A stretch of 64,000 nucleotides of DNA from an uncultured Gammaproteobacteria bacterium (lineage in GTDB: Bacteria > Patescibacteriota > Microgenomatia > UBA10105 > UBA927): positions 841-64,840 of the forward strand of contig CAYUKU010000003.1 in the NCBI GenBank assembly GCA_964445435.1. The letters run 5' to 3'. This document shows positions 1 through 64,000 of this stretch, piece after piece; the stretch's first letter is position 1; every line of letters starts with the position of its first letter. The translations under genes and the position numbers were made by a program. The notes under the pieces are model-generated. The model was not told where the DNA came from. It ran no database searches and worked only from the letters and a program-made list of their open reading frames with translations.

Positions 1-1959
1 TGACAGCCGGGGTGAAATCCAGTCGTATGTTTTGAGTTTCCAGCCGCTGCTTTACAATTTCAAGCTCCTTATCGACAATTTTTTCCATAAGCGCAGGCGT
101 GAGCCGGTGAAAGATAATCAGTTGGTCCAGTCGGTTGAGAAACTCGGGTCGAAATGCCCGATTGACCACTTCCAGAACCTTGCGGCGCATATCTTCTTCA
201 CTTTTTCCGCTTGTTTCTGAAATAAGGTCGCTCCCCAGGTTTGAAGTCATGATGATAACGACGTTTTTGAAACTCACGACGCGCCCTCGGCCGTCGGTGA
301 GGCGCCCGTCATCAAGCATCTGAAGAAATACGTTGAATACCTGCGGGTGCGCTTTCTCAATTTCATCAAACAGGACGACACTGTACGGCTTCCTTCGCAC
401 TGCCTCAGTCAGCTGACCTCCTTCTTCGTATCCGACGTATCCCGGCGGAGCACCGATCAACCGTGCGACGTTATGCGCCTCCTGGTATTCACTCATGTCA
501 ATACGGATAAGAGCACGCTCGTCGTTGAACAAATACTCGGCAAGCGCTTTGGCAGTTTCCGTTTTCCCGACGCCGGTCGGCCCAAGAAAAAGAAAGCTTC
601 CGATGGGTTTCGCCTCTTCGGCTATGCCCGCCCTATTTCGGCGGATTGCCGCAGACACCTTCCGGATCGCTTCGTCCTGCCCGATGACACGCTTGTTTAA
701 CTCTGTTTCAAGATGAATAAGCTTATCTGACTCACTGGAGAGGAGTCGTGTCACGGGAATCCCGGTCCAACGGGCTACCACGCGCGCGATATCATCATCA
801 CGTACCTCCTCGCGAAGCAACCGTTCCTCTGAGGGAATCTTACCAATCTCCTTTTCCAGTTGGGCGATTCTTTTCTCCGCTTCGGGAATTTTGCCGTACT
901 TGACCTCAGCTGCCCTCTCCAGAAGTGCATCGCGCTCAGCTCTGTCCAACTCAAGACGGAGTTGATCAAGCACAACCCGCTGTTTTTGAAGCTCGCTTAT
1001 AATATGTTTTTCTTTCTCCCACCGGTCAGACAGCGACTCCTCTTTCTTTTTGAGTGTGGCAATGTCTTTTTCGACATTCTTCATCCTCTCTCCGGCGTCT
1101 TTCTCGCGTTTGAGGGCCGCCTTCTGAATTTCCAACTGCGTTAAGTGGCGCTTGAGTTCGTCAAGTTCCAGAGGCATACTCTCCGTATCAATTTTGAGCG
1201 TCGAAGCGGCCTCATCGACAAGATCAATTGCCTTGTCCGGCAAAAACCGATCCGCGATGTACCGTGAAGAAAGTGTCGCCGCGGCGACAAGGGCATCATC
1301 CGTTATGCGTATACCGTGATGCACTTCGTATTTCTCTTTGATGCCCCGCAAAATTGCAATCGTGTCTTCAACGGACGGTTCGTCCAGATACACAGGCTGG
1401 AATCTGCGCTCAAGTGCAGCGTCTTTCTCGATAAATTGACGATACTCCCGTACCGTTGTGGCGCCAATGGCATGAAGCTCGCCCCGCGCAAGAGCGGGCT
1501 TAAGAATGTTTGCCGCGTCCATGGAGCCTCCCACAGCGCCAGCGCCCACGAGCGTATGGAGCTCATCCATGAAAAGAATATACTTGCCTGCCGCCTTCTC
1601 TACTTCTTTCAGAAGCTTTTTCAGACGGTCTTCAAATTCTCCGCGGAAGGCACTTCCTGCCACCAATGACGCCACGTCGAGAACGAGAATTTCCTTGTCT
1701 TTCAACGTTGAGGGAACATCTCCAGCCACGATACGCGAGGCGAGTCCCTCTGCAATCGCCGTTTTCCCGACGCCGGGGTCCCCAAGAAGCACGGGATTGT
1801 TCTTCGTGCGGCGTGCAAGAATCTGCATCACACGACGAATCTCCTCATTCCGTCCAATGACAGGATCAAGCTTCCCCAAGCGCGCGCGCTCTGTGAGGTT
1901 TACCGTAAATTTTTCAAGCGGATTTCCTTCATCCTGCGATGGTTGATATTGAATATCCA
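1..1959 (-). CDS. clpB: ClpB-type AAA+ disaggregase (NBD1, middle coiled-coil, NBD2); 3' end runs off the window; no N-terminal domain
   Basis: The minus-strand translation reads [44 protein letters not shown]...[14 protein letters not shown] (Walker A), then a long coiled-coil middle domain, then a second Walker [21 protein letters not shown] and the C-terminal ...[11 protein letters not shown]. The frame stays open past position 1. An in-frame stop lies 4 codons upstream of the ATG, so the protein starts immediately before NBD1. Confidence 0.85.
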
Positions 1960-2001
1960 TAAAGATATTCTAATCGCATTAGCACTCATCTGTCAAGAGT
2001 G

Positions 2002-2469
2002 CTAAGTAAGTCCAATTTCCAACGACACATCGATCGGCTCAAACCCCTGACTCTTATAAAACGCGATTGCACGAACGTTCTTCACATACGCATTCACATA
2101 CAGGGTTTGGTATCCCAAATCGGAAGCTCGTCTTTTCAGCTCTGAGATGAGTTTAGCTCCTATCCCCTGGGAGCGATATCTCGAAGAAACACCCATATCG
2201 TTGATTTCAAGAGTTTTCACTGTGCGATATGTGATATTCTTCTTGCTACCAACAATATACCCTACCGGGATGCCGTTATCCACCGCCAGAAAGCATAAAT
2301 ATTCAGGACGTGACGTAACTTCCTTATAATATTTTTCTCCTGCAGGTGTTTGCGCAAATTTTGGGTTGAGAAATGCATCATATGGAAGATTTGAGACTAT
2401 CACCTCATGGTTCAGTTGACGTATAACTTTCCAATCTTCCGGCACAGCGGCTCGAAATTCGATAGCCAT
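2002..2469 (-). CDS. GNAT family N-acetyltransferase
   Basis: 155 aa with an acetyl-CoA binding-like segment (RSQGIGAKLISELKRRASDLGY) and typical GNAT size. Confidence 0.7.
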   Translation of the reverse strand: MAIEFRAAVPEDWKVIRQLNHEVIVSNLPYDAFLNPKFAQTPAGEKYYKEVTSRPEYLCFLAVDNGIPVGYIVGSKKNITYRTVKTLEINDMGVSSRYRSQGIGAKLISELKRRASDLGYQTLYVNAYVKNVRAIAFYKSQGFEPIDVSLEIGLT

Positions 2470-2470
2470 A

Positions 2471-3370
2471 TCACATTGACCGAAGAATCTTTATCCGCTC
2501 CTTAATCGGCGGATGGGTGTTAAACAAGTTCGCAAACCAGGCGCCGAACTCCTTCCCCTTAAACGGGTTGGTGATGTACAAATGCGCTGTTGCGTTCGTC
2601 GCCGCCTCAAGAACTTCTCTATCACCTGAAAGCTTCTCAAGGGCACGCGCCAAACCCTCTGGATATCTTGTCAGGCTGGCACCCGAGGCGTCGGCCAGAT
2701 ACTCCCGCCGCCTTGAGATAGCAAGTTGAATAAGCGAGGCGACAATCGGAGATATGATGGCAAGAACGATACCCACAAGCAGCAGAATTTGTCCCATCCC
2801 GCGGTCATCATCCCGGCTTCTTCGATGGCCGCCCCACCAGAGACTGCGCATGAACATGTCGGCCAGGAATGCAACGGTTCCTGCCAGAACCGCCACCACA
2901 GCCATGAGTCGCGTGTCGTAATTTTTGATATGTGAGAGCTCGTGGGCAATAACGCCCTCAAGTTCCCGCCGCTCCAACCGATCGAGAAGCCCAGTCGTTG
3001 CACATACGACTGCATGAGCAGGGTCGCGGCCCGTCGCAAATGCGTTCATTGCCGTGTCATCAATGACGTACAATCTGGGCTTGGGAACTCCTGCGGCAAT
3101 TGCGAGATTCTCAGAAACGGTGAAAAAGTCAAAATCGCGCTTCCGGTCTGCGGGTCTTGCTCCCGACATCGCAAGCACCATCGAGTCGCCGAAATAATAA
3201 CTGACGAAGCTTGAGATTATGGAAAAGACAACTGCGACAAACATCCAGGAGTTTCCATACCCCAGGGCGTTGCCCATTACATAGGCAGCAAAAACGACAA
3301 ATACCACAAACCCTGCCATGAAGGCATATGATTTTGCGATATTTGCGCGAATCTGTGAGTGGATGCTCAT
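2471..3370 (-). CDS. htpX: HtpX-like M48 zinc metalloprotease
   Basis: HEXXH motif ([13 protein letters not shown]), multiple TM helices, and the usual pairing with an upstream LemA. Confidence 0.8.
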
Positions 3371-3924
3371 GAGCTGAAGCTCACCTTGACCCCTTTGCGC
3401 TCGGATTCCTCGGCACGGAAGAATTCCTTTTCCTTAAATCCCATCATGCCCGCCAGAAGCACGTTCGGAAATGTTTTTACCTTCAGGTTATACTCCATAA
3501 GCTGCGTGTTATAAAACTGCCGCGCGTAGGCCACCTTATCTTCGGTGTCTGAAAGTTCCTTTTGAAGATGCGTGAAATTCTCATTTGCTTTCAGCTGCGG
3601 ATAATTCTCAGCAACAGCAAACAAACTTTTCAGGGCTCCCGTGAGCATATCATTGGCTTTTGCCATGCTCTGCGGGTTGTCCGCCTTCATAAGGGCGCTT
3701 CGCGCTTTCGTCACCTCTGAAAAAACCGTCTTCTCATGCTTGGCATAGCCTTTTACGGTTTCGACGAGATTCGGAATAAGGTCAGCTCTGCGCTTGAGCT
3801 GGACATCAATCTGGCCCCACGCTTCATCAATCTGGGTCGACTCAGTTACAAGCCCGTTGTAGAGGCCCCATACGTAAAGAACAAGAAGGCCGAGAATACC
3901 AATAACGATCCATGTTGGCGTCAT
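3367..3924 (-). CDS. lemA: LemA family protein
   Basis: 185 aa with an N-terminal TM segment and a LemA-like body ([35 protein letters not shown]...[10 protein letters not shown]). Its end overlaps the htpX start by 4 nt. Confidence 0.75.
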
Positions 3925-3934
3925 ATGATCCTCC

Positions 3935-5716
3935 TTACTTAACTAACCAACGTCTAAACACATTATACTCCATAGTGTTTACTACGTCATGTTTGGTCGC
4001 CCATCCGCGGCGCGCAACCGATACGCCATAGCGCATCAGGTCCATATGTTCAACCGCGTGCGCGTCAGTATCGATCGTGAACCGGAGTCCGCGTCTCACT
4101 GCATCATACACAAGCGTGTCTGGCAGGTCGAGCCGATCAGGATAAGCATTTATCTCAAGGGCGATATCGTGCTTCTTGGCCACCGCAAAAATTTCCGGCC
4201 AATTGGCGTCCACCCCTTCGCGGCTCCCCAGAAGTCTTCCCGTGGGATGTCCGAAAATACGTACCTTCGGGTGGTAACCAAGCGCTTTGGCGATCCGCTC
4301 TGTGACGGTTTTCCTTTCCTGGGTGAAACTCGAATGAATCGACACAACAACAGCGTCGACAAACTCAAATGCACTATCTGGAAGAGCCAGTTGACCGGTG
4401 GGCATGATATCCACCTCACACATCACAAACACGTGAACCGGTTTTTTGTGCTTGGCATTCCATGTGTCTTCCTCTTTCCGGTAAAACTCCAAACGTTTCT
4501 TCATAATACCGGTAATATCCGCTTCCGAATGATTAGACAACCGCGGATTATGGTCGCTGATGCCGATGTACTCATACCCCAGGCTTGCGGCTTTATCCAT
4601 ATGCGCCGAAAGCGGATTGGCGCCAAGATCATGGGATGATTTGAGATCATACGACGTATGCATATGAAGGTCGCCCTTGATATCCGAAAGTTCGAGAAGT
4701 TTAGGAAGTTTGCCTCTCTTGGCTGCTTCTATTTCCCCTTTGTCTTCCCGAATTTCGGGTGGAATGTACGGGAGGCCTACAATCTTATAGAATTCTTCCT
4801 CTGACGCCACTTCTCGCACTTTACCCGTTTTCGTATTTTTTATTCCGTGTTCATTGAGGGAAAGTCCTTTGGTGAGGGCCAGTTCACGCAGCTTGATGTT
4901 ATGATTCTTGCTTCCCGTAAAATATTGAAGCATCGCGCCGAAAGCCTGCGGCTTTTGCACCCGCATATCGACCTGCCGCCCGCTATGAAGCAGTAACGTC
5001 GCCCCGCTCGGGCCTTTCTCAACAAGTTTCTGATGAGGATACGTGAGGAAATGGTCTATTGCTTCCTTGGGTTTCGTAGTCGCAACCGCAATATCAACGT
5101 CACCTATTGTGGATACCTGACGTCTGAGACTTCCTAACACGTCAATGCGCGAGACTCCGGAAACCCGCTTCATGTGCGCGATAACTTCTTGCGCTATCGC
5201 ATCCGCGATGGGAAGCGGCATGCGAACTTCTTTTATTTGTCCTGCCCTGTATACGGCAATGGCTCCCAAAATATCCTCTTCGGATTTCTCCCCGAAACTT
5301 TCAATTTCAGCAATTTTATGCGCCTTTGCCATTTTTTCCAGGTCAGAAACGACAGTTTTGGGGTCTTTGAGCTTCAGGTGGGTGACGAGTTTGTAGGCTT
5401 TTTTGGGCCCGATCCCCGGGACAAGAAGAAGCGGGAACATGGACGCAGGAACTTTTTTCATGACGTCCTTGAAATGGCCTACCGTTCCCTTTCGGAACAA
5501 CTCATCGAGGTAATGAGCGATGCCTTGACCGACCCCGGGAATTTCGTTGAGCTTTCCGTCATCCCAGAGATCCTTCACGTCGCTCGTCAGATGTTCGATA
5601 CTATCGGCAGCGCGATCGTACGCGATTATCTTAAACCGATTCTCGCCTAACACCTGGTAAGCAGCGGAGACTTGCCGAAGGAGGGCAGCAAGCTCGAGAT
5701 TCGTCGCGGCTCTCAT
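3935..5716 (-). CDS. polX: Family X DNA polymerase (Pol beta-like core plus C-terminal PHP phosphoesterase domain)
   Basis: 593 aa. The N-terminal part has helix-hairpin-helix and Pol beta-like motifs ([23 protein letters not shown]). The C-terminal part has PHP-type histidine motifs (DLHMHTSYD..., ISDHNP). Confidence 0.8.
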
Positions 5717-5743
5717 ACGGTCTATCGTATCAAAACGCGCGCA

Positions 5744-8700
5744 TTATGTCGAAGATTTCCCGTTCTTCCTTGCTTTTTTATCGTTCATTTTCTCGGCTGA
5801 CCTCCGTATCATCTCCATCAGATCGGAGGGTTGCACACCTAAAATATCATTTACGTATCCTTTAAATGATGCCCTGCTTCTGCCGTCTCCACGCGAAAGA
5901 AAGGGCAGATCCACATAGATCCGGGGCAGGACATAATCTCCCCCTTGCCTCTGAACCGTGAGAATTGTGTCCATCGTTAACTCCTCCGGGTCCACACCTG
6001 CTTCGACAAGGGACTCGGCAATCCGATTTGCCACAATTCTCGGCTGTGCATTCTCAATGTACATCCGATACGAACGATCATAGGATGGATCTATTTTTCG
6101 TGCTGCCGCCGATAAAACCAAAGTGGGCGAAGTTCCGGACGCTCTGCACGCGGTTTCAAACGCGCTTTGAGGGATGCCAAAAACGATATCAAAACGCGGT
6201 TGAAGAATCGTTGGCACTGCGCCTGCCTCGTGAATCCGGTGAAGTTTCAGACGACTGACTGCAAGTTCAACAAGGCGTACCTCAGTTGCCCCTGCATACC
6301 CGTTCGTTTTGTAACGTGAACGAATTTGGGCGTAGATGTCATACGTCATCGTGCGTCCCCTCTGACTCGGCGAAAGAAGTGTCGTACCAAATCGAATCGC
6401 GGACGCCACTCTTTGGATTTTTTGCACGAATTCATCGATTTGGATCAATTCTTCTCTATTCCGGACATATACCACATCAGATTCTATCCCGGCGCCTCCG
6501 TGTACATACTCCACCATTTCTGCATTAAGAGCCGTTACCATGGCGCTAATTCGTTTCTCAATCCCCTGACGCACAAACCCAAGAAGCTCACTCCCCCGCG
6601 TTGAAAGTTCGAGGTTCGGAGGTTTGAGATAGGTAAGCTGTTGGGGAGTTTTCTTAAGAACGTGGATCACCCGGATAAGATCGAGAAAATACGCAAGCGT
6701 GATTCGCTCTTCGCCGTCGTTATCCTCAAGAAAAGTATTGGCAAGTGACGTAACGGTGTATTCCATACTTTTTATCGCAAAATCCTCCAAAAACCGCGCC
6801 GCTAGCATACGCTGGAGCTCTTCCCGCGACAGGGATTCTTCATTCCCCGATTCGGATTCGGATATAACATTCTCAATATAGGCCTGCAATGATCTGGGAA
6901 CGAGTACAGTATCAAGCGGCTTCCTTTTTCCGATGGCCACCTCCTCGTTATACATAAGCCGCGCAAGTTCCTGAATCTGCTGGGCTTCCAGACGGAAATA
7001 CGGCAAAAGCCACCACCGAAAACCGGCGATTTGCTCAAAGGATTTTTTGTTCGGCTCAAGCTTAATTTTCCCGTCCCGACGGGCGAACTCTGCTGCGAGA
7101 ATCGGCTCTCCTCCCGAAGCCAGATATTCCCGATACTTGGGAATCACGAGTGCTGCGATTTGACTGAGCTCTTTGATGTTCACGAGCCTCCGGTTTCGTT
7201 TTTCCCTAACCGCGGTGATTATGAAATGATACGGCGTTCTGTATGACCGCTCCGATCCCTTCGTAGGTCCGAAAGAGAAGGTAATATTTTGATAATCGGC
7301 AACATGGCGTTCGTATTGTTTGCGGGATCGGAATGCTACCCTTGCGTCGCCCATCGACACTCCCATAATCTGAAGAGCAGACTTATATCCCTTGACATCA
7401 GCGTCCTCAAACGGCCAAATCTCAATCACCAGGCACGGATTGCCGTTTTCATTCCGACGCATCACCCGTCCCATATCCTGAAACGGCCGGTATTCAGAAC
7501 GTTTCCACGGTTTGAGAATAATCACTTCAAACGTCGGAATATCCAGCCCCTCGCCGATCATGTCAACGCCGATGATCGTTGTCGTCTTGCCTTCCAGGGC
7601 GCGCTGGACGATATCTTCGTTTTTTCGACTCGATTGCTCCGAGTGCATAAACTCAACCTGGTCTGCTATAGCCTTCCCGTACTCTCGCTCCAGAATAAGC
7701 TTAATTTGCTCCAGAAGAACCCGGCCTTCCTCTATGGAATCAGCCTCGATGAACGTGGGCCGGATGGTAACCGTTTCTCCATCAACAAAAACGGATTCCT
7801 CCAGGAAATTTTCGATTTTTGCACGGATCGAGAGTTCAAGCTCAACTTCAAGCGCGTTTGGCTTGTCTTCCTTCTTCGATTTGCCCACCTCTGCCAGTTT
7901 CTCTCTGAGTTTCAGTACAGTTCTTTTCACCGCGATGGGTGGCGTCACACCTGTCTCAATGGTGTACGCGAGCGGAACTGAAAGAATTTCCTTAAATCCC
8001 AAGTCCGTAAGCGTATGGCCGAGCCCCGGCGTTGCGGTGAAGGCAATCTGCGTCGCTTTGGCAAGGGCCGTGTGACGGGAAAGAATACTTCTGTCCCAAA
8101 GGAGATTGTGTCCCTCGTCCCAAATCACAAGGGGAATTTCTCGCTTCGACTCTTTAAGCATGCGAAACAGCCGACGCGCAGACTGAAACGTCGTCATGAT
8201 AACCCGTCCGCTTACGTTCTTCTCCTGTCCGTCAAACCGTGAAATCTCTCCCTCGTCAAACACCCTACCAAACGCACGCAACGTCTGGTTCATGAGTATC
8301 GTTCGTGAGGTGATGAAAAGAACATTTTGTGCCCCCAGGTCAAGTGCTTCCTTCATAAGACGCGCCTCAACGTCCGTTTTCCCTGACCCTGTGGGAGAAG
8401 CCACCCATCCGCGGAATGCCTCGCTCTTGCTCTTCCCGTTATGCGCATATAACTCCATCCCGACCGCAGTCTGAATGGCAGGTTGATGGCTCCAACGATA
8501 TTGGCCGGCATCAATTCTGTCCATATACTCTTTGCCGTACGTTAGAAACAACTTCTTCCCCAACCTCCCTACGAACGTTTCCGGTTCGTGATTCTGGATT
8601 CGCTCGAACGTTTCGTGGATGCGATGCGGGTCCATGAGGTAATCCGGAGCCTGCAGATTGAATGCGACGGAACCATCAGGCCTTCTATCCACAATTGGCT

Positions 8701-9121
8701 TGACATCAGAAGCTGCCGCGCCCGTGAATGATCCGTCAGTCCTAAGAGAGGTTATACCGACAAGCTCTCGGATGTTTTTCCCCTCATCAAATCCGGACAA
8801 CCATTCAAACAGCGACGAGAGGGGAATATCTTGACCCGTTTTAGGATCCTTATATCCCTGAACGTAATTGACTCTGCCGACGCGATATATTTCCACAGGA
8901 AACACGCCATACCGCTCTCCTTCAATAAATGCTGTCGGAGTAGTCTGCATGCCCTGCGCCCCCTCATCCAGAGGAACGGCAATATCTATATGCGCCGTCA
9001 GCGGATCAAGAGAATTTAACTGGGAAAGCGTGAGGTTGCCAAAAGAGTAACGGGTGTGCCACACCGTTTCCGGCTGGTCCACCACCATGACCTCTTCTTC
9101 GAGCTCCGTTGAAGCGACCAT
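5744..9121 (-). CDS. Large SF2 (DEAD/DEAH, ResIII-like) helicase with N- and C-terminal extensions of unknown function
   Basis: 1125 aa. Visible helicase motifs are Walker A (ASPTGSGKT), motif II (VIWDEGHN), a TAT-like motif (FTATPG) and motif VI (QDMGRVMRR). About 230 aa at the N-terminus and about 470 aa at the C-terminus have no recognisable motifs. The gene ends 27 bp upstream of polX on the same strand. Confidence 0.75.
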   Translation of the reverse strand: MVASTELEEEVMVVDQPETVWHTRYSFGNLTLSQLNSLDPLTAHIDIAVPLDEGAQGMQTTPTAFIEGERYGVFPVEIYRVGRVNYVQGYKDPKTGQDIPLSSLFEWLSGFDEGKNIRELVGITSLRTDGSFTGAAASDVKPIVDRRPDGSVAFNLQAPDYLMDPHRIHETFERIQNHEPETFVGRLGKKLFLTYGKEYMDRIDAGQYRWSHQPAIQTAVGMELYAHNGKSKSEAFRGWVASPTGSGKTDVEARLMKEALDLGAQNVLFITSRTILMNQTLRAFGRVFDEGEISRFDGQEKNVSGRVIMTTFQSARRLFRMLKESKREIPLVIWDEGHNLLWDRSILSRHTALAKATQIAFTATPGLGHTLTDLGFKEILSVPLAYTIETGVTPPIAVKRTVLKLREKLAEVGKSKKEDKPNALEVELELSIRAKIENFLEESVFVDGETVTIRPTFIEADSIEEGRVLLEQIKLILEREYGKAIADQVEFMHSEQSSRKNEDIVQRALEGKTTTIIGVDMIGEGLDIPTFEVIILKPWKRSEYRPFQDMGRVMRRNENGNPCLVIEIWPFEDADVKGYKSALQIMGVSMGDARVAFRSRKQYERHVADYQNITFSFGPTKGSERSYRTPYHFIITAVREKRNRRLVNIKELSQIAALVIPKYREYLASGGEPILAAEFARRDGKIKLEPNKKSFEQIAGFRWWLLPYFRLEAQQIQELARLMYNEEVAIGKRKPLDTVLVPRSLQAYIENVISESESGNEESLSREELQRMLAARFLEDFAIKSMEYTVTSLANTFLEDNDGEERITLAYFLDLIRVIHVLKKTPQQLTYLKPPNLELSTRGSELLGFVRQGIEKRISAMVTALNAEMVEYVHGGAGIESDVVYVRNREELIQIDEFVQKIQRVASAIRFGTTLLSPSQRGRTMTYDIYAQIRSRYKTNGYAGATEVRLVELAVSRLKLHRIHEAGAVPTILQPRFDIVFGIPQSAFETACRASGTSPTLVLSAAARKIDPSYDRSYRMYIENAQPRIVANRIAESLVEAGVDPEELTMDTILTVQRQGGDYVLPRIYVDLPFLSRGDGRSRASFKGYVNDILGVQPSDLMEMIRRSAEKMNDKKARKNGKSST

Positions 9122-9556
9122 AATAAACCTATAGTATACATCGGCGAAACCTCTGAATCAACCGTTCGGGGCATCAGAAAACGAAAGTTTTCATTTCCTT
9201 GTAACAAGTTCTGCCTGCTTCGCGCTTCAGGAAGCTATTTCTCTCACAAGGTCATACGGAATCGGCTTAGCCAGATCAAAGCTGATTGTCTCTTTTCCCC
9301 GCACGAAAGGGGCGATTTTTCTTCGAAACGTAGCGGGACCCTTGGGAGTAGGATAAAGGGAAACATGATGGGCAAAGCCGGCAAAATAGAGAACGTTTCT
9401 GTGAGTACGGAACGCGGGAATGTTGTAGCTGATACGCTGCGTAGCGATAGAATGACGCTATATATCGTTATGCACAGGTTTCCCCGACATCGTCAGCATC
9501 CCTAGGAAAGCTCGCAATAGACTCTTTCACAGAATGATCCGTCAGTAAATACGAAG

Positions 9557-10030
9557 TCATGATTCTCCTATGCGATGAATCCAACTGAAAACTTTTTTTA
9601 ACAAACCAACTTGTCCACTTTCGGGAGATGTATGCGTGAAGAAAAAAAACTGTGGGGATGACCTGTCTAACTGTTCAGGCACTGAAGCTTCGAATTGTAT
9701 CAGCGCGTTCCTTGCTTGGCTTTCTCTGTGTTGTTCTCCCGCTTTTATGGCAGAGGCTCCGACTATCTTCATGAGAACTGTGCGGGTGGCGTCCCGCAAT
9801 TGCTGCTGAAGCACTTCCCGCTGCTTTGCCACCGCCATCTCATCGGCGTTATGTAGATCAACAAGTTGAAGCGTAGCATTTATTTCCTCTTCGGTCGCTC
9901 CAAATTCTAATCTAACACGCTTAAATTCGGCTTTTTGTTCGGCAGATATTCTGTGCGACCGTAGTTGGGTCGCAAGAGGGATGTCCGACGATAGTGTAGG
10001 AAATCCGGGTTCTATTATTTCAACATGCAT
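9557..10030 (-). CDS. Hypothetical protein
   Basis: 157-aa ORF with protein-like composition and no recognised motif. Confidence 0.4.
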   Translation of the reverse strand: MHVEIIEPGFPTLSSDIPLATQLRSHRISAEQKAEFKRVRLEFGATEEEINATLQLVDLHNADEMAVAKQREVLQQQLRDATRTVLMKIVGASAIKAGEQHRESQARNALIQFEASVPEQLDRSSPQFFFFTHTSPESGQVGLLKKVFSWIHRIGES

Positions 10031-10156
10031 AATCTGTGGATAAAATGCGCTTATAAATAAATTTATTCAGCACCTGCAACTACGATCTTGGGTAGACATA
10101 CACACCCATTGCACCCTTGGGACCGCTCTGCGCCACCCCCACAAGTCGGAATTGGG

Positions 10157-10227
10157 AGCGGGATAAGGGAATCGAACCCTCTTCTCATCCTTGGGAAGGA
10201 TGCATACTACCGGTGTACTAATCCCGC
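10157..10227 (-). tRNA. tRNA-Gly (anticodon CCC)
   Basis: Minus-strand cloverleaf folded by hand: 7-bp acceptor GCGGGAT/ATCCCGC, D-arm, anticodon stem CATCC/GGATG with loop TTCCCAA (U33, CCC, A37), T-arm GAGGG-TTCGATT-CCCTT. CCA is not encoded. Confidence 0.8.
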
Positions 10228-10280
10228 CTATTCACGGAACAGAAACTACGTTTCTTTCCCGACGATTCTTCCTACCAGAG

Positions 10281-10321
10281 TGTTGCGACGGGTTCACACC
10301 CGAACGCACACCGTCGCAACA
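10281..10321. repeat. Inverted-repeat hairpin (11-bp stem, 19-nt loop) about 55 bp upstream of tRNA-Gly; one of a related family
   Basis: tgttgcgacgg-gttcacacccgaacgcaca-ccgtcgcaaca. The flank (ttcttCCTACCAgagTGTTGCGACGG) resembles the one upstream of tRNA-Asp. Confidence 0.6.
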
Positions 10322-10390
10322 GATTGATAACTCTTCGACTTCCTTTCTTTATAAGCCTTATTAATATATTTTACACGGTTCGGTACCAAA

Positions 10391-10425
10391 AGCGCCAGTG
10401 AAAGCTTCCACCGGCGCGTTTTTTG
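10391..10425. terminator. Bidirectional rho-independent terminator downstream of the LysM gene
   Basis: GC stem gcgcc...ggcgc followed by TTTTTT on the plus strand; the minus strand reads AAAAAA-stem-TTTT. It lies 20 nt past the LysM stop. Confidence 0.5.
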
Positions 10426-10444
10426 TACATTGCAATAAACAAAA

Positions 10445-10978
10445 CTACGGCAACTCCAAAATGTTGCCTGCATGAATAAGATCCGGGTTAGCTAACGTAT
10501 TGAGTCTCGCTATTTCGCTCCATCGATACCCGTTGTCGTACTGTGCCACGGCGATTTTCCAGAGACTATCTCCTGCCTTCACCGTATATTGTCGCTTCTC
10601 TGTCGTTGCCGACGAGACGACTCCTGTGGGTAGCGCAATTGGTTTCACATCGGGAATGGTTAACACGGCCCCTGCCATAATCCGGTCAGGATTGGAGAGG
10701 TTGTTTGCCCTCGCGATATCGACCCAATTGTACCCGCTTTTGAAGTATGTCTGTGCGATCGCCCAGAGCGTTTCGCCCTGTTTTACGGTGTGTTTAGTCG
10801 GAAGCGCCGTTTGCACGATTTGGTCTTTCTGCTGCTCTGCTGTCTGTCCCGCTGGAGCTGTCTTTGCTTTGAAGTAATTGAACGTAATCATGCCAATTAC
10901 TAAAACTACGGCAAATCCAAGCGCGAGCGATACATAGGAATCCGGCGTGCTAAGGCTCTTTTTCAAAGCTTTAAGCAT
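10445..10978 (-). CDS. LysM-domain peptidoglycan-binding protein, membrane anchored with two LysM repeats
   Basis: N-terminal TM helix followed by two LysM repeats (VKQGETLWAIAQTYFKSGYNWVDIARANNLSNPDRIMAGAVLTIP and YTVKAGDSLWKIAVAQYDNGYRWSEIARLNTLANPDLIHAGNILELP). Confidence 0.8.
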   Translation of the reverse strand: MLKALKKSLSTPDSYVSLALGFAVVLVIGMITFNYFKAKTAPAGQTAEQQKDQIVQTALPTKHTVKQGETLWAIAQTYFKSGYNWVDIARANNLSNPDRIMAGAVLTIPDVKPIALPTGVVSSATTEKRQYTVKAGDSLWKIAVAQYDNGYRWSEIARLNTLANPDLIHAGNILELP

Positions 10979-11024
10979 TTCGTTTCCTCCTTTCCAGGCA
11001 GTTTTGGAATATATTGGCGGGACC

Positions 11025-11102
11025 GGGGGGACTCGAACCCCTGACCTCCTCCTTGACAGGGAGGCGCTCTAACCAGGCTGAGCTACGATCCCATTATGGA
11101 GA
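11025..11102 (-). tRNA. tRNA-Asp (anticodon GTC), CCA encoded
   Basis: The minus strand reads GGGATCGTAGCTCAGCCTGGTTAGAGCGCCTCCCTGTCAAGGAGGAGGTCAGGGGTTCGAGTCCCCCCGGTCCCGCCA. The anticodon loop is CTGTCAA and the discriminator is G. Confidence 0.85.
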
Positions 11103-11148
11103 GACAACTAGACTCCCTCCAACTCTCTTTCCTACCAACGTGTCGCAG

Positions 11149-11190
11149 CTATTTCCCTCCGAACGGCACGCTGCGACGATTCATATCCTA
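11149..11190. repeat. Inverted-repeat hairpin (8-9-bp stem, 20-nt loop) about 45 bp upstream of tRNA-Asp, related to the tRNA-Gly upstream element
   Basis: cgtgtcgcagc-tatttccctccgaacggcac-gctgcgacg, preceded by CCTACCA as at tRNA-Gly. The stem differs from the Gly copy at paired positions. Confidence 0.55.
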
Positions 11191-11286
11191 ACCATAGACT
11201 TAATCACGCTCTCGCAGAATCAAATCGGGAAATAGCTTATAGATGATATCATGCGGTCGAAGAAGTGGTCAATCGTATACCGGCCG

Positions 11287-12795
11287 TTATCCCAAGCTTT
11301 TCCGAAGCACCGCAGCCTGCACAAGCAGATCGCTCGTCAGATTGTTGCGGTCGAAACGGGTAACGATAAGGTCGACAAGTTCCTTATGCTCCAGTTCTTC
11401 ATTCGATTGAGGTGACAATTCAGCCCCCAGATATTCCTCTATGGCCGCCACATCTGCCTCAACTCCCGCAAGCTGTGCATGTGTGCGAGAGAGCTTCTTG
11501 AGTGATTTTCTGTTCAGAAACCTCCCTGCCCGCCGCATATCATCTTTGAGATTGATATACGTCTTCTCAAGAAGCGGCAGAATTCCTTTTTTCTTGGCTT
11601 CCTGAAGGCCTCTTCCGGTGCCAATGAGCTCCGGCGGAATTCCGAGTGAATACATCGCCCCGGTAAATCCGATCGCACGGGGAAGCGTCACTTTCCCCAC
11701 ACCACGGGAATATCCAAACAGTCCGACATGCTGCACGCGCTCCCGGCGCTTCGGCAACAAACTCGCCACATCGTTTATCACCGGCGCCAACTGTTCCACG
11801 GTCATGCGATAGGGCTCCTCAAAGGAGGTGAACACATCTCGAAGCGCCTCTTCCTGGTCTTGTCCTATCTGCTTCGCTGTCCCTCGAGGAAGAGAGGCGT
11901 GAAGTGTTTTGACTCCTTTCACCACATCGATGAACGGAAAATCATACCGAAACGCGCTTTGGATAAGTGCGGTTCTGACTCCTTGGTATTCGTTTGCGAA
12001 TTGTTCAACAGTTGCGGGCGTCAGGCCTCCGCGAAACGGAAGCGAAGCACTGCCAATAATGGGAAAAAGTTCAATCCCCGTTTGCTTGGTGAACTCACGG
12101 TACCGCGAAAGCGCAAGTTTGATCGCAACAACCGTGGGAACGATCCCGCTGTTGAGCGCCGGATCGCTTCGGGCGACGTACGGTCGTATATACTCAGGGA
12201 CAAAGCCAAAGGATTTTTCATGAAGCGATACGTACTCCCGAAGAATCTCATCAGACCGGGAAATCGTCTCAACGTTCTCGAAAAGCGGAATAATCTCGAT
12301 GTGCTTAATCGTATCGGTGGAGAAGTTATAAAGCGTATGTTTGAGAGACGCGATCTCCCGGAACGCTTCCTGAATCGCAATCATTTCCGAAGCAGTCTGT
12401 GTCATGGGAAGAATAACCTCAAAAAGCGGTGTGCTGTGAAGACCTACCTGCTTGGCGAGACTCGCCGCGGCCAAAATCCCCATGAATGCACGACCCAAAC
12501 GAAACTCTGTCTCTACCTTCGGATTGGGGAGCCGAAAGGTGATGAATTTCTCCTTCCCGAGCTGATGTTGGGCGAAGTAATCGAAATGTTCTCCCAACAG
12601 TTTCTCGACCACCGATTCATCTACGAATTTCCCTTCCCAGTCCCACTTGTATTCATCTATCCCAAGATCGCTGAACGTAAGAAAACACTCTTTCACTTCC
12701 TGCCTCGTGCTAACAAACTCCTTCGAGTGCCAATACGGTTTGCCCGCATGATCAGGGTGTTGCGAGGCCATTGTCGTGGGGATAATCCGCTTCAT
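11287..12795 (-). CDS. ppcA: Archaeal-type phosphoenolpyruvate carboxylase (PepcA)
   Basis: 502 aa. The N-terminus (IPTTMASQHPDHAGKPYW) and overall length match the roughly 500-aa archaeal-type PEPC family, not the roughly 900-aa bacterial Ppc. Confidence 0.7.
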   Translation of the reverse strand: MKRIIPTTMASQHPDHAGKPYWHSKEFVSTRQEVKECFLTFSDLGIDEYKWDWEGKFVDESVVEKLLGEHFDYFAQHQLGKEKFITFRLPNPKVETEFRLGRAFMGILAAASLAKQVGLHSTPLFEVILPMTQTASEMIAIQEAFREIASLKHTLYNFSTDTIKHIEIIPLFENVETISRSDEILREYVSLHEKSFGFVPEYIRPYVARSDPALNSGIVPTVVAIKLALSRYREFTKQTGIELFPIIGSASLPFRGGLTPATVEQFANEYQGVRTALIQSAFRYDFPFIDVVKGVKTLHASLPRGTAKQIGQDQEEALRDVFTSFEEPYRMTVEQLAPVINDVASLLPKRRERVQHVGLFGYSRGVGKVTLPRAIGFTGAMYSLGIPPELIGTGRGLQEAKKKGILPLLEKTYINLKDDMRRAGRFLNRKSLKKLSRTHAQLAGVEADVAAIEEYLGAELSPQSNEELEHKELVDLIVTRFDRNNLTSDLLVQAAVLRKSLG

Positions 12796-12905
12796 AAGAA
12801 ATACAATGTCGTCATTGTATCACCTGAGGCTGTTTTCTGGTAAAATAGAATCCGACGAATCCGAACTACACAGATTATAAACCGGTGATAAAGTAGTTAC
12901 GAATC

Positions 12906-12944
12906 GTCGCAAGGGTGTGAAAGCGGATGCGAACCCCTTGCGAC
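12906..12944. repeat. Inverted-repeat hairpin (10-bp stem, 19-nt loop) about 50 bp upstream of tRNA-Thr, same architecture as the Gly and Asp elements
   Basis: gtcgcaaggg-tgtgaaagcggatgcgaac-cccttgcgac. It shares the GTCGCA core and a CGAAC-containing loop with the other two hairpins. Confidence 0.55.
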
Positions 12945-12994
12945 ACATCGTAGGGAAAAGCGTTGGAGAAAAACCGTAGGTTTTGCTCCAGAAC

Positions 12995-13068
12995 GCCTCT
13001 ATAGCTCAATGGCAGAGCAGCGGTATCGTAAACCGTAGACGTCAGTTCGATTCTGACTAGAGGCTCCA
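12995..13068 (+). tRNA. tRNA-Thr (anticodon CGT), CCA encoded
   Basis: GCCTCTATAGCTCAATGGCAGAGCAGCGGTATCGTAAACCGTAGACGTCAGTTCGATTCTGACTAGAGGCTCCA. The anticodon loop is ATCGTAA. Confidence 0.85.
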
Positions 13069-13072
13069 TAAC

Positions 13073-13804
13073 TTGCTATGCTCATCTATAATAGGTGGTA
13101 TGTTACGAAGCGGAAGAATCGAAGAACGAAAAGCCCGCAGAAAGATCACCCTTGCCGTCGTGGGGAGTATCGCAGTTTTGGCATTTTTCGCCCTGTTTGG
13201 CCTGAAAATTCTTGTCGGATTTAGCCTCCTTATCGATCGGATCCGCGGAAATACACCCACTACCCAATCTCAGGAAGCACTCATCCTCCCGCCGATTCTC
13301 GACCCGATACCGAGCGCCACCAATAGCAGCTCTCTTGTGGTGAACGGATCGGGACAGGCTGACCTCACGCTTCTTGTGTATGTCGATGGCGAAGAATCCG
13401 AAACAACAACCGTCTCGAAAAACGGTACCTTTACGATTACCCTCACCGATCTTTCCGAAGGCACCAAGCACATAAGCGCCAAACAAAGGGACGACAAAGG
13501 GAATATCAGTGTTCTTTCAAACGTGCTTAGCGTACTTATCAAGAAAAAGGGCCCGCTTCTAGAGCTCACCGCTCCTGAGGACCGATCGACGATCACCGGA
13601 GAAGATAACAAAGCAACCATCTCCGGCAAAACGGAAGAGGAAGCATCAATAACGGTAAACGGTCGGGTGGTCGTCGTCTCCGGAGACTCGTCGTTTACGT
13701 ATAAATACCCGCTCAACGAGGGAGAAAACAAACTGACAGTCGTCGCCACCGACCAGGCAGGAAATACCACGACCGTCGAACGCATCGTTACGTACCGGAA
13801 GTAG
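13073..13804 (+). CDS. Membrane-anchored protein with Ig-like / beta-sandwich repeats (hypothetical)
   Basis: N-terminal TM helix (ITLAVVGSIAVLAFFALFGLKILVGF), then Thr/Ser-rich beta-rich segments (TFTITLTDLSEGTKHISA, NKLTVVATDQAGNTTTVERIVTY). The real start may be M10 at about 13100. Confidence 0.5.
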   Translation: MLCSSIIGGMLRSGRIEERKARRKITLAVVGSIAVLAFFALFGLKILVGFSLLIDRIRGNTPTTQSQEALILPPILDPIPSATNSSSLVVNGSGQADLTLLVYVDGEESETTTVSKNGTFTITLTDLSEGTKHISAKQRDDKGNISVLSNVLSVLIKKKGPLLELTAPEDRSTITGEDNKATISGKTEEEASITVNGRVVVVSGDSSFTYKYPLNEGENKLTVVATDQAGNTTTVERIVTYRK

Positions 13805-14927
13805 ACGACCGTTCAGATGCTCCCACATACAACCACACGAAAAGAAGCACCCACGGATAAACAAGGCTGTTGACGAATACACTGTGAACCAGAAGCGCCG
13901 AAACAAGGACGACTAACCCTTCGGACATGCGGGCCATGCGACAGAGCAACCATGCATAGAGTAAGAAACCTACAACTCCGGTCGTGATAAGTAGGAAAAG
14001 GACACTGCTGTCCACGCCTGCGGCAGCTTTCGATACGACGCCGGGCATGATGGGGGGCGCGTCAAAAATTGGCCGGAACCGAAGCGTATTAAACCCATGA
14101 CCGAAAACAGGCGCCTCACTGAAACGGATCATGCTCGCCTGCCAGTTCTCCACTCTGGATACTGTGGAAGCCAGGCGCGTTAATTTCAGCGTGTCTCCTC
14201 CGGGCGTGGGAAGAAGAAGCACCAATCCGAAGAACACAAGTCCGATGAGAAATTTCCATTCTTTTTTGAGGATAATCCATACTACAACTCCCGTTGCAAA
14301 TGCCAGATAGCTGCTTCTTGAATAAGTAAGATACAAAGCCAGAAGATTCACGAACTGGGTAAACCACAAAACCCGACGCGGAAACAGTTTCGCATCTGTA
14401 AGACCGACGAAAAGCGTGAGAACGATACCCACACCCGCGAAATTCGGATCCAGGAACGTAGAAAACAGCCGGTAATAATGTGGGTCCCATCCCAGATACC
14501 ACAGATTACGTAAGCTCGGATACAGCGCGAGTTGAATAAGTCCCAGAAGCGACACTATCGACCCTGCGACATACAGCCCGCGTTTCAGGGCGTTTGCCAT
14601 CGTCTTCTGCTGCAGCGCTGCCACATAGACACCGGCATAGAGAATCCACCGTAAAAGATACAATGCCGCTTCACCCAACTGCGCCGGGGAATACTTTCCG
14701 GCATTCGCAACGAGGGATATGACTGCGGCGGCGGCAAATAGCCGGATGGGCATGATCAGCCTCGGCGTCACAAATCGTCCCTGACGTACCGCATTCCACC
14801 CGGTCGAAACAAGAAGCATGAAAGCGAAGATGTCATGCAGGTAAATAACAACACCGGGCTTAAGAGAAATTCCTCCGAGTTGCCCGGCTACGAGACTCCC
14901 CAATAAGAAGAAAAAGAGCCACTGCAT
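13788..14927 (-). CDS. O-antigen ligase-like (Wzy_C) polytopic membrane protein
   Basis: 379 aa with about 10 predicted TM helices. It sits at the edge of the glycosyltransferase locus, and its composition is typical of O-antigen ligase/polymerase family proteins. Confidence 0.5.
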   Translation of the reverse strand: MQWLFFFLLGSLVAGQLGGISLKPGVVIYLHDIFAFMLLVSTGWNAVRQGRFVTPRLIMPIRLFAAAAVISLVANAGKYSPAQLGEAALYLLRWILYAGVYVAALQQKTMANALKRGLYVAGSIVSLLGLIQLALYPSLRNLWYLGWDPHYYRLFSTFLDPNFAGVGIVLTLFVGLTDAKLFPRRVLWFTQFVNLLALYLTYSRSSYLAFATGVVVWIILKKEWKFLIGLVFFGLVLLLPTPGGDTLKLTRLASTVSRVENWQASMIRFSEAPVFGHGFNTLRFRPIFDAPPIMPGVVSKAAAGVDSSVLFLLITTGVVGFLLYAWLLCRMARMSEGLVVLVSALLVHSVFVNSLVYPWVLLFVWLYVGASERSSTSGT

Positions 14928-14928
14928 A

Positions 14929-15669
14929 CTATTTCAGCAGGTAAAGTTTGCTACGCGTAAGAAACGAATGGAAACTCATCATAAACGCGACGAGTGCCCC
15001 TGGTACACCGTCTAAGAACCCCAGACGAAGGAAGTAGTTGAAGAAAAACTTCGCCAGAGGGTAGCCGATAATCTGGACAATTGAACTTCGTACACCCTGC
15101 GCATGAAGAAGCCGCGCATTCAGACTAGAATACCGGTCAATTTCCTTGATAAATTGTGCGACGTCTTGATGGGGGAAATGTACAAGTGGCTGTGCGAGTG
15201 TTTTTGTCGGACCCTTCACGTCCCATATCTCGTGTACCGGACGAATCCATACCCCTGCTTTTCTCTTGGCGAGGCGCAAGAGCCGGATATGAGCAGTCTC
15301 TCCGTAACGCAATTCCCTCCCCCACAGGGCGTCTCGGCGTGAAAGATAATACCCAAGTATTTCGCGGTTATCGGGATTCTCAATTGCTCTTCGAATCTCC
15401 TCGGCAAGAGCATCACTGACAACTTCATCAGAATCAACGAAAAGAACCCATTCCCCTTTTGCCTTGGAGAGGGCGAAATTGCGCTGCGCGGCGAAATCGT
15501 CACCCAGTGCATGATTATATACCGCCGCACCTCCTTTTTTGGCAACCTGCGGCGTCTGGTCTGTTGATTCGTCGTCTATAACAATGATTTCATCGCACCA
15601 CGCGACGCTTGCGAGCGCTTTTGGCAGCGTGTTTTGGTCATTGTGCGAGAGAATGACTGCGGATATCAT
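14929..15669 (-). CDS. Family 2 glycosyltransferase (GT2)
   Basis: MISAVILSHNDQNTLPKALASVAWCDEIIVIDDESTDQT...VLFVDSDEVV carries the DxD-type motifs. The ORF is open to 15723 but the likely start is the ATG at 15669. Confidence 0.8.
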   Translation of the reverse strand: MISAVILSHNDQNTLPKALASVAWCDEIIVIDDESTDQTPQVAKKGGAAVYNHALGDDFAAQRNFALSKAKGEWVLFVDSDEVVSDALAEEIRRAIENPDNREILGYYLSRRDALWGRELRYGETAHIRLLRLAKRKAGVWIRPVHEIWDVKGPTKTLAQPLVHFPHQDVAQFIKEIDRYSSLNARLLHAQGVRSSIVQIIGYPLAKFFFNYFLRLGFLDGVPGALVAFMMSFHSFLTRSKLYLLK

Positions 15670-16817
15670 TGGAATTGATTGTACACCTAAAACGGGGTTT
15701 CTATACACTGGGCCGGATGTCACTGAGGAACATTCTTCCTTTCATTTTATTCGTATATTTGACGGGCTTTCTTGCCCATGCTGCTATCGTTGGGAAAACG
15801 GTCTACGGAGACGGCGCGTATTACTACTCCTGGTTACGATCAATCGCGATTGACCACGACCTGGATTTCCGAAATGACTATCGCCTCTTTGAAATCACAC
15901 AGAAAACGACGCAGGTCGGACTCATCGGCAATATCTATCCCATAGGGCCTGCACTATTCTGGTGGCCGCTTTTCACGGCGATAGATGTGGTTGTCCGCGG
16001 ACGGGGCATAAGCATGCCGTATCAGATCGGCATCGGCATCGGTGGCGTATGGTATGCCCTCTTTGGGCTACTTCTTCTTTTTGGGATTCTGCGGAAATTT
16101 GCCTCAGAGAAAATCTCCCTTACTTCGCTTCTTGCCGTTGCCTTCGCGACAAACCTGTGGTTTTACGGGTCACTTGATACTGTCAATTCTCACGCGCTCT
16201 CGTTTGCACTCGCGACGGTGTTTTTATCTCTCTGGGTATCGTCCAAGCGGAATCATCTCGTGACCGGAGCTGTCTTGGGGTGCATGGCACTGGTGCGCCC
16301 GCAGGACGCACTCTACGGATTACTTCTTGTTCCCGGCGCTACCTTCCGGTCTCTTGCGCTCAACGGGCTCGGATTTTTGGGCACATTCTCGCTTCAGATG
16401 ATTGCCTGGCAACTGGTGTACGGAAAATTCTGGGCGAACCCGTATCTTGACCGCGGATACGGGTTTGATTTCCTGCATCCGAAGATTCTTCAGACACTTT
16501 TCTCGCCCAACAACGGACTGTTTCTCTGGACCCCGGTAACACTCCTTGGATTCATCGGACTTTTCTTGCGGGATTTTCCCAAACCTCAGTACCGGCCGTT
16601 TCTTATCGCGATCGTTATCCTTCAGATCTATCTCGTTGCCAGTTGGACGACATGGTGGCAGGGCGCAAGCTACTCCGGACGCATGTTTGTGAGCATTCTC
16701 CCTGTTCTTGCGATCGGTTTGACTCATTTCTTCCGTCAAACGAAACGTCTGAACGTCGTCGTGCCACTTTCCATCGTAAATGGTATTCTTATCCTCGTGT
16801 ATTTATTGCAACACTAA
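15669..16817 (+). CDS. Polytopic membrane protein, GT-C-like (PMT/ArnT-like glycosyltransferase fold) or DUF2029-like
   Basis: About 11 TM helices with a large aromatic content. It is divergent from the GT2 gene and sits in the glycan locus. The likely start is MSLRN at about 15717. Confidence 0.45.
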   Translation: MELIVHLKRGFYTLGRMSLRNILPFILFVYLTGFLAHAAIVGKTVYGDGAYYYSWLRSIAIDHDLDFRNDYRLFEITQKTTQVGLIGNIYPIGPALFWWPLFTAIDVVVRGRGISMPYQIGIGIGGVWYALFGLLLLFGILRKFASEKISLTSLLAVAFATNLWFYGSLDTVNSHALSFALATVFLSLWVSSKRNHLVTGAVLGCMALVRPQDALYGLLLVPGATFRSLALNGLGFLGTFSLQMIAWQLVYGKFWANPYLDRGYGFDFLHPKILQTLFSPNNGLFLWTPVTLLGFIGLFLRDFPKPQYRPFLIAIVILQIYLVASWTTWWQGASYSGRMFVSILPVLAIGLTHFFRQTKRLNVVVPLSIVNGILILVYLLQH

Positions 16818-16819
16818 CC

Positions 16820-17509
16820 ATGCAAACGCACGGACACACCACACTCGAAAGCATGAGTCAGGCGCTCTGGTATAACCGGTGGACGATGAACAAATTCTCA
16901 TCATTTCTCACCGGCGATATCCTCGAAGTGGGTTGCGGTATCGGAAATTTCACTCCCGCCCTCGCGCGCTTCGGGCGAGTATGGGCAATAGATATTGACC
17001 GCGATGCACTCGCGCGTACCAAAAAACAAATCACAGACGGAGTAAAAGTGGGTTTCGGTGATATCGAGAAAGGGAAATATTTCTTCTCCAAACGGAAATT
17101 CGATACGCTCATCTGCCTCAATGTATTGGAACATATACAAAACGACGGGGACGCAATTCAAAACATGCACACTCTCCTTCACACCGGCGGACACCTTATT
17201 CTACTCGTGCCGATCTACCAGGCGCTCTACGGAACGATCGACAGTGCAATTGGCCACTATAGGCGATATGCGCCGACGGAAATTTTGAGGCTTCTGACGA
17301 ATTCCGGCTATCTCATCGTCTCGTCGCGGAAATTGAATTTCCTGGGAGCCATCGGATGGTGGCTCAGCGGCAGGATGCTCAGACGATCTACGGTAAGCAA
17401 GCGCAGAATTTGGCTCTTCAACCGTGTCGCCCCCTGGGTGCTGCCAGTGGAAGACCTCATCGAGCCACCGTTCGGAACTTCGATCCTCATCGTGGCAAAG
17501 AGAAGTTAA
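16820..17509 (+). CDS. Class I SAM-dependent methyltransferase
   Basis: SAM motif I (ILEVGCGIGNF) and motif II (DTLICLNVLEHI). The ATG at 16820 follows the upstream stop at 16817; the ORF track begins earlier at 16643. Confidence 0.75.
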   Translation: MQTHGHTTLESMSQALWYNRWTMNKFSSFLTGDILEVGCGIGNFTPALARFGRVWAIDIDRDALARTKKQITDGVKVGFGDIEKGKYFFSKRKFDTLICLNVLEHIQNDGDAIQNMHTLLHTGGHLILLVPIYQALYGTIDSAIGHYRRYAPTEILRLLTNSGYLIVSSRKLNFLGAIGWWLSGRMLRRSTVSKRRIWLFNRVAPWVLPVEDLIEPPFGTSILIVAKRS

Positions 17510-18676
17510 CTATTCTTTCAATATTTTTTGGTATAGCACTGCAATTTTCTTCGCCCCGATGGTTATATCGTGAACCGACACTGCCCTTCGACGGGCTTTG
17601 AGCATATATTTCTTTCGCAACTGCGGACTGGTGATGAAAGATTTAATTGCCCGAGTCAGTTCCCCGATGTTTCCTGGTGATACAATAATCCCGGCGTCGC
17701 CAATGTTTTCCGGAATGCCGCCTGTATCTGTCGTCACTATCGGTAATCCGGCTGCCTGCGCCTCAAGCAGCGCGGTACAGTACTGCTCTTGCCATGTAAG
17801 AGTAGGTTTGCTGGGAGCCACGAAAATATCACCCTTCTCGTACATGTGTGGCATTTCTTCGTACGAGGCCGAGGCGAATTGAATCCGATTTTCTAAATTC
17901 CACCGGCGAATCATGTCCTTCATTACTTTCTTTTGACTACCCTCTCCAACGAAAAGAAATGTAAGTGTGTATTCTTCAAGCTCTTCATCAGTAACGAGAA
18001 GTCTCGCCGCCTCCAGAATATCCAAGACTCCCTTGTATTCCTCCAGCCGTCCGACGAAAAGCACGGTGAGCGTTTTTATTTTTGATGAACGGCGCATCTG
18101 CGTTGTCCTGGCCGGCTGGAACCGCTTCGTGTCCACGAAATGCGGAATGACGGTAATTTTCTCCTCGTCCGCGCCTTCAACGAGTAGTGCCTCTTTCGTT
18201 TTCTGCGTTAAGGCAATGATGTGATCAAGCTCCTCCCTAGCCCGCCTTTTAAATCGTTTCCTGCCCCAGATTCCTTCATTGTTATGGGGAATATTTTCTA
18301 GAACAGTCGCTATCACCTTTTTCACATATCCCTTCTTTTTCGCATCCAGACACTGTTGCGTATAACGGAAATACGTTTCCGCCGTGTGGACGAGATCGAA
18401 TCCCCTCAAAGCTTCCTCCAGGCCATGGAGGTAGTGCGCATCCACGAACACTCTATTGAGAACGGGCATCTTATAGGGAAAGTCGGGCGAGTCCATGGGG
18501 CTGGGAAGTTTCACGACCGGGAATGCGAATGATTCATGGTATGGTTTCTCCGATCCGAACGCCGTGATGTCGAAGTCCTTCACCAGAGGTTCGAAGAATT
18601 GCATTTCGTAGCGGTTCAGAAATTTCCCGCGGACAATCGCGACTTTTGGTCTACTCATACCGCTTGATGATTTCAT
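17510..18676 (-). CDS. Family 4 glycosyltransferase (GT4)
   Basis: C-terminal GT4 signature (EAQAAGLPIVTTDTGGIPENIGDAGIIVSPGNIGEL). Confidence 0.8.
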   Translation of the reverse strand: MKSSSGMSRPKVAIVRGKFLNRYEMQFFEPLVKDFDITAFGSEKPYHESFAFPVVKLPSPMDSPDFPYKMPVLNRVFVDAHYLHGLEEALRGFDLVHTAETYFRYTQQCLDAKKKGYVKKVIATVLENIPHNNEGIWGRKRFKRRAREELDHIIALTQKTKEALLVEGADEEKITVIPHFVDTKRFQPARTTQMRRSSKIKTLTVLFVGRLEEYKGVLDILEAARLLVTDEELEEYTLTFLFVGEGSQKKVMKDMIRRWNLENRIQFASASYEEMPHMYEKGDIFVAPSKPTLTWQEQYCTALLEAQAAGLPIVTTDTGGIPENIGDAGIIVSPGNIGELTRAIKSFITSPQLRKKYMLKARRRAVSVHDITIGAKKIAVLYQKILKE

Positions 18677-19736
18677 AGACTTTTTCGGCGAACTTGCGCC
18701 AGGAATAGCGTTTCGATCGAGCTAAGCCTTTCTTGATATACTCTCGCCGTGCTTTTTCATTGTTCGCCATTGTCGCCAGTGCTTCAGTCAACCCTTGTAC
18801 ATCTTGAGGATCGACGAGTATCCCGCTATCGCCTACTACTTCCGGAAATGCACCCGTCGTGCTACCGATCACGGGACATCCACTCGCCATTGCTTCAACG
18901 GCGGGAAGGCAAAACCCCTCATAAAACGAGGGTGAAACAAACGCAACCGCTCCACGATAATACGCTGCCAGGTCGGAAACAGGCACGTGCCCAGGCTGTT
19001 TTACTCTTTCTCCTAGATTGAGTTCTTTTATCAAGATATCTATTTGTGGATCTTTCCAATAATCTCCTCCAACAAGATATAAGTCGAATATTTTCTTCTG
19101 CGTCTTAATGAACTCAGAAAAGCTTCGAAGAATAAGGGGAACATTTTTGCCAGGTTTCAAGGCACCGACAAAGAGGAAATAAGGATATTTTCCTTTATAC
19201 TCAAAACCTTTACCCGCAAAGGTATCATTGGTACCAGGATGTGCAACGGTAATTTTTTCCGTTGAAAGTCCATATGATGTCGAAACTTTCTTTTTTACCG
19301 AATCCGATACACAAACAATATTTGAGGCTTTGTGAACTGCCCTCTCAGTTAGTCTAGCCAATTTTGCACTTGTACCTGGATAATTAAAGGGATTAAAAAG
19401 GAAATTATTATCATGAAGAATAACAATACTATGTGGAGAACCGAAGGGAATTGCCTGTGAAGGACCGATAAATAAGTCTACTTTATGCAACAATAATTCG
19501 AGTGGCAATCTTATCTCGAACCAGCCTTTTTTCGGCTTAAGCACTCTATTATGCATGCGCTTACCTAGATTATCCAGTACGCTCAAGTCAATTTTTTCAA
19601 AGCTATATAACTCGTAGGAATTGTTCCCATCAAGCCTACTTAATTCCTTTAAAAGATTTAAAGTTACCCAATAAACGCCCAATTCTAAGCGTTTATCGTT
19701 TATTCCTAAAGCTCCCGCGTCAACTCCGATTTTCAT
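18651..19736 (-). CDS. Family 4 glycosyltransferase (GT4); base composition shifts inside the gene
   Basis: EGFCLPAVEAMASGCPVIGSTTGAFPEVVGDSGILVDP. The 5' two-thirds (about 19020-19736) is visibly AT-rich and the 3' third is GC-normal. Confidence 0.8.
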   Translation of the reverse strand: MKIGVDAGALGINDKRLELGVYWVTLNLLKELSRLDGNNSYELYSFEKIDLSVLDNLGKRMHNRVLKPKKGWFEIRLPLELLLHKVDLFIGPSQAIPFGSPHSIVILHDNNFLFNPFNYPGTSAKLARLTERAVHKASNIVCVSDSVKKKVSTSYGLSTEKITVAHPGTNDTFAGKGFEYKGKYPYFLFVGALKPGKNVPLILRSFSEFIKTQKKIFDLYLVGGDYWKDPQIDILIKELNLGERVKQPGHVPVSDLAAYYRGAVAFVSPSFYEGFCLPAVEAMASGCPVIGSTTGAFPEVVGDSGILVDPQDVQGLTEALATMANNEKARREYIKKGLARSKRYSWRKFAEKVYEIIKRYE

Positions 19737-20616
19737 AAAGATGTTTCAAGTATTTAAGTATTCCGTCAAATACTCCTCGGAACGGAGTCACTAGAGAATT
19801 TATACTTACTTCTCTACCGAATCCGAACATACATCTTAGAATCCAATTCACTCTGGTGATGACAAAAAATGGAAAAAGGAATAAGTTTCTATTCTTTAGA
19901 AAAAAGTAGGTTTCGTTACTAAAGAAGTGGAAATACCAAAAAAGTCTATTGTCTACTTTCCGCGCTCCTCCGTGCGGTTCTCTTAGGTGATAAACCAAGG
20001 CTTTTGGTTCGAAAATAATTTTGTATCCCTTTGCTTTAGCGCGAAGGGATAAGTCTGATTCTTCTCTCATTGCATTGCCGGTAAATTTTTCGTCGAATCC
20101 GCCAATCTCCTCAAATAACGTACGGCGCCAACTAGCGTTGCACCCAATAACCGTATCGATTTCCTGTTTAACAGTGGACGAATAGCCATCTGAAAAAATC
20201 GCCAATTTAGAAATTCTTCCAACTTTATCATTCGTATGTTGAATATTTTGTCCATATGCTATTGATCGCCCGCAGACTGCTGCAACGTTATCATCGGCAT
20301 AAGATAACTCGTGGTTCTGAACTAGGTTGGGCATGGCTACGACGTCGTCGTCTAAAAAAAGCAGATATTTTCCAGTGGCGACATTTGCGCCGACATTTTT
20401 CGCATGCGACGTGCTTGCCTCAGAAAGATATATATATTTAAGTTTTAGATCTTTTTGCTTTGCAATTGTGGCTATAATTTGTTTGTTGTTAACTTCTTGC
20501 TCTACTACGACTATCTCCCTAATAAACTCTTTTTCTGTTACTAAAGAGTTAAGCAATCGAACTAAACTTTTTCTTCTCCTATATGTGGGAACTACAATAG
20601 AAAAATTAGCCCTCAT
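19720..20616 (-). CDS. Family 2 glycosyltransferase (GT2)
   Basis: FSIVVPTYRRRKSLVRLLNSL...YLLFLDDDVV carries the GT2 DxD region. The DNA is AT-rich. Confidence 0.75.
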   Translation of the reverse strand: MRANFSIVVPTYRRRKSLVRLLNSLVTEKEFIREIVVVEQEVNNKQIIATIAKQKDLKLKYIYLSEASTSHAKNVGANVATGKYLLFLDDDVVAMPNLVQNHELSYADDNVAAVCGRSIAYGQNIQHTNDKVGRISKLAIFSDGYSSTVKQEIDTVIGCNASWRRTLFEEIGGFDEKFTGNAMREESDLSLRAKAKGYKIIFEPKALVYHLREPHGGARKVDNRLFWYFHFFSNETYFFLKNRNLFLFPFFVITRVNWILRCMFGFGREVSINSLVTPFRGVFDGILKYLKHLYENRS

Positions 20617-21766
20617 ATAAATTAAATAATCGCATGAATCCGATACGTTTTTTGTTAATATTGAATCTTGAAATTATGAAGCGCCTAGCCCTATCACCAA
20701 TTTCTCTTCTTTTCGCGGAATCATTCAGAATCATTTCCACCGCCTTTAGATATTCTCTTAGAGATCCACTATGAATAAGTATTCCGTTCTTACCATCTTC
20801 AATAAGTTCCCTGTTCCCTCCAATATCCGACGCAACCACGGGTAGTCCCATTGATAATGACTCTAGAAGGGCTATAGACAATCCCTCTTGATGGTTCGAA
20901 GGGAAAATAACGATATCGCTTATTCCCAAAAAGTCTCGCACTTTGTCCGTGTATCCAACCACTGTAACTCTTTCTTCCAGGTTTACACTTTTGATTTTAC
21001 CTCTCAAATAGTTTATTAATGGTCCACTCCCTACTATTAAAAAATGCAAACTTAAATCCTTTCGTGTCTGTATTAATTTAGTTGCTACTTGGAAAAATGT
21101 ATGAATTCCTTTTTCTTTTGTGATACTACCAATAAAAGTAATTATGATGTCATTTGCTTCAAAATTCATAGTTTTTCTAAGATTGTTTTTCTTCTCAGGT
21201 TTGAAAGGTTCGAAATGCTCAACATCTATTCCTATGGGAATATATAAGATTTTATCTGGCGATACTCCGCCGTTGATTAAATCTTTTTTAGTTCCCTCGG
21301 ATACTGCAAGTATCTTTCTTGAAAATCTGCTTACAATCGAATACAGAAGCTTTATAACTTTTGACCTAGGAGTTATGAAAAGTGGCCCATGTTCTATCCA
21401 TATGACTTTATAACCGGCTAATTTAAGTATCGGGGTCAGTAGTATTTTTTCCGTCATCGACTGAAGGCATATTAAATTGATTCGTTTACCTCCCATTAAT
21501 TTCCTTAAATTTATGTAATAGAGGAATAGATATAGTGGAAATGTAAATAGTAACTTCACTAATTGACTGTGTGTGCCTATTTCCATACTCAGTTGGGGCA
21601 CAGTTATGGTTTTCACTCCTAGGTCTGAGGCTTCCTTTGAAAATTTTTCAAAATTAGTAAGTAGATAGAATCTATATTTGGCGCTGCGAAGTTTATCGAA
21701 CAACAAATAGTTATATTTTTCTGCGCCACTAACACTAGAGCAAATCCTAATTACTAAAATATTCAT
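20606..21766 (-). CDS. Family 4 glycosyltransferase (GT4)
   Basis: EGLSIALLESLSMGLPVVASDIGGNRELIEDGKNGILIHSGS. Confidence 0.8.
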   Translation of the reverse strand: MNILVIRICSSVSGAEKYNYLLFDKLRSAKYRFYLLTNFEKFSKEASDLGVKTITVPQLSMEIGTHSQLVKLLFTFPLYLFLYYINLRKLMGGKRINLICLQSMTEKILLTPILKLAGYKVIWIEHGPLFITPRSKVIKLLYSIVSRFSRKILAVSEGTKKDLINGGVSPDKILYIPIGIDVEHFEPFKPEKKNNLRKTMNFEANDIIITFIGSITKEKGIHTFFQVATKLIQTRKDLSLHFLIVGSGPLINYLRGKIKSVNLEERVTVVGYTDKVRDFLGISDIVIFPSNHQEGLSIALLESLSMGLPVVASDIGGNRELIEDGKNGILIHSGSLREYLKAVEMILNDSAKRREIGDRARRFIISRFNINKKRIGFMRLFNLYEG

Positions 21767-22509
21767 AATTTGCGAGCCACAAGAGTAAATGCTTCACCTC
21801 TAAAAAAAGGTGAGAACCTTGAAAAGCCTTTCACAAGAAGAACATCGAACGCTATTATAAAGTGCCATAGAAATCGAAATTCCTGCCACTTTTGGAGTCT
21901 CAGTTTAATCATAATTCGGTTAAATAGATGAAAAGCCTTAGAAGTGAAGAATGTTATATCCTCTATTACAAAACCTTTACTTCTTAAACTCTCAATTATT
22001 TCTAGTGGCTTAATACCTTCTTCTATCGGACTTTCCCCCTGGCCCCTTTTTAAGGCCTCATAAGTAGGCTCTCTCAGTAGAAGATAGCCTCCGCGGGACA
22101 GGATAGCGCACCAGTTACTAAGAGCATGTTCTTTGCTGATTGTGTGGTGCAGTGCTCCTAAGGATATAATACAATTCGCTGACCCCTTAGGAAATCTGAT
22201 TGTTTCAATATCACCAACTTTAAAAGTACCTGATGGCATGTTTTTTTTTGCAATCTGGAGCATATTTTTCGAAATATCCACACCTATATAGCGAATATTG
22301 TTTAGTAAGTCGTTACTCAGTATCCTTTTGATTGAAATCGCTGGTCCACACCCCATATCAATAACAACATCCGATTTGCGAATATATTTTGCTTTTAGCA
22401 AAAACATTTGTTCTGGAACCTCCCAAATAAAATCATTCTCTCTTCTAAAAGAATATTTTTTTGCCGTTTTATCGTGATGAACTCGCTCAAGTTCAAGAAA
22501 GTTGTTCAT
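21763..22509 (-). CDS. Class I SAM-dependent methyltransferase
   Basis: VIDMGCGPAISIKRIL (motif I) and CIISLGALHH (motif II). Confidence 0.7.
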   Translation of the reverse strand: MNNFLELERVHHDKTAKKYSFRRENDFIWEVPEQMFLLKAKYIRKSDVVIDMGCGPAISIKRILSNDLLNNIRYIGVDISKNMLQIAKKNMPSGTFKVGDIETIRFPKGSANCIISLGALHHTISKEHALSNWCAILSRGGYLLLREPTYEALKRGQGESPIEEGIKPLEIIESLRSKGFVIEDITFFTSKAFHLFNRIMIKLRLQKWQEFRFLWHFIIAFDVLLVKGFSRFSPFFRGEAFTLVARKL

Positions 22510-23900
22510 ACATCGAAGATTAATTTGTATTCTTTCGTACCATGATATCTTCTTTGAAGGAAAGTAACATATATAGCGGAAACGATAAATTCCGTTATCA
22601 CGGTTGTCACACTTGCCCCCAGAAACCCGTAATTCGGAATAACAAACATATTCAGAAGAATATTCAAAAAAAGTGAAATAGATAGTACCTTAATTATTGT
22701 TTTGATTTCGCCGAAAGTTAGTAACACATGGTAATAAACGTTATTTAATAAAAAGAAAGGAACTGCTAACAAGAGTATTTTAAGCGAACTTACGCTTAGA
22801 GAAAACTCGGCTCCTCCCAGAAGACCTATAAGGGGTTCCGCGAAAATTAAACCTCCAGTGACGATAAATATCGATAAAACAACTAATGCGAAATATGTCT
22901 TACGCAACAGGTCACTATATCTATCAAAATTTGATTTTAGATAATATTTGGAAAGAAGTGGAAAGACGCTTGCCATATAAAATCCCCAAAAAGTAAGAAG
23001 ATTTTCGAGAACCTTGTAAGACAAACCATAAATTCCCACTTCTGATGTAGATTTAAATGCGGCAAGCAACAATGTGTCAATTTTAAAATAGAGAAGCGAA
23101 ATGAAGGTTGTAAGTCCTATGGGAAAACTATTCATCAAAATATTTCTAATAACCCGTTTGTCTATTGACAGATTGAAAAATAGGACATCTCTGATTGGTA
23201 TAGCGGAAACAAATAACCCGACCAAATTTCCAAGAAATACTGCAAAAACCAACCCAACAATATTAAACTTCAAGTAGACGAACAAAAAGGTGAAACCTAT
23301 AGTAATAAATTTTACTACTAACTCTATCCCTGCGACTAAATCGAGTCTGACTCTCGATTGCAATATCGAAGTATTGTAAGAAGCCAGATTACCGATTCCG
23401 ACTCCAAGTATTCCGACAAGAATTGCTTTTTTTACGGTTAATGAATACGGGGAGAAAAATAATCCAATTAAAGATAGAAGCACCGAAACGAAAACTAGAA
23501 ACAATTTTGTATTTATATACGAGGCCAGTACTATCCTTGCTACACTAAGTTTTCCTGCCAAATTTCTTACTAATGCGGTATTAAAGCCTAAATCAGAAAA
23601 AGCAATGAAAAAGGATATATATGCAAACACCAAAGAATAGTCACCATAACCACTAGTGCCCAAGTATCTTGTTAGTATTATCACGCTCGCTAAACTAATT
23701 AACAAAGATATCGTCCTAGAAATAAATTGAGCAATGGTGTTGACAAGGATTTTTCTATCTTCTAGCTCCTCCTCAACAGCTGGTTTGTTGTAGTTCGTCA
23801 TAAAACGACTAACAGATTTTAGCCAAGGAAATAATCCTAAACCCTTGACATAGCCTAATATTATACTTAATCTGAGATAAAGAGGCAGGTCTAAATACAT
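22506..23900 (-). CDS. wzx: Polysaccharide biosynthesis protein / Wzx-type oligosaccharide flippase (MOP superfamily)
   Basis: 464 aa with about 12-14 TM helices. The Leu/Ile/Phe-rich composition is typical of Wzx flippases, and the gene terminates the glycosyltransferase operon. Confidence 0.6.
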   Translation of the reverse strand: MYLDLPLYLRLSIILGYVKGLGLFPWLKSVSRFMTNYNKPAVEEELEDRKILVNTIAQFISRTISLLISLASVIILTRYLGTSGYGDYSLVFAYISFFIAFSDLGFNTALVRNLAGKLSVARIVLASYINTKLFLVFVSVLLSLIGLFFSPYSLTVKKAILVGILGVGIGNLASYNTSILQSRVRLDLVAGIELVVKFITIGFTFLFVYLKFNIVGLVFAVFLGNLVGLFVSAIPIRDVLFFNLSIDKRVIRNILMNSFPIGLTTFISLLYFKIDTLLLAAFKSTSEVGIYGLSYKVLENLLTFWGFYMASVFPLLSKYYLKSNFDRYSDLLRKTYFALVVLSIFIVTGGLIFAEPLIGLLGGAEFSLSVSSLKILLLAVPFFLLNNVYYHVLLTFGEIKTIIKVLSISLFLNILLNMFVIPNYGFLGASVTTVITEFIVSAIYVTFLQRRYHGTKEYKLIFDV

Positions 23901-25844
23901 GTGCTTAAAAGTCTAAGATTATTGTTCTTTTGCTCAACATGGTTATTACTTGCTCGAATTTTTCCAGTTCGAGCTGAAACCATCTTCTTAGATACCTTTT
24001 CTGGAGGCCATAACAGCTCTCTATGGACTATAGAAGAGAACAGATCTATTCCGATACCCTCCCCATTTGGAATTGGCGATACAAACACAGGGAACTTCTA
24101 CGTTCTGGTATCTACAACACAACCATTGCCTGCTAATAATATTGTATCCTTCGATATGAAAATCCATAGCGACCCTTCAGCGATGTGGTTTTCATGCAAC
24201 GATGCAAACAATTCCGCTAACGAACGGAGAGTTGCTCTACGAAATAATGGAACGTTTACCTTTGAAGTATTCTTAAACGGAGGCGGGTTAGGCAGTAATT
24301 TTATGAATTGGGATAATTCACCTGGAATCCATCATTTTGAATTTGACTGTTTTGGTAGCTTATTAATTCTTAAAGAAGATGATGTTACCCTTGGAAGCTG
24401 GGATCATACATCTACTTTTGTCCCAGATAAAGTCCGTTTTTTTTATAAGGACGGAGATACGGAATTCGCTAATTACCAATTATGCGATACCAATGGCTGC
24501 GATCCGCTGCCAAGCTCGACGCCCTCACCCACTCCCTCTCCATCCCCCACACCCACGCCAACACCAACGCCTACACCAACTCCGATTCCGGTGACAAAAG
24601 TGGTAGTTGTCCCGGGCATACTGTCTTCCATAAGCGACGCTCTCATTAACTGTGAACCAGGCGATGGATCTGAAACGTGGAATCTCATCGAATACGCGAA
24701 GACAACATACGAGCCTCTCTATCAGGGAATGCAAAATGCGGGATTTTCTGTGTACCCATTCTATTACGATTGGAGAAGAACGCCAAACCAGAACGCCGCT
24801 AATCTCGACGGCTTCATTGATAGTATCGTGTCTCCGGACGAAAAAATCTATGTACTAGGACATAGCTTGGGCGGATTGGTAGCGCGAGCCTATTTGGAGC
24901 AGGTGCAGCAGGACTCGCGCATCGATAGTCTGTTAACGGTGGGATCTCCCCACGCAGGCGCACTCGATTCATATGTAGTATGGGAAGGAGCACAATTGCC
25001 GGAGTGGCTGCAAGACAATATTCCGGCGCGTTTTCTTCATTTTTACATCTCCGCCTGGTGCCCACTTGTAAAGGGAAGACAATCTCCTATTGAGGGTGTT
25101 CGTAACTATATGCCCGTTTTTACGAATCTTCTGCCCGTCTTTGACTATCTCAGAGATCAAAAAACCGATACGCTAAAGCCCACCCTGGGACTCATCCACC
25201 AGAACACTTGGCTACCAAATAATTCCTTTTATTTCCCCTTCTTCGGAACAAGGGTGGGAACACTGCGAGGGACCAATCAAAAAACGTTGCGTGAATATGT
25301 AGTTAAACCACGCAGTCCTCTTGAGGCAAAACAAGGACTTTGGGATGACGGAAAGCCAATCTCGTACGTATGGTCCCAAGAGGGAGATAATAGGGTGCTG
25401 TTTACGAGTTCTTTCATCCCCGGAGGCGACAACAGTCGGGTTTTGCCGCTTGAACATAATGCGCTCGTATCATCTTCAGGTGGCATTACCCAAATTCTCG
25501 ATTTTTTTGGCATGGGGACTGTACTCCCGAATTTACAGGCGCTTACCTCTATGGAGCCAACCTCTGCTCTCATAGTTCTCTCAAATGAGGCAACACTCTT
25601 CATGGAGACACCCGACGGAAAAAAACAGTCGGATCAAAACGGCATGACCACAATTCTTAACCCGCAGGCAGGCACCTACAAGCTCACAATATCACCAGAC
25701 AAACCATTCGCCCGCTTCGTGATCTTGCAGCTGCTTCCAAATGGAAAAACACTATGGAAAGAATATCACGCTACTGGCAAAAGCATAGAAAAAAGAACAC
25801 TCAATTTTTCTCAAAAGTATCCATCCGAAAACATTTTGCAATAA
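23901..25844 (+). CDS. Secreted LCAT/PGAP1-like alpha/beta-hydrolase (lipase/acyltransferase) with an N-terminal domain and a Pro-Thr linker
   Basis: Signal peptide (MLKSLRLLFFCSTWLLLARIFPVRA), an N-terminal domain of about 190 aa, a PT linker (PSSTPSPTPSPSPTPTPTPTPTPTP), a YDWRR motif characteristic of the LCAT family, and the nucleophile elbow GHSLGG. Confidence 0.6.
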   Translation: MLKSLRLLFFCSTWLLLARIFPVRAETIFLDTFSGGHNSSLWTIEENRSIPIPSPFGIGDTNTGNFYVLVSTTQPLPANNIVSFDMKIHSDPSAMWFSCNDANNSANERRVALRNNGTFTFEVFLNGGGLGSNFMNWDNSPGIHHFEFDCFGSLLILKEDDVTLGSWDHTSTFVPDKVRFFYKDGDTEFANYQLCDTNGCDPLPSSTPSPTPSPSPTPTPTPTPTPTPIPVTKVVVVPGILSSISDALINCEPGDGSETWNLIEYAKTTYEPLYQGMQNAGFSVYPFYYDWRRTPNQNAANLDGFIDSIVSPDEKIYVLGHSLGGLVARAYLEQVQQDSRIDSLLTVGSPHAGALDSYVVWEGAQLPEWLQDNIPARFLHFYISAWCPLVKGRQSPIEGVRNYMPVFTNLLPVFDYLRDQKTDTLKPTLGLIHQNTWLPNNSFYFPFFGTRVGTLRGTNQKTLREYVVKPRSPLEAKQGLWDDGKPISYVWSQEGDNRVLFTSSFIPGGDNSRVLPLEHNALVSSSGGITQILDFFGMGTVLPNLQALTSMEPTSALIVLSNEATLFMETPDGKKQSDQNGMTTILNPQAGTYKLTISPDKPFARFVILQLLPNGKTLWKEYHATGKSIEKRTLNFSQKYPSENILQ

Positions 25845-25847
25845 TCC

Positions 25848-26495
25848 GTGAGCAAACTACTTATTGGCTTCGCTTCGATTTTTGTACATTCATATTTGCT
25901 TTTTGTATACTTTGTTATTTTTCCAATTCATAATTTTTTCGATCAACAGGTGCGGTACCTTTTCCCGACCAAAATCGCTAACAGTTATTATTATTATCGA
26001 AACGTTTTGGGCACTATACTGTATTGCGATACTGAAGGACCTCTATATCGTTTAAATTGTCGCCCGCTTCCGGAAGCAGACAAAGCAACATTTCAGGTTT
26101 TAGCTGTGCAGAACACCGGAAATAAAAAGATAAGCTCCGATTATGCGAAAGACGAAAATACGGTTTATTACCGGGAAAAAATTATTCCAGGGACTAATGC
26201 GTCTTCTTTTCATGCGTTAACGTTTGAGTTCGCCACCGACGGGCGAATTTATTTTCTCGATGGCGTACCGCTCCACGAATTCATCAAGAACCGCTTCGGA
26301 TCATCATATTCATTTAATCCCGATTCGATTGAGGTTCTTTCCTATAATTCAACAAAATACTATCTCATTCTGAAACACAAAACTGAATATTTCTATGTTC
26401 CGGCATCGCGAGATCCGGATTCCAGGGAAAATATTAAGCGAATATCCACAGAGGACGTCGATTCATTTCTTTCCACCGGAGCTCCGTTTCGGTAA
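25848..26495 (+). CDS. DKNYY-like repeat protein (hypothetical) with N-terminal TM/signal segment
   Basis: Repeated DxxTF / DENTVYY-type motifs (ADKATFQVL, AKDENTVYYREKII, TEYFYV). The assignment is tentative. Confidence 0.35.
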   Translation: MSKLLIGFASIFVHSYLLFVYFVIFPIHNFFDQQVRYLFPTKIANSYYYYRNVLGTILYCDTEGPLYRLNCRPLPEADKATFQVLAVQNTGNKKISSDYAKDENTVYYREKIIPGTNASSFHALTFEFATDGRIYFLDGVPLHEFIKNRFGSSYSFNPDSIEVLSYNSTKYYLILKHKTEYFYVPASRDPDSRENIKRISTEDVDSFLSTGAPFR

Positions 26496-26523
26496 GCAAT
26501 TCTTCAGACACGCGTATCGCGAT

Positions 26524-26939
26524 TTACAGGACGTGTTTTCTTAAGTGGTATATATAAAGCGCGCTCGTGAAGCAAAGAATGGACATAATATAAAAGAGCA
26601 CCTGAATGGCCAGTAGGTGCCAAATATTGTTGGCGAACATGTACAGGAAATACCCTGTTCCCATCATGACATACCCCAATGCGACAATCCGTTCCGGTCG
26701 CGCTACCTTATCAGCCCGTCCTGCGGAAAGAAGCACGGTCAGCCCAGCAACCAACGCAAAAACGCTGCCCGCAAGGCTGGCATCCAGAAGGTCACCACCA
26801 ACCTACTCGACAAAAGTGCATAAATCGGACCAAGCATGAATCCTGCAAGAAGTATCATGCCGTTCGTCATTAGGAGTATACGAAGCGCCCGGTTGAGGAA
26901 AAACCGTTTAACGTGAAGCAGGGATGATAAGACCTCCAT
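26524..26939 (-). pseudogene. MFS-transporter C-terminal remnant split over two frames
   Basis: Two adjacent minus-strand ORFs in different frames (26739..26939 and 26524..26754). Both are TM-rich and look like the last few helices of an MFS transporter (...GFMLGPIYALLSSRL / ...GYVMMGTGYFLYMF). No N-terminal part is present. Confidence 0.3.
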
Positions 26940-26960
26940 ATTGGCAGTATAAATTCTTTC

Positions 26961-27037
26961 TGGTGGGCGGTATAGGAGTCGAACCTATGACCTTTTCAAT
27001 GTCAATGAAACGCTCTAGCCAACTGAGCTAACCGCCC
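26961..27037 (-). tRNA. tRNA-Val (anticodon GAC), CCA encoded
   Basis: The minus strand reads GGGCGGTTAGCTCAGTTGGCTAGAGCGTTTCATTGACATTGAAAAGGTCATAGGTTCGACTCCTATACCGCCCACCA. Confidence 0.85.
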
Positions 27038-27110
27038 GATTTACCCTCATTATATCGTCTTTTCCCGTCCTTGACCACCCAGTTCGGGTGCATTACACTT
27101 AATACTGGAT

Positions 27111-27680
27111 ATGGAAGGCGTCAAACGTGCCATTGCCGCTTTTTTTGACTTCCTTCAGGGGATTGTGGTTGTCCTGGCAATCCTTGTCATGGTCTACCTC
27201 TTCCTCGTATCACCACAGGAAATCAACGGCGCCTCCATGGAGCCAAGCTTCTTTAACGGCGAGTATATTCTGACGAATAAAATTCAGTACAAAATGCGTG
27301 AACCGAAGCGGGGCGATGTGGTTATCTTCAAATCGCCAAAAAACAAGGAAGTCGACTACATTAAGCGTGTCATCGGATTACCAGGTGATACTGTCGCTCT
27401 GCGGGACAATTCGTTTTTCGTTAACGGGCAGAAAATCGACGAACCGTACCTGCGGCCTGATGTGGTCATTTTCGGCGGTTCGTATCTTCAGGAAGATCAG
27501 GAGATTACAGTGCCGGACGGAACGCTGTTTGTAGCCGGAGACAATCGGCCGCACAGCTCAGACTCCCGCGAGTTCGGACCCATTCCGTTTGAGGATATCA
27601 TCGGCGTTGCGTTTCTCCGGTACTGGCCGTTTGATAAATTCGGCACACTTCCGCATGTGACATACCCCAACGTACCGTAA
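27111..27680 (+). CDS. lepB: Signal peptidase I (S26 family)
   Basis: N-terminal TM helix, the catalytic Ser region GASMEPSF and the Lys-box region YIKRVIGLPGDTV. Confidence 0.8.
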   Translation: MEGVKRAIAAFFDFLQGIVVVLAILVMVYLFLVSPQEINGASMEPSFFNGEYILTNKIQYKMREPKRGDVVIFKSPKNKEVDYIKRVIGLPGDTVALRDNSFFVNGQKIDEPYLRPDVVIFGGSYLQEDQEITVPDGTLFVAGDNRPHSSDSREFGPIPFEDIIGVAFLRYWPFDKFGTLPHVTYPNVP

Positions 27681-27699
27681 AGAGCTTTCTTGGAAAATC

Positions 27700-28509
27700 T
27701 TACTTTCCGAGTTTTTCGTGGATGGTCTTGAGGGTTTTGCTTGTAGATTCCAAATTTCCACGGATGACGAAAACGAGCCGCGCTTCTACCTTGGATTGCG
27801 TGATTTTGACGAGTCCGTTGACTGCCTGAGCCAGATCCTTGGCCATGGTATCAAGTTCTTCGCTGTGAATGCGCTCGACCCTGAGAGTCGGTTTCTTGTC
27901 ATACTGGGCTTTCAGCCGTCGTGCGAGATCCTCTGCCCTTCGCACTGATGCGCTCTCGGCGAGGATCGTTTTGTAGGCCTCCACCATGAGCTTGACCTCT
28001 CCGAGGCCCGCAATGGCCCGTGCATGGCCCTCGGTGATGGCGCCGGAGATCAAGCCGTCTTTTATCGCATCAGGAAGAGCCAGAAGACGCATGGTGTTGG
28101 AGACATATGACTCGCTCTTTCCCACTCTCTTGGCGATTTCAGAAACCGGCAGGCCGAATTCCTCGATAAGTCGTTGAAATGCCTGTGCCCGCTCGATGGG
28201 ATTGAGATCTTCGCGTTGTACGTTCTCAACGATGGCCATCTCGAGCATCCCTTTGGCCGTCGTTTCTTTCACGATCACCGGGACAGTCGTAAGTCCTGCC
28301 AGCTTCGACGCGCGAAGCCGTCTCTCGCCTGCGATAAGCTGATATCCTGCCGGGGTCTTGGCAACCACCAATGGCTCGATGACGCCATGTTCTTTTATGG
28401 AATTGGATAATTCCGACAAACTTTCTGGTGCGATAAGACCGCGAGGCTGAAGCGGATTCGTCTGGATAACGTCAATATCAAGATGAAGAACCTGCTGTGT
28501 GTCGGCCAT
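27700..28509 (-). CDS. parB: ParB/Spo0J-family partition protein (no adjacent parA)
   Basis: ParB box (EPLVV...QLIAGERRLRASKLAGL) plus HTH and C-terminal dimerisation regions. The gene ends 3 nt after the rpmA stop on the same strand. Confidence 0.75.
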   Translation of the reverse strand: MADTQQVLHLDIDVIQTNPLQPRGLIAPESLSELSNSIKEHGVIEPLVVAKTPAGYQLIAGERRLRASKLAGLTTVPVIVKETTAKGMLEMAIVENVQREDLNPIERAQAFQRLIEEFGLPVSEIAKRVGKSESYVSNTMRLLALPDAIKDGLISGAITEGHARAIAGLGEVKLMVEAYKTILAESASVRRAEDLARRLKAQYDKKPTLRVERIHSEELDTMAKDLAQAVNGLVKITQSKVEARLVFVIRGNLESTSKTLKTIHEKLGK

Positions 28510-28512
28510 GCG

Positions 28513-28770
28513 TTATTGAGTTGTGGGCAGGATAGAAACGTACTGTTTTCCCCGGATCGTAGAGAACGCGACTTTCCCTTTCGAAACTGCGAAAATCGTA
28601 TAATCCCGCCCCATACTTACACCCTGGCCGGGATAAATCTTCGTTCCTTTTTGTCGTACGATGATGTTTCCGGGGATTGCGTTCTGGCCGCCATACATTT
28701 TCACACCAAGACGCTTGGATACGGAATCTTTGTTTCCTGCTGCTGTGCCGCCTGCTTTTACGTGAGCCAT
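28513..28770 (-). CDS. rpmA: 50S ribosomal protein L27
   Basis: MAHVKAGGTAAGNKDSVSKRLGVKMYGGQNAIPGNIIVRQKGTKIYPG. Confidence 0.9.
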   Translation of the reverse strand: MAHVKAGGTAAGNKDSVSKRLGVKMYGGQNAIPGNIIVRQKGTKIYPGQGVSMGRDYTIFAVSKGKVAFSTIRGKQYVSILPTTQ

Positions 28771-28779
28771 AGGATCAAG

Positions 28780-29931
28780 TTAATGCTTTTCTAAAATATA
28801 AAACATCCTCTTCACAACCGCCTGTGGACGGCTGTATTCTATCGGTCCAACCACGATAGTATATCCGAGGTTTTCACACATGTCAACAACTTTTTTCACG
28901 AAAAGGAGCCGTCCCGAGACAGCATATCCTGGCAGCGCAATAACGACTCGCCCGCCCGAAACAAGCAGTGACCGCCAGTCCCGAAGACATCCTATATAAA
29001 GTTTCTCTAAGCCTTTTATGGTATTCTTCACCTTTTGGATATCCACGAGTTTCTGGGTCGCAATCGCCGTATCGCCCATGTACGGCTCAGTTACGATCGC
29101 ATCGATCGATTCGTCTTCAAGTTTTTCAGACATGTGTACTGCGTCATGAACAAACAGTGAGGATACCTCACCTCCGGTTTGCGGCGCCGACCTGACAAGC
29201 CACGCGAGGTTTTCTTTGGCCTTCCGAACCGCACTTTCGGAAATATCACTCCCGACGACCTGCCACCCGCGCATGTAACCTTCCGCAAGCACGGTGCCCA
29301 TGCCGCAGAAAGGGTCAAGAAGCGTTTTTCGCTTTTTTGCTTTCGCCAGGGGGTCCATGTCCACGATATTGACGAGCATCCGGGCAACCTTGGGCGGAAG
29401 CATGCCGGATTTGGCATCGGCAAACGGACGCCCATAGTCTCTGTATCCCCATCCTTCATAATCCTGCACGGCAACCGTTTTGCCTATCACGAAGCCTTTG
29501 TCCGTTTTTGCGACGATAAGCTCCTCGATATGGCCCTTGTCTACCGAAACACTGGAAACCGTCTGACCGTGGCGCCAGGGAACGAATCGCGCGTGAACTC
29601 CGGCCGTCTCGAGCGCCTGTTTCATGGCAGTGAGAAGATTTCCCGGCAATACGACGCCATATGCGCTCACGCCGAAATACAACTTTTTCTCCGGCGAAAG
29701 AAGCCCCACGAGAGCATCGGCAGTTATCTCGGACACAAGCGCTACTTCAGTTGCAATTTTTACAGTACCTCCAAGCATTGCGAGGACGGTTTGCGGATTG
29801 GTAAGCTCCCCTACTGATACCCGCGCGATGTCATCTGAAATTCGCTCAGCGTCGGGAAACATGTTGCGTGCCTCTATGAATGCGAGATCAGCAGTGCGTC
29901 CAAAAACAAGAAGATAAGAAGAACCCCTCAT
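28780..29931 (-). CDS. THUMP-like N-terminal domain plus class I RNA methyltransferase (RlmL/Trm14-like, DPFCGxGT motif)
   Basis: DPFCGMGTVLAEG matches the m2G/m6A N-methyltransferase motif I, and NPPY-like TEPYMG is present. The gene is inserted between rplU and rpmA. Confidence 0.6.
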   Translation of the reverse strand: MRGSSYLLVFGRTADLAFIEARNMFPDAERISDDIARVSVGELTNPQTVLAMLGGTVKIATEVALVSEITADALVGLLSPEKKLYFGVSAYGVVLPGNLLTAMKQALETAGVHARFVPWRHGQTVSSVSVDKGHIEELIVAKTDKGFVIGKTVAVQDYEGWGYRDYGRPFADAKSGMLPPKVARMLVNIVDMDPLAKAKKRKTLLDPFCGMGTVLAEGYMRGWQVVGSDISESAVRKAKENLAWLVRSAPQTGGEVSSLFVHDAVHMSEKLEDESIDAIVTEPYMGDTAIATQKLVDIQKVKNTIKGLEKLYIGCLRDWRSLLVSGGRVVIALPGYAVSGRLLFVKKVVDMCENLGYTIVVGPIEYSRPQAVVKRMFYILEKH

Positions 29932-29934
29932 GTG

Positions 29935-30243
29935 TCAGCCCACGGCGACAACTTCGAGTTTCGTCAGCTGGGGCCGAAATCCGATGGCTTTGCGATAGCG
30001 TACTTTTGATTTAAATCTGCGAACGTCGACCTTCTCCCCCTGCATTTGCGTGACGATCTTCGCCTTTACCTTGGCCCCAGACACAGTGGGAGTGCCCACT
30101 TTGATTCCCTTTTGGTCACCCGTCAGAAGAACGTGGTCGAAGGTGACACTATCCCCTTCTTTTCCCTCAATACGGTCGACTTCTATGACGTCGCCCGCCT
30201 TCACGGTGTATTGTTTTCCGGCAATCGTAACGATGGCAAACAT
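29935..30243 (-). CDS. rplU: 50S ribosomal protein L21
   Basis: MFAIVTIAGKQYTVKAGDVIEVDRIEGKEGDSVTFDHVLL... Confidence 0.9.
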   Translation of the reverse strand: MFAIVTIAGKQYTVKAGDVIEVDRIEGKEGDSVTFDHVLLTGDQKGIKVGTPTVSGAKVKAKIVTQMQGEKVDVRRFKSKVRYRKAIGFRPQLTKLEVVAVG

Positions 30244-30255
30244 TGCGATATTGTA

Positions 30256-31347
30256 TCAAGATAGAGGCCCAATTGCAATGGCGCTCTGTTTAAGTTTTTC
30301 CCGTTGGAGCGACCACAAAATCCCAAATGCTATCGCAAGAGACAGAAGAGAGCTCCCCCCGTACGATACAAACGGAAGCGTAATGCCGGTTATGGGGATA
30401 ATGCCCATGTTCATGGCCGCGTTCACGAAAATCTGAACCACGAGCATCGCAAAAAGGCCAATCGAGTAAATAAACAGTCCCGGATCGCGCGCTTTACTGT
30501 CCACCAGGGGAGCAATAATACGGGTAAGCAGTGCGCCATAGAGAAATAAAAGCAGAATCCCTCCCACAAACCCCAATTCCTCGATAAGCGACGCGAAGAT
30601 GAAATCCGTATGATGCTCCGGCAGAAACCGCAGATGACTCTGGGTCCCCCTGCCAAGCCCGCGCCCGAAGAATTGGCCGCTTCCGACGGCGATCATGGCC
30701 TGGAGCGCATTATATCCGGCCCCCTTGGGGTCCAAGGCAGGATTAAGAAACGTGAGAATCCGATCTTTCTGATACGGCAGAAGTGCGTGCCACAACGCGG
30801 GGAAAGAGATGGCTCCCAGCCCGGCAACCGCAACGACAATGGCAACCGAGAGTCCGCCCGCAAGCATCATCGAAACCCAAAACGATCCGTAAATAATACT
30901 GCTTCCTAAATCGGGTTGCTTAAATACCAGCAAAAACGGGATGAGAAATAGAAGGACATGAAGCGGAATGTTTCTTAGATTCCTCGGACTGTATCTGGTC
31001 ATGAAATACGCAAACGCGAGGATGAAAAACGGCTTCGATAACTCGGAGGGTTGCAGTTGTACCCCTCCAATCATGATCCATCGTGTCGCTCCCCGGATGT
31101 TCGGGCCCAGATACGACAGAAGAAGAAATATATTCCCTATCACATATCCGTATGGGGCAAACCACCAAAACACCGCGTAATCCACCCGCGAGAAAAGATA
31201 CAGAAGAACCATCGCAAGCGCGAGAAACAATAACTGCTGCCAGAACGCTCCGACGCTGAGAGTAAGGAGTAAGAATAGTCCAAACGCGCAAAGGCACAAC
31301 AGAAGAAGAAGCGTTATCCAGTCGAAATGGTAAGCTCGTCTCCCCAT
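30256..31347 (-). CDS. rodA: SEDS-family peptidoglycan glycosyltransferase (RodA/FtsW-like)
   Basis: 363 aa with 10 TM helices and the SEDS C-terminal region (NMGIIPITGITLPFVSYGGSSLL). Confidence 0.75.
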   Translation of the reverse strand: MGRRAYHFDWITLLLLLCLCAFGLFLLLTLSVGAFWQQLLFLALAMVLLYLFSRVDYAVFWWFAPYGYVIGNIFLLLSYLGPNIRGATRWIMIGGVQLQPSELSKPFFILAFAYFMTRYSPRNLRNIPLHVLLFLIPFLLVFKQPDLGSSIIYGSFWVSMMLAGGLSVAIVVAVAGLGAISFPALWHALLPYQKDRILTFLNPALDPKGAGYNALQAMIAVGSGQFFGRGLGRGTQSHLRFLPEHHTDFIFASLIEELGFVGGILLLFLYGALLTRIIAPLVDSKARDPGLFIYSIGLFAMLVVQIFVNAAMNMGIIPITGITLPFVSYGGSSLLSLAIAFGILWSLQREKLKQSAIAIGPLS

Positions 31348-34139
31348 ACCACTGATTCTACCAAAGTCTTGGTTTGTATTACCGAGAGGAGCTCCTTGGG
31401 TAGGCTTTGGTACTTCCTGGGCAGAACAAGTGTAATTTTACGGTCAACCGGCAACCCCTGCTGTTTTCGCACTGCCTGGATCTCCCGCACAAGTTTTCGC
31501 GCGTCACCTTCCAGTTTAAGCTCTTCCGTCAGCTCGGTGGTGAGGGCAACCGTGATGTCTCCGGCGCCTTTCACAACAAGAATCTCCCGGATGTTTACTT
31601 CTTCCCGTACGACCTCAAGTATTTCTTCGGACACAGTGTCAGAAACGTTTGACACAACGGCTTTGGAGAGTGGCTGTCTGATGGGAATTCCTGAGGCCTT
31701 GCGTGCCGCGTGAATCTTCTCCACAACGCGTCGGGCCAGATCCATCTGTGACTCAAGGGCTCTGTCCTTCTTTGTTTTTCCTTCTTCCGGCCACATGGCG
31801 ACATGAACGGATCCTGCTGATGCGACCAAATTCTGGTATATGCGTTCGGTGACAAACGGCGCCACGGGCGCAAGGACGAGAACAAGCTGTTTTATCGCCC
31901 ACCCGAAGACGTGTTGTGCGGCTTTGTCCTCCCGCAAACGGTCACGGCTTCGCCTGAGGTACCAGGTCGAAAATTCCGAAATGTGCTGCTCAAGATATCT
32001 GCATGCCAAAACCGTATCATACGCATCAAACGCTTGCGTCACGGATGAGACGAGATGCGCGGTCTTACTTACCAACCAGCGATCAAGAACATGGACCGGC
32101 TTGAGCGGTTCATCTGATAAATCTCCTTCAGCATAGAGTTTGTAGAAACTGAAAATGTTCCACAGCGTCGAAACGATTTTCTGATACACTTCCTTCACCC
32201 CGTCTTCAGAGAAATTGAGATTCTCCGCTTTCATCACGACCGATCCCATGAGATAAAACCGAAGCGCATCCACGCCGTATTTCTCAAACAGAAGCGAAGG
32301 GTCAGGGTAGTTTTTCTTAGACTTGCTCATCTTGGAACCGTCTTCAGCCAGGATGGTTCCCGTGGTTACCGCGTTCTCGAAGGTGTGTTTGTCAAAGAGA
32401 CCGACGGACATAACGTGCAGGGTATAAAACCACGCACGAGTCTGGGCGATATACTCCGCGATGAATTGGGCCGGATGTGACTCCTCAAACAATTTCTTGT
32501 TCTCGAACGGATAATGGATGGAGGCATATGGCATGCTTCCTGATTCTATCCAGCAGTCGAATACCTCGGGGATACGCTTCCCCTTCACGGTCTTGTCATC
32601 ATCCACCCATACTTCCACATCATCCAGAAATTCGCGGTGAATATCCGTCAGATTTGCCACGCGTTTCGGATCGACGGCCCATTTCTTCAGCTCTTCAAGC
32701 GATCCCACGAGCCGCATCTTCCCGTCCCCTTTCCAGACCGGCATGGGCGTCCCCCAATAGCGGGATCGGGAGATATTCCAATCCGGCGCCGTCTCAAGGC
32801 CTTTTCCGAACCGTCCGTGTTTGAGATGGTCCGGATACCAGTTGATGTTCTCGTTTTGGGAGAGAAGCGTGGGCTTGAGCTTCTGGACATCGATAAACCA
32901 TGCGGGAACCGGCGCGTGATAGAGTCTCGTCTCGCAGCGGTAACAAACCGGCACACTGTGGATACGCTCTTCATCGCGATAGATAAGATTCCGCTTGGAT
33001 AAATCTTCGTTTACCAGGGGATTTACCTTCAGCATAAACATTCCCGCCCACGGCGTCACCTCAGGATTGAGTTTTCCCTCTTCATCCACGTGATATACCA
33101 GCTGCACGTTATGTTTCGTCATCACGCGGAAGTCGTCTTCTCCGTACACCGCAAGCGTAACGACTCCCGTCCCCTCTTCTGCCGTCACATAGGAATCGGC
33201 GATCACAACTCCTGCTTTCTCTCCATTTTTCCGGTCGGGGTAGAAGTCGTAATGCAGTTCGAAGGAGAACTGTTCGAGATCTTTTCCTTTGTATGTTTCA
33301 ACAATTTTATATGAGGGTTCTTTATTGAGAATCTCCAGCGTACTTTTGGCGAGAATGTAGAATTCATCGCCCTGTTTCACCTTCACATATTCAAGATCAG
33401 GGTTCACGGCGAGCGCAGGGGTCGCGAGCTTATTCCATGGCGTCGTAGACCAGGCCAGAAGGTACGTCGCATCCATATCTTTTAACTTATATTTATAGAC
33501 CGTGCTTGGACCGGGCATGTCCTTATAGCTGTTGTCCATCGCGATTTCGAAATTCGACAACGGAGTGGCACAGCGCGGGCAGTAGAGAATGACGCGCTTA
33601 CCCTCGTACACCAGTCCCTTTTCGTGGAGACGCTTGAACGCCCACCAGACGGATTCCATAAACGAGGTGTCCATGGTCTTGTAGGAATGTTTGAAATCCA
33701 CCCACCGGCCGATTCTTCGCACGACCTTCTCCCACTCTTTATCAAACCGCAGAATGGCAGCCCGGCAGGCCGCGTTAAACTTATCGATGCCGAGCGCCTC
33801 TATGCCCTTCTTTCCGCCTTTGAGCTCAAGCTCTTTTTCAATCATGTTTTCGATCGGGATCCCGTGGCAATCCCACCCCCATACGCGCTCGACTCTATAG
33901 CCCTTCATGGTCCAGTACCGGGGAATGACGTCCTTTATGGTCGAGGCGAGGATATGACCATAGTGAGGAAGGCCCGTGGCAAACGGCGGGCCGTCATAGA
34001 AAACATACCGCTTGTCTTCCGGGCGTGATGTGACGGACGTCTCAAACGCCTGGGTCTCGTCCCAATACTCCAAAACATCGTGCTCGCTTTTGGGAATATC
34101 GAGTTTTTCCTGAAAGTTCTTGATTTTTAAGTCCTGCAT
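31314..34139 (-). CDS. ileS: Isoleucyl-tRNA synthetase
   Basis: 941 aa with the HIGH motif (PHYGHILAS) and KMSKS (KMSKSKKN), preceded by a T-box leader. Confidence 0.9.
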   Translation of the reverse strand: MQDLKIKNFQEKLDIPKSEHDVLEYWDETQAFETSVTSRPEDKRYVFYDGPPFATGLPHYGHILASTIKDVIPRYWTMKGYRVERVWGWDCHGIPIENMIEKELELKGGKKGIEALGIDKFNAACRAAILRFDKEWEKVVRRIGRWVDFKHSYKTMDTSFMESVWWAFKRLHEKGLVYEGKRVILYCPRCATPLSNFEIAMDNSYKDMPGPSTVYKYKLKDMDATYLLAWSTTPWNKLATPALAVNPDLEYVKVKQGDEFYILAKSTLEILNKEPSYKIVETYKGKDLEQFSFELHYDFYPDRKNGEKAGVVIADSYVTAEEGTGVVTLAVYGEDDFRVMTKHNVQLVYHVDEEGKLNPEVTPWAGMFMLKVNPLVNEDLSKRNLIYRDEERIHSVPVCYRCETRLYHAPVPAWFIDVQKLKPTLLSQNENINWYPDHLKHGRFGKGLETAPDWNISRSRYWGTPMPVWKGDGKMRLVGSLEELKKWAVDPKRVANLTDIHREFLDDVEVWVDDDKTVKGKRIPEVFDCWIESGSMPYASIHYPFENKKLFEESHPAQFIAEYIAQTRAWFYTLHVMSVGLFDKHTFENAVTTGTILAEDGSKMSKSKKNYPDPSLLFEKYGVDALRFYLMGSVVMKAENLNFSEDGVKEVYQKIVSTLWNIFSFYKLYAEGDLSDEPLKPVHVLDRWLVSKTAHLVSSVTQAFDAYDTVLACRYLEQHISEFSTWYLRRSRDRLREDKAAQHVFGWAIKQLVLVLAPVAPFVTERIYQNLVASAGSVHVAMWPEEGKTKKDRALESQMDLARRVVEKIHAARKASGIPIRQPLSKAVVSNVSDTVSEEILEVVREEVNIREILVVKGAGDITVALTTELTEELKLEGDARKLVREIQAVRKQQGLPVDRKITLVLPRKYQSLPKELLSVIQTKTLVESVVWGDELTISTG

Positions 34140-34199
34140 ACTGTTAGTAATCCCTACGGAGATATGTGGCTTCTAAACTTGTGAATACGAATTCACTCG

Positions 34200-34440
34200 T
34201 TAAGCAGCCATCAAAAATCCGCTCTCCTTATACAATACCGTATATAAGGACGAGCGGCTACTCGTGGTACCACCTTATTCTCCATGAACCGCGCTTGCTC
34301 TGGTTCATGGCTCGATTCCTGCTGTAACGGGCTTACCCGGAAGGGTCTACTTGCCTTTCGGTGTTCTTCCTCCAGCTCGTCCGGTGATGTCGGACTTGGA
34401 CGCTGTTAAGTGAAGTATAACAAGATTGAAACGTTATCTC
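34200..34440 (-). promoter_or_regulatory. T-box riboswitch leader (Ile-specific) controlling ileS
   Basis: T-box sequence AATAAGGTGGTACCACGAG (minus strand, plus coordinates 34261-34279). An antiterminator can be drawn in which ACGAG pairs with CUCGU, AAGG pairs with CCUU, and a UGGUACC bulge is left free to pair the tRNA NCCA end. The 5' strand of the terminator is shared with this antiterminator. A stem III (CCATGAACC...GGTTCATGG) lies upstream, and a candidate specifier AUCA lies in the upstream region. Confidence 0.75.
34213..34257 (-). terminator. Intrinsic terminator of the ileS T-box leader
   Basis: The minus strand reads CCGCTCGTCCTTATATACGGTATTGTATAAGGAGAGCGG followed by ATTTTT, 74 nt upstream of the ileS ATG. 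Confidence 0.75.
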
Positions 34441-34597
34441 AACTCCTCTGTCTTAAAAACGCAGCGTCACCGCCTCCATATTTGTTTACGAAGGTAGGGG
34501 CTACCTTCTTCTGGTAGTAACGGATACCGTTTTTCTGAGATAGTGTATATCCTTCTCCGTTAAGACCGATGTGATGCTTTGAAGAATCGTATGCCAT
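34439..34597 (-). CDS. Small hypothetical protein (52 aa)
   Basis: Hand translation gives MAYDSSKHHIGLNGEGYTLSQKNGIRYYQKKVAPTFVNKYGGGDAAFLRQRS. Its ATG lies 1 nt after the stop of the upstream start-less ORF. It is below the ORF-track cutoff. Confidence 0.3.
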   Translation of the reverse strand: MAYDSSKHHIGLNGEGYTLSQKNGIRYYQKKVAPTFVNKYGGGDAAFLRQRS

Positions 34598-34598
34598 A

Positions 34599-34893
34599 TT
34601 AGACTTCAGTTAGTACGAACGCTCCGGTTCCGGAGTTAATAGTTACGTGGTATCTTTTCGTTCCATCTGAGGAATACATGTAGAACCCATCTGAGCCAAA
34701 CGAGCCTTCGAGATTCCTGATATTTACCTTTCGAGAACCCGTTCCCGTGTGCGCATGGAGACCGATCTTCTGAATTTCCGTAAACAGAGAAGGAGCAAGA
34801 TGTTGCAGCTCGATCTGACCAGGGCCGATTTGATCTCCTGTAACGGGAGCTTTGGCTGATGACTTAAAAGTTGAGTATCCTATATTCCCCCCC
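34599..34893 (-). pseudogene. Start-less open frame (about 97 codons) bordered by a G7 homopolymer; possible gene remnant
   Basis: Frame ...GGNIGYSTFKSSAKAPVTGDQIGPGQIELQHLAPSLFTEIQKIGLHAHTGTGSRKVNIRNLEGSFGSDGFYMYSSDGTKRYHVTINSGTGAFVLTEV*. There is no ATG/GTG/TTG before the internal Met, and adding one G to the tract does not create a long upstream frame. Confidence 0.25.
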
Positions 34894-34973
34894 TAAACAG
34901 CCTCAATTGAAGATGAGGGAGGATAGAAAGTGAATTAGATTATCGGGGATGTGGTATGATCCCTATCAAGTCT

Positions 34974-35132
34974 ATGAATAATAGCCCGTTGTGGGATTTG
35001 GCTATTTTGACCGTTATTATTGGATATATAGTATATAGATTCTTTTTTACGGATAACTTGCCTAATAGCTGTCGTCCTAACGATCAAGCATGTCTTGATT
35101 ATGTAGCTGAACAGGTAGATTATAGGAGATAA
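34974..35132 (+). CDS. Small single-TM membrane peptide (52 aa)
   Basis: MNNSPLWDLAILTVIIGYIVYRFFFTDNLPNSCRPNDQACLDYVAEQVDYRR. Its stop overlaps the AGGAG ribosome-binding site of the next plus-strand ORF. Confidence 0.3.
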   Translation: MNNSPLWDLAILTVIIGYIVYRFFFTDNLPNSCRPNDQACLDYVAEQVDYRR

Positions 35133-35134
35133 TT

Positions 35135-35410
35135 ATGCTCTGTATTGGAGGAGAGATAAGCGGTTTATGCGTAGAAGGTTTTCACCCGATTCTTGATTTT
35201 GGTTTTTTTGCCGCTCTTCTTATTCTTCTAGCAAGTCTTTTCACCTTGTTCATTCCAAATGAGAGTAGAATTCGGAGGATTTTAGCGAGCGTATTTGTTC
35301 TATACAGTCTTTTGATTGTTATCTTCAAACTATTCATTGTATCCCTACCAACCAAAGACATATTCTACTATCTCTTCAAAATTTTCTATCCCTTTTATCC
35401 ACTTAATTAG
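35135..35410 (+). CDS. Small two-TM membrane protein (91 aa)
   Basis: Strong RBS (AGGAGATAATT then ATG) and two hydrophobic helices (FFAALLILLASLFTLFI and LASVFVLYSLLIVIFKLFIV). It is convergent with the minus-strand small-gene operon. Confidence 0.45.
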   Translation: MLCIGGEISGLCVEGFHPILDFGFFAALLILLASLFTLFIPNESRIRRILASVFVLYSLLIVIFKLFIVSLPTKDIFYYLFKIFYPFYPLN

Positions 35411-35898
35411 GCGTAGAATCTCCCAGCAAAAGGCTTCGATAATTTATCAATTATGCCTTGAATAAAGGGGTCTATAAACTTCTGAATGACCCCCTGCCTT
35501 GGTGCAGGGGTAGGAGTGGTCTGTGGAGTTCCTACAGTAAAGCTGCCAACTCTAGTTCTTGTCGGAGCTGAGGATGCTGGAGATTGCGTAGGAACTGATG
35601 CTTTAATCGTTGTACCTATTGCTGGACCGGACGGTTTCGTTGCCCCTAGCACACTTCCGCCTGACGAAGCATTAGCTACCGAACGAGCTGATGGGACTGC
35701 TGGCGCAGATGGTCGTGATGGAGCAGCAGGACTTCCAGCGGGAGGAGGGGACAAACCAGTCGCTTTTGCTAACTCGGTACAAATTCCATTGGGAAGATAT
35801 CCATGATTCGGCTTTGCAGAAACCCGTAGCTGAGCCTCAATAAGAAGCGTTTTTGACAAACGAACATATGGTGCAGTTCTATTATATTTTCCTTTCAT
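35407..35898 (-). CDS. Pro/Ser/Ala/Thr-rich low-complexity protein (163 aa), last gene of the small-gene operon
   Basis: Structured N-terminal 50 aa (MKGKYNRTAPYVRLSKTLLIEAQLRVSAKPNHGYLPNGICTELAKATG), a PSAT-rich disordered core and a conserved-looking C-terminus (GVIQKFIDPFIQGIIDKLSKPF). Its start overlaps the end of the upstream zinc-ribbon ORF by about 17 nt. Confidence 0.5.
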   Translation of the reverse strand: MKGKYNRTAPYVRLSKTLLIEAQLRVSAKPNHGYLPNGICTELAKATGLSPPPAGSPAAPSRPSAPAVPSARSVANASSGGSVLGATKPSGPAIGTTIKASVPTQSPASSAPTRTRVGSFTVGTPQTTPTPAPRQGVIQKFIDPFIQGIIDKLSKPFAGRFYA

Positions 35899-36028
35899 AG
35901 CGTTTTTTTCTTTCTCGCAACCTTTCGCTACATTTTGGACATACGGTTACCTTTTCAGACCGGAATTCATCCGGACACAGCGTACATATTCTCCGTGTTG
36001 CTCGGTGATAACCAAAAGATTTAGACAT
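35882..36028 (-). CDS. Small zinc-ribbon protein 2 (48 aa, CxxC...CxxC)
   Basis: Hand translation gives MSKSFGYHRATRRICTLCPDEFRSEKVTVCPKCSERLRERKKRYERKI. Its ATG overlaps the stop of zinc-ribbon 1 (tATGTCTAA). Confidence 0.45.
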   Translation of the reverse strand: MSKSFGYHRATRRICTLCPDEFRSEKVTVCPKCSERLRERKKRYERKI

Positions 36029-36149
36029 ACCCGTTTTCTAAATAAAGCCTTAAACAAAAATGGCACACCCACAATCCTAACCATTCCCGGTTATGTTTCA
36101 GTTCAACTGGCGATACTTCATATCTGCACTCATTACAAACGTAGATCAT
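36021..36149 (-). CDS. Small zinc-ribbon protein 1 (42 aa, CxxC...CxxC)
   Basis: Hand translation gives MIYVCNECRYEVSPVELKHNREWLGLWVCHFCLRLYLENGYV. Its ATG overlaps the TGA of the upstream 61-aa ORF (ATGA). Confidence 0.45.
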   Translation of the reverse strand: MIYVCNECRYEVSPVELKHNREWLGLWVCHFCLRLYLENGYV

Positions 36150-36331
36150 ATGACTTCCCCTTCGTGTCTAGATTCTAAAGATGCGAATGCTCCATACAAG
36201 TCTTCTTCAATATCCTTCATACGGTGTTCGTGCTGTTTCGTGGTTATGAGATTTAACACCTTCATTCCTCCGGCAAGGCTTGACTGTAAAAATGCTATTC
36301 GTATTTTCAAAATCAACCATTTCTTATTCAT
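36146..36331 (-). CDS. Small helical hypothetical protein (61 aa)
   Basis: MNKKWLILKIRIAFLQSSLAGGMKVLNLITTKQHEHRMKDIEEDLYGAFASLESRHEGEVI. It is translationally coupled to zinc-ribbon 1. I prefer it to the antisense plus-strand ORF 36093..36353. Confidence 0.4.
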   Translation of the reverse strand: MNKKWLILKIRIAFLQSSLAGGMKVLNLITTKQHEHRMKDIEEDLYGAFASLESRHEGEVI

Positions 36332-36339
36332 AGTTTTCG

Positions 36340-36644
36340 TTAAAAATCTATAAATGCTTCTACTGGTTTCACTTCTCCGAGTCCTATCGCCCGCTCATAC
36401 AAAACCATAGGACGATCGGGAAACATAAACACCTTCTCCATCCGCTTTCCTTCCTTCTTCCATGCTTCCGGGCTGTAACCTCTTGAGCGTTCGGACATTC
36501 AACGATGAGCGTTTTCTTCTGCTTCATAGCGTCGTTTAAGATTCGTTCCTGAATAGCACACACCGTTCCGTAGATAGGCTTCTGAAACTTCATGTGCCAG
36601 AACTTACTTTCAACTGTTTGTACTTGTCCGTTATAGAGTTGCAT
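36340..36644 (-). pseudogene. Small gene split over two overlapping frames (MQLYNGQVQTVESKFWHMKFQKPIYGTVCAIQERILNDAMKQKKTLIVECPNAQ... / MSERSRGYSPEAWKKEGKRMEKVFMFPDRPMVLYERAIGLGEVKPVEAFIDF)
   Basis: Frame 1 (36384..36644) is protein-like up to about VECPNAQ and then looks like junk. Frame 2 (36340..36498) has its own ATG and a protein-like C-terminus. They overlap by about 95 nt over a purine-rich run (ggaagaaggaaggaaagcggatggagaagg). Confidence 0.3.
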
Positions 36645-37180
36645 ATGTTTCTCTTACGTCCCCCTCCCCCACAGCATTCTGCAGCCTTTTAGCTATTCCC
36701 CTTGTTTGCAGAGCCGTTTCCTAGAGATGAACCTTGCCCCACCTAAGTTCGGTCAGGTCAGTGCGTATCTCTGAGGTGTCCGTGTTCTGTTTTCAAGTCC
36801 GGCTAGTCCGTTTTTATTCGCAAACATTTAGGTAAACGGCGGCTACCGTGTCTGCTACCCATTCTTGTTTCCGTCACCCATGTGGAAGGGGTGTGGGTAA
36901 CGGAAATAAGCCTTCCACAGCTATTCCAAGAATGCTTTCAATGCAATTGCAAACCCCCTTCGACTCGTATATTCGGCGTCGTTGCAGACGGTAATTTTTG
37001 TTTTCTTTTTATTTCCGGCGAACCATGAACCGTAAGAGACTCGAAGATATACAGAAGGGTGTTTCTCCCATTTAATCGTGCGTACGTGGTTGAGAAATCG
37101 GCGAATGGACCCCGTTTCACATCTCTCACCTTTTACTACGACTGTATAGTTCGTTTCATAGTCGCTAATCCAACTATTTG

Positions 37181-37553
37181 TTATGATCTTGCGGTCAGTG
37201 GTGTTGGCTTTTCACCACCAACCGTCAGAGCATACCTGAAACTCCTAACTGCCTTTTGGAGGCTTGTAGGTACACCAACCTTGACTGGGTGGCAATCTTT
37301 GGTCCGGCAGAACCATCCCCACTGGCCCTTCGTAAGAGGTTTATTGTGCTTTGGGCACATGGGGACCTCTGCTTGCACATCGTATTCAGTGTGGGCAGTA
37401 TTTCCTTCATCATCGGGGAAAGCACTTTTCTGTGGGAGTTTTGCTTTATATTTTTCTATAAGCGGAGCGAACTCCTCCTCGTTATCGGTTCGGATAACAA
37501 TCTGCTCTGAGCGATCTGGACATTTTGGACCACTGAAATTTCTTATCTTCCAT
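37181..37553 (-). pseudogene. Cys-rich small ORF (about 124 aa) whose RBS and ATG are one frame off from the long open frame
   Basis: A strong RBS (AAGGAGGAACATG) starts MEDKKFQWSKMSRSLRADCYPNR*. The neighbouring frame is open for about 120 codons (...PKCPDRSEQIVIRTDNEEEFAPLIEKYKAKLPQKSAFPDDEGNTAHTEYDVQAEVPMCPKHNKPLTKGQWGWFCRTKDCHPVKV...) but has no start. The two frames would join at an A-run (TCCAAAATGTCC). Confidence 0.3.
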
Positions 37554-37740
37554 GTTCCTCCTTTGGATAGATGTACCCGTATTTATGGGCATCACGTTTT
37601 ATGACTCGGAAGACATTGGGCTGGAGAACTCGTTTGTGATATCGCTTGCGGAAGACGTCGGGGATAGCGTACGTTGAGAAATCATCCTCAAAATACAGCT
37701 TGCAGATTATTCTGTTGTAGTCTATTTTTGCTTTAGACAT
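37543..37740 (-). CDS. Small basic hypothetical protein (65 aa), first gene after the ftsZ terminator
   Basis: MSKAKIDYNRIICKLYFEDDFSTYAIPDVFRKRYHKRVLQPNVFRVIKRDAHKYGYIYPKEEHGR. There is no obvious Shine-Dalgarno sequence. Confidence 0.4.
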   Translation of the reverse strand: MSKAKIDYNRIICKLYFEDDFSTYAIPDVFRKRYHKRVLQPNVFRVIKRDAHKYGYIYPKEEHGR

Positions 37741-37770
37741 AGGTTTGGCGTATAATAACGCTCTAAACTA

Positions 37771-37791
37771 AAAAACCTGACCTGCGTCAGG
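37771..37791 (-). terminator. Rho-independent terminator downstream of ftsZ
   Basis: The minus strand reads CCTGACGCAGGTCAGG followed by TTTTT, 24 nt after the ftsZ stop. Confidence 0.65.
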
Positions 37792-37814
37792 CCTAGTATC
37801 AACCTACGTCTCTC

Positions 37815-38984
37815 TTAACTTCTCTGTCTTAGGAATGCGGGGATATCGAATTCGTCTTCCTCAGGAGGAAGCTCGTCATCAGGAACGGGAGGCGTATAAA
37901 CCGGGGTTGGCGCGGGACGCGGGGTAGCAGCTTGCTGGACCGGTTGTGCTTGAGCTGCATATGGCTGCGGCGCAGGAGCGGGCGTTGCCCCAAACGCGGG
38001 GCGGCCGGTAATTTCCCTCAGCCTTCGTTTCGTTTCATCAAATCCAGTTGCTATGACTGTAATCTTCACCTGATCCACCAGGTGCTCATCGATGGTTGCC
38101 CCGAAAATGATGTTTGCATCCGGATCCACGGCCGAGGCGATTTGTTTGGCCGCCTCATCGACTTCTGCCATCGTAAGATCCGACCCCCCGGTAATGTTAA
38201 ACAGCACTCCTTTGGCTCCCTCAATGGACACTTCCAGAAGCGGCGAGGCAATCGCGGTACGCGCTGCTGTTGCGGCCCTGTTCTCCCCAACCCCCGTGCC
38301 GATGCCCATGAGCGATGATCCTGCGTTCGTCATGATGGTGCGAACGTCAGCAAAATCGACATTGATAAGTCCGGGCATGGTGATAAGGTCAGCTATTCCC
38401 TGAACACCCTGACCTAACACGGAATCCGTGACGCGAAACGCTTCCAGAAGCGTCATTTTCTTGTCGATAACCTCCAAAAGCCGCTGATTGGGTATGACGA
38501 TAAGTGTATCCACTTTATCTTTCAGATTAGAAATGCCCTCTTCTGCTGCAAGCATCCTTCTGGTTCCCTCAAAATGAAACGGTTTGGTGACGACGGCCAC
38601 AGTAAGGGCTCCCATTTCCTTGGCGACTTGGGCGACGACGGGAGTGGCACCCGTCCCCGTGCCGCCTCCCTCCCCGCAGGTGAGGAAGATCATGTCGGTA
38701 TCCCGAAGATAGTCCTTAATTTTGTCTTTCGATTCTTCTGCAGCTTCTTTGCCGATTTCCGGCTTGCCACCCGCACCCAATCCGCGGGTCACCATATCTC
38801 CTATTTGGATTTTCGTAGGTGCCTGGCAGGTGAGAAGCGCCTGGGCGTCGGTATTTACGCCAATGAAATCGACTCCCGCGATCTGATTGACGGAAATCAT
38901 TGAGTTAATGGCATTGCAGCCGCCGCCGCCGATGCCGATGACCTTAATTTTGGCGAAACGGGCTATATCTGGTTTGATAAGCAT
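37815..38984 (-). CDS. ftsZ: Cell division GTPase FtsZ
   Basis: Tubulin signature GGGTGTG within [17 protein letters not shown], plus a disordered, Pro-rich C-terminal tail. Confidence 0.95.
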
Positions 38985-39036
38985 ATCTCGTATTCTCAGG
39001 GGCAGAGAATTAGTTCATTCTGAGGAAACTTCTTGT

Positions 39037-40335
39037 TCAGGGCATAAAGGACTTTACCAAATCTATGACCTTCCCTGCAATACCTTTGATCTGGACTTTT
39101 TGTCCGATACGGCCGAAGTTCTGTAAAAACGACGGATTATCTCCCTTATCCGTCCTTCCGCCGAACAGAAGCAGTCCGACGCTCGTTGTGTATGCCGGTG
39201 TCATAATTTCGTCGACCAGTCCGCTGACCTTTGAAGGCGATCCTATGTGAACTGGCATCGCAAGGTTGCGTCTGGCGCACTCAACTGCGCCAACCGTTTC
39301 CGAGCCGCCACCGGTAATGACGACACCGGACGGCGTCATGCCACCAAATCCGCTTCTTTTCAGTTCGAGTGCCACCATCGTAAATATCTCATTGAGTCTC
39401 GGCTTGATAATGCCCTCCACGAGTGTCCGTTTGGAAAGAGTTTTCAATTCCTCCGGCAGAGATAAGCCGGAAACATCCAGTTCATCTGCTTTCTCGGTTT
39501 TCGTTTTTGCTTTCTCCTCTTCATCGAATACTGCGGGCTGTTTCTGCGGACGGCTCAAAAGCAGCTTCACTCGTTCCGCACTCTCAAGGGAAATTCGCAG
39601 TCCCGCCGCCAAATCTTTCGTGATATTGATAGCCCCGATCGGGATAACGGATGAATATGACAGCGCCCCTTCCACGAAAATGGCAACATCAGTTGTGCCG
39701 CCTCCGATATCGACAAGTACGACTCCCAATTCTTTTTCCGTGTCTGAGAGTGTTGCTTCTGCCGATGCGAATCCTCCAAATACCATCCCGCTTACCTCAA
39801 CGCCAAGCTCTTCCACGCATTTGCGTAAATTCCGTAGCGCCGTTGCTCCGCCTGTTACCAAATGCGTATCGACTTCAAGTCGCACGCCGGTCATGCCGAT
39901 GGGATCGACAATCCCCTCCTGACTATCCACGACATACCCCCGTGGAAGCACGTGAAGAATTTCGCGCGAAGATGGAAGTGATATGGCCTTGGCCGCTTCG
40001 ATGACGCGCGCCACATCGTGCTGGGTGATCTCCCGGTCCGGCTCCGCTACTGCAACGACACCGTGCGAATTTTGGGAAGCGATATGATTGCCGCCGACTG
40101 AGATATATGCTCGGGCGACTGATGTTCCGGCCATCCGTTCCGCCGCTTCAAGCGATTGGGAAATTGCAGCGGTTGCTTCCTCAATATTGACGACCTGGCC
40201 TTTTCGTAGGCCCCGGCTTGGTACCGTCGAAACGCCCGAAACGACAGCTTCTCCTTCTTCGGATAGTGTGGCGATGAGCGTGGTAATTTTACTTGTTCCG
40301 ACGTCGATCCCGGAAATGACGTGGTCGCGTGCCAT
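39037..40335 (-). CDS. ftsA: Cell division protein FtsA (actin-like ATPase)
   Basis: ISGIDVGTSKITTLIA, DIGGGTTDVAIF and the SHS2 insert region. Confidence 0.9.
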   Translation of the reverse strand: MARDHVISGIDVGTSKITTLIATLSEEGEAVVSGVSTVPSRGLRKGQVVNIEEATAAISQSLEAAERMAGTSVARAYISVGGNHIASQNSHGVVAVAEPDREITQHDVARVIEAAKAISLPSSREILHVLPRGYVVDSQEGIVDPIGMTGVRLEVDTHLVTGGATALRNLRKCVEELGVEVSGMVFGGFASAEATLSDTEKELGVVLVDIGGGTTDVAIFVEGALSYSSVIPIGAINITKDLAAGLRISLESAERVKLLLSRPQKQPAVFDEEEKAKTKTEKADELDVSGLSLPEELKTLSKRTLVEGIIKPRLNEIFTMVALELKRSGFGGMTPSGVVITGGGSETVGAVECARRNLAMPVHIGSPSKVSGLVDEIMTPAYTTSVGLLLFGGRTDKGDNPSFLQNFGRIGQKVQIKGIAGKVIDLVKSFMP

Positions 40336-40338
40336 AGG

Positions 40339-41031
40339 TTAGAATTTTACAATCGGTTTGTCGAAACGAAGATCAACAACCGTGGGCAGTGTACCTTTTA
40401 TTCTAAACCCCGTTAACAATGTTTGTAAAGTAGCCAGTGTCTCTTTCGCATCCTTATCCTGAGGAATAAAAATGTTTAATTCCGGTGATTTGGCAAGAAA
40501 GTATGACCCTTCCTGATCGGTCATACTTTCTACCGGAATATCGCCGGGAAATGATTCAATCACTGCAATGGCAAGAAGCGCACGCGGGTCGACAATTTTC
40601 TCCCCTACCCGAATGTTTTCAAGAACAATCTCGACAAGCGGAAGCCTCAGCCCTGAATCGCCGTCCGCAAGAACTACTCCTTCCTTATCCACCAGAACCA
40701 TGCGCGTACCCGATCGCAGGCGAACAATGGGTTTTCTAAGAATCGGAACGACTCTCAATGTGTTGGGAAACTTCTTCTGAAACTGGATATCCGATAGAAG
40801 CGGATTATCCGAAAGAATCTCTGTCCGCATGTTTTCTGACGGAAAGAAAATGAGATTGCGTGAAATTCGCTGCTCGTCAATCACCAGCCGCACCGAATCC
40901 CCCACAACCTCGATAGACTGTATGGTAAACAACCACTGCCCAGCCCGGTAGAGGAAATATCCGGTGCCCAGTGTTATGATTATGCTAAGAATAATTCGGC
41001 CGAATTTTCGCCGGACGATGCCAGTCTGCAT
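40339..41031 (-). CDS. ftsQ: FtsQ/DivIB-like cell division protein (POTRA)
   Basis: Single N-terminal TM helix (ILSIIITLGTGYFLY) followed by a POTRA-like segment. The ORF is open to 41112 but the probable start is the ATG at 41031, just after the murG stop. Confidence 0.6.
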   Translation of the reverse strand: MQTGIVRRKFGRIILSIIITLGTGYFLYRAGQWLFTIQSIEVVGDSVRLVIDEQRISRNLIFFPSENMRTEILSDNPLLSDIQFQKKFPNTLRVVPILRKPIVRLRSGTRMVLVDKEGVVLADGDSGLRLPLVEIVLENIRVGEKIVDPRALLAIAVIESFPGDIPVESMTDQEGSYFLAKSPELNIFIPQDKDAKETLATLQTLLTGFRIKGTLPTVVDLRFDKPIVKF

Positions 41032-41032
41032 A

Positions 41033-42133
41033 CTATGAAAGTATAGCAGCAATCTGCTCTGAGAGGCGCTTGGCGCCATCGCGGGGAATCTGCGCCAAAG
41101 AAGAAGAATCAATTTTCATTTTTTGGGCGGCCGAGAGTTTGTCTATCATCGCGGCAAGTGTGTCGACCGTCGCGGAGTCCTGCGGAAGAATTTCCGCTAG
41201 CCCCAATGATTTCAACCAGAGGGCGTTTTTCATCTGTTCACCCCCGCTTGACCACGGAAGCGGGACGAGAATGGCGCGCTTCTTAAGCACCGCAAGTTCC
41301 ATCACCGTATTTGCACCCGATCTTCCGATGACAAGTTTCGCATGATGCATGAGCCACCCTGCGTGTGCGCTATCGAAATAATCCTGGACCACATACTTGT
41401 CTTTCAGATTATCCGGAAGCTCTTCCCGCAGCCGTATAGCCTGAGGATATGATATCTTGCCGGTCTGATGGACAACCACAAAACCGGAAAGCAGCCGACG
41501 GATTGACTGGAAAATAATCGCATTGAGCGATACAGCGCCCGTGGCACCGCCGGTTACATACAGAATATTCTCGCCGTTTTTTATGCCTTGGGGTTTGTCT
41601 TTCGTCACGGTGAGAAACTCCTTACGAAGCGGCAGCCCGGTTACGACGGTCTTTCGTATCGGGAAAACATGCGCGGTTTGTTCAAATGACACACAGATGA
41701 TACGGGCAAATTTCGCGATGATTCTGTTGGTCAGGCCCGGCGAAAGTGTTTGTTCGTGCGTAACAATCGGAACCCAGAGCATATAGGCTGCAAGTGCAAC
41801 GGGAAACGCGATATACCCCCCGAATGAGACGACGAGATCCGGTTTTTCCAAAAGAAGGTATTTCAGACCCAAAAGAAACCCAACGGGAATCTTGAGTAAG
41901 GAGATAAACGAGTGAATGCTGAAGACGCGCGTCAATCGGCCGGCAGTGATCGGGAGAAATCTAACCCCCCGTTTCTTGACAAGCACCTTTTCCGGTGATG
42001 CATGGGGTGACCCCTCGATTGCAGTGACTCTTCCGATATACACGAGGTCCCACTCCGGATGGGACAACTGAAGCTCTTCTATAAGTGCCAGTGCCGGCGT
42101 TACGTGCCCACCAGTGATAAGTATTTTTTTCAT
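41033..42133 (-). CDS. murG: UDP-N-acetylglucosamine--N-acetylmuramyl-(pentapeptide) pyrophosphoryl-undecaprenol N-acetylglucosamine transferase (MurG)
   Basis: MKKILITGGHVTPALALIEEL..., a GT28 fold pattern, and the position between ftsW and ftsQ. Confidence 0.85.
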   Translation of the reverse strand: MKKILITGGHVTPALALIEELQLSHPEWDLVYIGRVTAIEGSPHASPEKVLVKKRGVRFLPITAGRLTRVFSIHSFISLLKIPVGFLLGLKYLLLEKPDLVVSFGGYIAFPVALAAYMLWVPIVTHEQTLSPGLTNRIIAKFARIICVSFEQTAHVFPIRKTVVTGLPLRKEFLTVTKDKPQGIKNGENILYVTGGATGAVSLNAIIFQSIRRLLSGFVVVHQTGKISYPQAIRLREELPDNLKDKYVVQDYFDSAHAGWLMHHAKLVIGRSGANTVMELAVLKKRAILVPLPWSSGGEQMKNALWLKSLGLAEILPQDSATVDTLAAMIDKLSAAQKMKIDSSSLAQIPRDGAKRLSEQIAAILS

Positions 42134-42134
42134 G

Positions 42135-43178
42135 TTAGTGACGATACCGACTTATATTAAGCACAATTCCGATGGCTAACAAGAGAATGATAAGACTGGA
42201 TCCGCCGTAGGAAATAAACGGAAGCGGCACTCCCGTAAGGGGAATGAGCGCGACCATCGCACTTATATTCATAAGCGTTTGTATGCCGACCCATGAAAGA
42301 ATACCTAATGCAAGAAGTCGTCCGAAAGAATCAGGTGCATGAGCGGCAATACGAAACCCGCGCCCGATGATGAACAGGAATCCCAAAACGACAAGCGATG
42401 CCCCTACGAATCCGATTTCCTCTCCGATGATGGCGAAAATAGAATCCGTATTTGCCTCGGGAAGATATTCGTATTTCTGGCGCGATTTTCCGATACCCAC
42501 GCCCCACCATCCGCCCGAACCCAGGCCGATAAGCACCTGACGGATCTGATACGAACTGCCCAGGGGATCTTGACTAGGGTTAAGAAATGTCGTCAAACGT
42601 TCCATTCTATACGGCGCTGCTATTGCAAGTAGAAGAATTGCCCCCACGGCAACCGGCACCAGTCCCAGAACGTGTCCGATCGGTGCGCCGGAGAAAAAGT
42701 ATAAAGCCACGGCGATGCCTGAGAGGATGATACTGGTCCCCAGATCCGGTTCCAGAACCACAAGTCCGGCAATCATTCCCACAAGAAGAAGAAACGAGAA
42801 AAATCTATTTTTCTCGCCCTTCGAAAACCAGGCTGATAAGTACACGACAAGCGTCAGTTTCGCCAGTTCGGCCGGCTGCAAAACGAAAAATCCGAAATTA
42901 ATCCAGCGCCGGGCCCCTAAAGCACTAATGCCCACACCGGGCAGAAACACGATAAGAAGAAGCGCCATGGTAACCAGAAGCATGGGAACTGCGACGGTGT
43001 ACCAGAACCTATACGGTACCCTGCTCGTAATCCCAAGTGCCACGAGGCCGACAACCAGCCACTTCAGCTGCTCTTTCACGAAGTAATATTGATCCTGAAA
43101 ATCGCGAATGGCGATCGCGACGGAAGAGTCGTATACCATAAGCACTCCGAAGAGAGACAGTAAAACGACTCCCAACAC
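42135..43178 (-). CDS. ftsW: SEDS protein FtsW (lipid II flippase/polymerase)
   Basis: 10-TM protein with a PLPFISYGGSSL C-terminal motif, in the dcw position between murD and murG. Confidence 0.85.
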   Translation of the reverse strand: MLGVVLLSLFGVLMVYDSSVAIAIRDFQDQYYFVKEQLKWLVVGLVALGITSRVPYRFWYTVAVPMLLVTMALLLIVFLPGVGISALGARRWINFGFFVLQPAELAKLTLVVYLSAWFSKGEKNRFFSFLLLVGMIAGLVVLEPDLGTSIILSGIAVALYFFSGAPIGHVLGLVPVAVGAILLLAIAAPYRMERLTTFLNPSQDPLGSSYQIRQVLIGLGSGGWWGVGIGKSRQKYEYLPEANTDSIFAIIGEEIGFVGASLVVLGFLFIIGRGFRIAAHAPDSFGRLLALGILSWVGIQTLMNISAMVALIPLTGVPLPFISYGGSSLIILLLAIGIVLNISRYRH

Positions 43179-43273
43179 TAACTAGTGATCCGCCTTTCCC
43201 CCATGCGACTCTCCCCGCTGAAAAAGTTTCTTCGACGCGTTCTGTCTTATGAGTAATTTCTGAATTATATTCT

Positions 43274-44512
43274 TCATGCGGCAGTGGATCCGAGCTCCCG
43301 TATATATTTTTGAAATAATTCGCCCTTTTCTTCGAAATTCTTCCAGATGCTATAGCTGGGCGACGCAGTCGAAAGTAAACAAATACGCCCGGGTTTTGTG
43401 TGTTGATACGCAAATGCCACGGCTTCTTTCATGTCGCGGGTCGTAATGATGCGAAATTTCCGCTTCGCATACTTGGCAAGAATCTCCCCTATGCGCACCC
43501 CCGAATCCGGAAAGAGAACGACATTTTCTATACTGCTTCTGTCTATCATGCGCACCAGCTCGTCAAACACATACCCGCGGTCCTGACCGCCCAAAAAAAT
43601 CGTCTGCACGCCATCGAGCGCTTCTATCGCAGATATAGTAGACTCCGGAGTCGTGGAAATTCCGTCGTCATAGAACAGGATTTCCTTGTACGTTCCTACG
43701 TGCTCCAACCTGTGTGGAAGCGGCCGAAACGCCATGATACTCTCGCGCATAATTGCAGGGGGCACACGGAAAAGATTTCCCACGGTTACCGCAGCCCGGA
43801 CATTATCGCGATTGTGTTTCCCTTTCAGCGGAATCTCCTCATCACGGCAAGGCAGTTTGTCTGTGTACGCAAGGGCATGCGCAGGCGTCTCTGAAGCGAG
43901 GATCCGCAGACGTTCAAATGAGGGATTATAGACAAGGTAATCTTCATTCATAAGAAATGAGGCTATTCTTTTTTTGGCTTGCCAGTAGGCTTCAACTGAT
44001 CCGTGATGATCCATGTGTTCCGGGAAGAAGCTCACGAAAACTGCAATATGGGGAGAATACTCGATATCTTCCAACTGGTAACTGGATAACTCATAGACAT
44101 ATATATCGTCCTTGTCCTTCTCCTGCAACAATTCGGTAAGCGCCGGGTTTCCGATGTTTCCGACAAGATGTGCACGCAGTCCCGCGTTTTTCAGTATTTC
44201 GTAAATGAGTGTCGTTGTTGTGCTTTTTCCCTTGGTGCCCGTGATACCGACAACCGTCCCTTTGGTATTTGCGAAAAACATGTTGGTCGCAGTCGTATAC
44301 GGGATCCGGACGAGGTCACGCCTGACACTGGGTGATCTTACGGCAATGTCATACCTATCCTGATTCGCCAGATAATTCTCGCCGTTTACTTTATCGGCTA
44401 TGTCGATAACCGCATCGGGATAATAGTGACGAAGATAGTTCAGGGTCGCTTTTCCCTCGATCCCCATGCCGATGAGGAGAATCTTCTTGTTGGCGAATTG
44501 CTGTATGTTCAT
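43274..44512 (-). CDS. murD: UDP-N-acetylmuramoylalanine--glutamate ligase (MurD)
   Basis: KILLIGMGIEGKATLNYL N-terminus and the Mur ligase P-loop GITGTKGKSTTTTLIYEIL. Confidence 0.85.
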   Translation of the reverse strand: MNIQQFANKKILLIGMGIEGKATLNYLRHYYPDAVIDIADKVNGENYLANQDRYDIAVRSPSVRRDLVRIPYTTATNMFFANTKGTVVGITGTKGKSTTTTLIYEILKNAGLRAHLVGNIGNPALTELLQEKDKDDIYVYELSSYQLEDIEYSPHIAVFVSFFPEHMDHHGSVEAYWQAKKRIASFLMNEDYLVYNPSFERLRILASETPAHALAYTDKLPCRDEEIPLKGKHNRDNVRAAVTVGNLFRVPPAIMRESIMAFRPLPHRLEHVGTYKEILFYDDGISTTPESTISAIEALDGVQTIFLGGQDRGYVFDELVRMIDRSSIENVVLFPDSGVRIGEILAKYAKRKFRIITTRDMKEAVAFAYQHTKPGRICLLSTASPSYSIWKNFEEKGELFQKYIRELGSTAA

Positions 44513-45825
44513 ACCGATCGTATTATTTCATCAAATTCCGGAGGAACGAAATGGTGAGGCGTGTAAGAATCAGCAGGGAGAGGTTTTAGCGAAACAGCTA
44601 AGCTGGCAACCACCGCATCTTGCGCAAACTCGCCGCGTTTCATAACCGCCATGAATGCAGACGTTGCCTCCTGGGGTGTCCCGACACACTCAAATGGCTT
44701 AAACCCTTCAAGGCCCAGCAGTTCCCGGTAGACCGGAAGAAGTGCGGTATCGTCAAGGAGATTCTTCCCGAAAATATCTACAACGGTCTCTCTCGGCAGG
44801 TATTCCGACAGAAGTAAAAATACAAACGCACACTTGGGACATGTGCCGCACCACTGTCCACGCCGCGGGTCTCCCGTAATTTTGAAATTCGTATTACAGC
44901 TTGTAAATGAATGGAAATACTGCGGATAGGAAGAAAATGTTCCCGTGATTTCCCGTTCGGTGAAAGGCCGAAGAAGGGAAAATAGGCCAAGATCCGGACT
45001 TATGTGTCTGTGCGCATGCGATGCAAACATGCTTTCGAATTCCAGCGACTTACTCCATTGGTGGTTCATTTCCTCGCCCAGGTATTCTACGTTTCCATAA
45101 TTTGCGCTTTCTTCGTTTGAGGCGATGACATATTGGAAATCATACAAGGCAGCCGCCAGCATACCTGTACACATGAATATGGACGTAATCGGTACATGAC
45201 CGTTGTACGTACCCGGTTGGGCATTAAGATCCATAAGTTTCGGGTCGATAGTCCGTTTCATAGTCAGGAGGGTAACACCCATTTGAGAAGCAACCGCCTC
45301 ATGAATGGGCGTCGGATTGAGTGTAAAAAGAGCGAAATTTTTCCTGTGTTTCTTAAGGAGCTCTCCGGTCACGATAGAGTCCTTCCCCGCCCCCAAAAGA
45401 ACCAGACTCCGGGATGAAAATTTGACCCTGCCGGGTGACAAGGGAGACGTTTCTCCGTCTGAAGGGAATGAAACAAGCCCGCGAAAGTCAATCGTATTGC
45501 GATAGAAAAACTCCCCCAATCCCTTCGTATACAGTATCCGGAAAAACTCCGCCTCGGAAGAGGCAAGAGAATAAGAAACGGTGATGTCCCGCGGGCAAAA
45601 AGTTTTCCAGTAGCTTATGCCCAACAGAAGATGCAACTGTCGCGCGATCCGCTCGGCAAGAAGCTCGCGCTCCTGTCCGATAGAACCATCAGGAGGACGA
45701 AACGCGATCCGTTCAGTAAAAAGAATCTGTTTGTCACCATGCGTTAGTTCATATGAACATGAAAGCGATCCTCCCTGAATATCCAGTCCGTACGAAGAAA
45801 AAACGAAGCGCGTTTGTTTGGTCAT
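44509..45825 (-). CDS. QueC/ExsB-like PP-loop ATP pyrophosphatase-fold protein with a C-terminal CxxCxxC cluster, embedded between mraY and murD (candidate MurL-type epimerase; function unproven)
   Basis: PP-loop-like LVLLGAGKDS (compare SGGxDS) and the Cys cluster WCGTCPKCAF. The ORF is open to 45912, but the ATG at 45825 forms an ATGA overlap with the mraY stop. It is an unusual dcw-cluster member. Confidence 0.5.
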   Translation of the reverse strand: MTKQTRFVFSSYGLDIQGGSLSCSYELTHGDKQILFTERIAFRPPDGSIGQERELLAERIARQLHLLLGISYWKTFCPRDITVSYSLASSEAEFFRILYTKGLGEFFYRNTIDFRGLVSFPSDGETSPLSPGRVKFSSRSLVLLGAGKDSIVTGELLKKHRKNFALFTLNPTPIHEAVASQMGVTLLTMKRTIDPKLMDLNAQPGTYNGHVPITSIFMCTGMLAAALYDFQYVIASNEESANYGNVEYLGEEMNHQWSKSLEFESMFASHAHRHISPDLGLFSLLRPFTEREITGTFSSYPQYFHSFTSCNTNFKITGDPRRGQWCGTCPKCAFVFLLLSEYLPRETVVDIFGKNLLDDTALLPVYRELLGLEGFKPFECVGTPQEATSAFMAVMKRGEFAQDAVVASLAVSLKPLPADSYTPHHFVPPEFDEIIRSV

Positions 45826-46859
45826 ACTTTCAGAATCGAAAGCCATAACCCAAAAATCGCAAACACCACGCTCAGTATCCAGAAACGCATGACGATTTTT
45901 GGCTCTGGCCATCCCTTATGTTGGAGCCATAGATGAAGAGGCGCTGCCGAGAAAAGTTTCCGCCCGAAGTATTGCTTCCAGAAAAGCTGCAAAAACGACG
46001 AGGCGACCTCAATGACAAAAATCCCCCCTATAATGACCAATGCTGGTGCTTTCCCAAGGATAAGCGCTACTACGGCAAGGGTCGCGCCAAATGAAAGCGC
46101 TCCTACATCGCCCAAGAAAATGCGTGCGGGGAAGACGTTGAAGTACATAAATGCAAGTAGTCCCCCAAGCCAGAGGGCGATAAATACAGAAAGCGGAGAA
46201 TCAAGAATTGAAGCAGAAATCACCCAAAACGCGACAAGAGAAACCAAAAGCACCCCGGATGCCAGTCCGTCCAACCCGTCTGTGATGTTATAGGCGTTCG
46301 CAAACGCGATAATGACCAGGATTGCCATGAGCACGTAGACCCATCCCATATGGATGATCCCAACAAACGGGATGTAAAAAATATCTATTTTAAGATCATG
46401 TACGAGCCAGAACCCGATAATGGAGGCAAGCATAATCTCGAATATGAGCTTATGCCGGAGCCGCAACCCGAAAAAACCGGAACTGGCAAGCATGAATGTC
46501 TTCTTCGCATCGTCGAGAAGCCCCAGGATGCCAAATGACAGAAACGTGAATAACAATATCTTTATTTCGCTCATCATGGGATACACGGAGGTAATCGGTA
46601 TCCAAAAATATTTCATGATAAGCATGGTGAGCGGAAACAGGAGCGTGACAAGAACGATAATCAAAAGTCCTCCACCCACCGGGGTTCCTGCCTTTTTCTG
46701 ATGGAATCGGTCAAATATGGGCGTCCTCTTATCAAACGCGTCTAATGTTTTTTGTTTCAGACGCTGGAAGCGCCACCGATACAGAAGCTGGATAAAGGGT
46801 ACGTAGAGAAGACTTGTGAAAAACCAGGAAAATAATAGTAAACCGAGTAAAAATCCCAT
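45822..46859 (-). CDS. mraY: Phospho-N-acetylmuramoyl-pentapeptide transferase (MraY)
   Basis: 10-TM protein with the conserved DDxxD-type region (GLLDDAKK) and the NAYNITDGLDGL motif. Confidence 0.9.
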   Translation of the reverse strand: MGFLLGLLLFSWFFTSLLYVPFIQLLYRWRFQRLKQKTLDAFDKRTPIFDRFHQKKAGTPVGGGLLIIVLVTLLFPLTMLIMKYFWIPITSVYPMMSEIKILLFTFLSFGILGLLDDAKKTFMLASSGFFGLRLRHKLIFEIMLASIIGFWLVHDLKIDIFYIPFVGIIHMGWVYVLMAILVIIAFANAYNITDGLDGLASGVLLVSLVAFWVISASILDSPLSVFIALWLGGLLAFMYFNVFPARIFLGDVGALSFGATLAVVALILGKAPALVIIGGIFVIEVASSFLQLFWKQYFGRKLFSAAPLHLWLQHKGWPEPKIVMRFWILSVVFAIFGLWLSILKV

Positions 46860-46867
46860 ATGAAAAC

Positions 46868-47242
46868 TTACCAGCCCATCTCAACCACGAGGTAGGGTCC
46901 GAAAATGAAAAAAGCAACAAGAACCGCGCCAAAGGCGACGGTGAGCATCATTCCGGCCGAGACGTCTTTGGCAATTTTTGCCTGCGTTTTCCACTCAGTG
47001 GTAATCAGATCTGTCATGGATTCAAGGGCCGTATTTATCATCTCGCCTGCAAGTCCCAGGAGAATGGTAAATACGATGATCGCTTTCTCAACTGATGTGA
47101 TGTCGAAATAATAGCTCAAATAGAGAGCAAAAACTGACAATACGAGGTGAACACGAAAATTCGGTTGCGTGCGTACGGCCCAGAGAATTCCTGCAAAAGC
47201 GTTTTTGAAGGAAATATGATGCTGGCGCAGCGTCTTCATCAT
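46868..47242 (-). CDS. dgkA: Diacylglycerol kinase / undecaprenol kinase (DgkA family)
   Basis: Three TM helices and the GEMINTALESMTD motif. The ORF track extends to 47341; the probable start is MMKTLRQ at about 47242. Confidence 0.7.
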   Translation of the reverse strand: MMKTLRQHHISFKNAFAGILWAVRTQPNFRVHLVLSVFALYLSYYFDITSVEKAIIVFTILLGLAGEMINTALESMTDLITTEWKTQAKIAKDVSAGMMLTVAFGAVLVAFFIFGPYLVVEMGW

Positions 47243-47288
47243 ACGTGGTACTGTAAGTATAGGTGAATGGCCCCAAAAACTCAAACAA

Positions 47289-48299
47289 CTAGTAGCCGCG
47301 CCGAAGGGTGCGCAGGGACTCAACCACGTACGGAATGCCATACCAGAGCGTCAATGGGAGGTCGTGGGCGTGAACATAGTTGACTTCACGGCCTCCGAAG
47401 CCCGTTTTGAACAACGTTATTCCCCTCCACGGATGATTTGGCTTGTCTTCAGGCGCTATTCCATAAAAATTGTACACTTTCATTCCTCTATTTTTTGCTT
47501 CCTGAATTGCTTCCCACTGAACCAGATGCGACACGGGGACGCGACTTGCAATTGAAGCTCCGTGGTGATAAATCGCCTCATTTGAGAGAAAAAGAACGAT
47601 CGCTCCGGCTACGAGTTTCTTCCCGTCATACCCAAGAAGAAGCACTGACTTTCCTGCTTTTGAAAATATCTCAAACTCCTCCGCAATGGATATGTGCCCT
47701 ACAAATCCGTGGCGCTTTGAGGTTTCTTCATAGAGACGGAAAAAATGTTTGAGCGCATCCGGATCGGTCGTTTTTCGCACCTCGACTCCTGCCTTCTGGG
47801 CAACTCTGATTTCATACCGAGTAGTCTTTCGCATGCCCATAAGGAGCTCTTCATCTGATTTTTCCAGATCCAATACCCAACAGCGCTCAGCGTCCACCTC
47901 ATGAATCGGCGCCCTTACGAGTTTCAGTTTCCGTAGTAATTCCATATTCTCCTTCGTATTGGCAAGAAGGGGGCTCACCCGGACAAACCATGCCAGCTCA
48001 CGGCGCGCGATAGGCGCTAACAGCTCGAGAAATTCCCGCCAATGGGCAACTCCATTGTGTTTCCACACCGGCCCGTGCCGGACATGAAGAAACGCCCCCC
48101 GCCGTGCCCGAACGACAAATATCTGTGCTACACCCACGACGTCTCTGCCCTCTGAAATAAGATATCTCAGTACCCGTTGACCGGATTTCTTCTGAACTTC
48201 GCCCCACAACCAACTTTGGAATAGAGCTTGAGGACAGTACGTTTCCAAAAACTTCTCCCAGACGTGCTCGTCATTCGCGTTTTCAAGGGTAAGACTCAT
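47289..48299 (-). CDS. FemAB-family peptidoglycan interpeptide-bridge aminoacyltransferase
   Basis: 336 aa with the FemABX signature LFKTGFGG in the C-terminal GNAT-like domain. Confidence 0.7.
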   Translation of the reverse strand: MSLTLENANDEHVWEKFLETYCPQALFQSWLWGEVQKKSGQRVLRYLISEGRDVVGVAQIFVVRARRGAFLHVRHGPVWKHNGVAHWREFLELLAPIARRELAWFVRVSPLLANTKENMELLRKLKLVRAPIHEVDAERCWVLDLEKSDEELLMGMRKTTRYEIRVAQKAGVEVRKTTDPDALKHFFRLYEETSKRHGFVGHISIAEEFEIFSKAGKSVLLLGYDGKKLVAGAIVLFLSNEAIYHHGASIASRVPVSHLVQWEAIQEAKNRGMKVYNFYGIAPEDKPNHPWRGITLFKTGFGGREVNYVHAHDLPLTLWYGIPYVVESLRTLRRGY

Positions 48300-48937
48300 G
48301 GATGTATTGTATGGTATTCTTTTTCGTTTTTCACTGTTGTCGGCTCGCCATGCCCGGGATAGATAACAGTATCATCGGGTAGATGCAATATGTCTGAAAG
48401 TGACTCGGATAGCTTCTTCGAATCGGAATACGAAAAATCCGCCCTCCCTAAGGCACCCCCCGCAAACACCGTATCGCCGCTTATAAGTGCGTGGGCCTCT
48501 TTGATATAAAAACACACGCTTCCCGGGGTGTGCCCGGGCGTCTCCATGACATGAACGTGAATTTTTCCGAGCATACGTGCATCGTTTTTTGCCAAAAATC
48601 CTCCTATGGCCGGCGGTCTCTCCACTATCGTCCTTCCCAAAAAGTGCGAGGCAGTTTCACTCATCCGTGCCACGAGAAATCGGTCTTTTTCGTGGATGAA
48701 AAACGGGATTCCAAGCGTGAGACTCAACTCGTGGGCAGCCATAATATGATCGAAATGTCCATGTGTCGCCCAGAGCGCCATGGGCTTCCCTCCGTCTCGC
48801 AGCGCATGATCGGCGACATACGAAGCGTCTTCTCCCGGATCGACAATGATGACCGATCCCGTTCGAATGTCCCGGAGAAGGTAACAGTTTGCGGCCATCT
48901 GACCTACGGTTAGCGTTTCGATTGAAATATCGCTCAT
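48296..48937 (-). CDS. MBL-fold metallo-hydrolase
   Basis: HxHxDH motif (ATHGHFDHIMAAHE). Confidence 0.75.
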   Translation of the reverse strand: MSDISIETLTVGQMAANCYLLRDIRTGSVIIVDPGEDASYVADHALRDGGKPMALWATHGHFDHIMAAHELSLTLGIPFFIHEKDRFLVARMSETASHFLGRTIVERPPAIGGFLAKNDARMLGKIHVHVMETPGHTPGSVCFYIKEAHALISGDTVFAGGALGRADFSYSDSKKLSESLSDILHLPDDTVIYPGHGEPTTVKNEKEYHTIHP

Positions 48938-50166
48938 GCGGAAACTTCCCGAATAATCCGTTCTGCGTCGCGTTTCGATATTCGGGTCGGTAAATTGACG
49001 ATGCGAGGAGAGATATCTTCAGCATTTGGACATGTTCCCTTCTTGTAAAAAATGCTTGAGAAAACAACCCCCTTCGGGTCGATAACATTGTAGTACCAAT
49101 TTCCCAGAATCAGCCCCTGATGTTTCGCTCGGGACAGTACTCTTGCCGGCACATCTACAAGTATCGGAAACCGAAGATACGAAGCGCCGGGTCTGGATGC
49201 AAGAAGCGTCACGCCCTTGGCACCCTTCAGTTTTTGGCGGTACAAATCGGCAATTTCCTTCCGGACTGCCGTATACCGATCAAGTTTTTTCAGTTGATTT
49301 ATAAGAAGTGCTGCAAGCCCGTTGGGGTATTTCCGAGGAAAAACGGAGGGTCGCTGCGCGCGTTTCTCCTCCGGATACACCGGAAATCCCAACCAGCCGA
49401 TACGCTGGAAAATCCACAGCATCAGCTTGCCTACGCCAAGCTGATACCATGGGAGGATAAACGAAAACGCGATGGGATGGAACATCTGTTGTGCGATCCA
49501 AAATCCCGTGGGATACGGAATGCTGCCATGAAGCTCTTTCAGTCTTCGAAAGACCGCGGGGTGGGTCTCTGAAACAGCGGCCAAACCACCAAAGACACTT
49601 GACACCACCTTATCGCGCCCGAAACTGAAAATGGCCCCGTCACTCAAAGTTCCGACTTTCCTGCCTTCATAGGTCGCTCCAAGGCTGTGTGCACAATCCT
49701 CGATCACGACAAGGTTGTTTTTCCGGGCAAATGCCGATATCCTATTCATGTCCGCCGGTACACCAAACGTGTGCTGCACGATGATCGCTTTTGTCTTCCG
49801 AGAAACTTTCTTTGGGAGATCAGAAGGATCGAGATTCAGCGTCTCGTCTATGTCGACATATACCGGCTTGGCTCCGGCCCAGATGACGCTATTGGCCACT
49901 GCCACACATGTAAACGCCTGAATAAGCACCTCGTCGCCGACGCCAATGCCAAATGCGCGAAGCAACAGAAAGAGCGCGGATCGCCCGCTGTTGAATGTCA
50001 GCACTTGGCTGTTACCAAGATATTTGGCGAACCACCGTTCGGCTGTTAAGCGCGCAGGGCCCATAACCCATCGCCTGGGAGAAAAAAACATGCGAAGGGC
50101 TACCCAGACATCATCACGTTCGCTATTGGGTGAAAGCGACCCAGAGACTACATTCGGCGATATCAT
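48934..50166 (-). CDS. DegT/DnrJ/EryC1/StrS-family PLP-dependent sugar aminotransferase
   Basis: Fold type I aminotransferase pattern with a probable catalytic Lys in SFGRDKVVS. Confidence 0.7.
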   Translation of the reverse strand: MISPNVVSGSLSPNSERDDVWVALRMFFSPRRWVMGPARLTAERWFAKYLGNSQVLTFNSGRSALFLLLRAFGIGVGDEVLIQAFTCVAVANSVIWAGAKPVYVDIDETLNLDPSDLPKKVSRKTKAIIVQHTFGVPADMNRISAFARKNNLVVIEDCAHSLGATYEGRKVGTLSDGAIFSFGRDKVVSSVFGGLAAVSETHPAVFRRLKELHGSIPYPTGFWIAQQMFHPIAFSFILPWYQLGVGKLMLWIFQRIGWLGFPVYPEEKRAQRPSVFPRKYPNGLAALLINQLKKLDRYTAVRKEIADLYRQKLKGAKGVTLLASRPGASYLRFPILVDVPARVLSRAKHQGLILGNWYYNVIDPKGVVFSSIFYKKGTCPNAEDISPRIVNLPTRISKRDAERIIREVSA

Positions 50167-51608
50167 ACGAGTAATTGTAGCACGGCGGCGGCCTGTTTCC
50201 CTTTGAAGAGAACGGTATCTCCTTTTCGTACCGTTTTGCGGATATGCTCTGCGGCTGCCTTTGGAGAAAGGACTAAAACGCCCATTTTGCCTGAGTATGC
50301 CTCAAAAACTTCCCTATAACTGTCATTGGTAAGAATAATCTCTGAAATTGTCTGTGACGCAAGTCTCGCAACATCCTCGTGACTGCTTTGAGCGTACTGT
50401 CCGAGCTCTATCATCGGTTGGAATACCATGATTCTTCTGCCTCGACGTGTTCCCAGATACAGAAGGGCAGCTTTTGCTGCGTCGGGATTGTTATTGAACG
50501 TATCATCGATAAATTGTGCCTGGTTGACACCCGGAACCGGAACCATGGTGCGCGTCACAGGAGTAATATGCCGGCACGCCTGGATAATTTCATCCAGGGT
50601 CATCCCGCATGCACGCGCAGCGGCAATAGTCGCCAGAGTATTGGAGACATGGTGTGTCCCCACGAGTGGAATTGAAACGGTTGCGGTCTCGTTCTTGGTT
50701 TTCAGTGTAAACGTGAGCGCATTGCCTTTCAAGACCGGCGAGACCCCGACATAAAGACATTCTTTCGCGAAAGACGTATTCGTGGTGTAGCCTATGACTT
50801 TTGTCCCCGACCCCTCCGCTTTTTGAGCCATCCGACGGACGAATTCATTATCGTAATTCATGATAGCAATGCCGTCATCGGTAAGTCCTTCGACTAATTC
50901 GTACTTCGCCTGAATCGTATTTTCCAGACTTCCGAACAAATCCTGATGCTGTGCGTTTACGGCGGTAACAATCCCGATCGTTGGCCGAACCATCTTTGCC
51001 ATGTATGCGATTTCACCTTTCTTATAGGCGCCCATTTCTACAATAAAGACTTCACAGTCAGGGGAAAGTTGCGCTAACACCACCTCTGCGATCGCAATGG
51101 GGGAATTTTTGCTGGCCTTCGTCGTAAGGACGCGATACTTCCGGGAAAGCACGGTACCAAGCATTTCTTTGGTAGAAGTTTTCCCGTAACTGCCGGTTAT
51201 TCCGATGACGATCATCGGTCTGTGCGCCCGAAGTTTTGTCACAGCCATGCGTATAAGGATCGCATGATATATCGCAGTGGGGAGTTTGAGCGCAGTAACC
51301 AAAACTGACACGACCGGAAACGTCAACGCATCAACCGCAAGAAGTCTAACGAAGAGCGATCCGGGAATACTCATCCCCAGGAAAACAAGGAAAGCAACAC
51401 TGAAAACTCCAAGCACTATCGTCTTCGGCGTAATCGAAGGCCGTCGTAAGGGCGGAAACAAAATCGACCCACCCTGCGGGCTTCGCAGGTGGATAAGCAT
51501 CCTGTCCCACCGGTATTCTTTCAAATACCAGAGACTTATGTATGCCAGAATGTTGAGAAAAATCCGTATCGCCCAAAAGGCGCCAAGAATGATAGAAAAA
51601 ATATTCAT
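50163..51608 (-). CDS. murF: UDP-N-acetylmuramoyl-tripeptide--D-alanyl-D-alanine ligase (MurF) with an N-terminal triple-TM extension of about 120 aa
   Basis: Mur ligase P-loop IGITGSYGKTSTKEML and the MurF signature DDTFNNNP. The first about 120 aa are hydrophobic helices (IILGAFWAIRIFLNILAYISLWY...) that replace the usual N-domain. Confidence 0.8.
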   Translation of the reverse strand: MNIFSIILGAFWAIRIFLNILAYISLWYLKEYRWDRMLIHLRSPQGGSILFPPLRRPSITPKTIVLGVFSVAFLVFLGMSIPGSLFVRLLAVDALTFPVVSVLVTALKLPTAIYHAILIRMAVTKLRAHRPMIVIGITGSYGKTSTKEMLGTVLSRKYRVLTTKASKNSPIAIAEVVLAQLSPDCEVFIVEMGAYKKGEIAYMAKMVRPTIGIVTAVNAQHQDLFGSLENTIQAKYELVEGLTDDGIAIMNYDNEFVRRMAQKAEGSGTKVIGYTTNTSFAKECLYVGVSPVLKGNALTFTLKTKNETATVSIPLVGTHHVSNTLATIAAARACGMTLDEIIQACRHITPVTRTMVPVPGVNQAQFIDDTFNNNPDAAKAALLYLGTRRGRRIMVFQPMIELGQYAQSSHEDVARLASQTISEIILTNDSYREVFEAYSGKMGVLVLSPKAAAEHIRKTVRKGDTVLFKGKQAAAVLQLLV

Positions 51609-52333
51609 ATCTTTTTCAAAAAGGGTTCAATATGAGATATGAATGTCGCCGGATCCTTAAACGGCACTCCATGATCGCGGTCTGCTATCACGACAAGCTG
51701 CGACCCTCGGATGCGCTCGTGCATTTTTCGTGCAATCCACACAGGAGTAATTTGATCCAGACTCCCCCACACCAAGAGACACGGGACAGCAACACGTGCC
51801 ATGGTCGGCGTGAGATCCTCCTGTACGATAAGTTTAAACGTTTCACGCATTACCCCTTCGGCACGATAAAATTCGCGCGCACCGACAAGCCAGTAATACC
51901 AAAGCCGGATTTTCTCTTGAAGGAGGCTAAACGGCCACAAGGAAAAGAAAAACTTCCCCACCTTTGCCAAAAGTATGAACACCATCAGTTTCTTCCTCGG
52001 CACGGGTGTAAACCCGGGCGTACCGGTTAGCACTAACGCCCTGAGCTCTTTCGGAGTGTCCATGCAGTATTTGAGCGATACTCTGCCTCCGAATGAATGA
52101 CCGATGAGAACCACGTCATTGAGTTTGTTCTTGCGGATATACATTTTCAGAAACTCAACATAGTGAGAAAGCGAATACGGTATAGGCGGAGCTGAGGCCT
52201 CTCCAAACCCGGGAAAGTCAGGGACAAACACGTTGTATCCTTTTTTTCGCAGTGCAGCTCCAAGTACTTCGAAACGCTTGGACGACAATCCCCATCCGTG
52301 CAAGATAACGATAGCAGGACGCAATTTTTTCAT
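51605..52333 (-). CDS. Alpha/beta hydrolase
   Basis: GxSxG nucleophile elbow (LIGHSFGGRVSL) and the conserved His near the C-terminus. Confidence 0.7.
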   Translation of the reverse strand: MKKLRPAIVILHGWGLSSKRFEVLGAALRKKGYNVFVPDFPGFGEASAPPIPYSLSHYVEFLKMYIRKNKLNDVVLIGHSFGGRVSLKYCMDTPKELRALVLTGTPGFTPVPRKKLMVFILLAKVGKFFFSLWPFSLLQEKIRLWYYWLVGAREFYRAEGVMRETFKLIVQEDLTPTMARVAVPCLLVWGSLDQITPVWIARKMHERIRGSQLVVIADRDHGVPFKDPATFISHIEPFLKKI

Positions 52334-52335
52334 AG

Positions 52336-53649
52336 TTAGAGAATTTTACGGAATTCGTCCCGGGAAGAAGCGGCTGTCTTCGTGTTGGAGACTGCTGTAT
52401 ATGAACCCCTGGCAAGCGAAACGAAGCTACCCTCAGGGATATCCCGATCCAGGGTGACGCCCGCGCCGACGAAGGAACCCCTCCCGATTTTGATACCCGG
52501 CATGATGCTTGCGTTGACGCCTATCCGAACGCCCTCCCCGATCATGCTTCCCAATTTCGTTCGCCCGGTCGGTACCTTCTGGTCCTTAACAACGGAAAAA
52601 ATTTCTCCATCGTCCAGTCGCAGATTTGCCAGGACCGCACCGGAACCCATACTCACGTTTCCCTCAAGGACACTGTCCCCGATGTAATTACTGTGAAACC
52701 AGGAGTTGTCTCCAATATAGCTTCGGGTGATATCGGTATTGAATCCCGTCACACAATGCTTCCCGAGATAACTCTGACGGATGATGTTATTGTTTCCGAT
52801 GATAGTATTATCCCCGATGTACGCAGGGCCGACTATTTTCGTATTTTCAAAAATACGCACGTTATCACCCAGATACACCGTGCCTTCTATCGTGACGCTG
52901 GGTTTGATTTGCACTCCCTTTCCTCTATGAGCCCTGAAATTATTTTCCCAAAGAGCCGAAAGTACATCCAGTACGTTCCAGGGATATTTGAGTGAGGCAA
53001 ATGACCCTTCATAGGGCATAACGAGAACTTTTTCCCGAAGCGCGAGCATTGTCATGGCCCGTTCATACGCGTCGTCGCTTCCCGGAGGGGTTTGACCAAG
53101 CTCTTCCAGGAATGCGGAACTGTCGCTTATATACTGTCCTGAAACCGCAACATACGGACCCGGTAATTCGTTTGGATGGGGCTTTTCTATGATTCCCAAT
53201 ACCCGGTTTCCGTCGGTTTTGAGGTACCCACCAGGAAAGTATTCTTTCGGTTTCCAACCCGCGATCACGGCAAATGCGTTTTCATGCTTTGCGAAACCAA
53301 CGACGCGCTCATACAAATCTGTGGGCACCACATCGTCAGCGATGACGATAAGAAGCCGACTGTTTTCGAGTTCTTCCCGTGCACAGAGAAGTGCGTCCGC
53401 CATGCCGAGCGGTTGCGCCTGAAGGACAGTCAGCGTGGGTTTGGGAAATTTGAGTTTCGAAATCATGTCACGATTATGGGTGTTGGATACGACCACTACA
53501 CGGTCAACTTCTGCCGGAAGCCCGGAAAGGGTATTCAACTCAAATAGGGTGCTTCCAAGAAAGGGAAAAAATGTTTTGTTGGTGTGAAACGGCCAGAATC
53601 GGCTGGCCGCGCCGGCTGCCAAGACAACTGCAACGAGCGGCTTGTTCAT
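52336..53649 (-). CDS. GlmU-like bifunctional sugar-1-phosphate nucleotidyltransferase / left-handed beta-helix acyltransferase
   Basis: Nucleotidyltransferase N-terminus (LVAVVLAAGAASRF) and hexapeptide-repeat C-terminus (IGDNTIIGNNNIIRQSYLGKHCVTGFNTDITRSYIGDNSWF...). Confidence 0.65.
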   Translation of the reverse strand: MNKPLVAVVLAAGAASRFWPFHTNKTFFPFLGSTLFELNTLSGLPAEVDRVVVVSNTHNRDMISKLKFPKPTLTVLQAQPLGMADALLCAREELENSRLLIVIADDVVPTDLYERVVGFAKHENAFAVIAGWKPKEYFPGGYLKTDGNRVLGIIEKPHPNELPGPYVAVSGQYISDSSAFLEELGQTPPGSDDAYERAMTMLALREKVLVMPYEGSFASLKYPWNVLDVLSALWENNFRAHRGKGVQIKPSVTIEGTVYLGDNVRIFENTKIVGPAYIGDNTIIGNNNIIRQSYLGKHCVTGFNTDITRSYIGDNSWFHSNYIGDSVLEGNVSMGSGAVLANLRLDDGEIFSVVKDQKVPTGRTKLGSMIGEGVRIGVNASIMPGIKIGRGSFVGAGVTLDRDIPEGSFVSLARGSYTAVSNTKTAASSRDEFRKIL

Positions 53650-54983
53650 ACTGATTCCCCCTTCATTCGTCGAATATTTGCGCCTAATCCTGTCAAACGG
53701 TCCTCAATCTTCTCATATCCGCGGTCGACCTGTTCTGCTCCGTGAATATAACTTTCTCCACTGGCAGCCAGGGCCGCCAAAATAAGCGTCGCACCGGCCC
53801 GAAGATCGTGAATGTCGACAACCGCGTTATGAAGTTTCACAGGACCGGTAATCCGTATCGCCTGATGGTACCCTTCGACTCTGTCAGCCCAATTGAAGTT
53901 ATAAAACTCGTCCGGATCCGAAACAGGAGGGTCGAAAAATTCCACGTGGGCACCCATCTTCTTAAGTTCACTCACATAGCTGAATCTGCTTTCAAATACC
54001 GTTTCATGGATGGTTGATACACCACTTGCCTGTGTCATAAACACTGCCCACGGAGCCTGCCAGTCGGTCATAAATCCGGGATGGGGCAGCGTTACCACGT
54101 CCGTAGGCTTCGGAGTATCATTCATAAAATATGCGGTTGTGTTTTCATCAATCTCATCGTACTGCCCCCCGGCTGCTTTATATTTCTCCAAAAAATCCTT
54201 AAGAACCGTTCTTCTGGAACCATGCACGGTAATCCGTCCCCGTGTCATAGCGGCGGCAAGAGCAAACGTCACCTCTTCGTTTCTGTCCGGCAATATTGCA
54301 TACGAAGCACCATGCAGACGTTCAACCCCGACAATGGTTATTTCACGCGGTGCGGTACGTCTGATATCTGCCCCCATACGCGTCAGAAGCGTGATAAGTT
54401 CATCAACCTCCACTTCTTCCGCCGCGTTTTTTAGAACAGTTGTCCCTTTCGCTAACACGGCAGCCAGAAGAAGGGTTTCGGTACCCGTATGCGTGTTCTT
54501 GGGAAACGTGATTGTCGCTCCTACCAGCTCATCCGATTTGGCGTAGAAATAACCATCCTGTGAGTTGTACTCGATGGACGCGCCCATATCTCGAAGCGCA
54601 GCTACATGCCGATCGATTGGACGGGCGCCCAATCTGCAGCCACCAGGGTTGGGTATTTTCGCCTTCTTATACCGGGCAAGAAGCGGACCTAGAACCATCG
54701 ACGAGGTGCGAAGGCGCGCACCCACCTCAAGTGGAACAGTCGAATTTCGAAGGTGTCCGTTCTGGATGGTCACCGTATGACCGACAATTTCATATGTAAG
54801 GCCCAGGCTCTTGAGGACCTCCAGAAGCGAAAACACGTCTGCAAGAAGCGGCAGATTTTCGATGATCAGCTTATCATCTGTGAGAAGCGATGCAATGAGG
54901 ACTTTCAGTGCGACATTCTTAGCCCCTCCCAGAGTAATCTGTCCACGCAGCGGCTTGCCACCGGTAATCACAAACGTATCCAT
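53646..54983 (-). CDS. murA: UDP-N-acetylglucosamine 1-carboxyvinyltransferase (MurA)
   Basis: MDTFVITGGKPLRGQITLGGAKNVALKVLIASLL and the EPT-fold repeats. Confidence 0.9.
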   Translation of the reverse strand: MDTFVITGGKPLRGQITLGGAKNVALKVLIASLLTDDKLIIENLPLLADVFSLLEVLKSLGLTYEIVGHTVTIQNGHLRNSTVPLEVGARLRTSSMVLGPLLARYKKAKIPNPGGCRLGARPIDRHVAALRDMGASIEYNSQDGYFYAKSDELVGATITFPKNTHTGTETLLLAAVLAKGTTVLKNAAEEVEVDELITLLTRMGADIRRTAPREITIVGVERLHGASYAILPDRNEEVTFALAAAMTRGRITVHGSRRTVLKDFLEKYKAAGGQYDEIDENTTAYFMNDTPKPTDVVTLPHPGFMTDWQAPWAVFMTQASGVSTIHETVFESRFSYVSELKKMGAHVEFFDPPVSDPDEFYNFNWADRVEGYHQAIRITGPVKLHNAVVDIHDLRAGATLILAALAASGESYIHGAEQVDRGYEKIEDRLTGLGANIRRMKGESV

Positions 54984-55132
54984 ACCAGGTTGTGAAATTT
55001 CGACTGTTGCCTTTTATGGCTTTCGAGTCTAAATGTCCCTTTCGTTATTAAGAACCCAACATTGCTCATAAAATATCCCTGATACTCGGGCAACGCGAGA
55101 AAGCCATGTCGAAATTCTACTACCTAGCATAG

Positions 55133-56113
55133 TTAGAATTCTCCCGCCCGTTCAATTTCTTCTTGAAGCGTGACGCCAAATTGGCTTTTAACTTGATCTC
55201 TGGCCTTAGTTATTAATTGTACCACATCAGAAGCAGTCGCTTTTCCGAGGTTAATGATGAAATTTGCATGTACCGGCGATATTTGTGCATCGCCAATAGT
55301 AAGACCTTTCAGTCCGGCGTGATCGACGAGAAATCCTGCACTTGTGGCTTTTTCGGGAAGTCCGCGCGCCATCACTTCGCTTATCGGCACGTTGCGAAAC
55401 GTACAGCCCGCGCTTTTGATCCCCTGGGGCTGTGTCTGCCTCCGATAACTGATACTTTCATTTGCGATAGACCAGAGACGGTCCTTGTCGTCGCGCGAAA
55501 ATGCAAACACCACGGACAGGACAATATCGCGGGAGGTCTGTATCACGCTGGTGTCATATGCAAATTGGAAATATTTCTGTGGCACCACTTTGCGTTGCCC
55601 ATCCGGCGTGAGAATCTCCGCCTGATACACGACATCGCCGACATATCCGGGAGGGTTCGTCCATTTTGAATTCATATAGACGGCGCCGCCCACCGACCCG
55701 GGAAGCCCCAAGTGCATTTCCAGACCACGAAGACCCTCCTGTGCCGTAAAGCGAACCAGTTGATTTATGACGACGCCGCTTTCCGCCTGGACATAGACTT
55801 TGTGCGTTTCCAAGTGCGCGGAAAGCTGACCCTTCATACCGACGACCCGAATTTTATTGGTACTGTTTTTTATCACCAGCCCGCGAATTCCCTTGTCTCC
55901 TATAAGGAGATTTGTTCCGCCACCGAGGATAAATACCGGTATATTCAATTTGCGAGCTTCAGTAACGGCAATCACAAGTTCATCGACAGTCGTCACGTTT
56001 ATAAAGTAGTCAGCTGGACCACCGATTTTGAAAGTCGTATACGGGGCAAGGGGTTCATCTTGCCTGAGTTTATCGCCGAATACCTTTTTAAGATGAATTG
56101 CTGTGGCTTCCAT
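55133..56113 (-). CDS. murB: UDP-N-acetylenolpyruvoylglucosamine reductase (MurB)
   Basis: FAD-binding region FKIGGPADYFINV and the MurB C-terminal domain. Confidence 0.85.
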   Translation of the reverse strand: MEATAIHLKKVFGDKLRQDEPLAPYTTFKIGGPADYFINVTTVDELVIAVTEARKLNIPVFILGGGTNLLIGDKGIRGLVIKNSTNKIRVVGMKGQLSAHLETHKVYVQAESGVVINQLVRFTAQEGLRGLEMHLGLPGSVGGAVYMNSKWTNPPGYVGDVVYQAEILTPDGQRKVVPQKYFQFAYDTSVIQTSRDIVLSVVFAFSRDDKDRLWSIANESISYRRQTQPQGIKSAGCTFRNVPISEVMARGLPEKATSAGFLVDHAGLKGLTIGDAQISPVHANFIINLGKATASDVVQLITKARDQVKSQFGVTLQEEIERAGEF

Positions 56114-56115
56114 AG

Positions 56116-57543
56116 TTATATGCGTGACCGCAGCCTATCTATCGTATCTTTTTCCCAACTGTATATGCTTCCTGCTCCCATAAAAACGACGACACTGTGT
56201 TTCTCCTGGACGTTTTGTAAAAATGAAATCACATCTTCTTTCCCCGGTGTGAAAAACACGTGCTGGTGATTTTTTCGGATTTCCTCACAGAGCATTCCTC
56301 CGGTTATCTCGTGTGTATCTCTTTCGCGAGCAGAAGCGTAAATGTCAGTGCACAGCACTATATCCGCATTCTCGAACGCCCGGCCAAACTGTGAAAAAAG
56401 CGCTTTCGTCCTAGAGTACGTATGTGCTTGGAAAACCGCGATAATCGTCTCTTTGGGATACCACAATCTGGCAGCAGTCAGTGTGGCAATAATTTCTCTC
56501 GGGTGATGCGCATAATCATCATAGAACGTCATGGTGTCGGTCTGTCCTAATTTTTCGAAGCGTCGCTTAGCCCCGCCAAATGCTGCAAGTGCACGTTTAC
56601 TTATCTCCCACGGCACACCCAGTGAAAATGCAGCGACGCACGCCGCCGCAGCGTTTGCCATATTGTGCGCTCCGGGAACCTGCAGCTTAATGGAGATGGG
56701 GTCTTTTTCATTGTGCATCAGTGTAAAAGTGCTTGCCCCCGCGGAAAACTGTTCGTCTGTTATGCGAAAATCAGCCCGCTGATTGCGTCCATACGTTATA
56801 ACGATTCGCGAGGAGTTCTTTGTGAGAATTTCGCTTGCAGGATCGTCGGCGTTTACCACCGTTATTCCCTTGGGAGGTTGGTTCATCTGAAGCTTGAGAA
56901 ACGCTTTTTTGACAGCGGCAAGCGTCGGATATACGTCCGGATGATCAAAGTCGATATTGGTTACCACAAGAATCTCCGGCGTTTGCCAAAGAAAACGGGG
57001 TGTCGCGTCGTGGGCCGGATCAGTGACATATTCGTCGGCCTCCGCAACGAAAAAATCCCCCTCCCCGAAGTGTCCGGGAAACCCGAGTCCGCCAATCACG
57101 CCGGATCCAATGGCATACGAGGGATCACCTCCAGCTTCCCGCAAAATGGCAGCAATCATCGCGCTTGTCGTTGTCTTCCCGTGGCTTCCGGCAACAGAAA
57201 TCTGTCTTTTGCCAGCCATCGCGTATCCCAGGGCCTTCCCATGGGGAAATGCCGGTATGCCCAAACGCCGAGCCTCAATAACTTCTGGGTTGTCCCGTCC
57301 GTGGTGAGCTCCCGTGTAGATAACGATATCCGGCTTCGCTTGTGCGATATGGGACGCATCGAAACCCACAAACGGCACGATATTCACTTCCCTGAGAATC
57401 GGATCGCTCGGAAACTCCTCTTCGACATCGGATCCCGTTACGGCAATACCCCTCTCCTTCGCCCAAACCGAAAGCGCCGCCATGGCAATTCCCTTGATAC
57501 CGACGAAATGAATACGTTTGACTGAATGGAAATTCATGTCCAT
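56116..57543 (-). CDS. murC: UDP-N-acetylmuramate--L-alanine ligase (MurC)
   Basis: IHFVGIKGIAMAALSVWAKERGIAVTGSD N-terminus and the Mur ligase P-loop. Confidence 0.9.
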   Translation of the reverse strand: MDMNFHSVKRIHFVGIKGIAMAALSVWAKERGIAVTGSDVEEEFPSDPILREVNIVPFVGFDASHIAQAKPDIVIYTGAHHGRDNPEVIEARRLGIPAFPHGKALGYAMAGKRQISVAGSHGKTTTSAMIAAILREAGGDPSYAIGSGVIGGLGFPGHFGEGDFFVAEADEYVTDPAHDATPRFLWQTPEILVVTNIDFDHPDVYPTLAAVKKAFLKLQMNQPPKGITVVNADDPASEILTKNSSRIVITYGRNQRADFRITDEQFSAGASTFTLMHNEKDPISIKLQVPGAHNMANAAAACVAAFSLGVPWEISKRALAAFGGAKRRFEKLGQTDTMTFYDDYAHHPREIIATLTAARLWYPKETIIAVFQAHTYSRTKALFSQFGRAFENADIVLCTDIYASARERDTHEITGGMLCEEIRKNHQHVFFTPGKEDVISFLQNVQEKHSVVVFMGAGSIYSWEKDTIDRLRSRI

Positions 57544-57546
57544 AGA

Positions 57547-58272
57547 TTATTGTACTGCCATAACGGCAAGGATTTCTCCGAACGTGCTTTCACTATCTTT
57601 TCGAAACGAAAAAAATCGATCGTTCTGGCAGGAAGTACACACGGGCGGACTATCAATCTGGCTTGCGGTAATGCCAGACCCAAGAAGTTCCAGACGATTG
57701 ACGTATCCTATATCAAGATGCCAGCCGTCATCCATTTTCGATGCGACCCGTTCATCCTTTTGGTATTCGTTCAAGAAGAGCTTTGCGCGATCCTCTGAAA
57801 CACTATAGCAACACATTCCGATATGCGGCCCTATGGAAACCCGGATGTTGGCGGCATTACTTCCCAGATCTATCATAGTCTGGAGCGTTTTTTTTGCGAT
57901 TCCGGCAATCGTACCTTTCCACCCTGCATGAGCTACTGCAAATATGTGTTTTTTCGTGTCCAAAAGAAGAAGCGGCACACAATCCGCAACGATTACTCCT
58001 ATTGATACTCCCTCCCGTCGGTCAACCACCAGTGCGTCAGCTTCTGATACTCTATTGGCGTGCGCGTCATCAATTACCTCTACGCGTGACCCGTGTACCT
58101 GATTTGCCATAACGAGCCGATCGGGATCCAAATGGAGACGCTTAAGAAACGCCCTGCGCGCGTCAAAACGACGCATATCTCCCGCATTCCGAAGCGAATA
58201 TGCGTGCATCAGTGCACTCTCGCGGGCAAGAAGACTTGATTGTATATACGCGTGATCGTTTGATATGAACAT
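57547..58272 (-). CDS. pgeF: YfiH/PgeF-family protein (DUF152, multicopper polyphenol oxidase-like; peptidoglycan editing factor / purine nucleoside phosphorylase)
   Basis: Conserved HAGWKGT and the Cys/His cluster typical of the family. Confidence 0.75.
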   Translation of the reverse strand: MFISNDHAYIQSSLLARESALMHAYSLRNAGDMRRFDARRAFLKRLHLDPDRLVMANQVHGSRVEVIDDAHANRVSEADALVVDRREGVSIGVIVADCVPLLLLDTKKHIFAVAHAGWKGTIAGIAKKTLQTMIDLGSNAANIRVSIGPHIGMCCYSVSEDRAKLFLNEYQKDERVASKMDDGWHLDIGYVNRLELLGSGITASQIDSPPVCTSCQNDRFFSFRKDSESTFGEILAVMAVQ

Positions 58273-58274
58273 GA

Positions 58275-59456
58275 TTACGAGCGCAACTTCCCCAAAAGTC
58301 TAATTGCCTCTTTGCGATCGTTCCAGGGGTATTCCGTCGTTCCGCGGCACAGACTCTGTTCATGGCCTTTTCCGGTGATGATAACCAAATCGCCCGGTTT
58401 GGCAACCGAAAATGCGTATTTAATGGCATCCTTTCTGTTTGGGTATCTGTGCATTTCAACGTCGGAATCGATACCTCGCGCTATGTCATCCATTATCTTC
58501 TCCACGCTCTCGGTACGATAATCTTCTTCGGTCAGGACGATGATATCGTCATAGGCGCTTGCCGCCTTTCCCATGAGAGGACGCTTGCTGTGATCTCTCA
58601 GCCCCGCGCTTCCGAAAACGTGAATCAGGCGCTTCTTAGTCATCTTGCGAGCCGTGCGAAGCGCCCGATCAAGTGCGTTGGGCGTGTGGGCGAAATCAAC
58701 AATGACGGTAAACGGAGACGTCGTAACCACGTCCATCCGCCCGGTCACTCCCGAAAAATCCAAAAGCGCCTCTCTGATGGTTTTTGGGGGTATCTCAAGC
58801 GCGCTGGCAACTGCGATGGCAGCAAGACAATTGTATCGGTTAAACTCTCCGGGAAGTTTAGTTTTGAAGGGGAATGTTTTGGGAGTCACCTTCGCCTCAC
58901 GGCGAATGCCATATGTTATGATCCTTTTCCCCCGATGAAGAACCCTCATCGCTTCACTGTACAGCTGTGCCTCATCGCGATTGAGAACGACGATGTCGCT
59001 TCGTGTAAGGAGGGATAATTTCGTTTTCAGGTACCTGGCAAACGTCTTATGCCAGTCGAGATGCTCGTGTGTTACGTTCGTGATAACGCCCACGGCAAAA
59101 GGGATTCCGAAAACCCGATGCTGCGCAAGACCATGTGACGTCACCTCAAGCACCATGTGCGTATCACCGCGGTCTACCGCATCTCGAAGATATTTCTGCA
59201 CCCAGTATGCATTGGGCGTTGTCACATGGAACCCTGTGTCATACGATTTCCCACCGATGACCGCATGAACGGAAGAAATCATCGACACCTTTCGGCCGGA
59301 GGCCTTAAGAATTTCGTAAATAAGCGTCGTGGTCGTGGTTTTCCCATCGGTTCCCGTGACTCCTATTACCGTCAACTTCCGTCCCGGGAAACCAAAACGC
59401 ACGACGGCAAAGCAGGCGATGAGAAGATGGTACAGGCTTTTCAACAAGCCGATCAT
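58275..59456 (-). CDS. murE: Mur ligase family protein, MurE-like, lacking the N-terminal domain
   Basis: P-loop IGVTGTDGKTTTTTLIYEIL, the DFAHTP motif and the KRPLMG region. At 393 aa it is about 100 aa shorter than canonical MurE. Confidence 0.7.
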   Translation of the reverse strand: MIGLLKSLYHLLIACFAVVRFGFPGRKLTVIGVTGTDGKTTTTTLIYEILKASGRKVSMISSVHAVIGGKSYDTGFHVTTPNAYWVQKYLRDAVDRGDTHMVLEVTSHGLAQHRVFGIPFAVGVITNVTHEHLDWHKTFARYLKTKLSLLTRSDIVVLNRDEAQLYSEAMRVLHRGKRIITYGIRREAKVTPKTFPFKTKLPGEFNRYNCLAAIAVASALEIPPKTIREALLDFSGVTGRMDVVTTSPFTVIVDFAHTPNALDRALRTARKMTKKRLIHVFGSAGLRDHSKRPLMGKAASAYDDIIVLTEEDYRTESVEKIMDDIARGIDSDVEMHRYPNRKDAIKYAFSVAKPGDLVIITGKGHEQSLCRGTTEYPWNDRKEAIRLLGKLRS

Positions 59457-59473
59457 GAAGAATATTATACCAT

Positions 59474-61150
59474 TTAGGACTTAGGTGCGATCCCTTTGTA
59501 GATAAGCACATCCCGAGCGATTGAGAAAAAAAGCGGTGCTGCGGTCTCCGAACCCCAGGGAGAACTGGTAGGCTCTCTCAATGTTATCAGCATTACAAAA
59601 CTCGGGTCATCCGCAGGCGCAAATCCCACAAACGAAGCTATCGTTTTCTTCTCGTCATAGTGTCCGGCCACTGGTATCTGCGCAGTTCCCGTCTTACCGG
59701 CGATACGATATCCCTTGGGTTTCGCCCACTTGGCCTCACCGTTATCAACCGCATTGACCATCATTTCCGTCATAACACTTGCCGCCTGAGCTCCGAGGAC
59801 GCGTTTCACTTTCTTGGGTTTGATTTCCACGATCTTCCCCCGCGTATCCTGAATTTTCGAAACCACGTGCGGCTCCATGAGCCAGCCACCGTTGGCAATA
59901 GCTGAAACCGCGCGAACCATCTGAAGCGGAGTCACCGCAATTCCCTGCCCGAAGGATGCAGTTGCAAGATCGATTTCCCGCCATTCGTCCTCGTGGCGAA
60001 GCTCAGCGGCTGCTTCATCCTCCAAATCGACGTTTGTGATACTGCCGAACCCAAAATCACGAATGTACCGAAGAAACAGATCCTTTCCCAACCGTCGCGC
60101 CACAAAGACCATGCCGACATTCGATGAGTGTTGGATGACCTCCGTCATCGTTTGTTTCCCGTGATACTCGTTATTCCATGTGCGAATAGAGTATTCTCCA
60201 ACGCGAACGGGACCGTCTTCGTCAACGACAGTTTCGGCCGTCAGTTTCCGCTCATTGAGAGCTGCCGCCATCACGAGTACCTTAAATGTGCTGCCAGGCT
60301 CATAGGTCGAGCCAACAATGGGATTTTTATAGAGATTTTTGTCAAATTGCGCGTAGAGTCCCGGATCGTAGGTGGGAAATGAAGCCATCGCCAGAATCTC
60401 TCCCGTTTTCGGATTCATCATAACCGCGGAGCCTTCCTTGGCGCCGTATTTTCTTACTCCCTCAAGGAGTCGCTTCTCCACGATGTGCTGTATTGTCCGA
60501 TCAACTGAGAGAATAAGCGAACGACCGTCTTCCGCCTCGATACGCTTAGATTCACCAACTAAAATCGGAGCCCCCCTGACGTCCTTTTCGATCTCTATCC
60601 GACCATCTTTCCCCCGCAATTCCCGGTCGTAAAATCCTTCAAGCCCGAAATACCCCTTGTCAGCACCATTCTGGTCGCTTCCGACAAACCCGATCAGATG
60701 CGCCGCAAGCGACGCTTCCGGATAATAACGTTTGGATTCACGCTCAAATTCCACTCCCGCGAGGCCAAGCGCATCGATCCGAGAAGTGAGCTCTTTGTCT
60801 GCTTTTCTTTTAAGCGGCACCCAATATCGACCTTCCTGAGAAATTTGACTCAATATGTCTTCTGGCGTCGTAGCAAGGGGTTCAGAAATAAGGCGGGCAA
60901 ACTGTTCAAGATTCTCGATCTCCTTGGGGCGCGCGACCACTAAATACGCCGGAACACTTAACACAAGGGGATTTCCGTCGGCTGAGACGATGCTTCCGCG
61001 AACAGCGGGAAGGGAAAACGTAAGATTGTATTGGGCGGCAGCTTCTGCCCGCAACACATCACCCCGTATGATTTGCCAATAAAACAAGCGAACGAGTGCA
61101 AAAAGGAATGCTCCTACGGTAACGAAAAATGCAATTTTTACCCGCCACAT
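59474..61150 (-). CDS. ftsI: Penicillin-binding protein 2 / FtsI (class B PBP transpeptidase)
   Basis: N-terminal TM helix, a PBP dimerisation domain, the SxxK motif (GSTFKVLVMAAAL) and a KTG motif (AGKTGTAQ). Confidence 0.85.
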   Translation of the reverse strand: MWRVKIAFFVTVGAFLFALVRLFYWQIIRGDVLRAEAAAQYNLTFSLPAVRGSIVSADGNPLVLSVPAYLVVARPKEIENLEQFARLISEPLATTPEDILSQISQEGRYWVPLKRKADKELTSRIDALGLAGVEFERESKRYYPEASLAAHLIGFVGSDQNGADKGYFGLEGFYDRELRGKDGRIEIEKDVRGAPILVGESKRIEAEDGRSLILSVDRTIQHIVEKRLLEGVRKYGAKEGSAVMMNPKTGEILAMASFPTYDPGLYAQFDKNLYKNPIVGSTYEPGSTFKVLVMAAALNERKLTAETVVDEDGPVRVGEYSIRTWNNEYHGKQTMTEVIQHSSNVGMVFVARRLGKDLFLRYIRDFGFGSITNVDLEDEAAAELRHEDEWREIDLATASFGQGIAVTPLQMVRAVSAIANGGWLMEPHVVSKIQDTRGKIVEIKPKKVKRVLGAQAASVMTEMMVNAVDNGEAKWAKPKGYRIAGKTGTAQIPVAGHYDEKKTIASFVGFAPADDPSFVMLITLREPTSSPWGSETAAPLFFSIARDVLIYKGIAPKS

Positions 61151-61152
61151 AA

Positions 61153-61443
61153 TTACCGGTTGCTATGAAGGGCAACGGGGAGCTCTGATGAACCCACTGC
61201 AACAAACTGAGATTTGGAAGGTTCGACAAAACCAAGCTCCTGTGCGCGGACACTAATGGTCGCAAGTGAAGAAGCTGAAGCTACTTTCTGTGCCAGAAGA
61301 TCGTTTTCCTGCCTCAGGCGGTCTATGGCCATATCCAACTGCCGAACGCGGTGACCGGACGGGGCAAGTCGGTTCGTAAGCACGATTTCCACCACAACCA
61401 GCGCGATGGCGAAAACTGGCATGATGCCGAGTATGCGTTTCAT
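61153..61443 (-). CDS. ftsL: Cell division protein FtsL/FtsB-like (septum formation initiator)
   Basis: 96 aa with one TM helix followed by a coiled coil (RVRQLDMAIDRLRQENDLLAQKV), in the dcw position after rsmH. Confidence 0.65.
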   Translation of the reverse strand: MKRILGIMPVFAIALVVVEIVLTNRLAPSGHRVRQLDMAIDRLRQENDLLAQKVASASSLATISVRAQELGFVEPSKSQFVAVGSSELPVALHSNR

Positions 61444-61448
61444 ACGTT

Positions 61449-62324
61449 TTAGATTTTCTGCGCTATACGTAATTTCGCGCTTCGGGCGCGGACATTGCGT
61501 ACAATCTCTTCTTCACTGGCAATAATCGGCTTTCGCGAGATTTCTTTCCACGTCTCACGCTTCAGCGCTTGTTTTACAATGCGATCTTCCCGCGAATGGA
61601 AACTGATAACCGCCAATCTCCCACCGGTCGCTAATATCTCGTAAGCGCCTGACAAACCCTCTTTCAGAGCCTCCAATTCTTCATTGATCGCCATTCTGAG
61701 CGCCTGAAAAACCCGCGACAGCACTTGGAATTCAATTTTTTTAGGCAATTCGAGCGTGTCGATAACACGTACGAGATCGCCTGTTGTTTGAATCGGCGCT
61801 ATCTGACGGGCGCGGACAATAAGAGCACTAATTGTCCGAGCACGCTCTTCTTCACCAAGCGTTGCAAGAATTTCATACAGCTCTCCCTCGCTTATCCGGT
61901 TTACTAATTGGGCTGCTGTCTCTCCCTGACCCTGATTAAGCCTTAAGTCCAGGGGTGCCTCGGCAAACCGATAGCTAAATCCACGCTTTGGCGTATCCAG
62001 TTGGTAACTGGATACCCCAAGGTCAAACAAAATCCCGTCTACATCCAAAAATCCGTTCTCTCGTGCGATTCGCTCTACATCCCTGAAATTCCCCTGCGCG
62101 AGCTTCCAACTCTTTTGGAAAACCGTGTTCGAGAGGCGTGCCCGGGCAAAGTCTATAGCCTCCCGATCCGTGTCTATTCCCAAGAGTATTCCACCGCGTT
62201 CTACGATCTCTTGTGCGTGTCCCCCTCCACCCAGCGTTGCATCAATGTAGTGTTTCCCCGCTGTTACCGCTAATCCGGCAACAACTTCTTCTTTGAGGAC
62301 CGGTTCGTGGTATGTGGCTATCAT
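61449..62324 (-). CDS. rsmH: 16S rRNA (cytosine1402-N4)-methyltransferase RsmH (MraW)
   Basis: HEPVLKEEVVAGL...YIDATLGGGGH signature. Confidence 0.9.
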   Translation of the reverse strand: MIATYHEPVLKEEVVAGLAVTAGKHYIDATLGGGGHAQEIVERGGILLGIDTDREAIDFARARLSNTVFQKSWKLAQGNFRDVERIARENGFLDVDGILFDLGVSSYQLDTPKRGFSYRFAEAPLDLRLNQGQGETAAQLVNRISEGELYEILATLGEEERARTISALIVRARQIAPIQTTGDLVRVIDTLELPKKIEFQVLSRVFQALRMAINEELEALKEGLSGAYEILATGGRLAVISFHSREDRIVKQALKRETWKEISRKPIIASEEEIVRNVRARSAKLRIAQKI

Positions 62325-62722
62325 GGCGAGGCGAGGCGACGTTTATATTCCATCCACTTCGTTTTATCCCAAATCTCGAAATGATCTCCCGCGCCTACAA
62401 CCACGACATTTGCCGTAATACCCGCATATTCCTTGAGCAGGGCAGGCAAAAGAATACGACCAAGTTTATCCGCTTCAACCTTCTCGGCTCCTGCAAACAT
62501 GTACCTTCTTACTTGTCGTGCCTTTTCGTCGGTTACCGGTGCCTCAAGCTGTTTGGATGCTTCCCTCTCCCAGCTTTCTTTGTCAAATCCGAAAATACAT
62601 GCGTCAAAGCCTCTGGATACGATCACCTCATCTGTTGCTAACTCTTGCCGAATCTTTCTTGGGATCGTCAGACGGCCCCGATCATCAAGTGCATGGTCAT
62701 ATTCCCCAAGGAATAACTTCAT
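62321..62722 (-). CDS. mraZ: Transcriptional regulator MraZ
   Basis: MKLFLGEYDHALDDRGRLTIPRKIRQEL duplicated SpoVT/AbrB-like fold. It overlaps the rsmH start by 4 nt. Confidence 0.85.
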   Translation of the reverse strand: MKLFLGEYDHALDDRGRLTIPRKIRQELATDEVIVSRGFDACIFGFDKESWEREASKQLEAPVTDEKARQVRRYMFAGAEKVEADKLGRILLPALLKEYAGITANVVVVGAGDHFEIWDKTKWMEYKRRLASP

Positions 62723-62867
62723 GAACCGATCCTACCACTTCTTCCCACTAATATCCATAGTTACCCATTTTTCACGGTGTGTCAAGAGGTATTTCACGAG
62801 AATTTCCCACGAAGCATGGTAAAAACGAGAGCACGATACCCAATGAGATGATGGAGGAGAGCTGAGG

Positions 62868-63335
62868 TTAGAGTTCGAATTCGCCTGTAAATTGGCTCTT
62901 CTTCCCGTCTGTATCTGTGAAGATAATCACGGCTGAAATCTTTGTGACGCCGGGATGCGGCTTACACACGTTTCGCGAACACGTCCCGAGGTAGATATCG
63001 TCACGCACAAATTCGTCTTTCCCGCTGATATCCAATGGTGCACTAGTGACCCCCTGAACGATCCCCTGTGTTTCATAACTCAATTCGTAGGAAAGTTTCG
63101 TATATTTGGAATCCAGGGCCGAAACGGAAAGGACTACGGTATTGTCTTTCACTTTGCTCTTGGTGATATCCACCATAATAGAAGCATCGGCAGGCGGAAG
63201 ACTTATGACCTCTTCCTCCTGGTCAACCGGTTGAACTTGCGGTTTGGAACCAAAAGCTGCCTTATAGGCGACAATCCCAGTAATCAAAAGAAGAACTCCC
63301 AATATGGCGGCAAGAACGGGTGTTTTTACTTTCAT
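62868..63335 (-). CDS. Membrane-anchored hypothetical protein
   Basis: N-terminal TM helix (VLAAILGVLLLITGIVAY) followed by a beta-rich extracytoplasmic domain with a Cys pair. Confidence 0.45.
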   Translation of the reverse strand: MKVKTPVLAAILGVLLLITGIVAYKAAFGSKPQVQPVDQEEEVISLPPADASIMVDITKSKVKDNTVVLSVSALDSKYTKLSYELSYETQGIVQGVTSAPLDISGKDEFVRDDIYLGTCSRNVCKPHPGVTKISAVIIFTDTDGKKSQFTGEFEL

Positions 63336-63350
63336 AGTCCTCCTATTGTA

Positions 63351-64000
63351 CTATGTTGAGCTCAATTTTTCCTGAAAATATTGTATCAAATTTGCTTTGG
63401 CAATTCGGTCCTGCTTCGTGGTGTCCCGATCACGCACGGTAACTGTGCCATCTTCCAGCGTCGTGTAGTCCACGGTTATACACCAGGGCGTCCCAACCTC
63501 GTCTTGAGAAAGATATCGCTTTCCTATATTCCCCCGGTCATCCCATGATACGGTCATATGCTTGCGAAGCGCTTCATGGATTTTGCGCGCTTCATTCACC
63601 AGGTCGGGTTTATTTGCAACCAGCGGAAAAACGGCTACTTTCTTAGGGGCCAGTCTAGGATCCAGTTTAAGGACAATCCGCTTTTCCTCTCTCACAAACG
63701 CATCCGTCAGCACCATAAGAAAGAGACGGTTTATCCCGACTGCCGGCTCAATAACGTGCGGGATAAATTTCCGACCGGTTTGAGGATCCTGATAGGACAA
63801 ATCGACGCCGGAGTGCTTGGACTGAACGGATAAATCATAATCGGTCCGGTAGGCTATGCCCCACAACTCTTTCCATCCGAACGGAAACTGGTATTCCAAA
63901 TCATACGTATCACGGCTGTAATGACTGCGTTCACGATCGGTATGCTGACGCCACCTGAGGTTTTCTTCCCGGATAGAAAGCTTCCGTACAACAAATTCCC
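63351..64000 (-). CDS. glyQS: Glycyl-tRNA synthetase (alpha2 type), C-terminal part; the gene continues beyond the window edge
   Basis: Class II catalytic core followed by an anticodon-binding domain (...FPFGWKELWGIAYRTDYDL...KKVAVFPLVANKPDLVNEARKIHEALRK...). The frame is open upstream of the TTG reported by the ORF track, to position 64000. Confidence 0.8.
   Translation of the reverse strand, partial: EFVVRKLSIREENLRWRQHTDRERSHYSRDTYDLEYQFPFGWKELWGIAYRTDYDLSVQSKHSGVDLSYQDPQTGRKFIPHVIEPAVGINRLFLMVLTDAFVREEKRIVLKLDPRLAPKKVAVFPLVANKPDLVNEARKIHEALRKHMTVSWDDRGNIGKRYLSQDEVGTPWCITVDYTTLEDGTVTVRDRDTTKQDRIAKANLIQYFQEKLSST

Follow-up and report, generated by a model that had tools for sequence, protein, structure and literature searches.

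In this study, the product of the gene at positions 44509-45825 of the window (the whole 64,000-nt stretch of DNA analyzed here) was recognized by sequence comparison as a clear relative of MurL, which belongs to an already known family and does not represent a new kind of system. Together with the adjacent MurD2-type ligase, it very probably provides D-Glu for the stem peptide of peptidoglycan by a route that bypasses free D-glutamate. This reading is supported within our analysis by homology to MurL, a PP-loop fold in a confident structural model, conserved motifs, MurD2-type residues in the partner ligase, obligate pairing of the two genes, and fusions of their products. MurL of Xanthomonas oryzae carries out an ATP-dependent, AMP-forming, one-way L-to-D conversion of glutamate within the cell-wall precursor (reviews PMC5808125 and PMC8788868), and published activity is confined to the enzymes from X. 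oryzae, Micromonospora and Salinispora. Two reviews (2018 and 2021) describe MurL as lacking known conserved domains.

The murL-like gene and its dcw context

The murL-like ORF lies on the minus strand and codes for 438 amino acids plus a stop codon (ORF list and translation). A longer in-frame version would begin at 45912; the homologs start at the methionine at 45825, this M1 is invariant in the family alignment (A1), and the called homolog genes encode 438-441 aa. The features of the locus are as follows.

43274..44512, minus strand: murD, directly downstream of murL (TIGR01087, 242 bits; Mur_ligase_M and Mur_ligase_C; specificity residues)
44509..44512, minus strand: ATGA overlap of the murL stop codon and the murD ATG (read from the sequence)
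44509..45825, minus strand: murL-like CDS, with an N-terminal MurL_N domain, a predicted QueC-like PP-loop domain in the center and a C-terminal helical region (ORF, NF041275, Pfam domains of homologs, AlphaFold)
45822..45825, minus strand: ATGA overlap of the mraY stop codon TGA (45824-45822) and the murL ATG (45825-45823) (read from the sequence)
45822..46859, minus strand: mraY, in the same operon and immediately upstream of murL (Glycos_transf_4, E=4.7e-30)
56116..57543, minus strand: murC, the preceding pathway step, which supplies UDP-MurNAc-L-Ala (TIGR01082, 401 bits, above its cutoff)
58275..59456, minus strand: gene matching TIGR01085 (386 bits, above its cutoff)

As judged from the two ATGA overlaps, murL is translationally coupled on both sides, to mraY upstream and to murD downstream; the initial annotation had already pointed out the upstream overlap, which was borne out at 45822-45825. 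Pfam scans of the window, which took in essentially all ORFs of ≥120 aa, found murA, murB, murC, murD, murE, murF, mraY, murG, ftsW, ftsA, ftsZ, and pgeF. No Asp/Glu racemase (murI), ddl-encoded D-Ala-D-Ala ligase, alanine racemase (alr), or class-IV aminotransferase was detected among these ORFs of the 64-kb window, which agrees with the earlier remark that it contains neither murI nor ddl, and queD, queE, and queF were not found in the window by the same scans. The window gene is located inside a dcw operon (mraY-murL-murD), whereas the sole non-CPR locus examined (L085) consists of two genes standing on their own. The host appears to be a Patescibacteria/CPR (Candidate Phyla Radiation) bacterium, a group that does not appear in the published distribution of MurL.

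Homology, motifs and predicted fold

NF041275, the NCBIfam model of MurL, was the sole NCBIfam match of the murL-like protein at E≤1 (E=3.9e-108, 361.8 bits), with residues 4-415 aligned to positions 7-414 of the 447-position model. This nearly end-to-end profile match, together with the Pfam domains MurL_N and MurL_epimerase_C carried by homologs at 97% and 58% identity in the same gene order (precomputed annotations), supports the assignment to MurL that the initial annotation had drawn from context and motifs; a local copy of Pfam-A gave no match to the protein itself. The score does not reach the equivalog cutoff of 700 bits, and because 362 bits lies well below that value, strict MurL orthology is not established by this criterion. 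The model is named for and tuned to Xanthomonadales, and P0263, a protein of the proteobacterial MurL-MurD locus L085, likewise remains below 700 with 549 bits; thus, the cutoff delimits a narrow clade rather than the family as a whole. A search of the high-GC-like representatives for a Xanthomonadales MurL yielded no sequence with 700 bits or more; the top scorer was P0263. Its locus is Gram-negative (LptD, SurA), and its gene adjoins a MurD. The window protein shares all conserved motifs with P0263, but the two are only 39% identical over 414 aa, and the NF041275 score of the window protein is about half of the equivalog cutoff. In common with X. oryzae MurL, it shows full-length homology to NF041275, the same Pfam domains on its close homologs, and a MurD2-type ligase encoded directly downstream.

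Six conserved motifs were located in the protein, listed here from the N- to the C-terminus.

45376..45399, minus strand: LLGAGKDS, PP-loop-like, residues 143-150 (family consensus GGGKDS), between a strand (137-143) and a helix (148-159) (conservation, secondary structure)
45190..45207, minus strand: YNGHVP, with N208, G209, H210, and P212 nearly invariant; candidate active-site residues (alignment)
45049..45066, minus strand: NHQWSK, residues 254-259, invariant in the MurL family (alignment)
44884..44901, minus strand: SCNTNF, bearing C310, the first of four cluster cysteines (conservation)
44824..44853, minus strand: WCGTCPKCAF, residues 325-334, with C326, C329, and C332 forming CxxCxxC (conservation)
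44668..44700, minus strand: KPFECVGTPQE, with a fifth conserved cysteine, C380, present in 198 of 199 homologs (alignment, conservation)

The initial annotation had singled out LLGAGKDS and WCGTCPKCAF in a protein of roughly 440 aa, and both were found as described. Residues G145, G147, K148, D149, and S150 are each conserved in 194-198 of the 199 homologs and C310, C326, C329, and C332 in 196-197 of them; on this conservation, neither motif is a chance match. A chance ORF was rejected on the same ground, i.e., the conservation of motif residues across 199 homologs. The two homologs that are missing one cluster cysteine are missing all four, and C310 and CxxCxxC are considered a putative Cys4 metal (zinc-type) site. 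The YNGHVP residues may have a catalytic role, and C380 could, more speculatively, act as an acid/base residue.

An AlphaFold model of the murL-like protein was obtained with a pLDDT of 90.5 and a pTM of 0.91. Its best PDB matches by Foldseek were Cap9, QueC, TtuA, MJ0690, MnmA, argininosuccinate synthase, GMP synthetase, and ThiI, all of which are PP-loop enzymes; for the QueC structures 2pg3 and 3bl5, the target-normalized TM scores were 0.64-0.67. At the sequence level, a single-sequence search of the PDB returned nothing meaningful, and a profile search aligned the motif to the PP-loop of TtuA (SGGKDS) with marginal significance (E 0.017). Comparison of the family alignment with the single E. 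coli QueC sequence by hhalign gave a probability of 6%, which is not significant, with the PP-loops (SGGQDS in QueC) aligned. GAGKDS follows the first strand of the domain, and the fold resembles that of solved PP-loop ATP pyrophosphatases, both of which are hallmarks of this superfamily. The confident model thus predicts a PP-loop ATP pyrophosphatase fold for the central domain.

PP-loop ATP pyrophosphatases adenylate a carboxylate or carbonyl oxygen and yield AMP. The predicted fold fits the AMP-forming chemistry published for MurL, as the initial annotation had anticipated for an adenylating PP-loop enzyme. The central domain resembles QueC, Cap9, and other members (TtuA, MnmA, ArgG, GuaA, and ThiI) in predicted fold and in the placement of the PP-loop between the first strand and a helix, and it shares with QueC a C...CxxCxxC cluster and the relative spacing of this cluster from the PP-loop. 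The QueC cysteines are arranged as C-x8-C-x2-C-x2-C, and the T-C-Y-N-G of E. coli QueC ahead of CxxCxxC is comparable to SCNTNF. In contrast to these enzymes, the first serine of the PP-loop is replaced by glycine in MurL (GxGKDS versus SGGxDS). Unlike QueC, MurL has an extra N-terminal domain of ~130 aa and a C-terminal region of ~90 aa, uses UDP-muramyl dipeptide as substrate, and brings about epimerization rather than amide or nitrile formation. The description of this protein as a QueC-like PP-loop enzyme holds at the level of fold and weakly at that of sequence, but does not extend to QueC orthology.

Partner ligase, proposed pathway and alternative readings

The specificity of the ligase encoded next to murL was examined by alignment, which placed two informative residues in the following motifs.

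44009..44029, minus strand: FFPEHMD in MurD; E165 corresponds to E. coli D182 and X. oryzae MurD2 E197 (alignment; PMC8788868)
43571..43591, minus strand: GGQDRGY in MurD; R312 corresponds to E. coli K348 and X. oryzae MurD2 R358 (alignment; PMC8788868)

At the positions of E. coli D182, K348, A414, and L416, the window MurD has E, R, P, and Y, respectively, and it has I at K319. The corresponding residues of X. oryzae MurD2 are E197, R358, P433, and F435, and its double mutant E197D/R358K switches to D-Glu (PMC8788868). Hence, the window MurD has the same Glu, Arg, and Pro and an aromatic residue at the fourth position, which is Tyr instead of Phe. Glu at D182 together with Arg at K348, the MurD2 criterion, is present in the window MurD, whose active-site residues the initial annotation had proposed to examine for L-Glu specificity. 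With regard to the single residues, the D-Glu-specific MurD of Streptococcus mutans also has Arg at the K348 position (PMC8788868), and Glu at D182 is not an absolute marker of MurD2, since 13 of 77 MurL-linked MurDs, fused ones included, retain Asp. Taken together, the alignment supports the window MurD as a MurD2-type, L-Glu-adding ligase. Its gene stands where murD is canonically found in the dcw cluster, and the N-terminal domain of the ligase is shorter than that of E. coli MurD or of the proteobacterial MurD2-like protein.

The two genes are closely associated well beyond this window. In 76 of the 78 related loci analyzed, murD is located directly 3' of murL, within or outside dcw clusters, and the other two (L009 and L028) lie at contig ends. 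MurL-MurD fusion proteins occur in seven of the 78 loci and among 20 of the 150 best cluster representatives, and two of these fusions were confirmed with NCBIfam.

In the pathway that we propose, MurC would make UDP-MurNAc-L-Ala, to which the window MurD would add L-Glu. MurL would then bind ATP at its GxGKDS PP-loop and adenylate the alpha-carboxylate of the terminal L-Glu with release of PPi. The catalytic core would consist of the QueC-like PP-loop domain and the Cys4 (probably zinc) site, flanked by the family-specific N-terminal domain and the C-terminal helices. For the window protein, we infer the adenylation site, the metal, the proton-abstracting residues, and the epimerase activity. 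If MurL is indeed a PP-loop adenylating enzyme, this would explain its AMP-forming, one-way chemistry. MurL and MurI both provide D-Glu for peptidoglycan, but have neither sequence nor fold in common. MurI is a two-cysteine racemase that needs neither a cofactor nor ATP and works reversibly on free glutamate.

We also considered whether the MurL-like enzyme might adenylate the same alpha-carboxylate and pass it to ammonia or another nucleophile, giving iso-glutamine or another modification instead of inversion. It is known that iso-glutamine is made by MurT/GatD via a different route. Such an activity is suggested by the closest structural relatives, QueC and other PP-loop enzymes such as GMP synthetase, in which attack by a nitrogen nucleophile is coupled to adenylation, and by the limited identity (~39%) to the proteobacterial MurL and the score below the equivalog cutoff. 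However, we consider it improbable: all family-invariant motifs are common to the proteobacterial member, the only linked gene is murD, with no glutaminase or ammonia-donor gene, and with a partner ligase of the L-Glu type, the cell would need an epimerase to obtain any D-Glu.

There is very little chance that the window MurD is an ordinary D-Glu ligase fed by a MurI encoded elsewhere, with the MurL-like protein being accessory or redundant in the cell wall. The absence of murI and of D-amino-acid aminotransferase covers the 64-kb window and either gene may exist elsewhere in the genome, some MurL-linked MurDs retain Asp at the D182 position, and the match to TIGR01087 (murD, D-glutamate ligase) is above its cutoff. 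Yet this model would not tell MurD2 from MurD, as Xanthomonas MurD2 (XOO_1320) had itself been annotated as MurD, both switch residues (E and R) are present in the window protein, and the strict adjacency of murL and murD and their repeated fusion argue for consecutive steps.

That the protein is a QueC ortholog or a tRNA-modifying PP-loop enzyme placed by chance in the dcw cluster is extremely improbable in spite of its PP-loop fold and QueC-like CxxCxxC, and QueC orthology was rejected, given that no QueC or tRNA-thiolase model in Pfam or NCBIfam matches it, that it has 438 aa and extra domains compared with 231 aa in QueC, that the hhalign probability is so low, and that queD, queE, and queF are absent from the window and the linkage is everywhere to murD.

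Spread of the family and implications

A one-genome-per-species collection was scanned with the pattern NHQWSK[ST]xE, built around the invariant NHQWSK motif, resulting in at least ~590 confirmed matching stretches (counted as stretches and not de-duplicated by genome), and ~1,200 clusters at 50% identity matched with E≤1e-30. These numbers contradict the view that the MurD2/MurL pathway is limited to a few genera. On the basis of these sequence scans, published reviews understate by far how common the family is in Patescibacteria-type genomes. Our search of the literature on CPR/Patescibacteria for MurL or glutamate racemase turned up no mention of MurL; for at least one CPR bacterium, Ca. 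Saccharimonas aalborgensis, glutamate racemase activity is indicated by the title of a cited paper.

We see a somewhat better than even case for a broader proposal, namely that MurD2/MurL is a main D-Glu route across a large part of Patescibacteria (CPR) and is also present in Acidobacteria (Thermoanaerobaculia), often as a single bifunctional MurL-MurD polypeptide, with MurL being a QueC-like, Cys4-metal PP-loop adenylating enzyme.

Annotation pipelines leave MurL-like proteins as 'hypothetical' or 'endonuclease domain-containing', and the neighboring gene would be called a D-glutamate ligase. Therefore, metabolic reconstructions of these small genomes may record a gap in D-Glu supply and mistakenly conclude that the organism depends on a host. 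Testable handles on the mechanism of MurL, which the reviews describe as unclear, are offered by the MurL-MurD fusions and the PP-loop/Cys4 assignment, and the breadth of the family weakens the view of MurD2/MurL inhibitors as narrow-spectrum.

Identity of the murL-like ORF

The ORF between mraY and murD lies on the minus strand and encodes 438 aa, at the position where the initial annotation had placed it and with the two motifs and the mraY overlap it had described:

44509-45825 (-): murL-like ORF
45822-45825 (-): ATGA overlap of the mraY stop and the murL-like ATG
44509-44512 (-): ATGA overlap of the murL-like stop and the murD ATG
Residues 143-150 of the window protein: LLGAGKDS
Residues 325-334 of the window protein: WCGTCPKCAF

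Through these ATGA overlaps, the gene is translationally coupled to both of its neighbours. An ORF opening at 45912 is longer; homologues, however, begin at the Met at 45825, the family alignment shows no variation at M1, and the called homologue genes encode 438-441 aa.

The sole NCBIfam match of the window protein is NF041275, MurL (UDP-N-acetyl-alpha-D-muramoyl-L-alanyl-L-glutamate epimerase), with E=3.9e-108 and 361.8 bits over nearly the full length (residues 4-415 against model positions 7-414 of 447). The model was built for Xanthomonadales, and its equivalog cutoff of 700 bits is reached neither by the window protein nor by P0263 (549 bits), a proteobacterial homologue from a Gram-negative locus with LptD, SurA and a MurD gene directly downstream. 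The two proteins are 39% identical over 414 aa and have all family motifs in common. A search of a big protein database yielded 2306 relatives at E<=1e-5, and the best 120 of them all carry precomputed Pfam matches to PF26299 and PF26298, named MurL_N and MurL_epimerase_C. Thus, the window protein is a member of the known MurL family, and the profile comparison proposed in the initial annotation bears out its assignment, made from motifs and context, to a MurL-type glutamate epimerase. The family, its pathway and the gene pair are already known (Feng et al. 2017, as described in PMC8788868 and PMC5808125), and models or names for MurL exist in Pfam, NCBIfam and JGI.

The gene order of the window is kept around homologues of 97% and 58% identity, and the closest relative in the one-genome-per-species collection, among the matches listed, is 63% identical. 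The names of the nearest relatives point to Patescibacteria as the probable source group. JGI already annotates some relatives as the epimerase, and NCBI labels others "hypothetical" or "endonuclease domain-containing protein". The latter label is found on P0050, P0273, P0276 and P0282 (Patescibacteria and Thermoanaerobaculia), members of whose clusters are named as the epimerase at JGI; on MurL homologues it is probably a propagated misannotation.

Gene neighbourhood and the murL-murD pair

Scanning of essentially all ORFs of at least 120 aa with Pfam and NCBIfam revealed a single long minus-strand cell-wall and division cluster in the window. Its order is mraZ, rsmH, ftsI-type PBP (penicillin-binding protein), murE, pgeF, murC, murB, murA, a glmU-like gene, an alpha/beta hydrolase gene, murF, genes for a DegT-family aminotransferase, an MBL-fold (metallo-beta-lactamase) hydrolase, a FemAB-family protein and a diacylglycerol-kinase-family protein, mraY, the murL-like ORF, murD, ftsW, murG, an ORF at the ftsQ position with no Pfam match, ftsA and ftsZ. 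Among these ORFs of the 64-kb window, the scans detected no racemase of Asp/Glu or alanine, no D-Ala-D-Ala ligase and no class-IV aminotransferase, in line with the earlier remark that murI and ddl are absent from it. Further features of the window are as follows:

58275-59456 (-): murE, only 393 aa
57547-58272 (-): PgeF (peptidoglycan editing factor, Cu-oxidase_4), between murE and murC, TIGR00726 score above cutoff
50163-51608 (-): murF-like ligase, 481 aa
46868-50166 and 51605-52333 (-): conserved block flanked by murF and mraY within the dcw operon, and the alpha/beta hydrolase gene
30256-31347 (-): second FtsW/RodA-family gene, outside the dcw cluster, adjoining a class-I aminoacyl-tRNA synthetase gene (Pfam tRNA-synt_1)
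11287-12795 (-): archaeal-type PEP carboxylase (PEPcase_2, E=7e-134)
3935-5716 (-): family-X DNA polymerase with PHP domain

The conserved block encodes a sugar aminotransferase of DegT/PseC type, a hydrolase with the MBL fold, a transferase of the FemAB family and a DAGK-family protein; its order is the same in four related loci (L003, L004, L006 and L083), and a fifth, L035, has most of it without the MBL gene. Together with the alpha/beta hydrolase between glmU and murF, it suggests a lineage-specific wall-precursor modification. The murF-like ligase matches the NCBIfam MurF model from residue 124 only (245.7 bits, below the 288.6 cutoff), and its first ~125 residues resemble a series of hydrophobic membrane helices replacing the usual MurF N-terminal domain. 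The MurE model is matched from position 73, and Pfam found no Mur_ligase N-terminal domain in murE; the start codon may have been placed wrongly, or the gene may really lack this domain.

A pattern scan of one genome per species gave at least 600 matches, at least 590 of which were confirmed as relatives. The best 80 of these loci are almost all from Patescibacteria-type MAGs (metagenome-assembled genomes), such as Levybacteria, Roizmanbacteria, Microgenomates, Peribacteria/Peregrinibacteria, Taylorbacteria, Wildermuthbacteria, Moranbacteria and others. Among the 78 analysed, murL is followed directly by murD on the same strand in 76, and the other two (L009 and L028) are situated at contig ends. 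This adjacency holds between mraY or ftsI and ftsW, and also away from any dcw gene. Moreover, murL and murD form one ORF of 837-975 aa in 7 of the 78 loci:

L026: 5692-8619
L032: 4083-6725
L043: 4733-7378
L047: 5986-8514
L073: 5983-8586
L075: 5980-8493
L078: 5980-8496

Searched exhaustively with HMMER, 1.84 billion cluster representatives yielded 2650 relatives at E<=1e-3 (1193 at E<=1e-30), and 20 of the best 150 are fusions with MurL N-terminal and MurD C-terminal (P0127, P0256 and 18 others), two of which were confirmed with NCBIfam. Fusions from both searches are 795-975 aa long. The invariant adjacency and repeated fusion provide strong comparative evidence for consecutive steps being catalysed by the two proteins.

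Many records titled "uncultured Gammaproteobacteria bacterium" (L002, L004, L005, L006, L011-L013 and many more) have the same gene order as Patescibacteria-titled records, and their proteins reach 90% identity to those of the window for MraY and 77% for MurD. The titles seem to be placeholders or taxonomic errors.

Predicted specificity of the partner ligase

MurD2 of Xanthomonas oryzae adds L-Glu; its E197, R358, P433 and F435 stand for D182, K348, A414 and L416 of E. coli MurD, the E197D/R358K double mutant is switched to D-Glu, and K319T allows E. coli MurD to accept L-Glu (PMC8788868).

Residues of MurL-linked MurDs at E. coli MurD positions (K-12 sequence numbering; crystal numbering is lower by one)
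E. coli MurD; window MurD; 77 MurL-linked MurDs
D182; E165; E 64, D 13
K319; I285; never Lys
K348; R312; R 77
A414; P385; P 64
L416; Y387; Y or F 76

Examination of these active-site residues, as the initial annotation had advised, revealed the MurD2-type signature in the window MurD (E165, R312), and the MurD of the proteobacterial locus L085 is identical to it at all five. As caveats, Arg at K348 is also present in a D-Glu-specific MurD (PMC8788868), and some MurL-linked ligases, fused ones included, have Asp at the D182 position (several fused ligases, e.g. L026, L047 and L073, have Asp rather than Glu here). It is also possible, though unlikely, that an ordinary MurD is supplied by a distant MurI: the racemase absence was seen for the 64-kb window only, and the title of a cited paper reports glutamate racemase activity in one CPR (Candidate Phyla Radiation) bacterium, Ca. 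Saccharimonas aalborgensis.

Predicted fold, probable mechanism and range of the MurL family

No MurL structure was found in the PDB by sequence, profile and Foldseek searches. An AlphaFold model of the window protein, built from a 40-sequence alignment, was confident (mean pLDDT 90.5, pTM 0.91), and its top Foldseek matches in the PDB are all PP-loop ATP pyrophosphatases: Cap9 (a QueC-like CBASS protein), QueC of two species (220-238 aligned columns, target-normalised TM 0.64-0.67), TtuA, MJ0690, MnmA, argininosuccinate synthase, GMP synthetase and ThiI. The QueC-like PP-loop suspected from the motif is thus supported by the predicted fold. In the model, GxGKDS links the first strand of the PP-loop domain (137-143) to its first helix (148-159), and it aligns with SGGKDS of TtuA and SGGQDS of E. 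coli QueC. QueC, like the window protein, carries a Cys4 pattern (C-x8-C-x2-C-x2-C) at an equal distance from the PP-loop.

Of 199 homologues, 196-197 retain each of C310, C326, C329 and C332; both homologues missing one of them are missing all four. These two have C310S, C326D, C329S and C332T together, with the PP-loop kept. Such joint loss would be expected if the four cysteines bind a single metal, and suggests that this putative metal site is structural and losable as a unit.

PP-loop enzymes adenylate a substrate oxygen with release of PPi, and QueC in particular adenylates a carboxylate. MurL of X. oryzae uses one ATP, forms AMP and acts from L to D only; its discoverers proposed alpha-carboxylate adenylation and noted that the protein has no known conserved domains (PMC8788868, PMC5808125). 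The PP-loop assignment would therefore supply the missing structural rationale for this chemistry. On the predicted fold, adenylation would take place at the PP-loop, the acidified alpha-proton would be lost and replaced by reprotonation from the opposite face, and hydrolysis would follow. The invariant residues H210, H255, K259, E262, E264 and C380 are candidates for the acid/base role, and any choice among them is speculation. An amide or another product of the same adenylation is unlikely, given that the partner ligase is of the L-Glu type and that no ammonia-donor gene is linked. Orthology to QueC, a comparison also raised in the initial annotation, is rejected: there is no QueC match in Pfam/NCBIfam, and hhalign against E. 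coli QueC is not significant.

According to two reviews, MurL occurs in some Gamma- and Alphaproteobacteria as well as in rare actinobacteria, and its weak relatives are known from cyanobacteria, one fungus and one amoeba (PMC8788868, PMC5808125). In an incomplete literature collection we found no account of MurL in Patescibacteria, MurL-MurD fusions or the PP-loop/Cys4 fold, and priority is not claimed. Beyond both reviews, the present analysis adds the very wide presence of MurL in Patescibacteria-type genomes and in Thermoanaerobaculia, natural MurL-MurD fusions, and a predicted QueC-like PP-loop/Cys4 fold.
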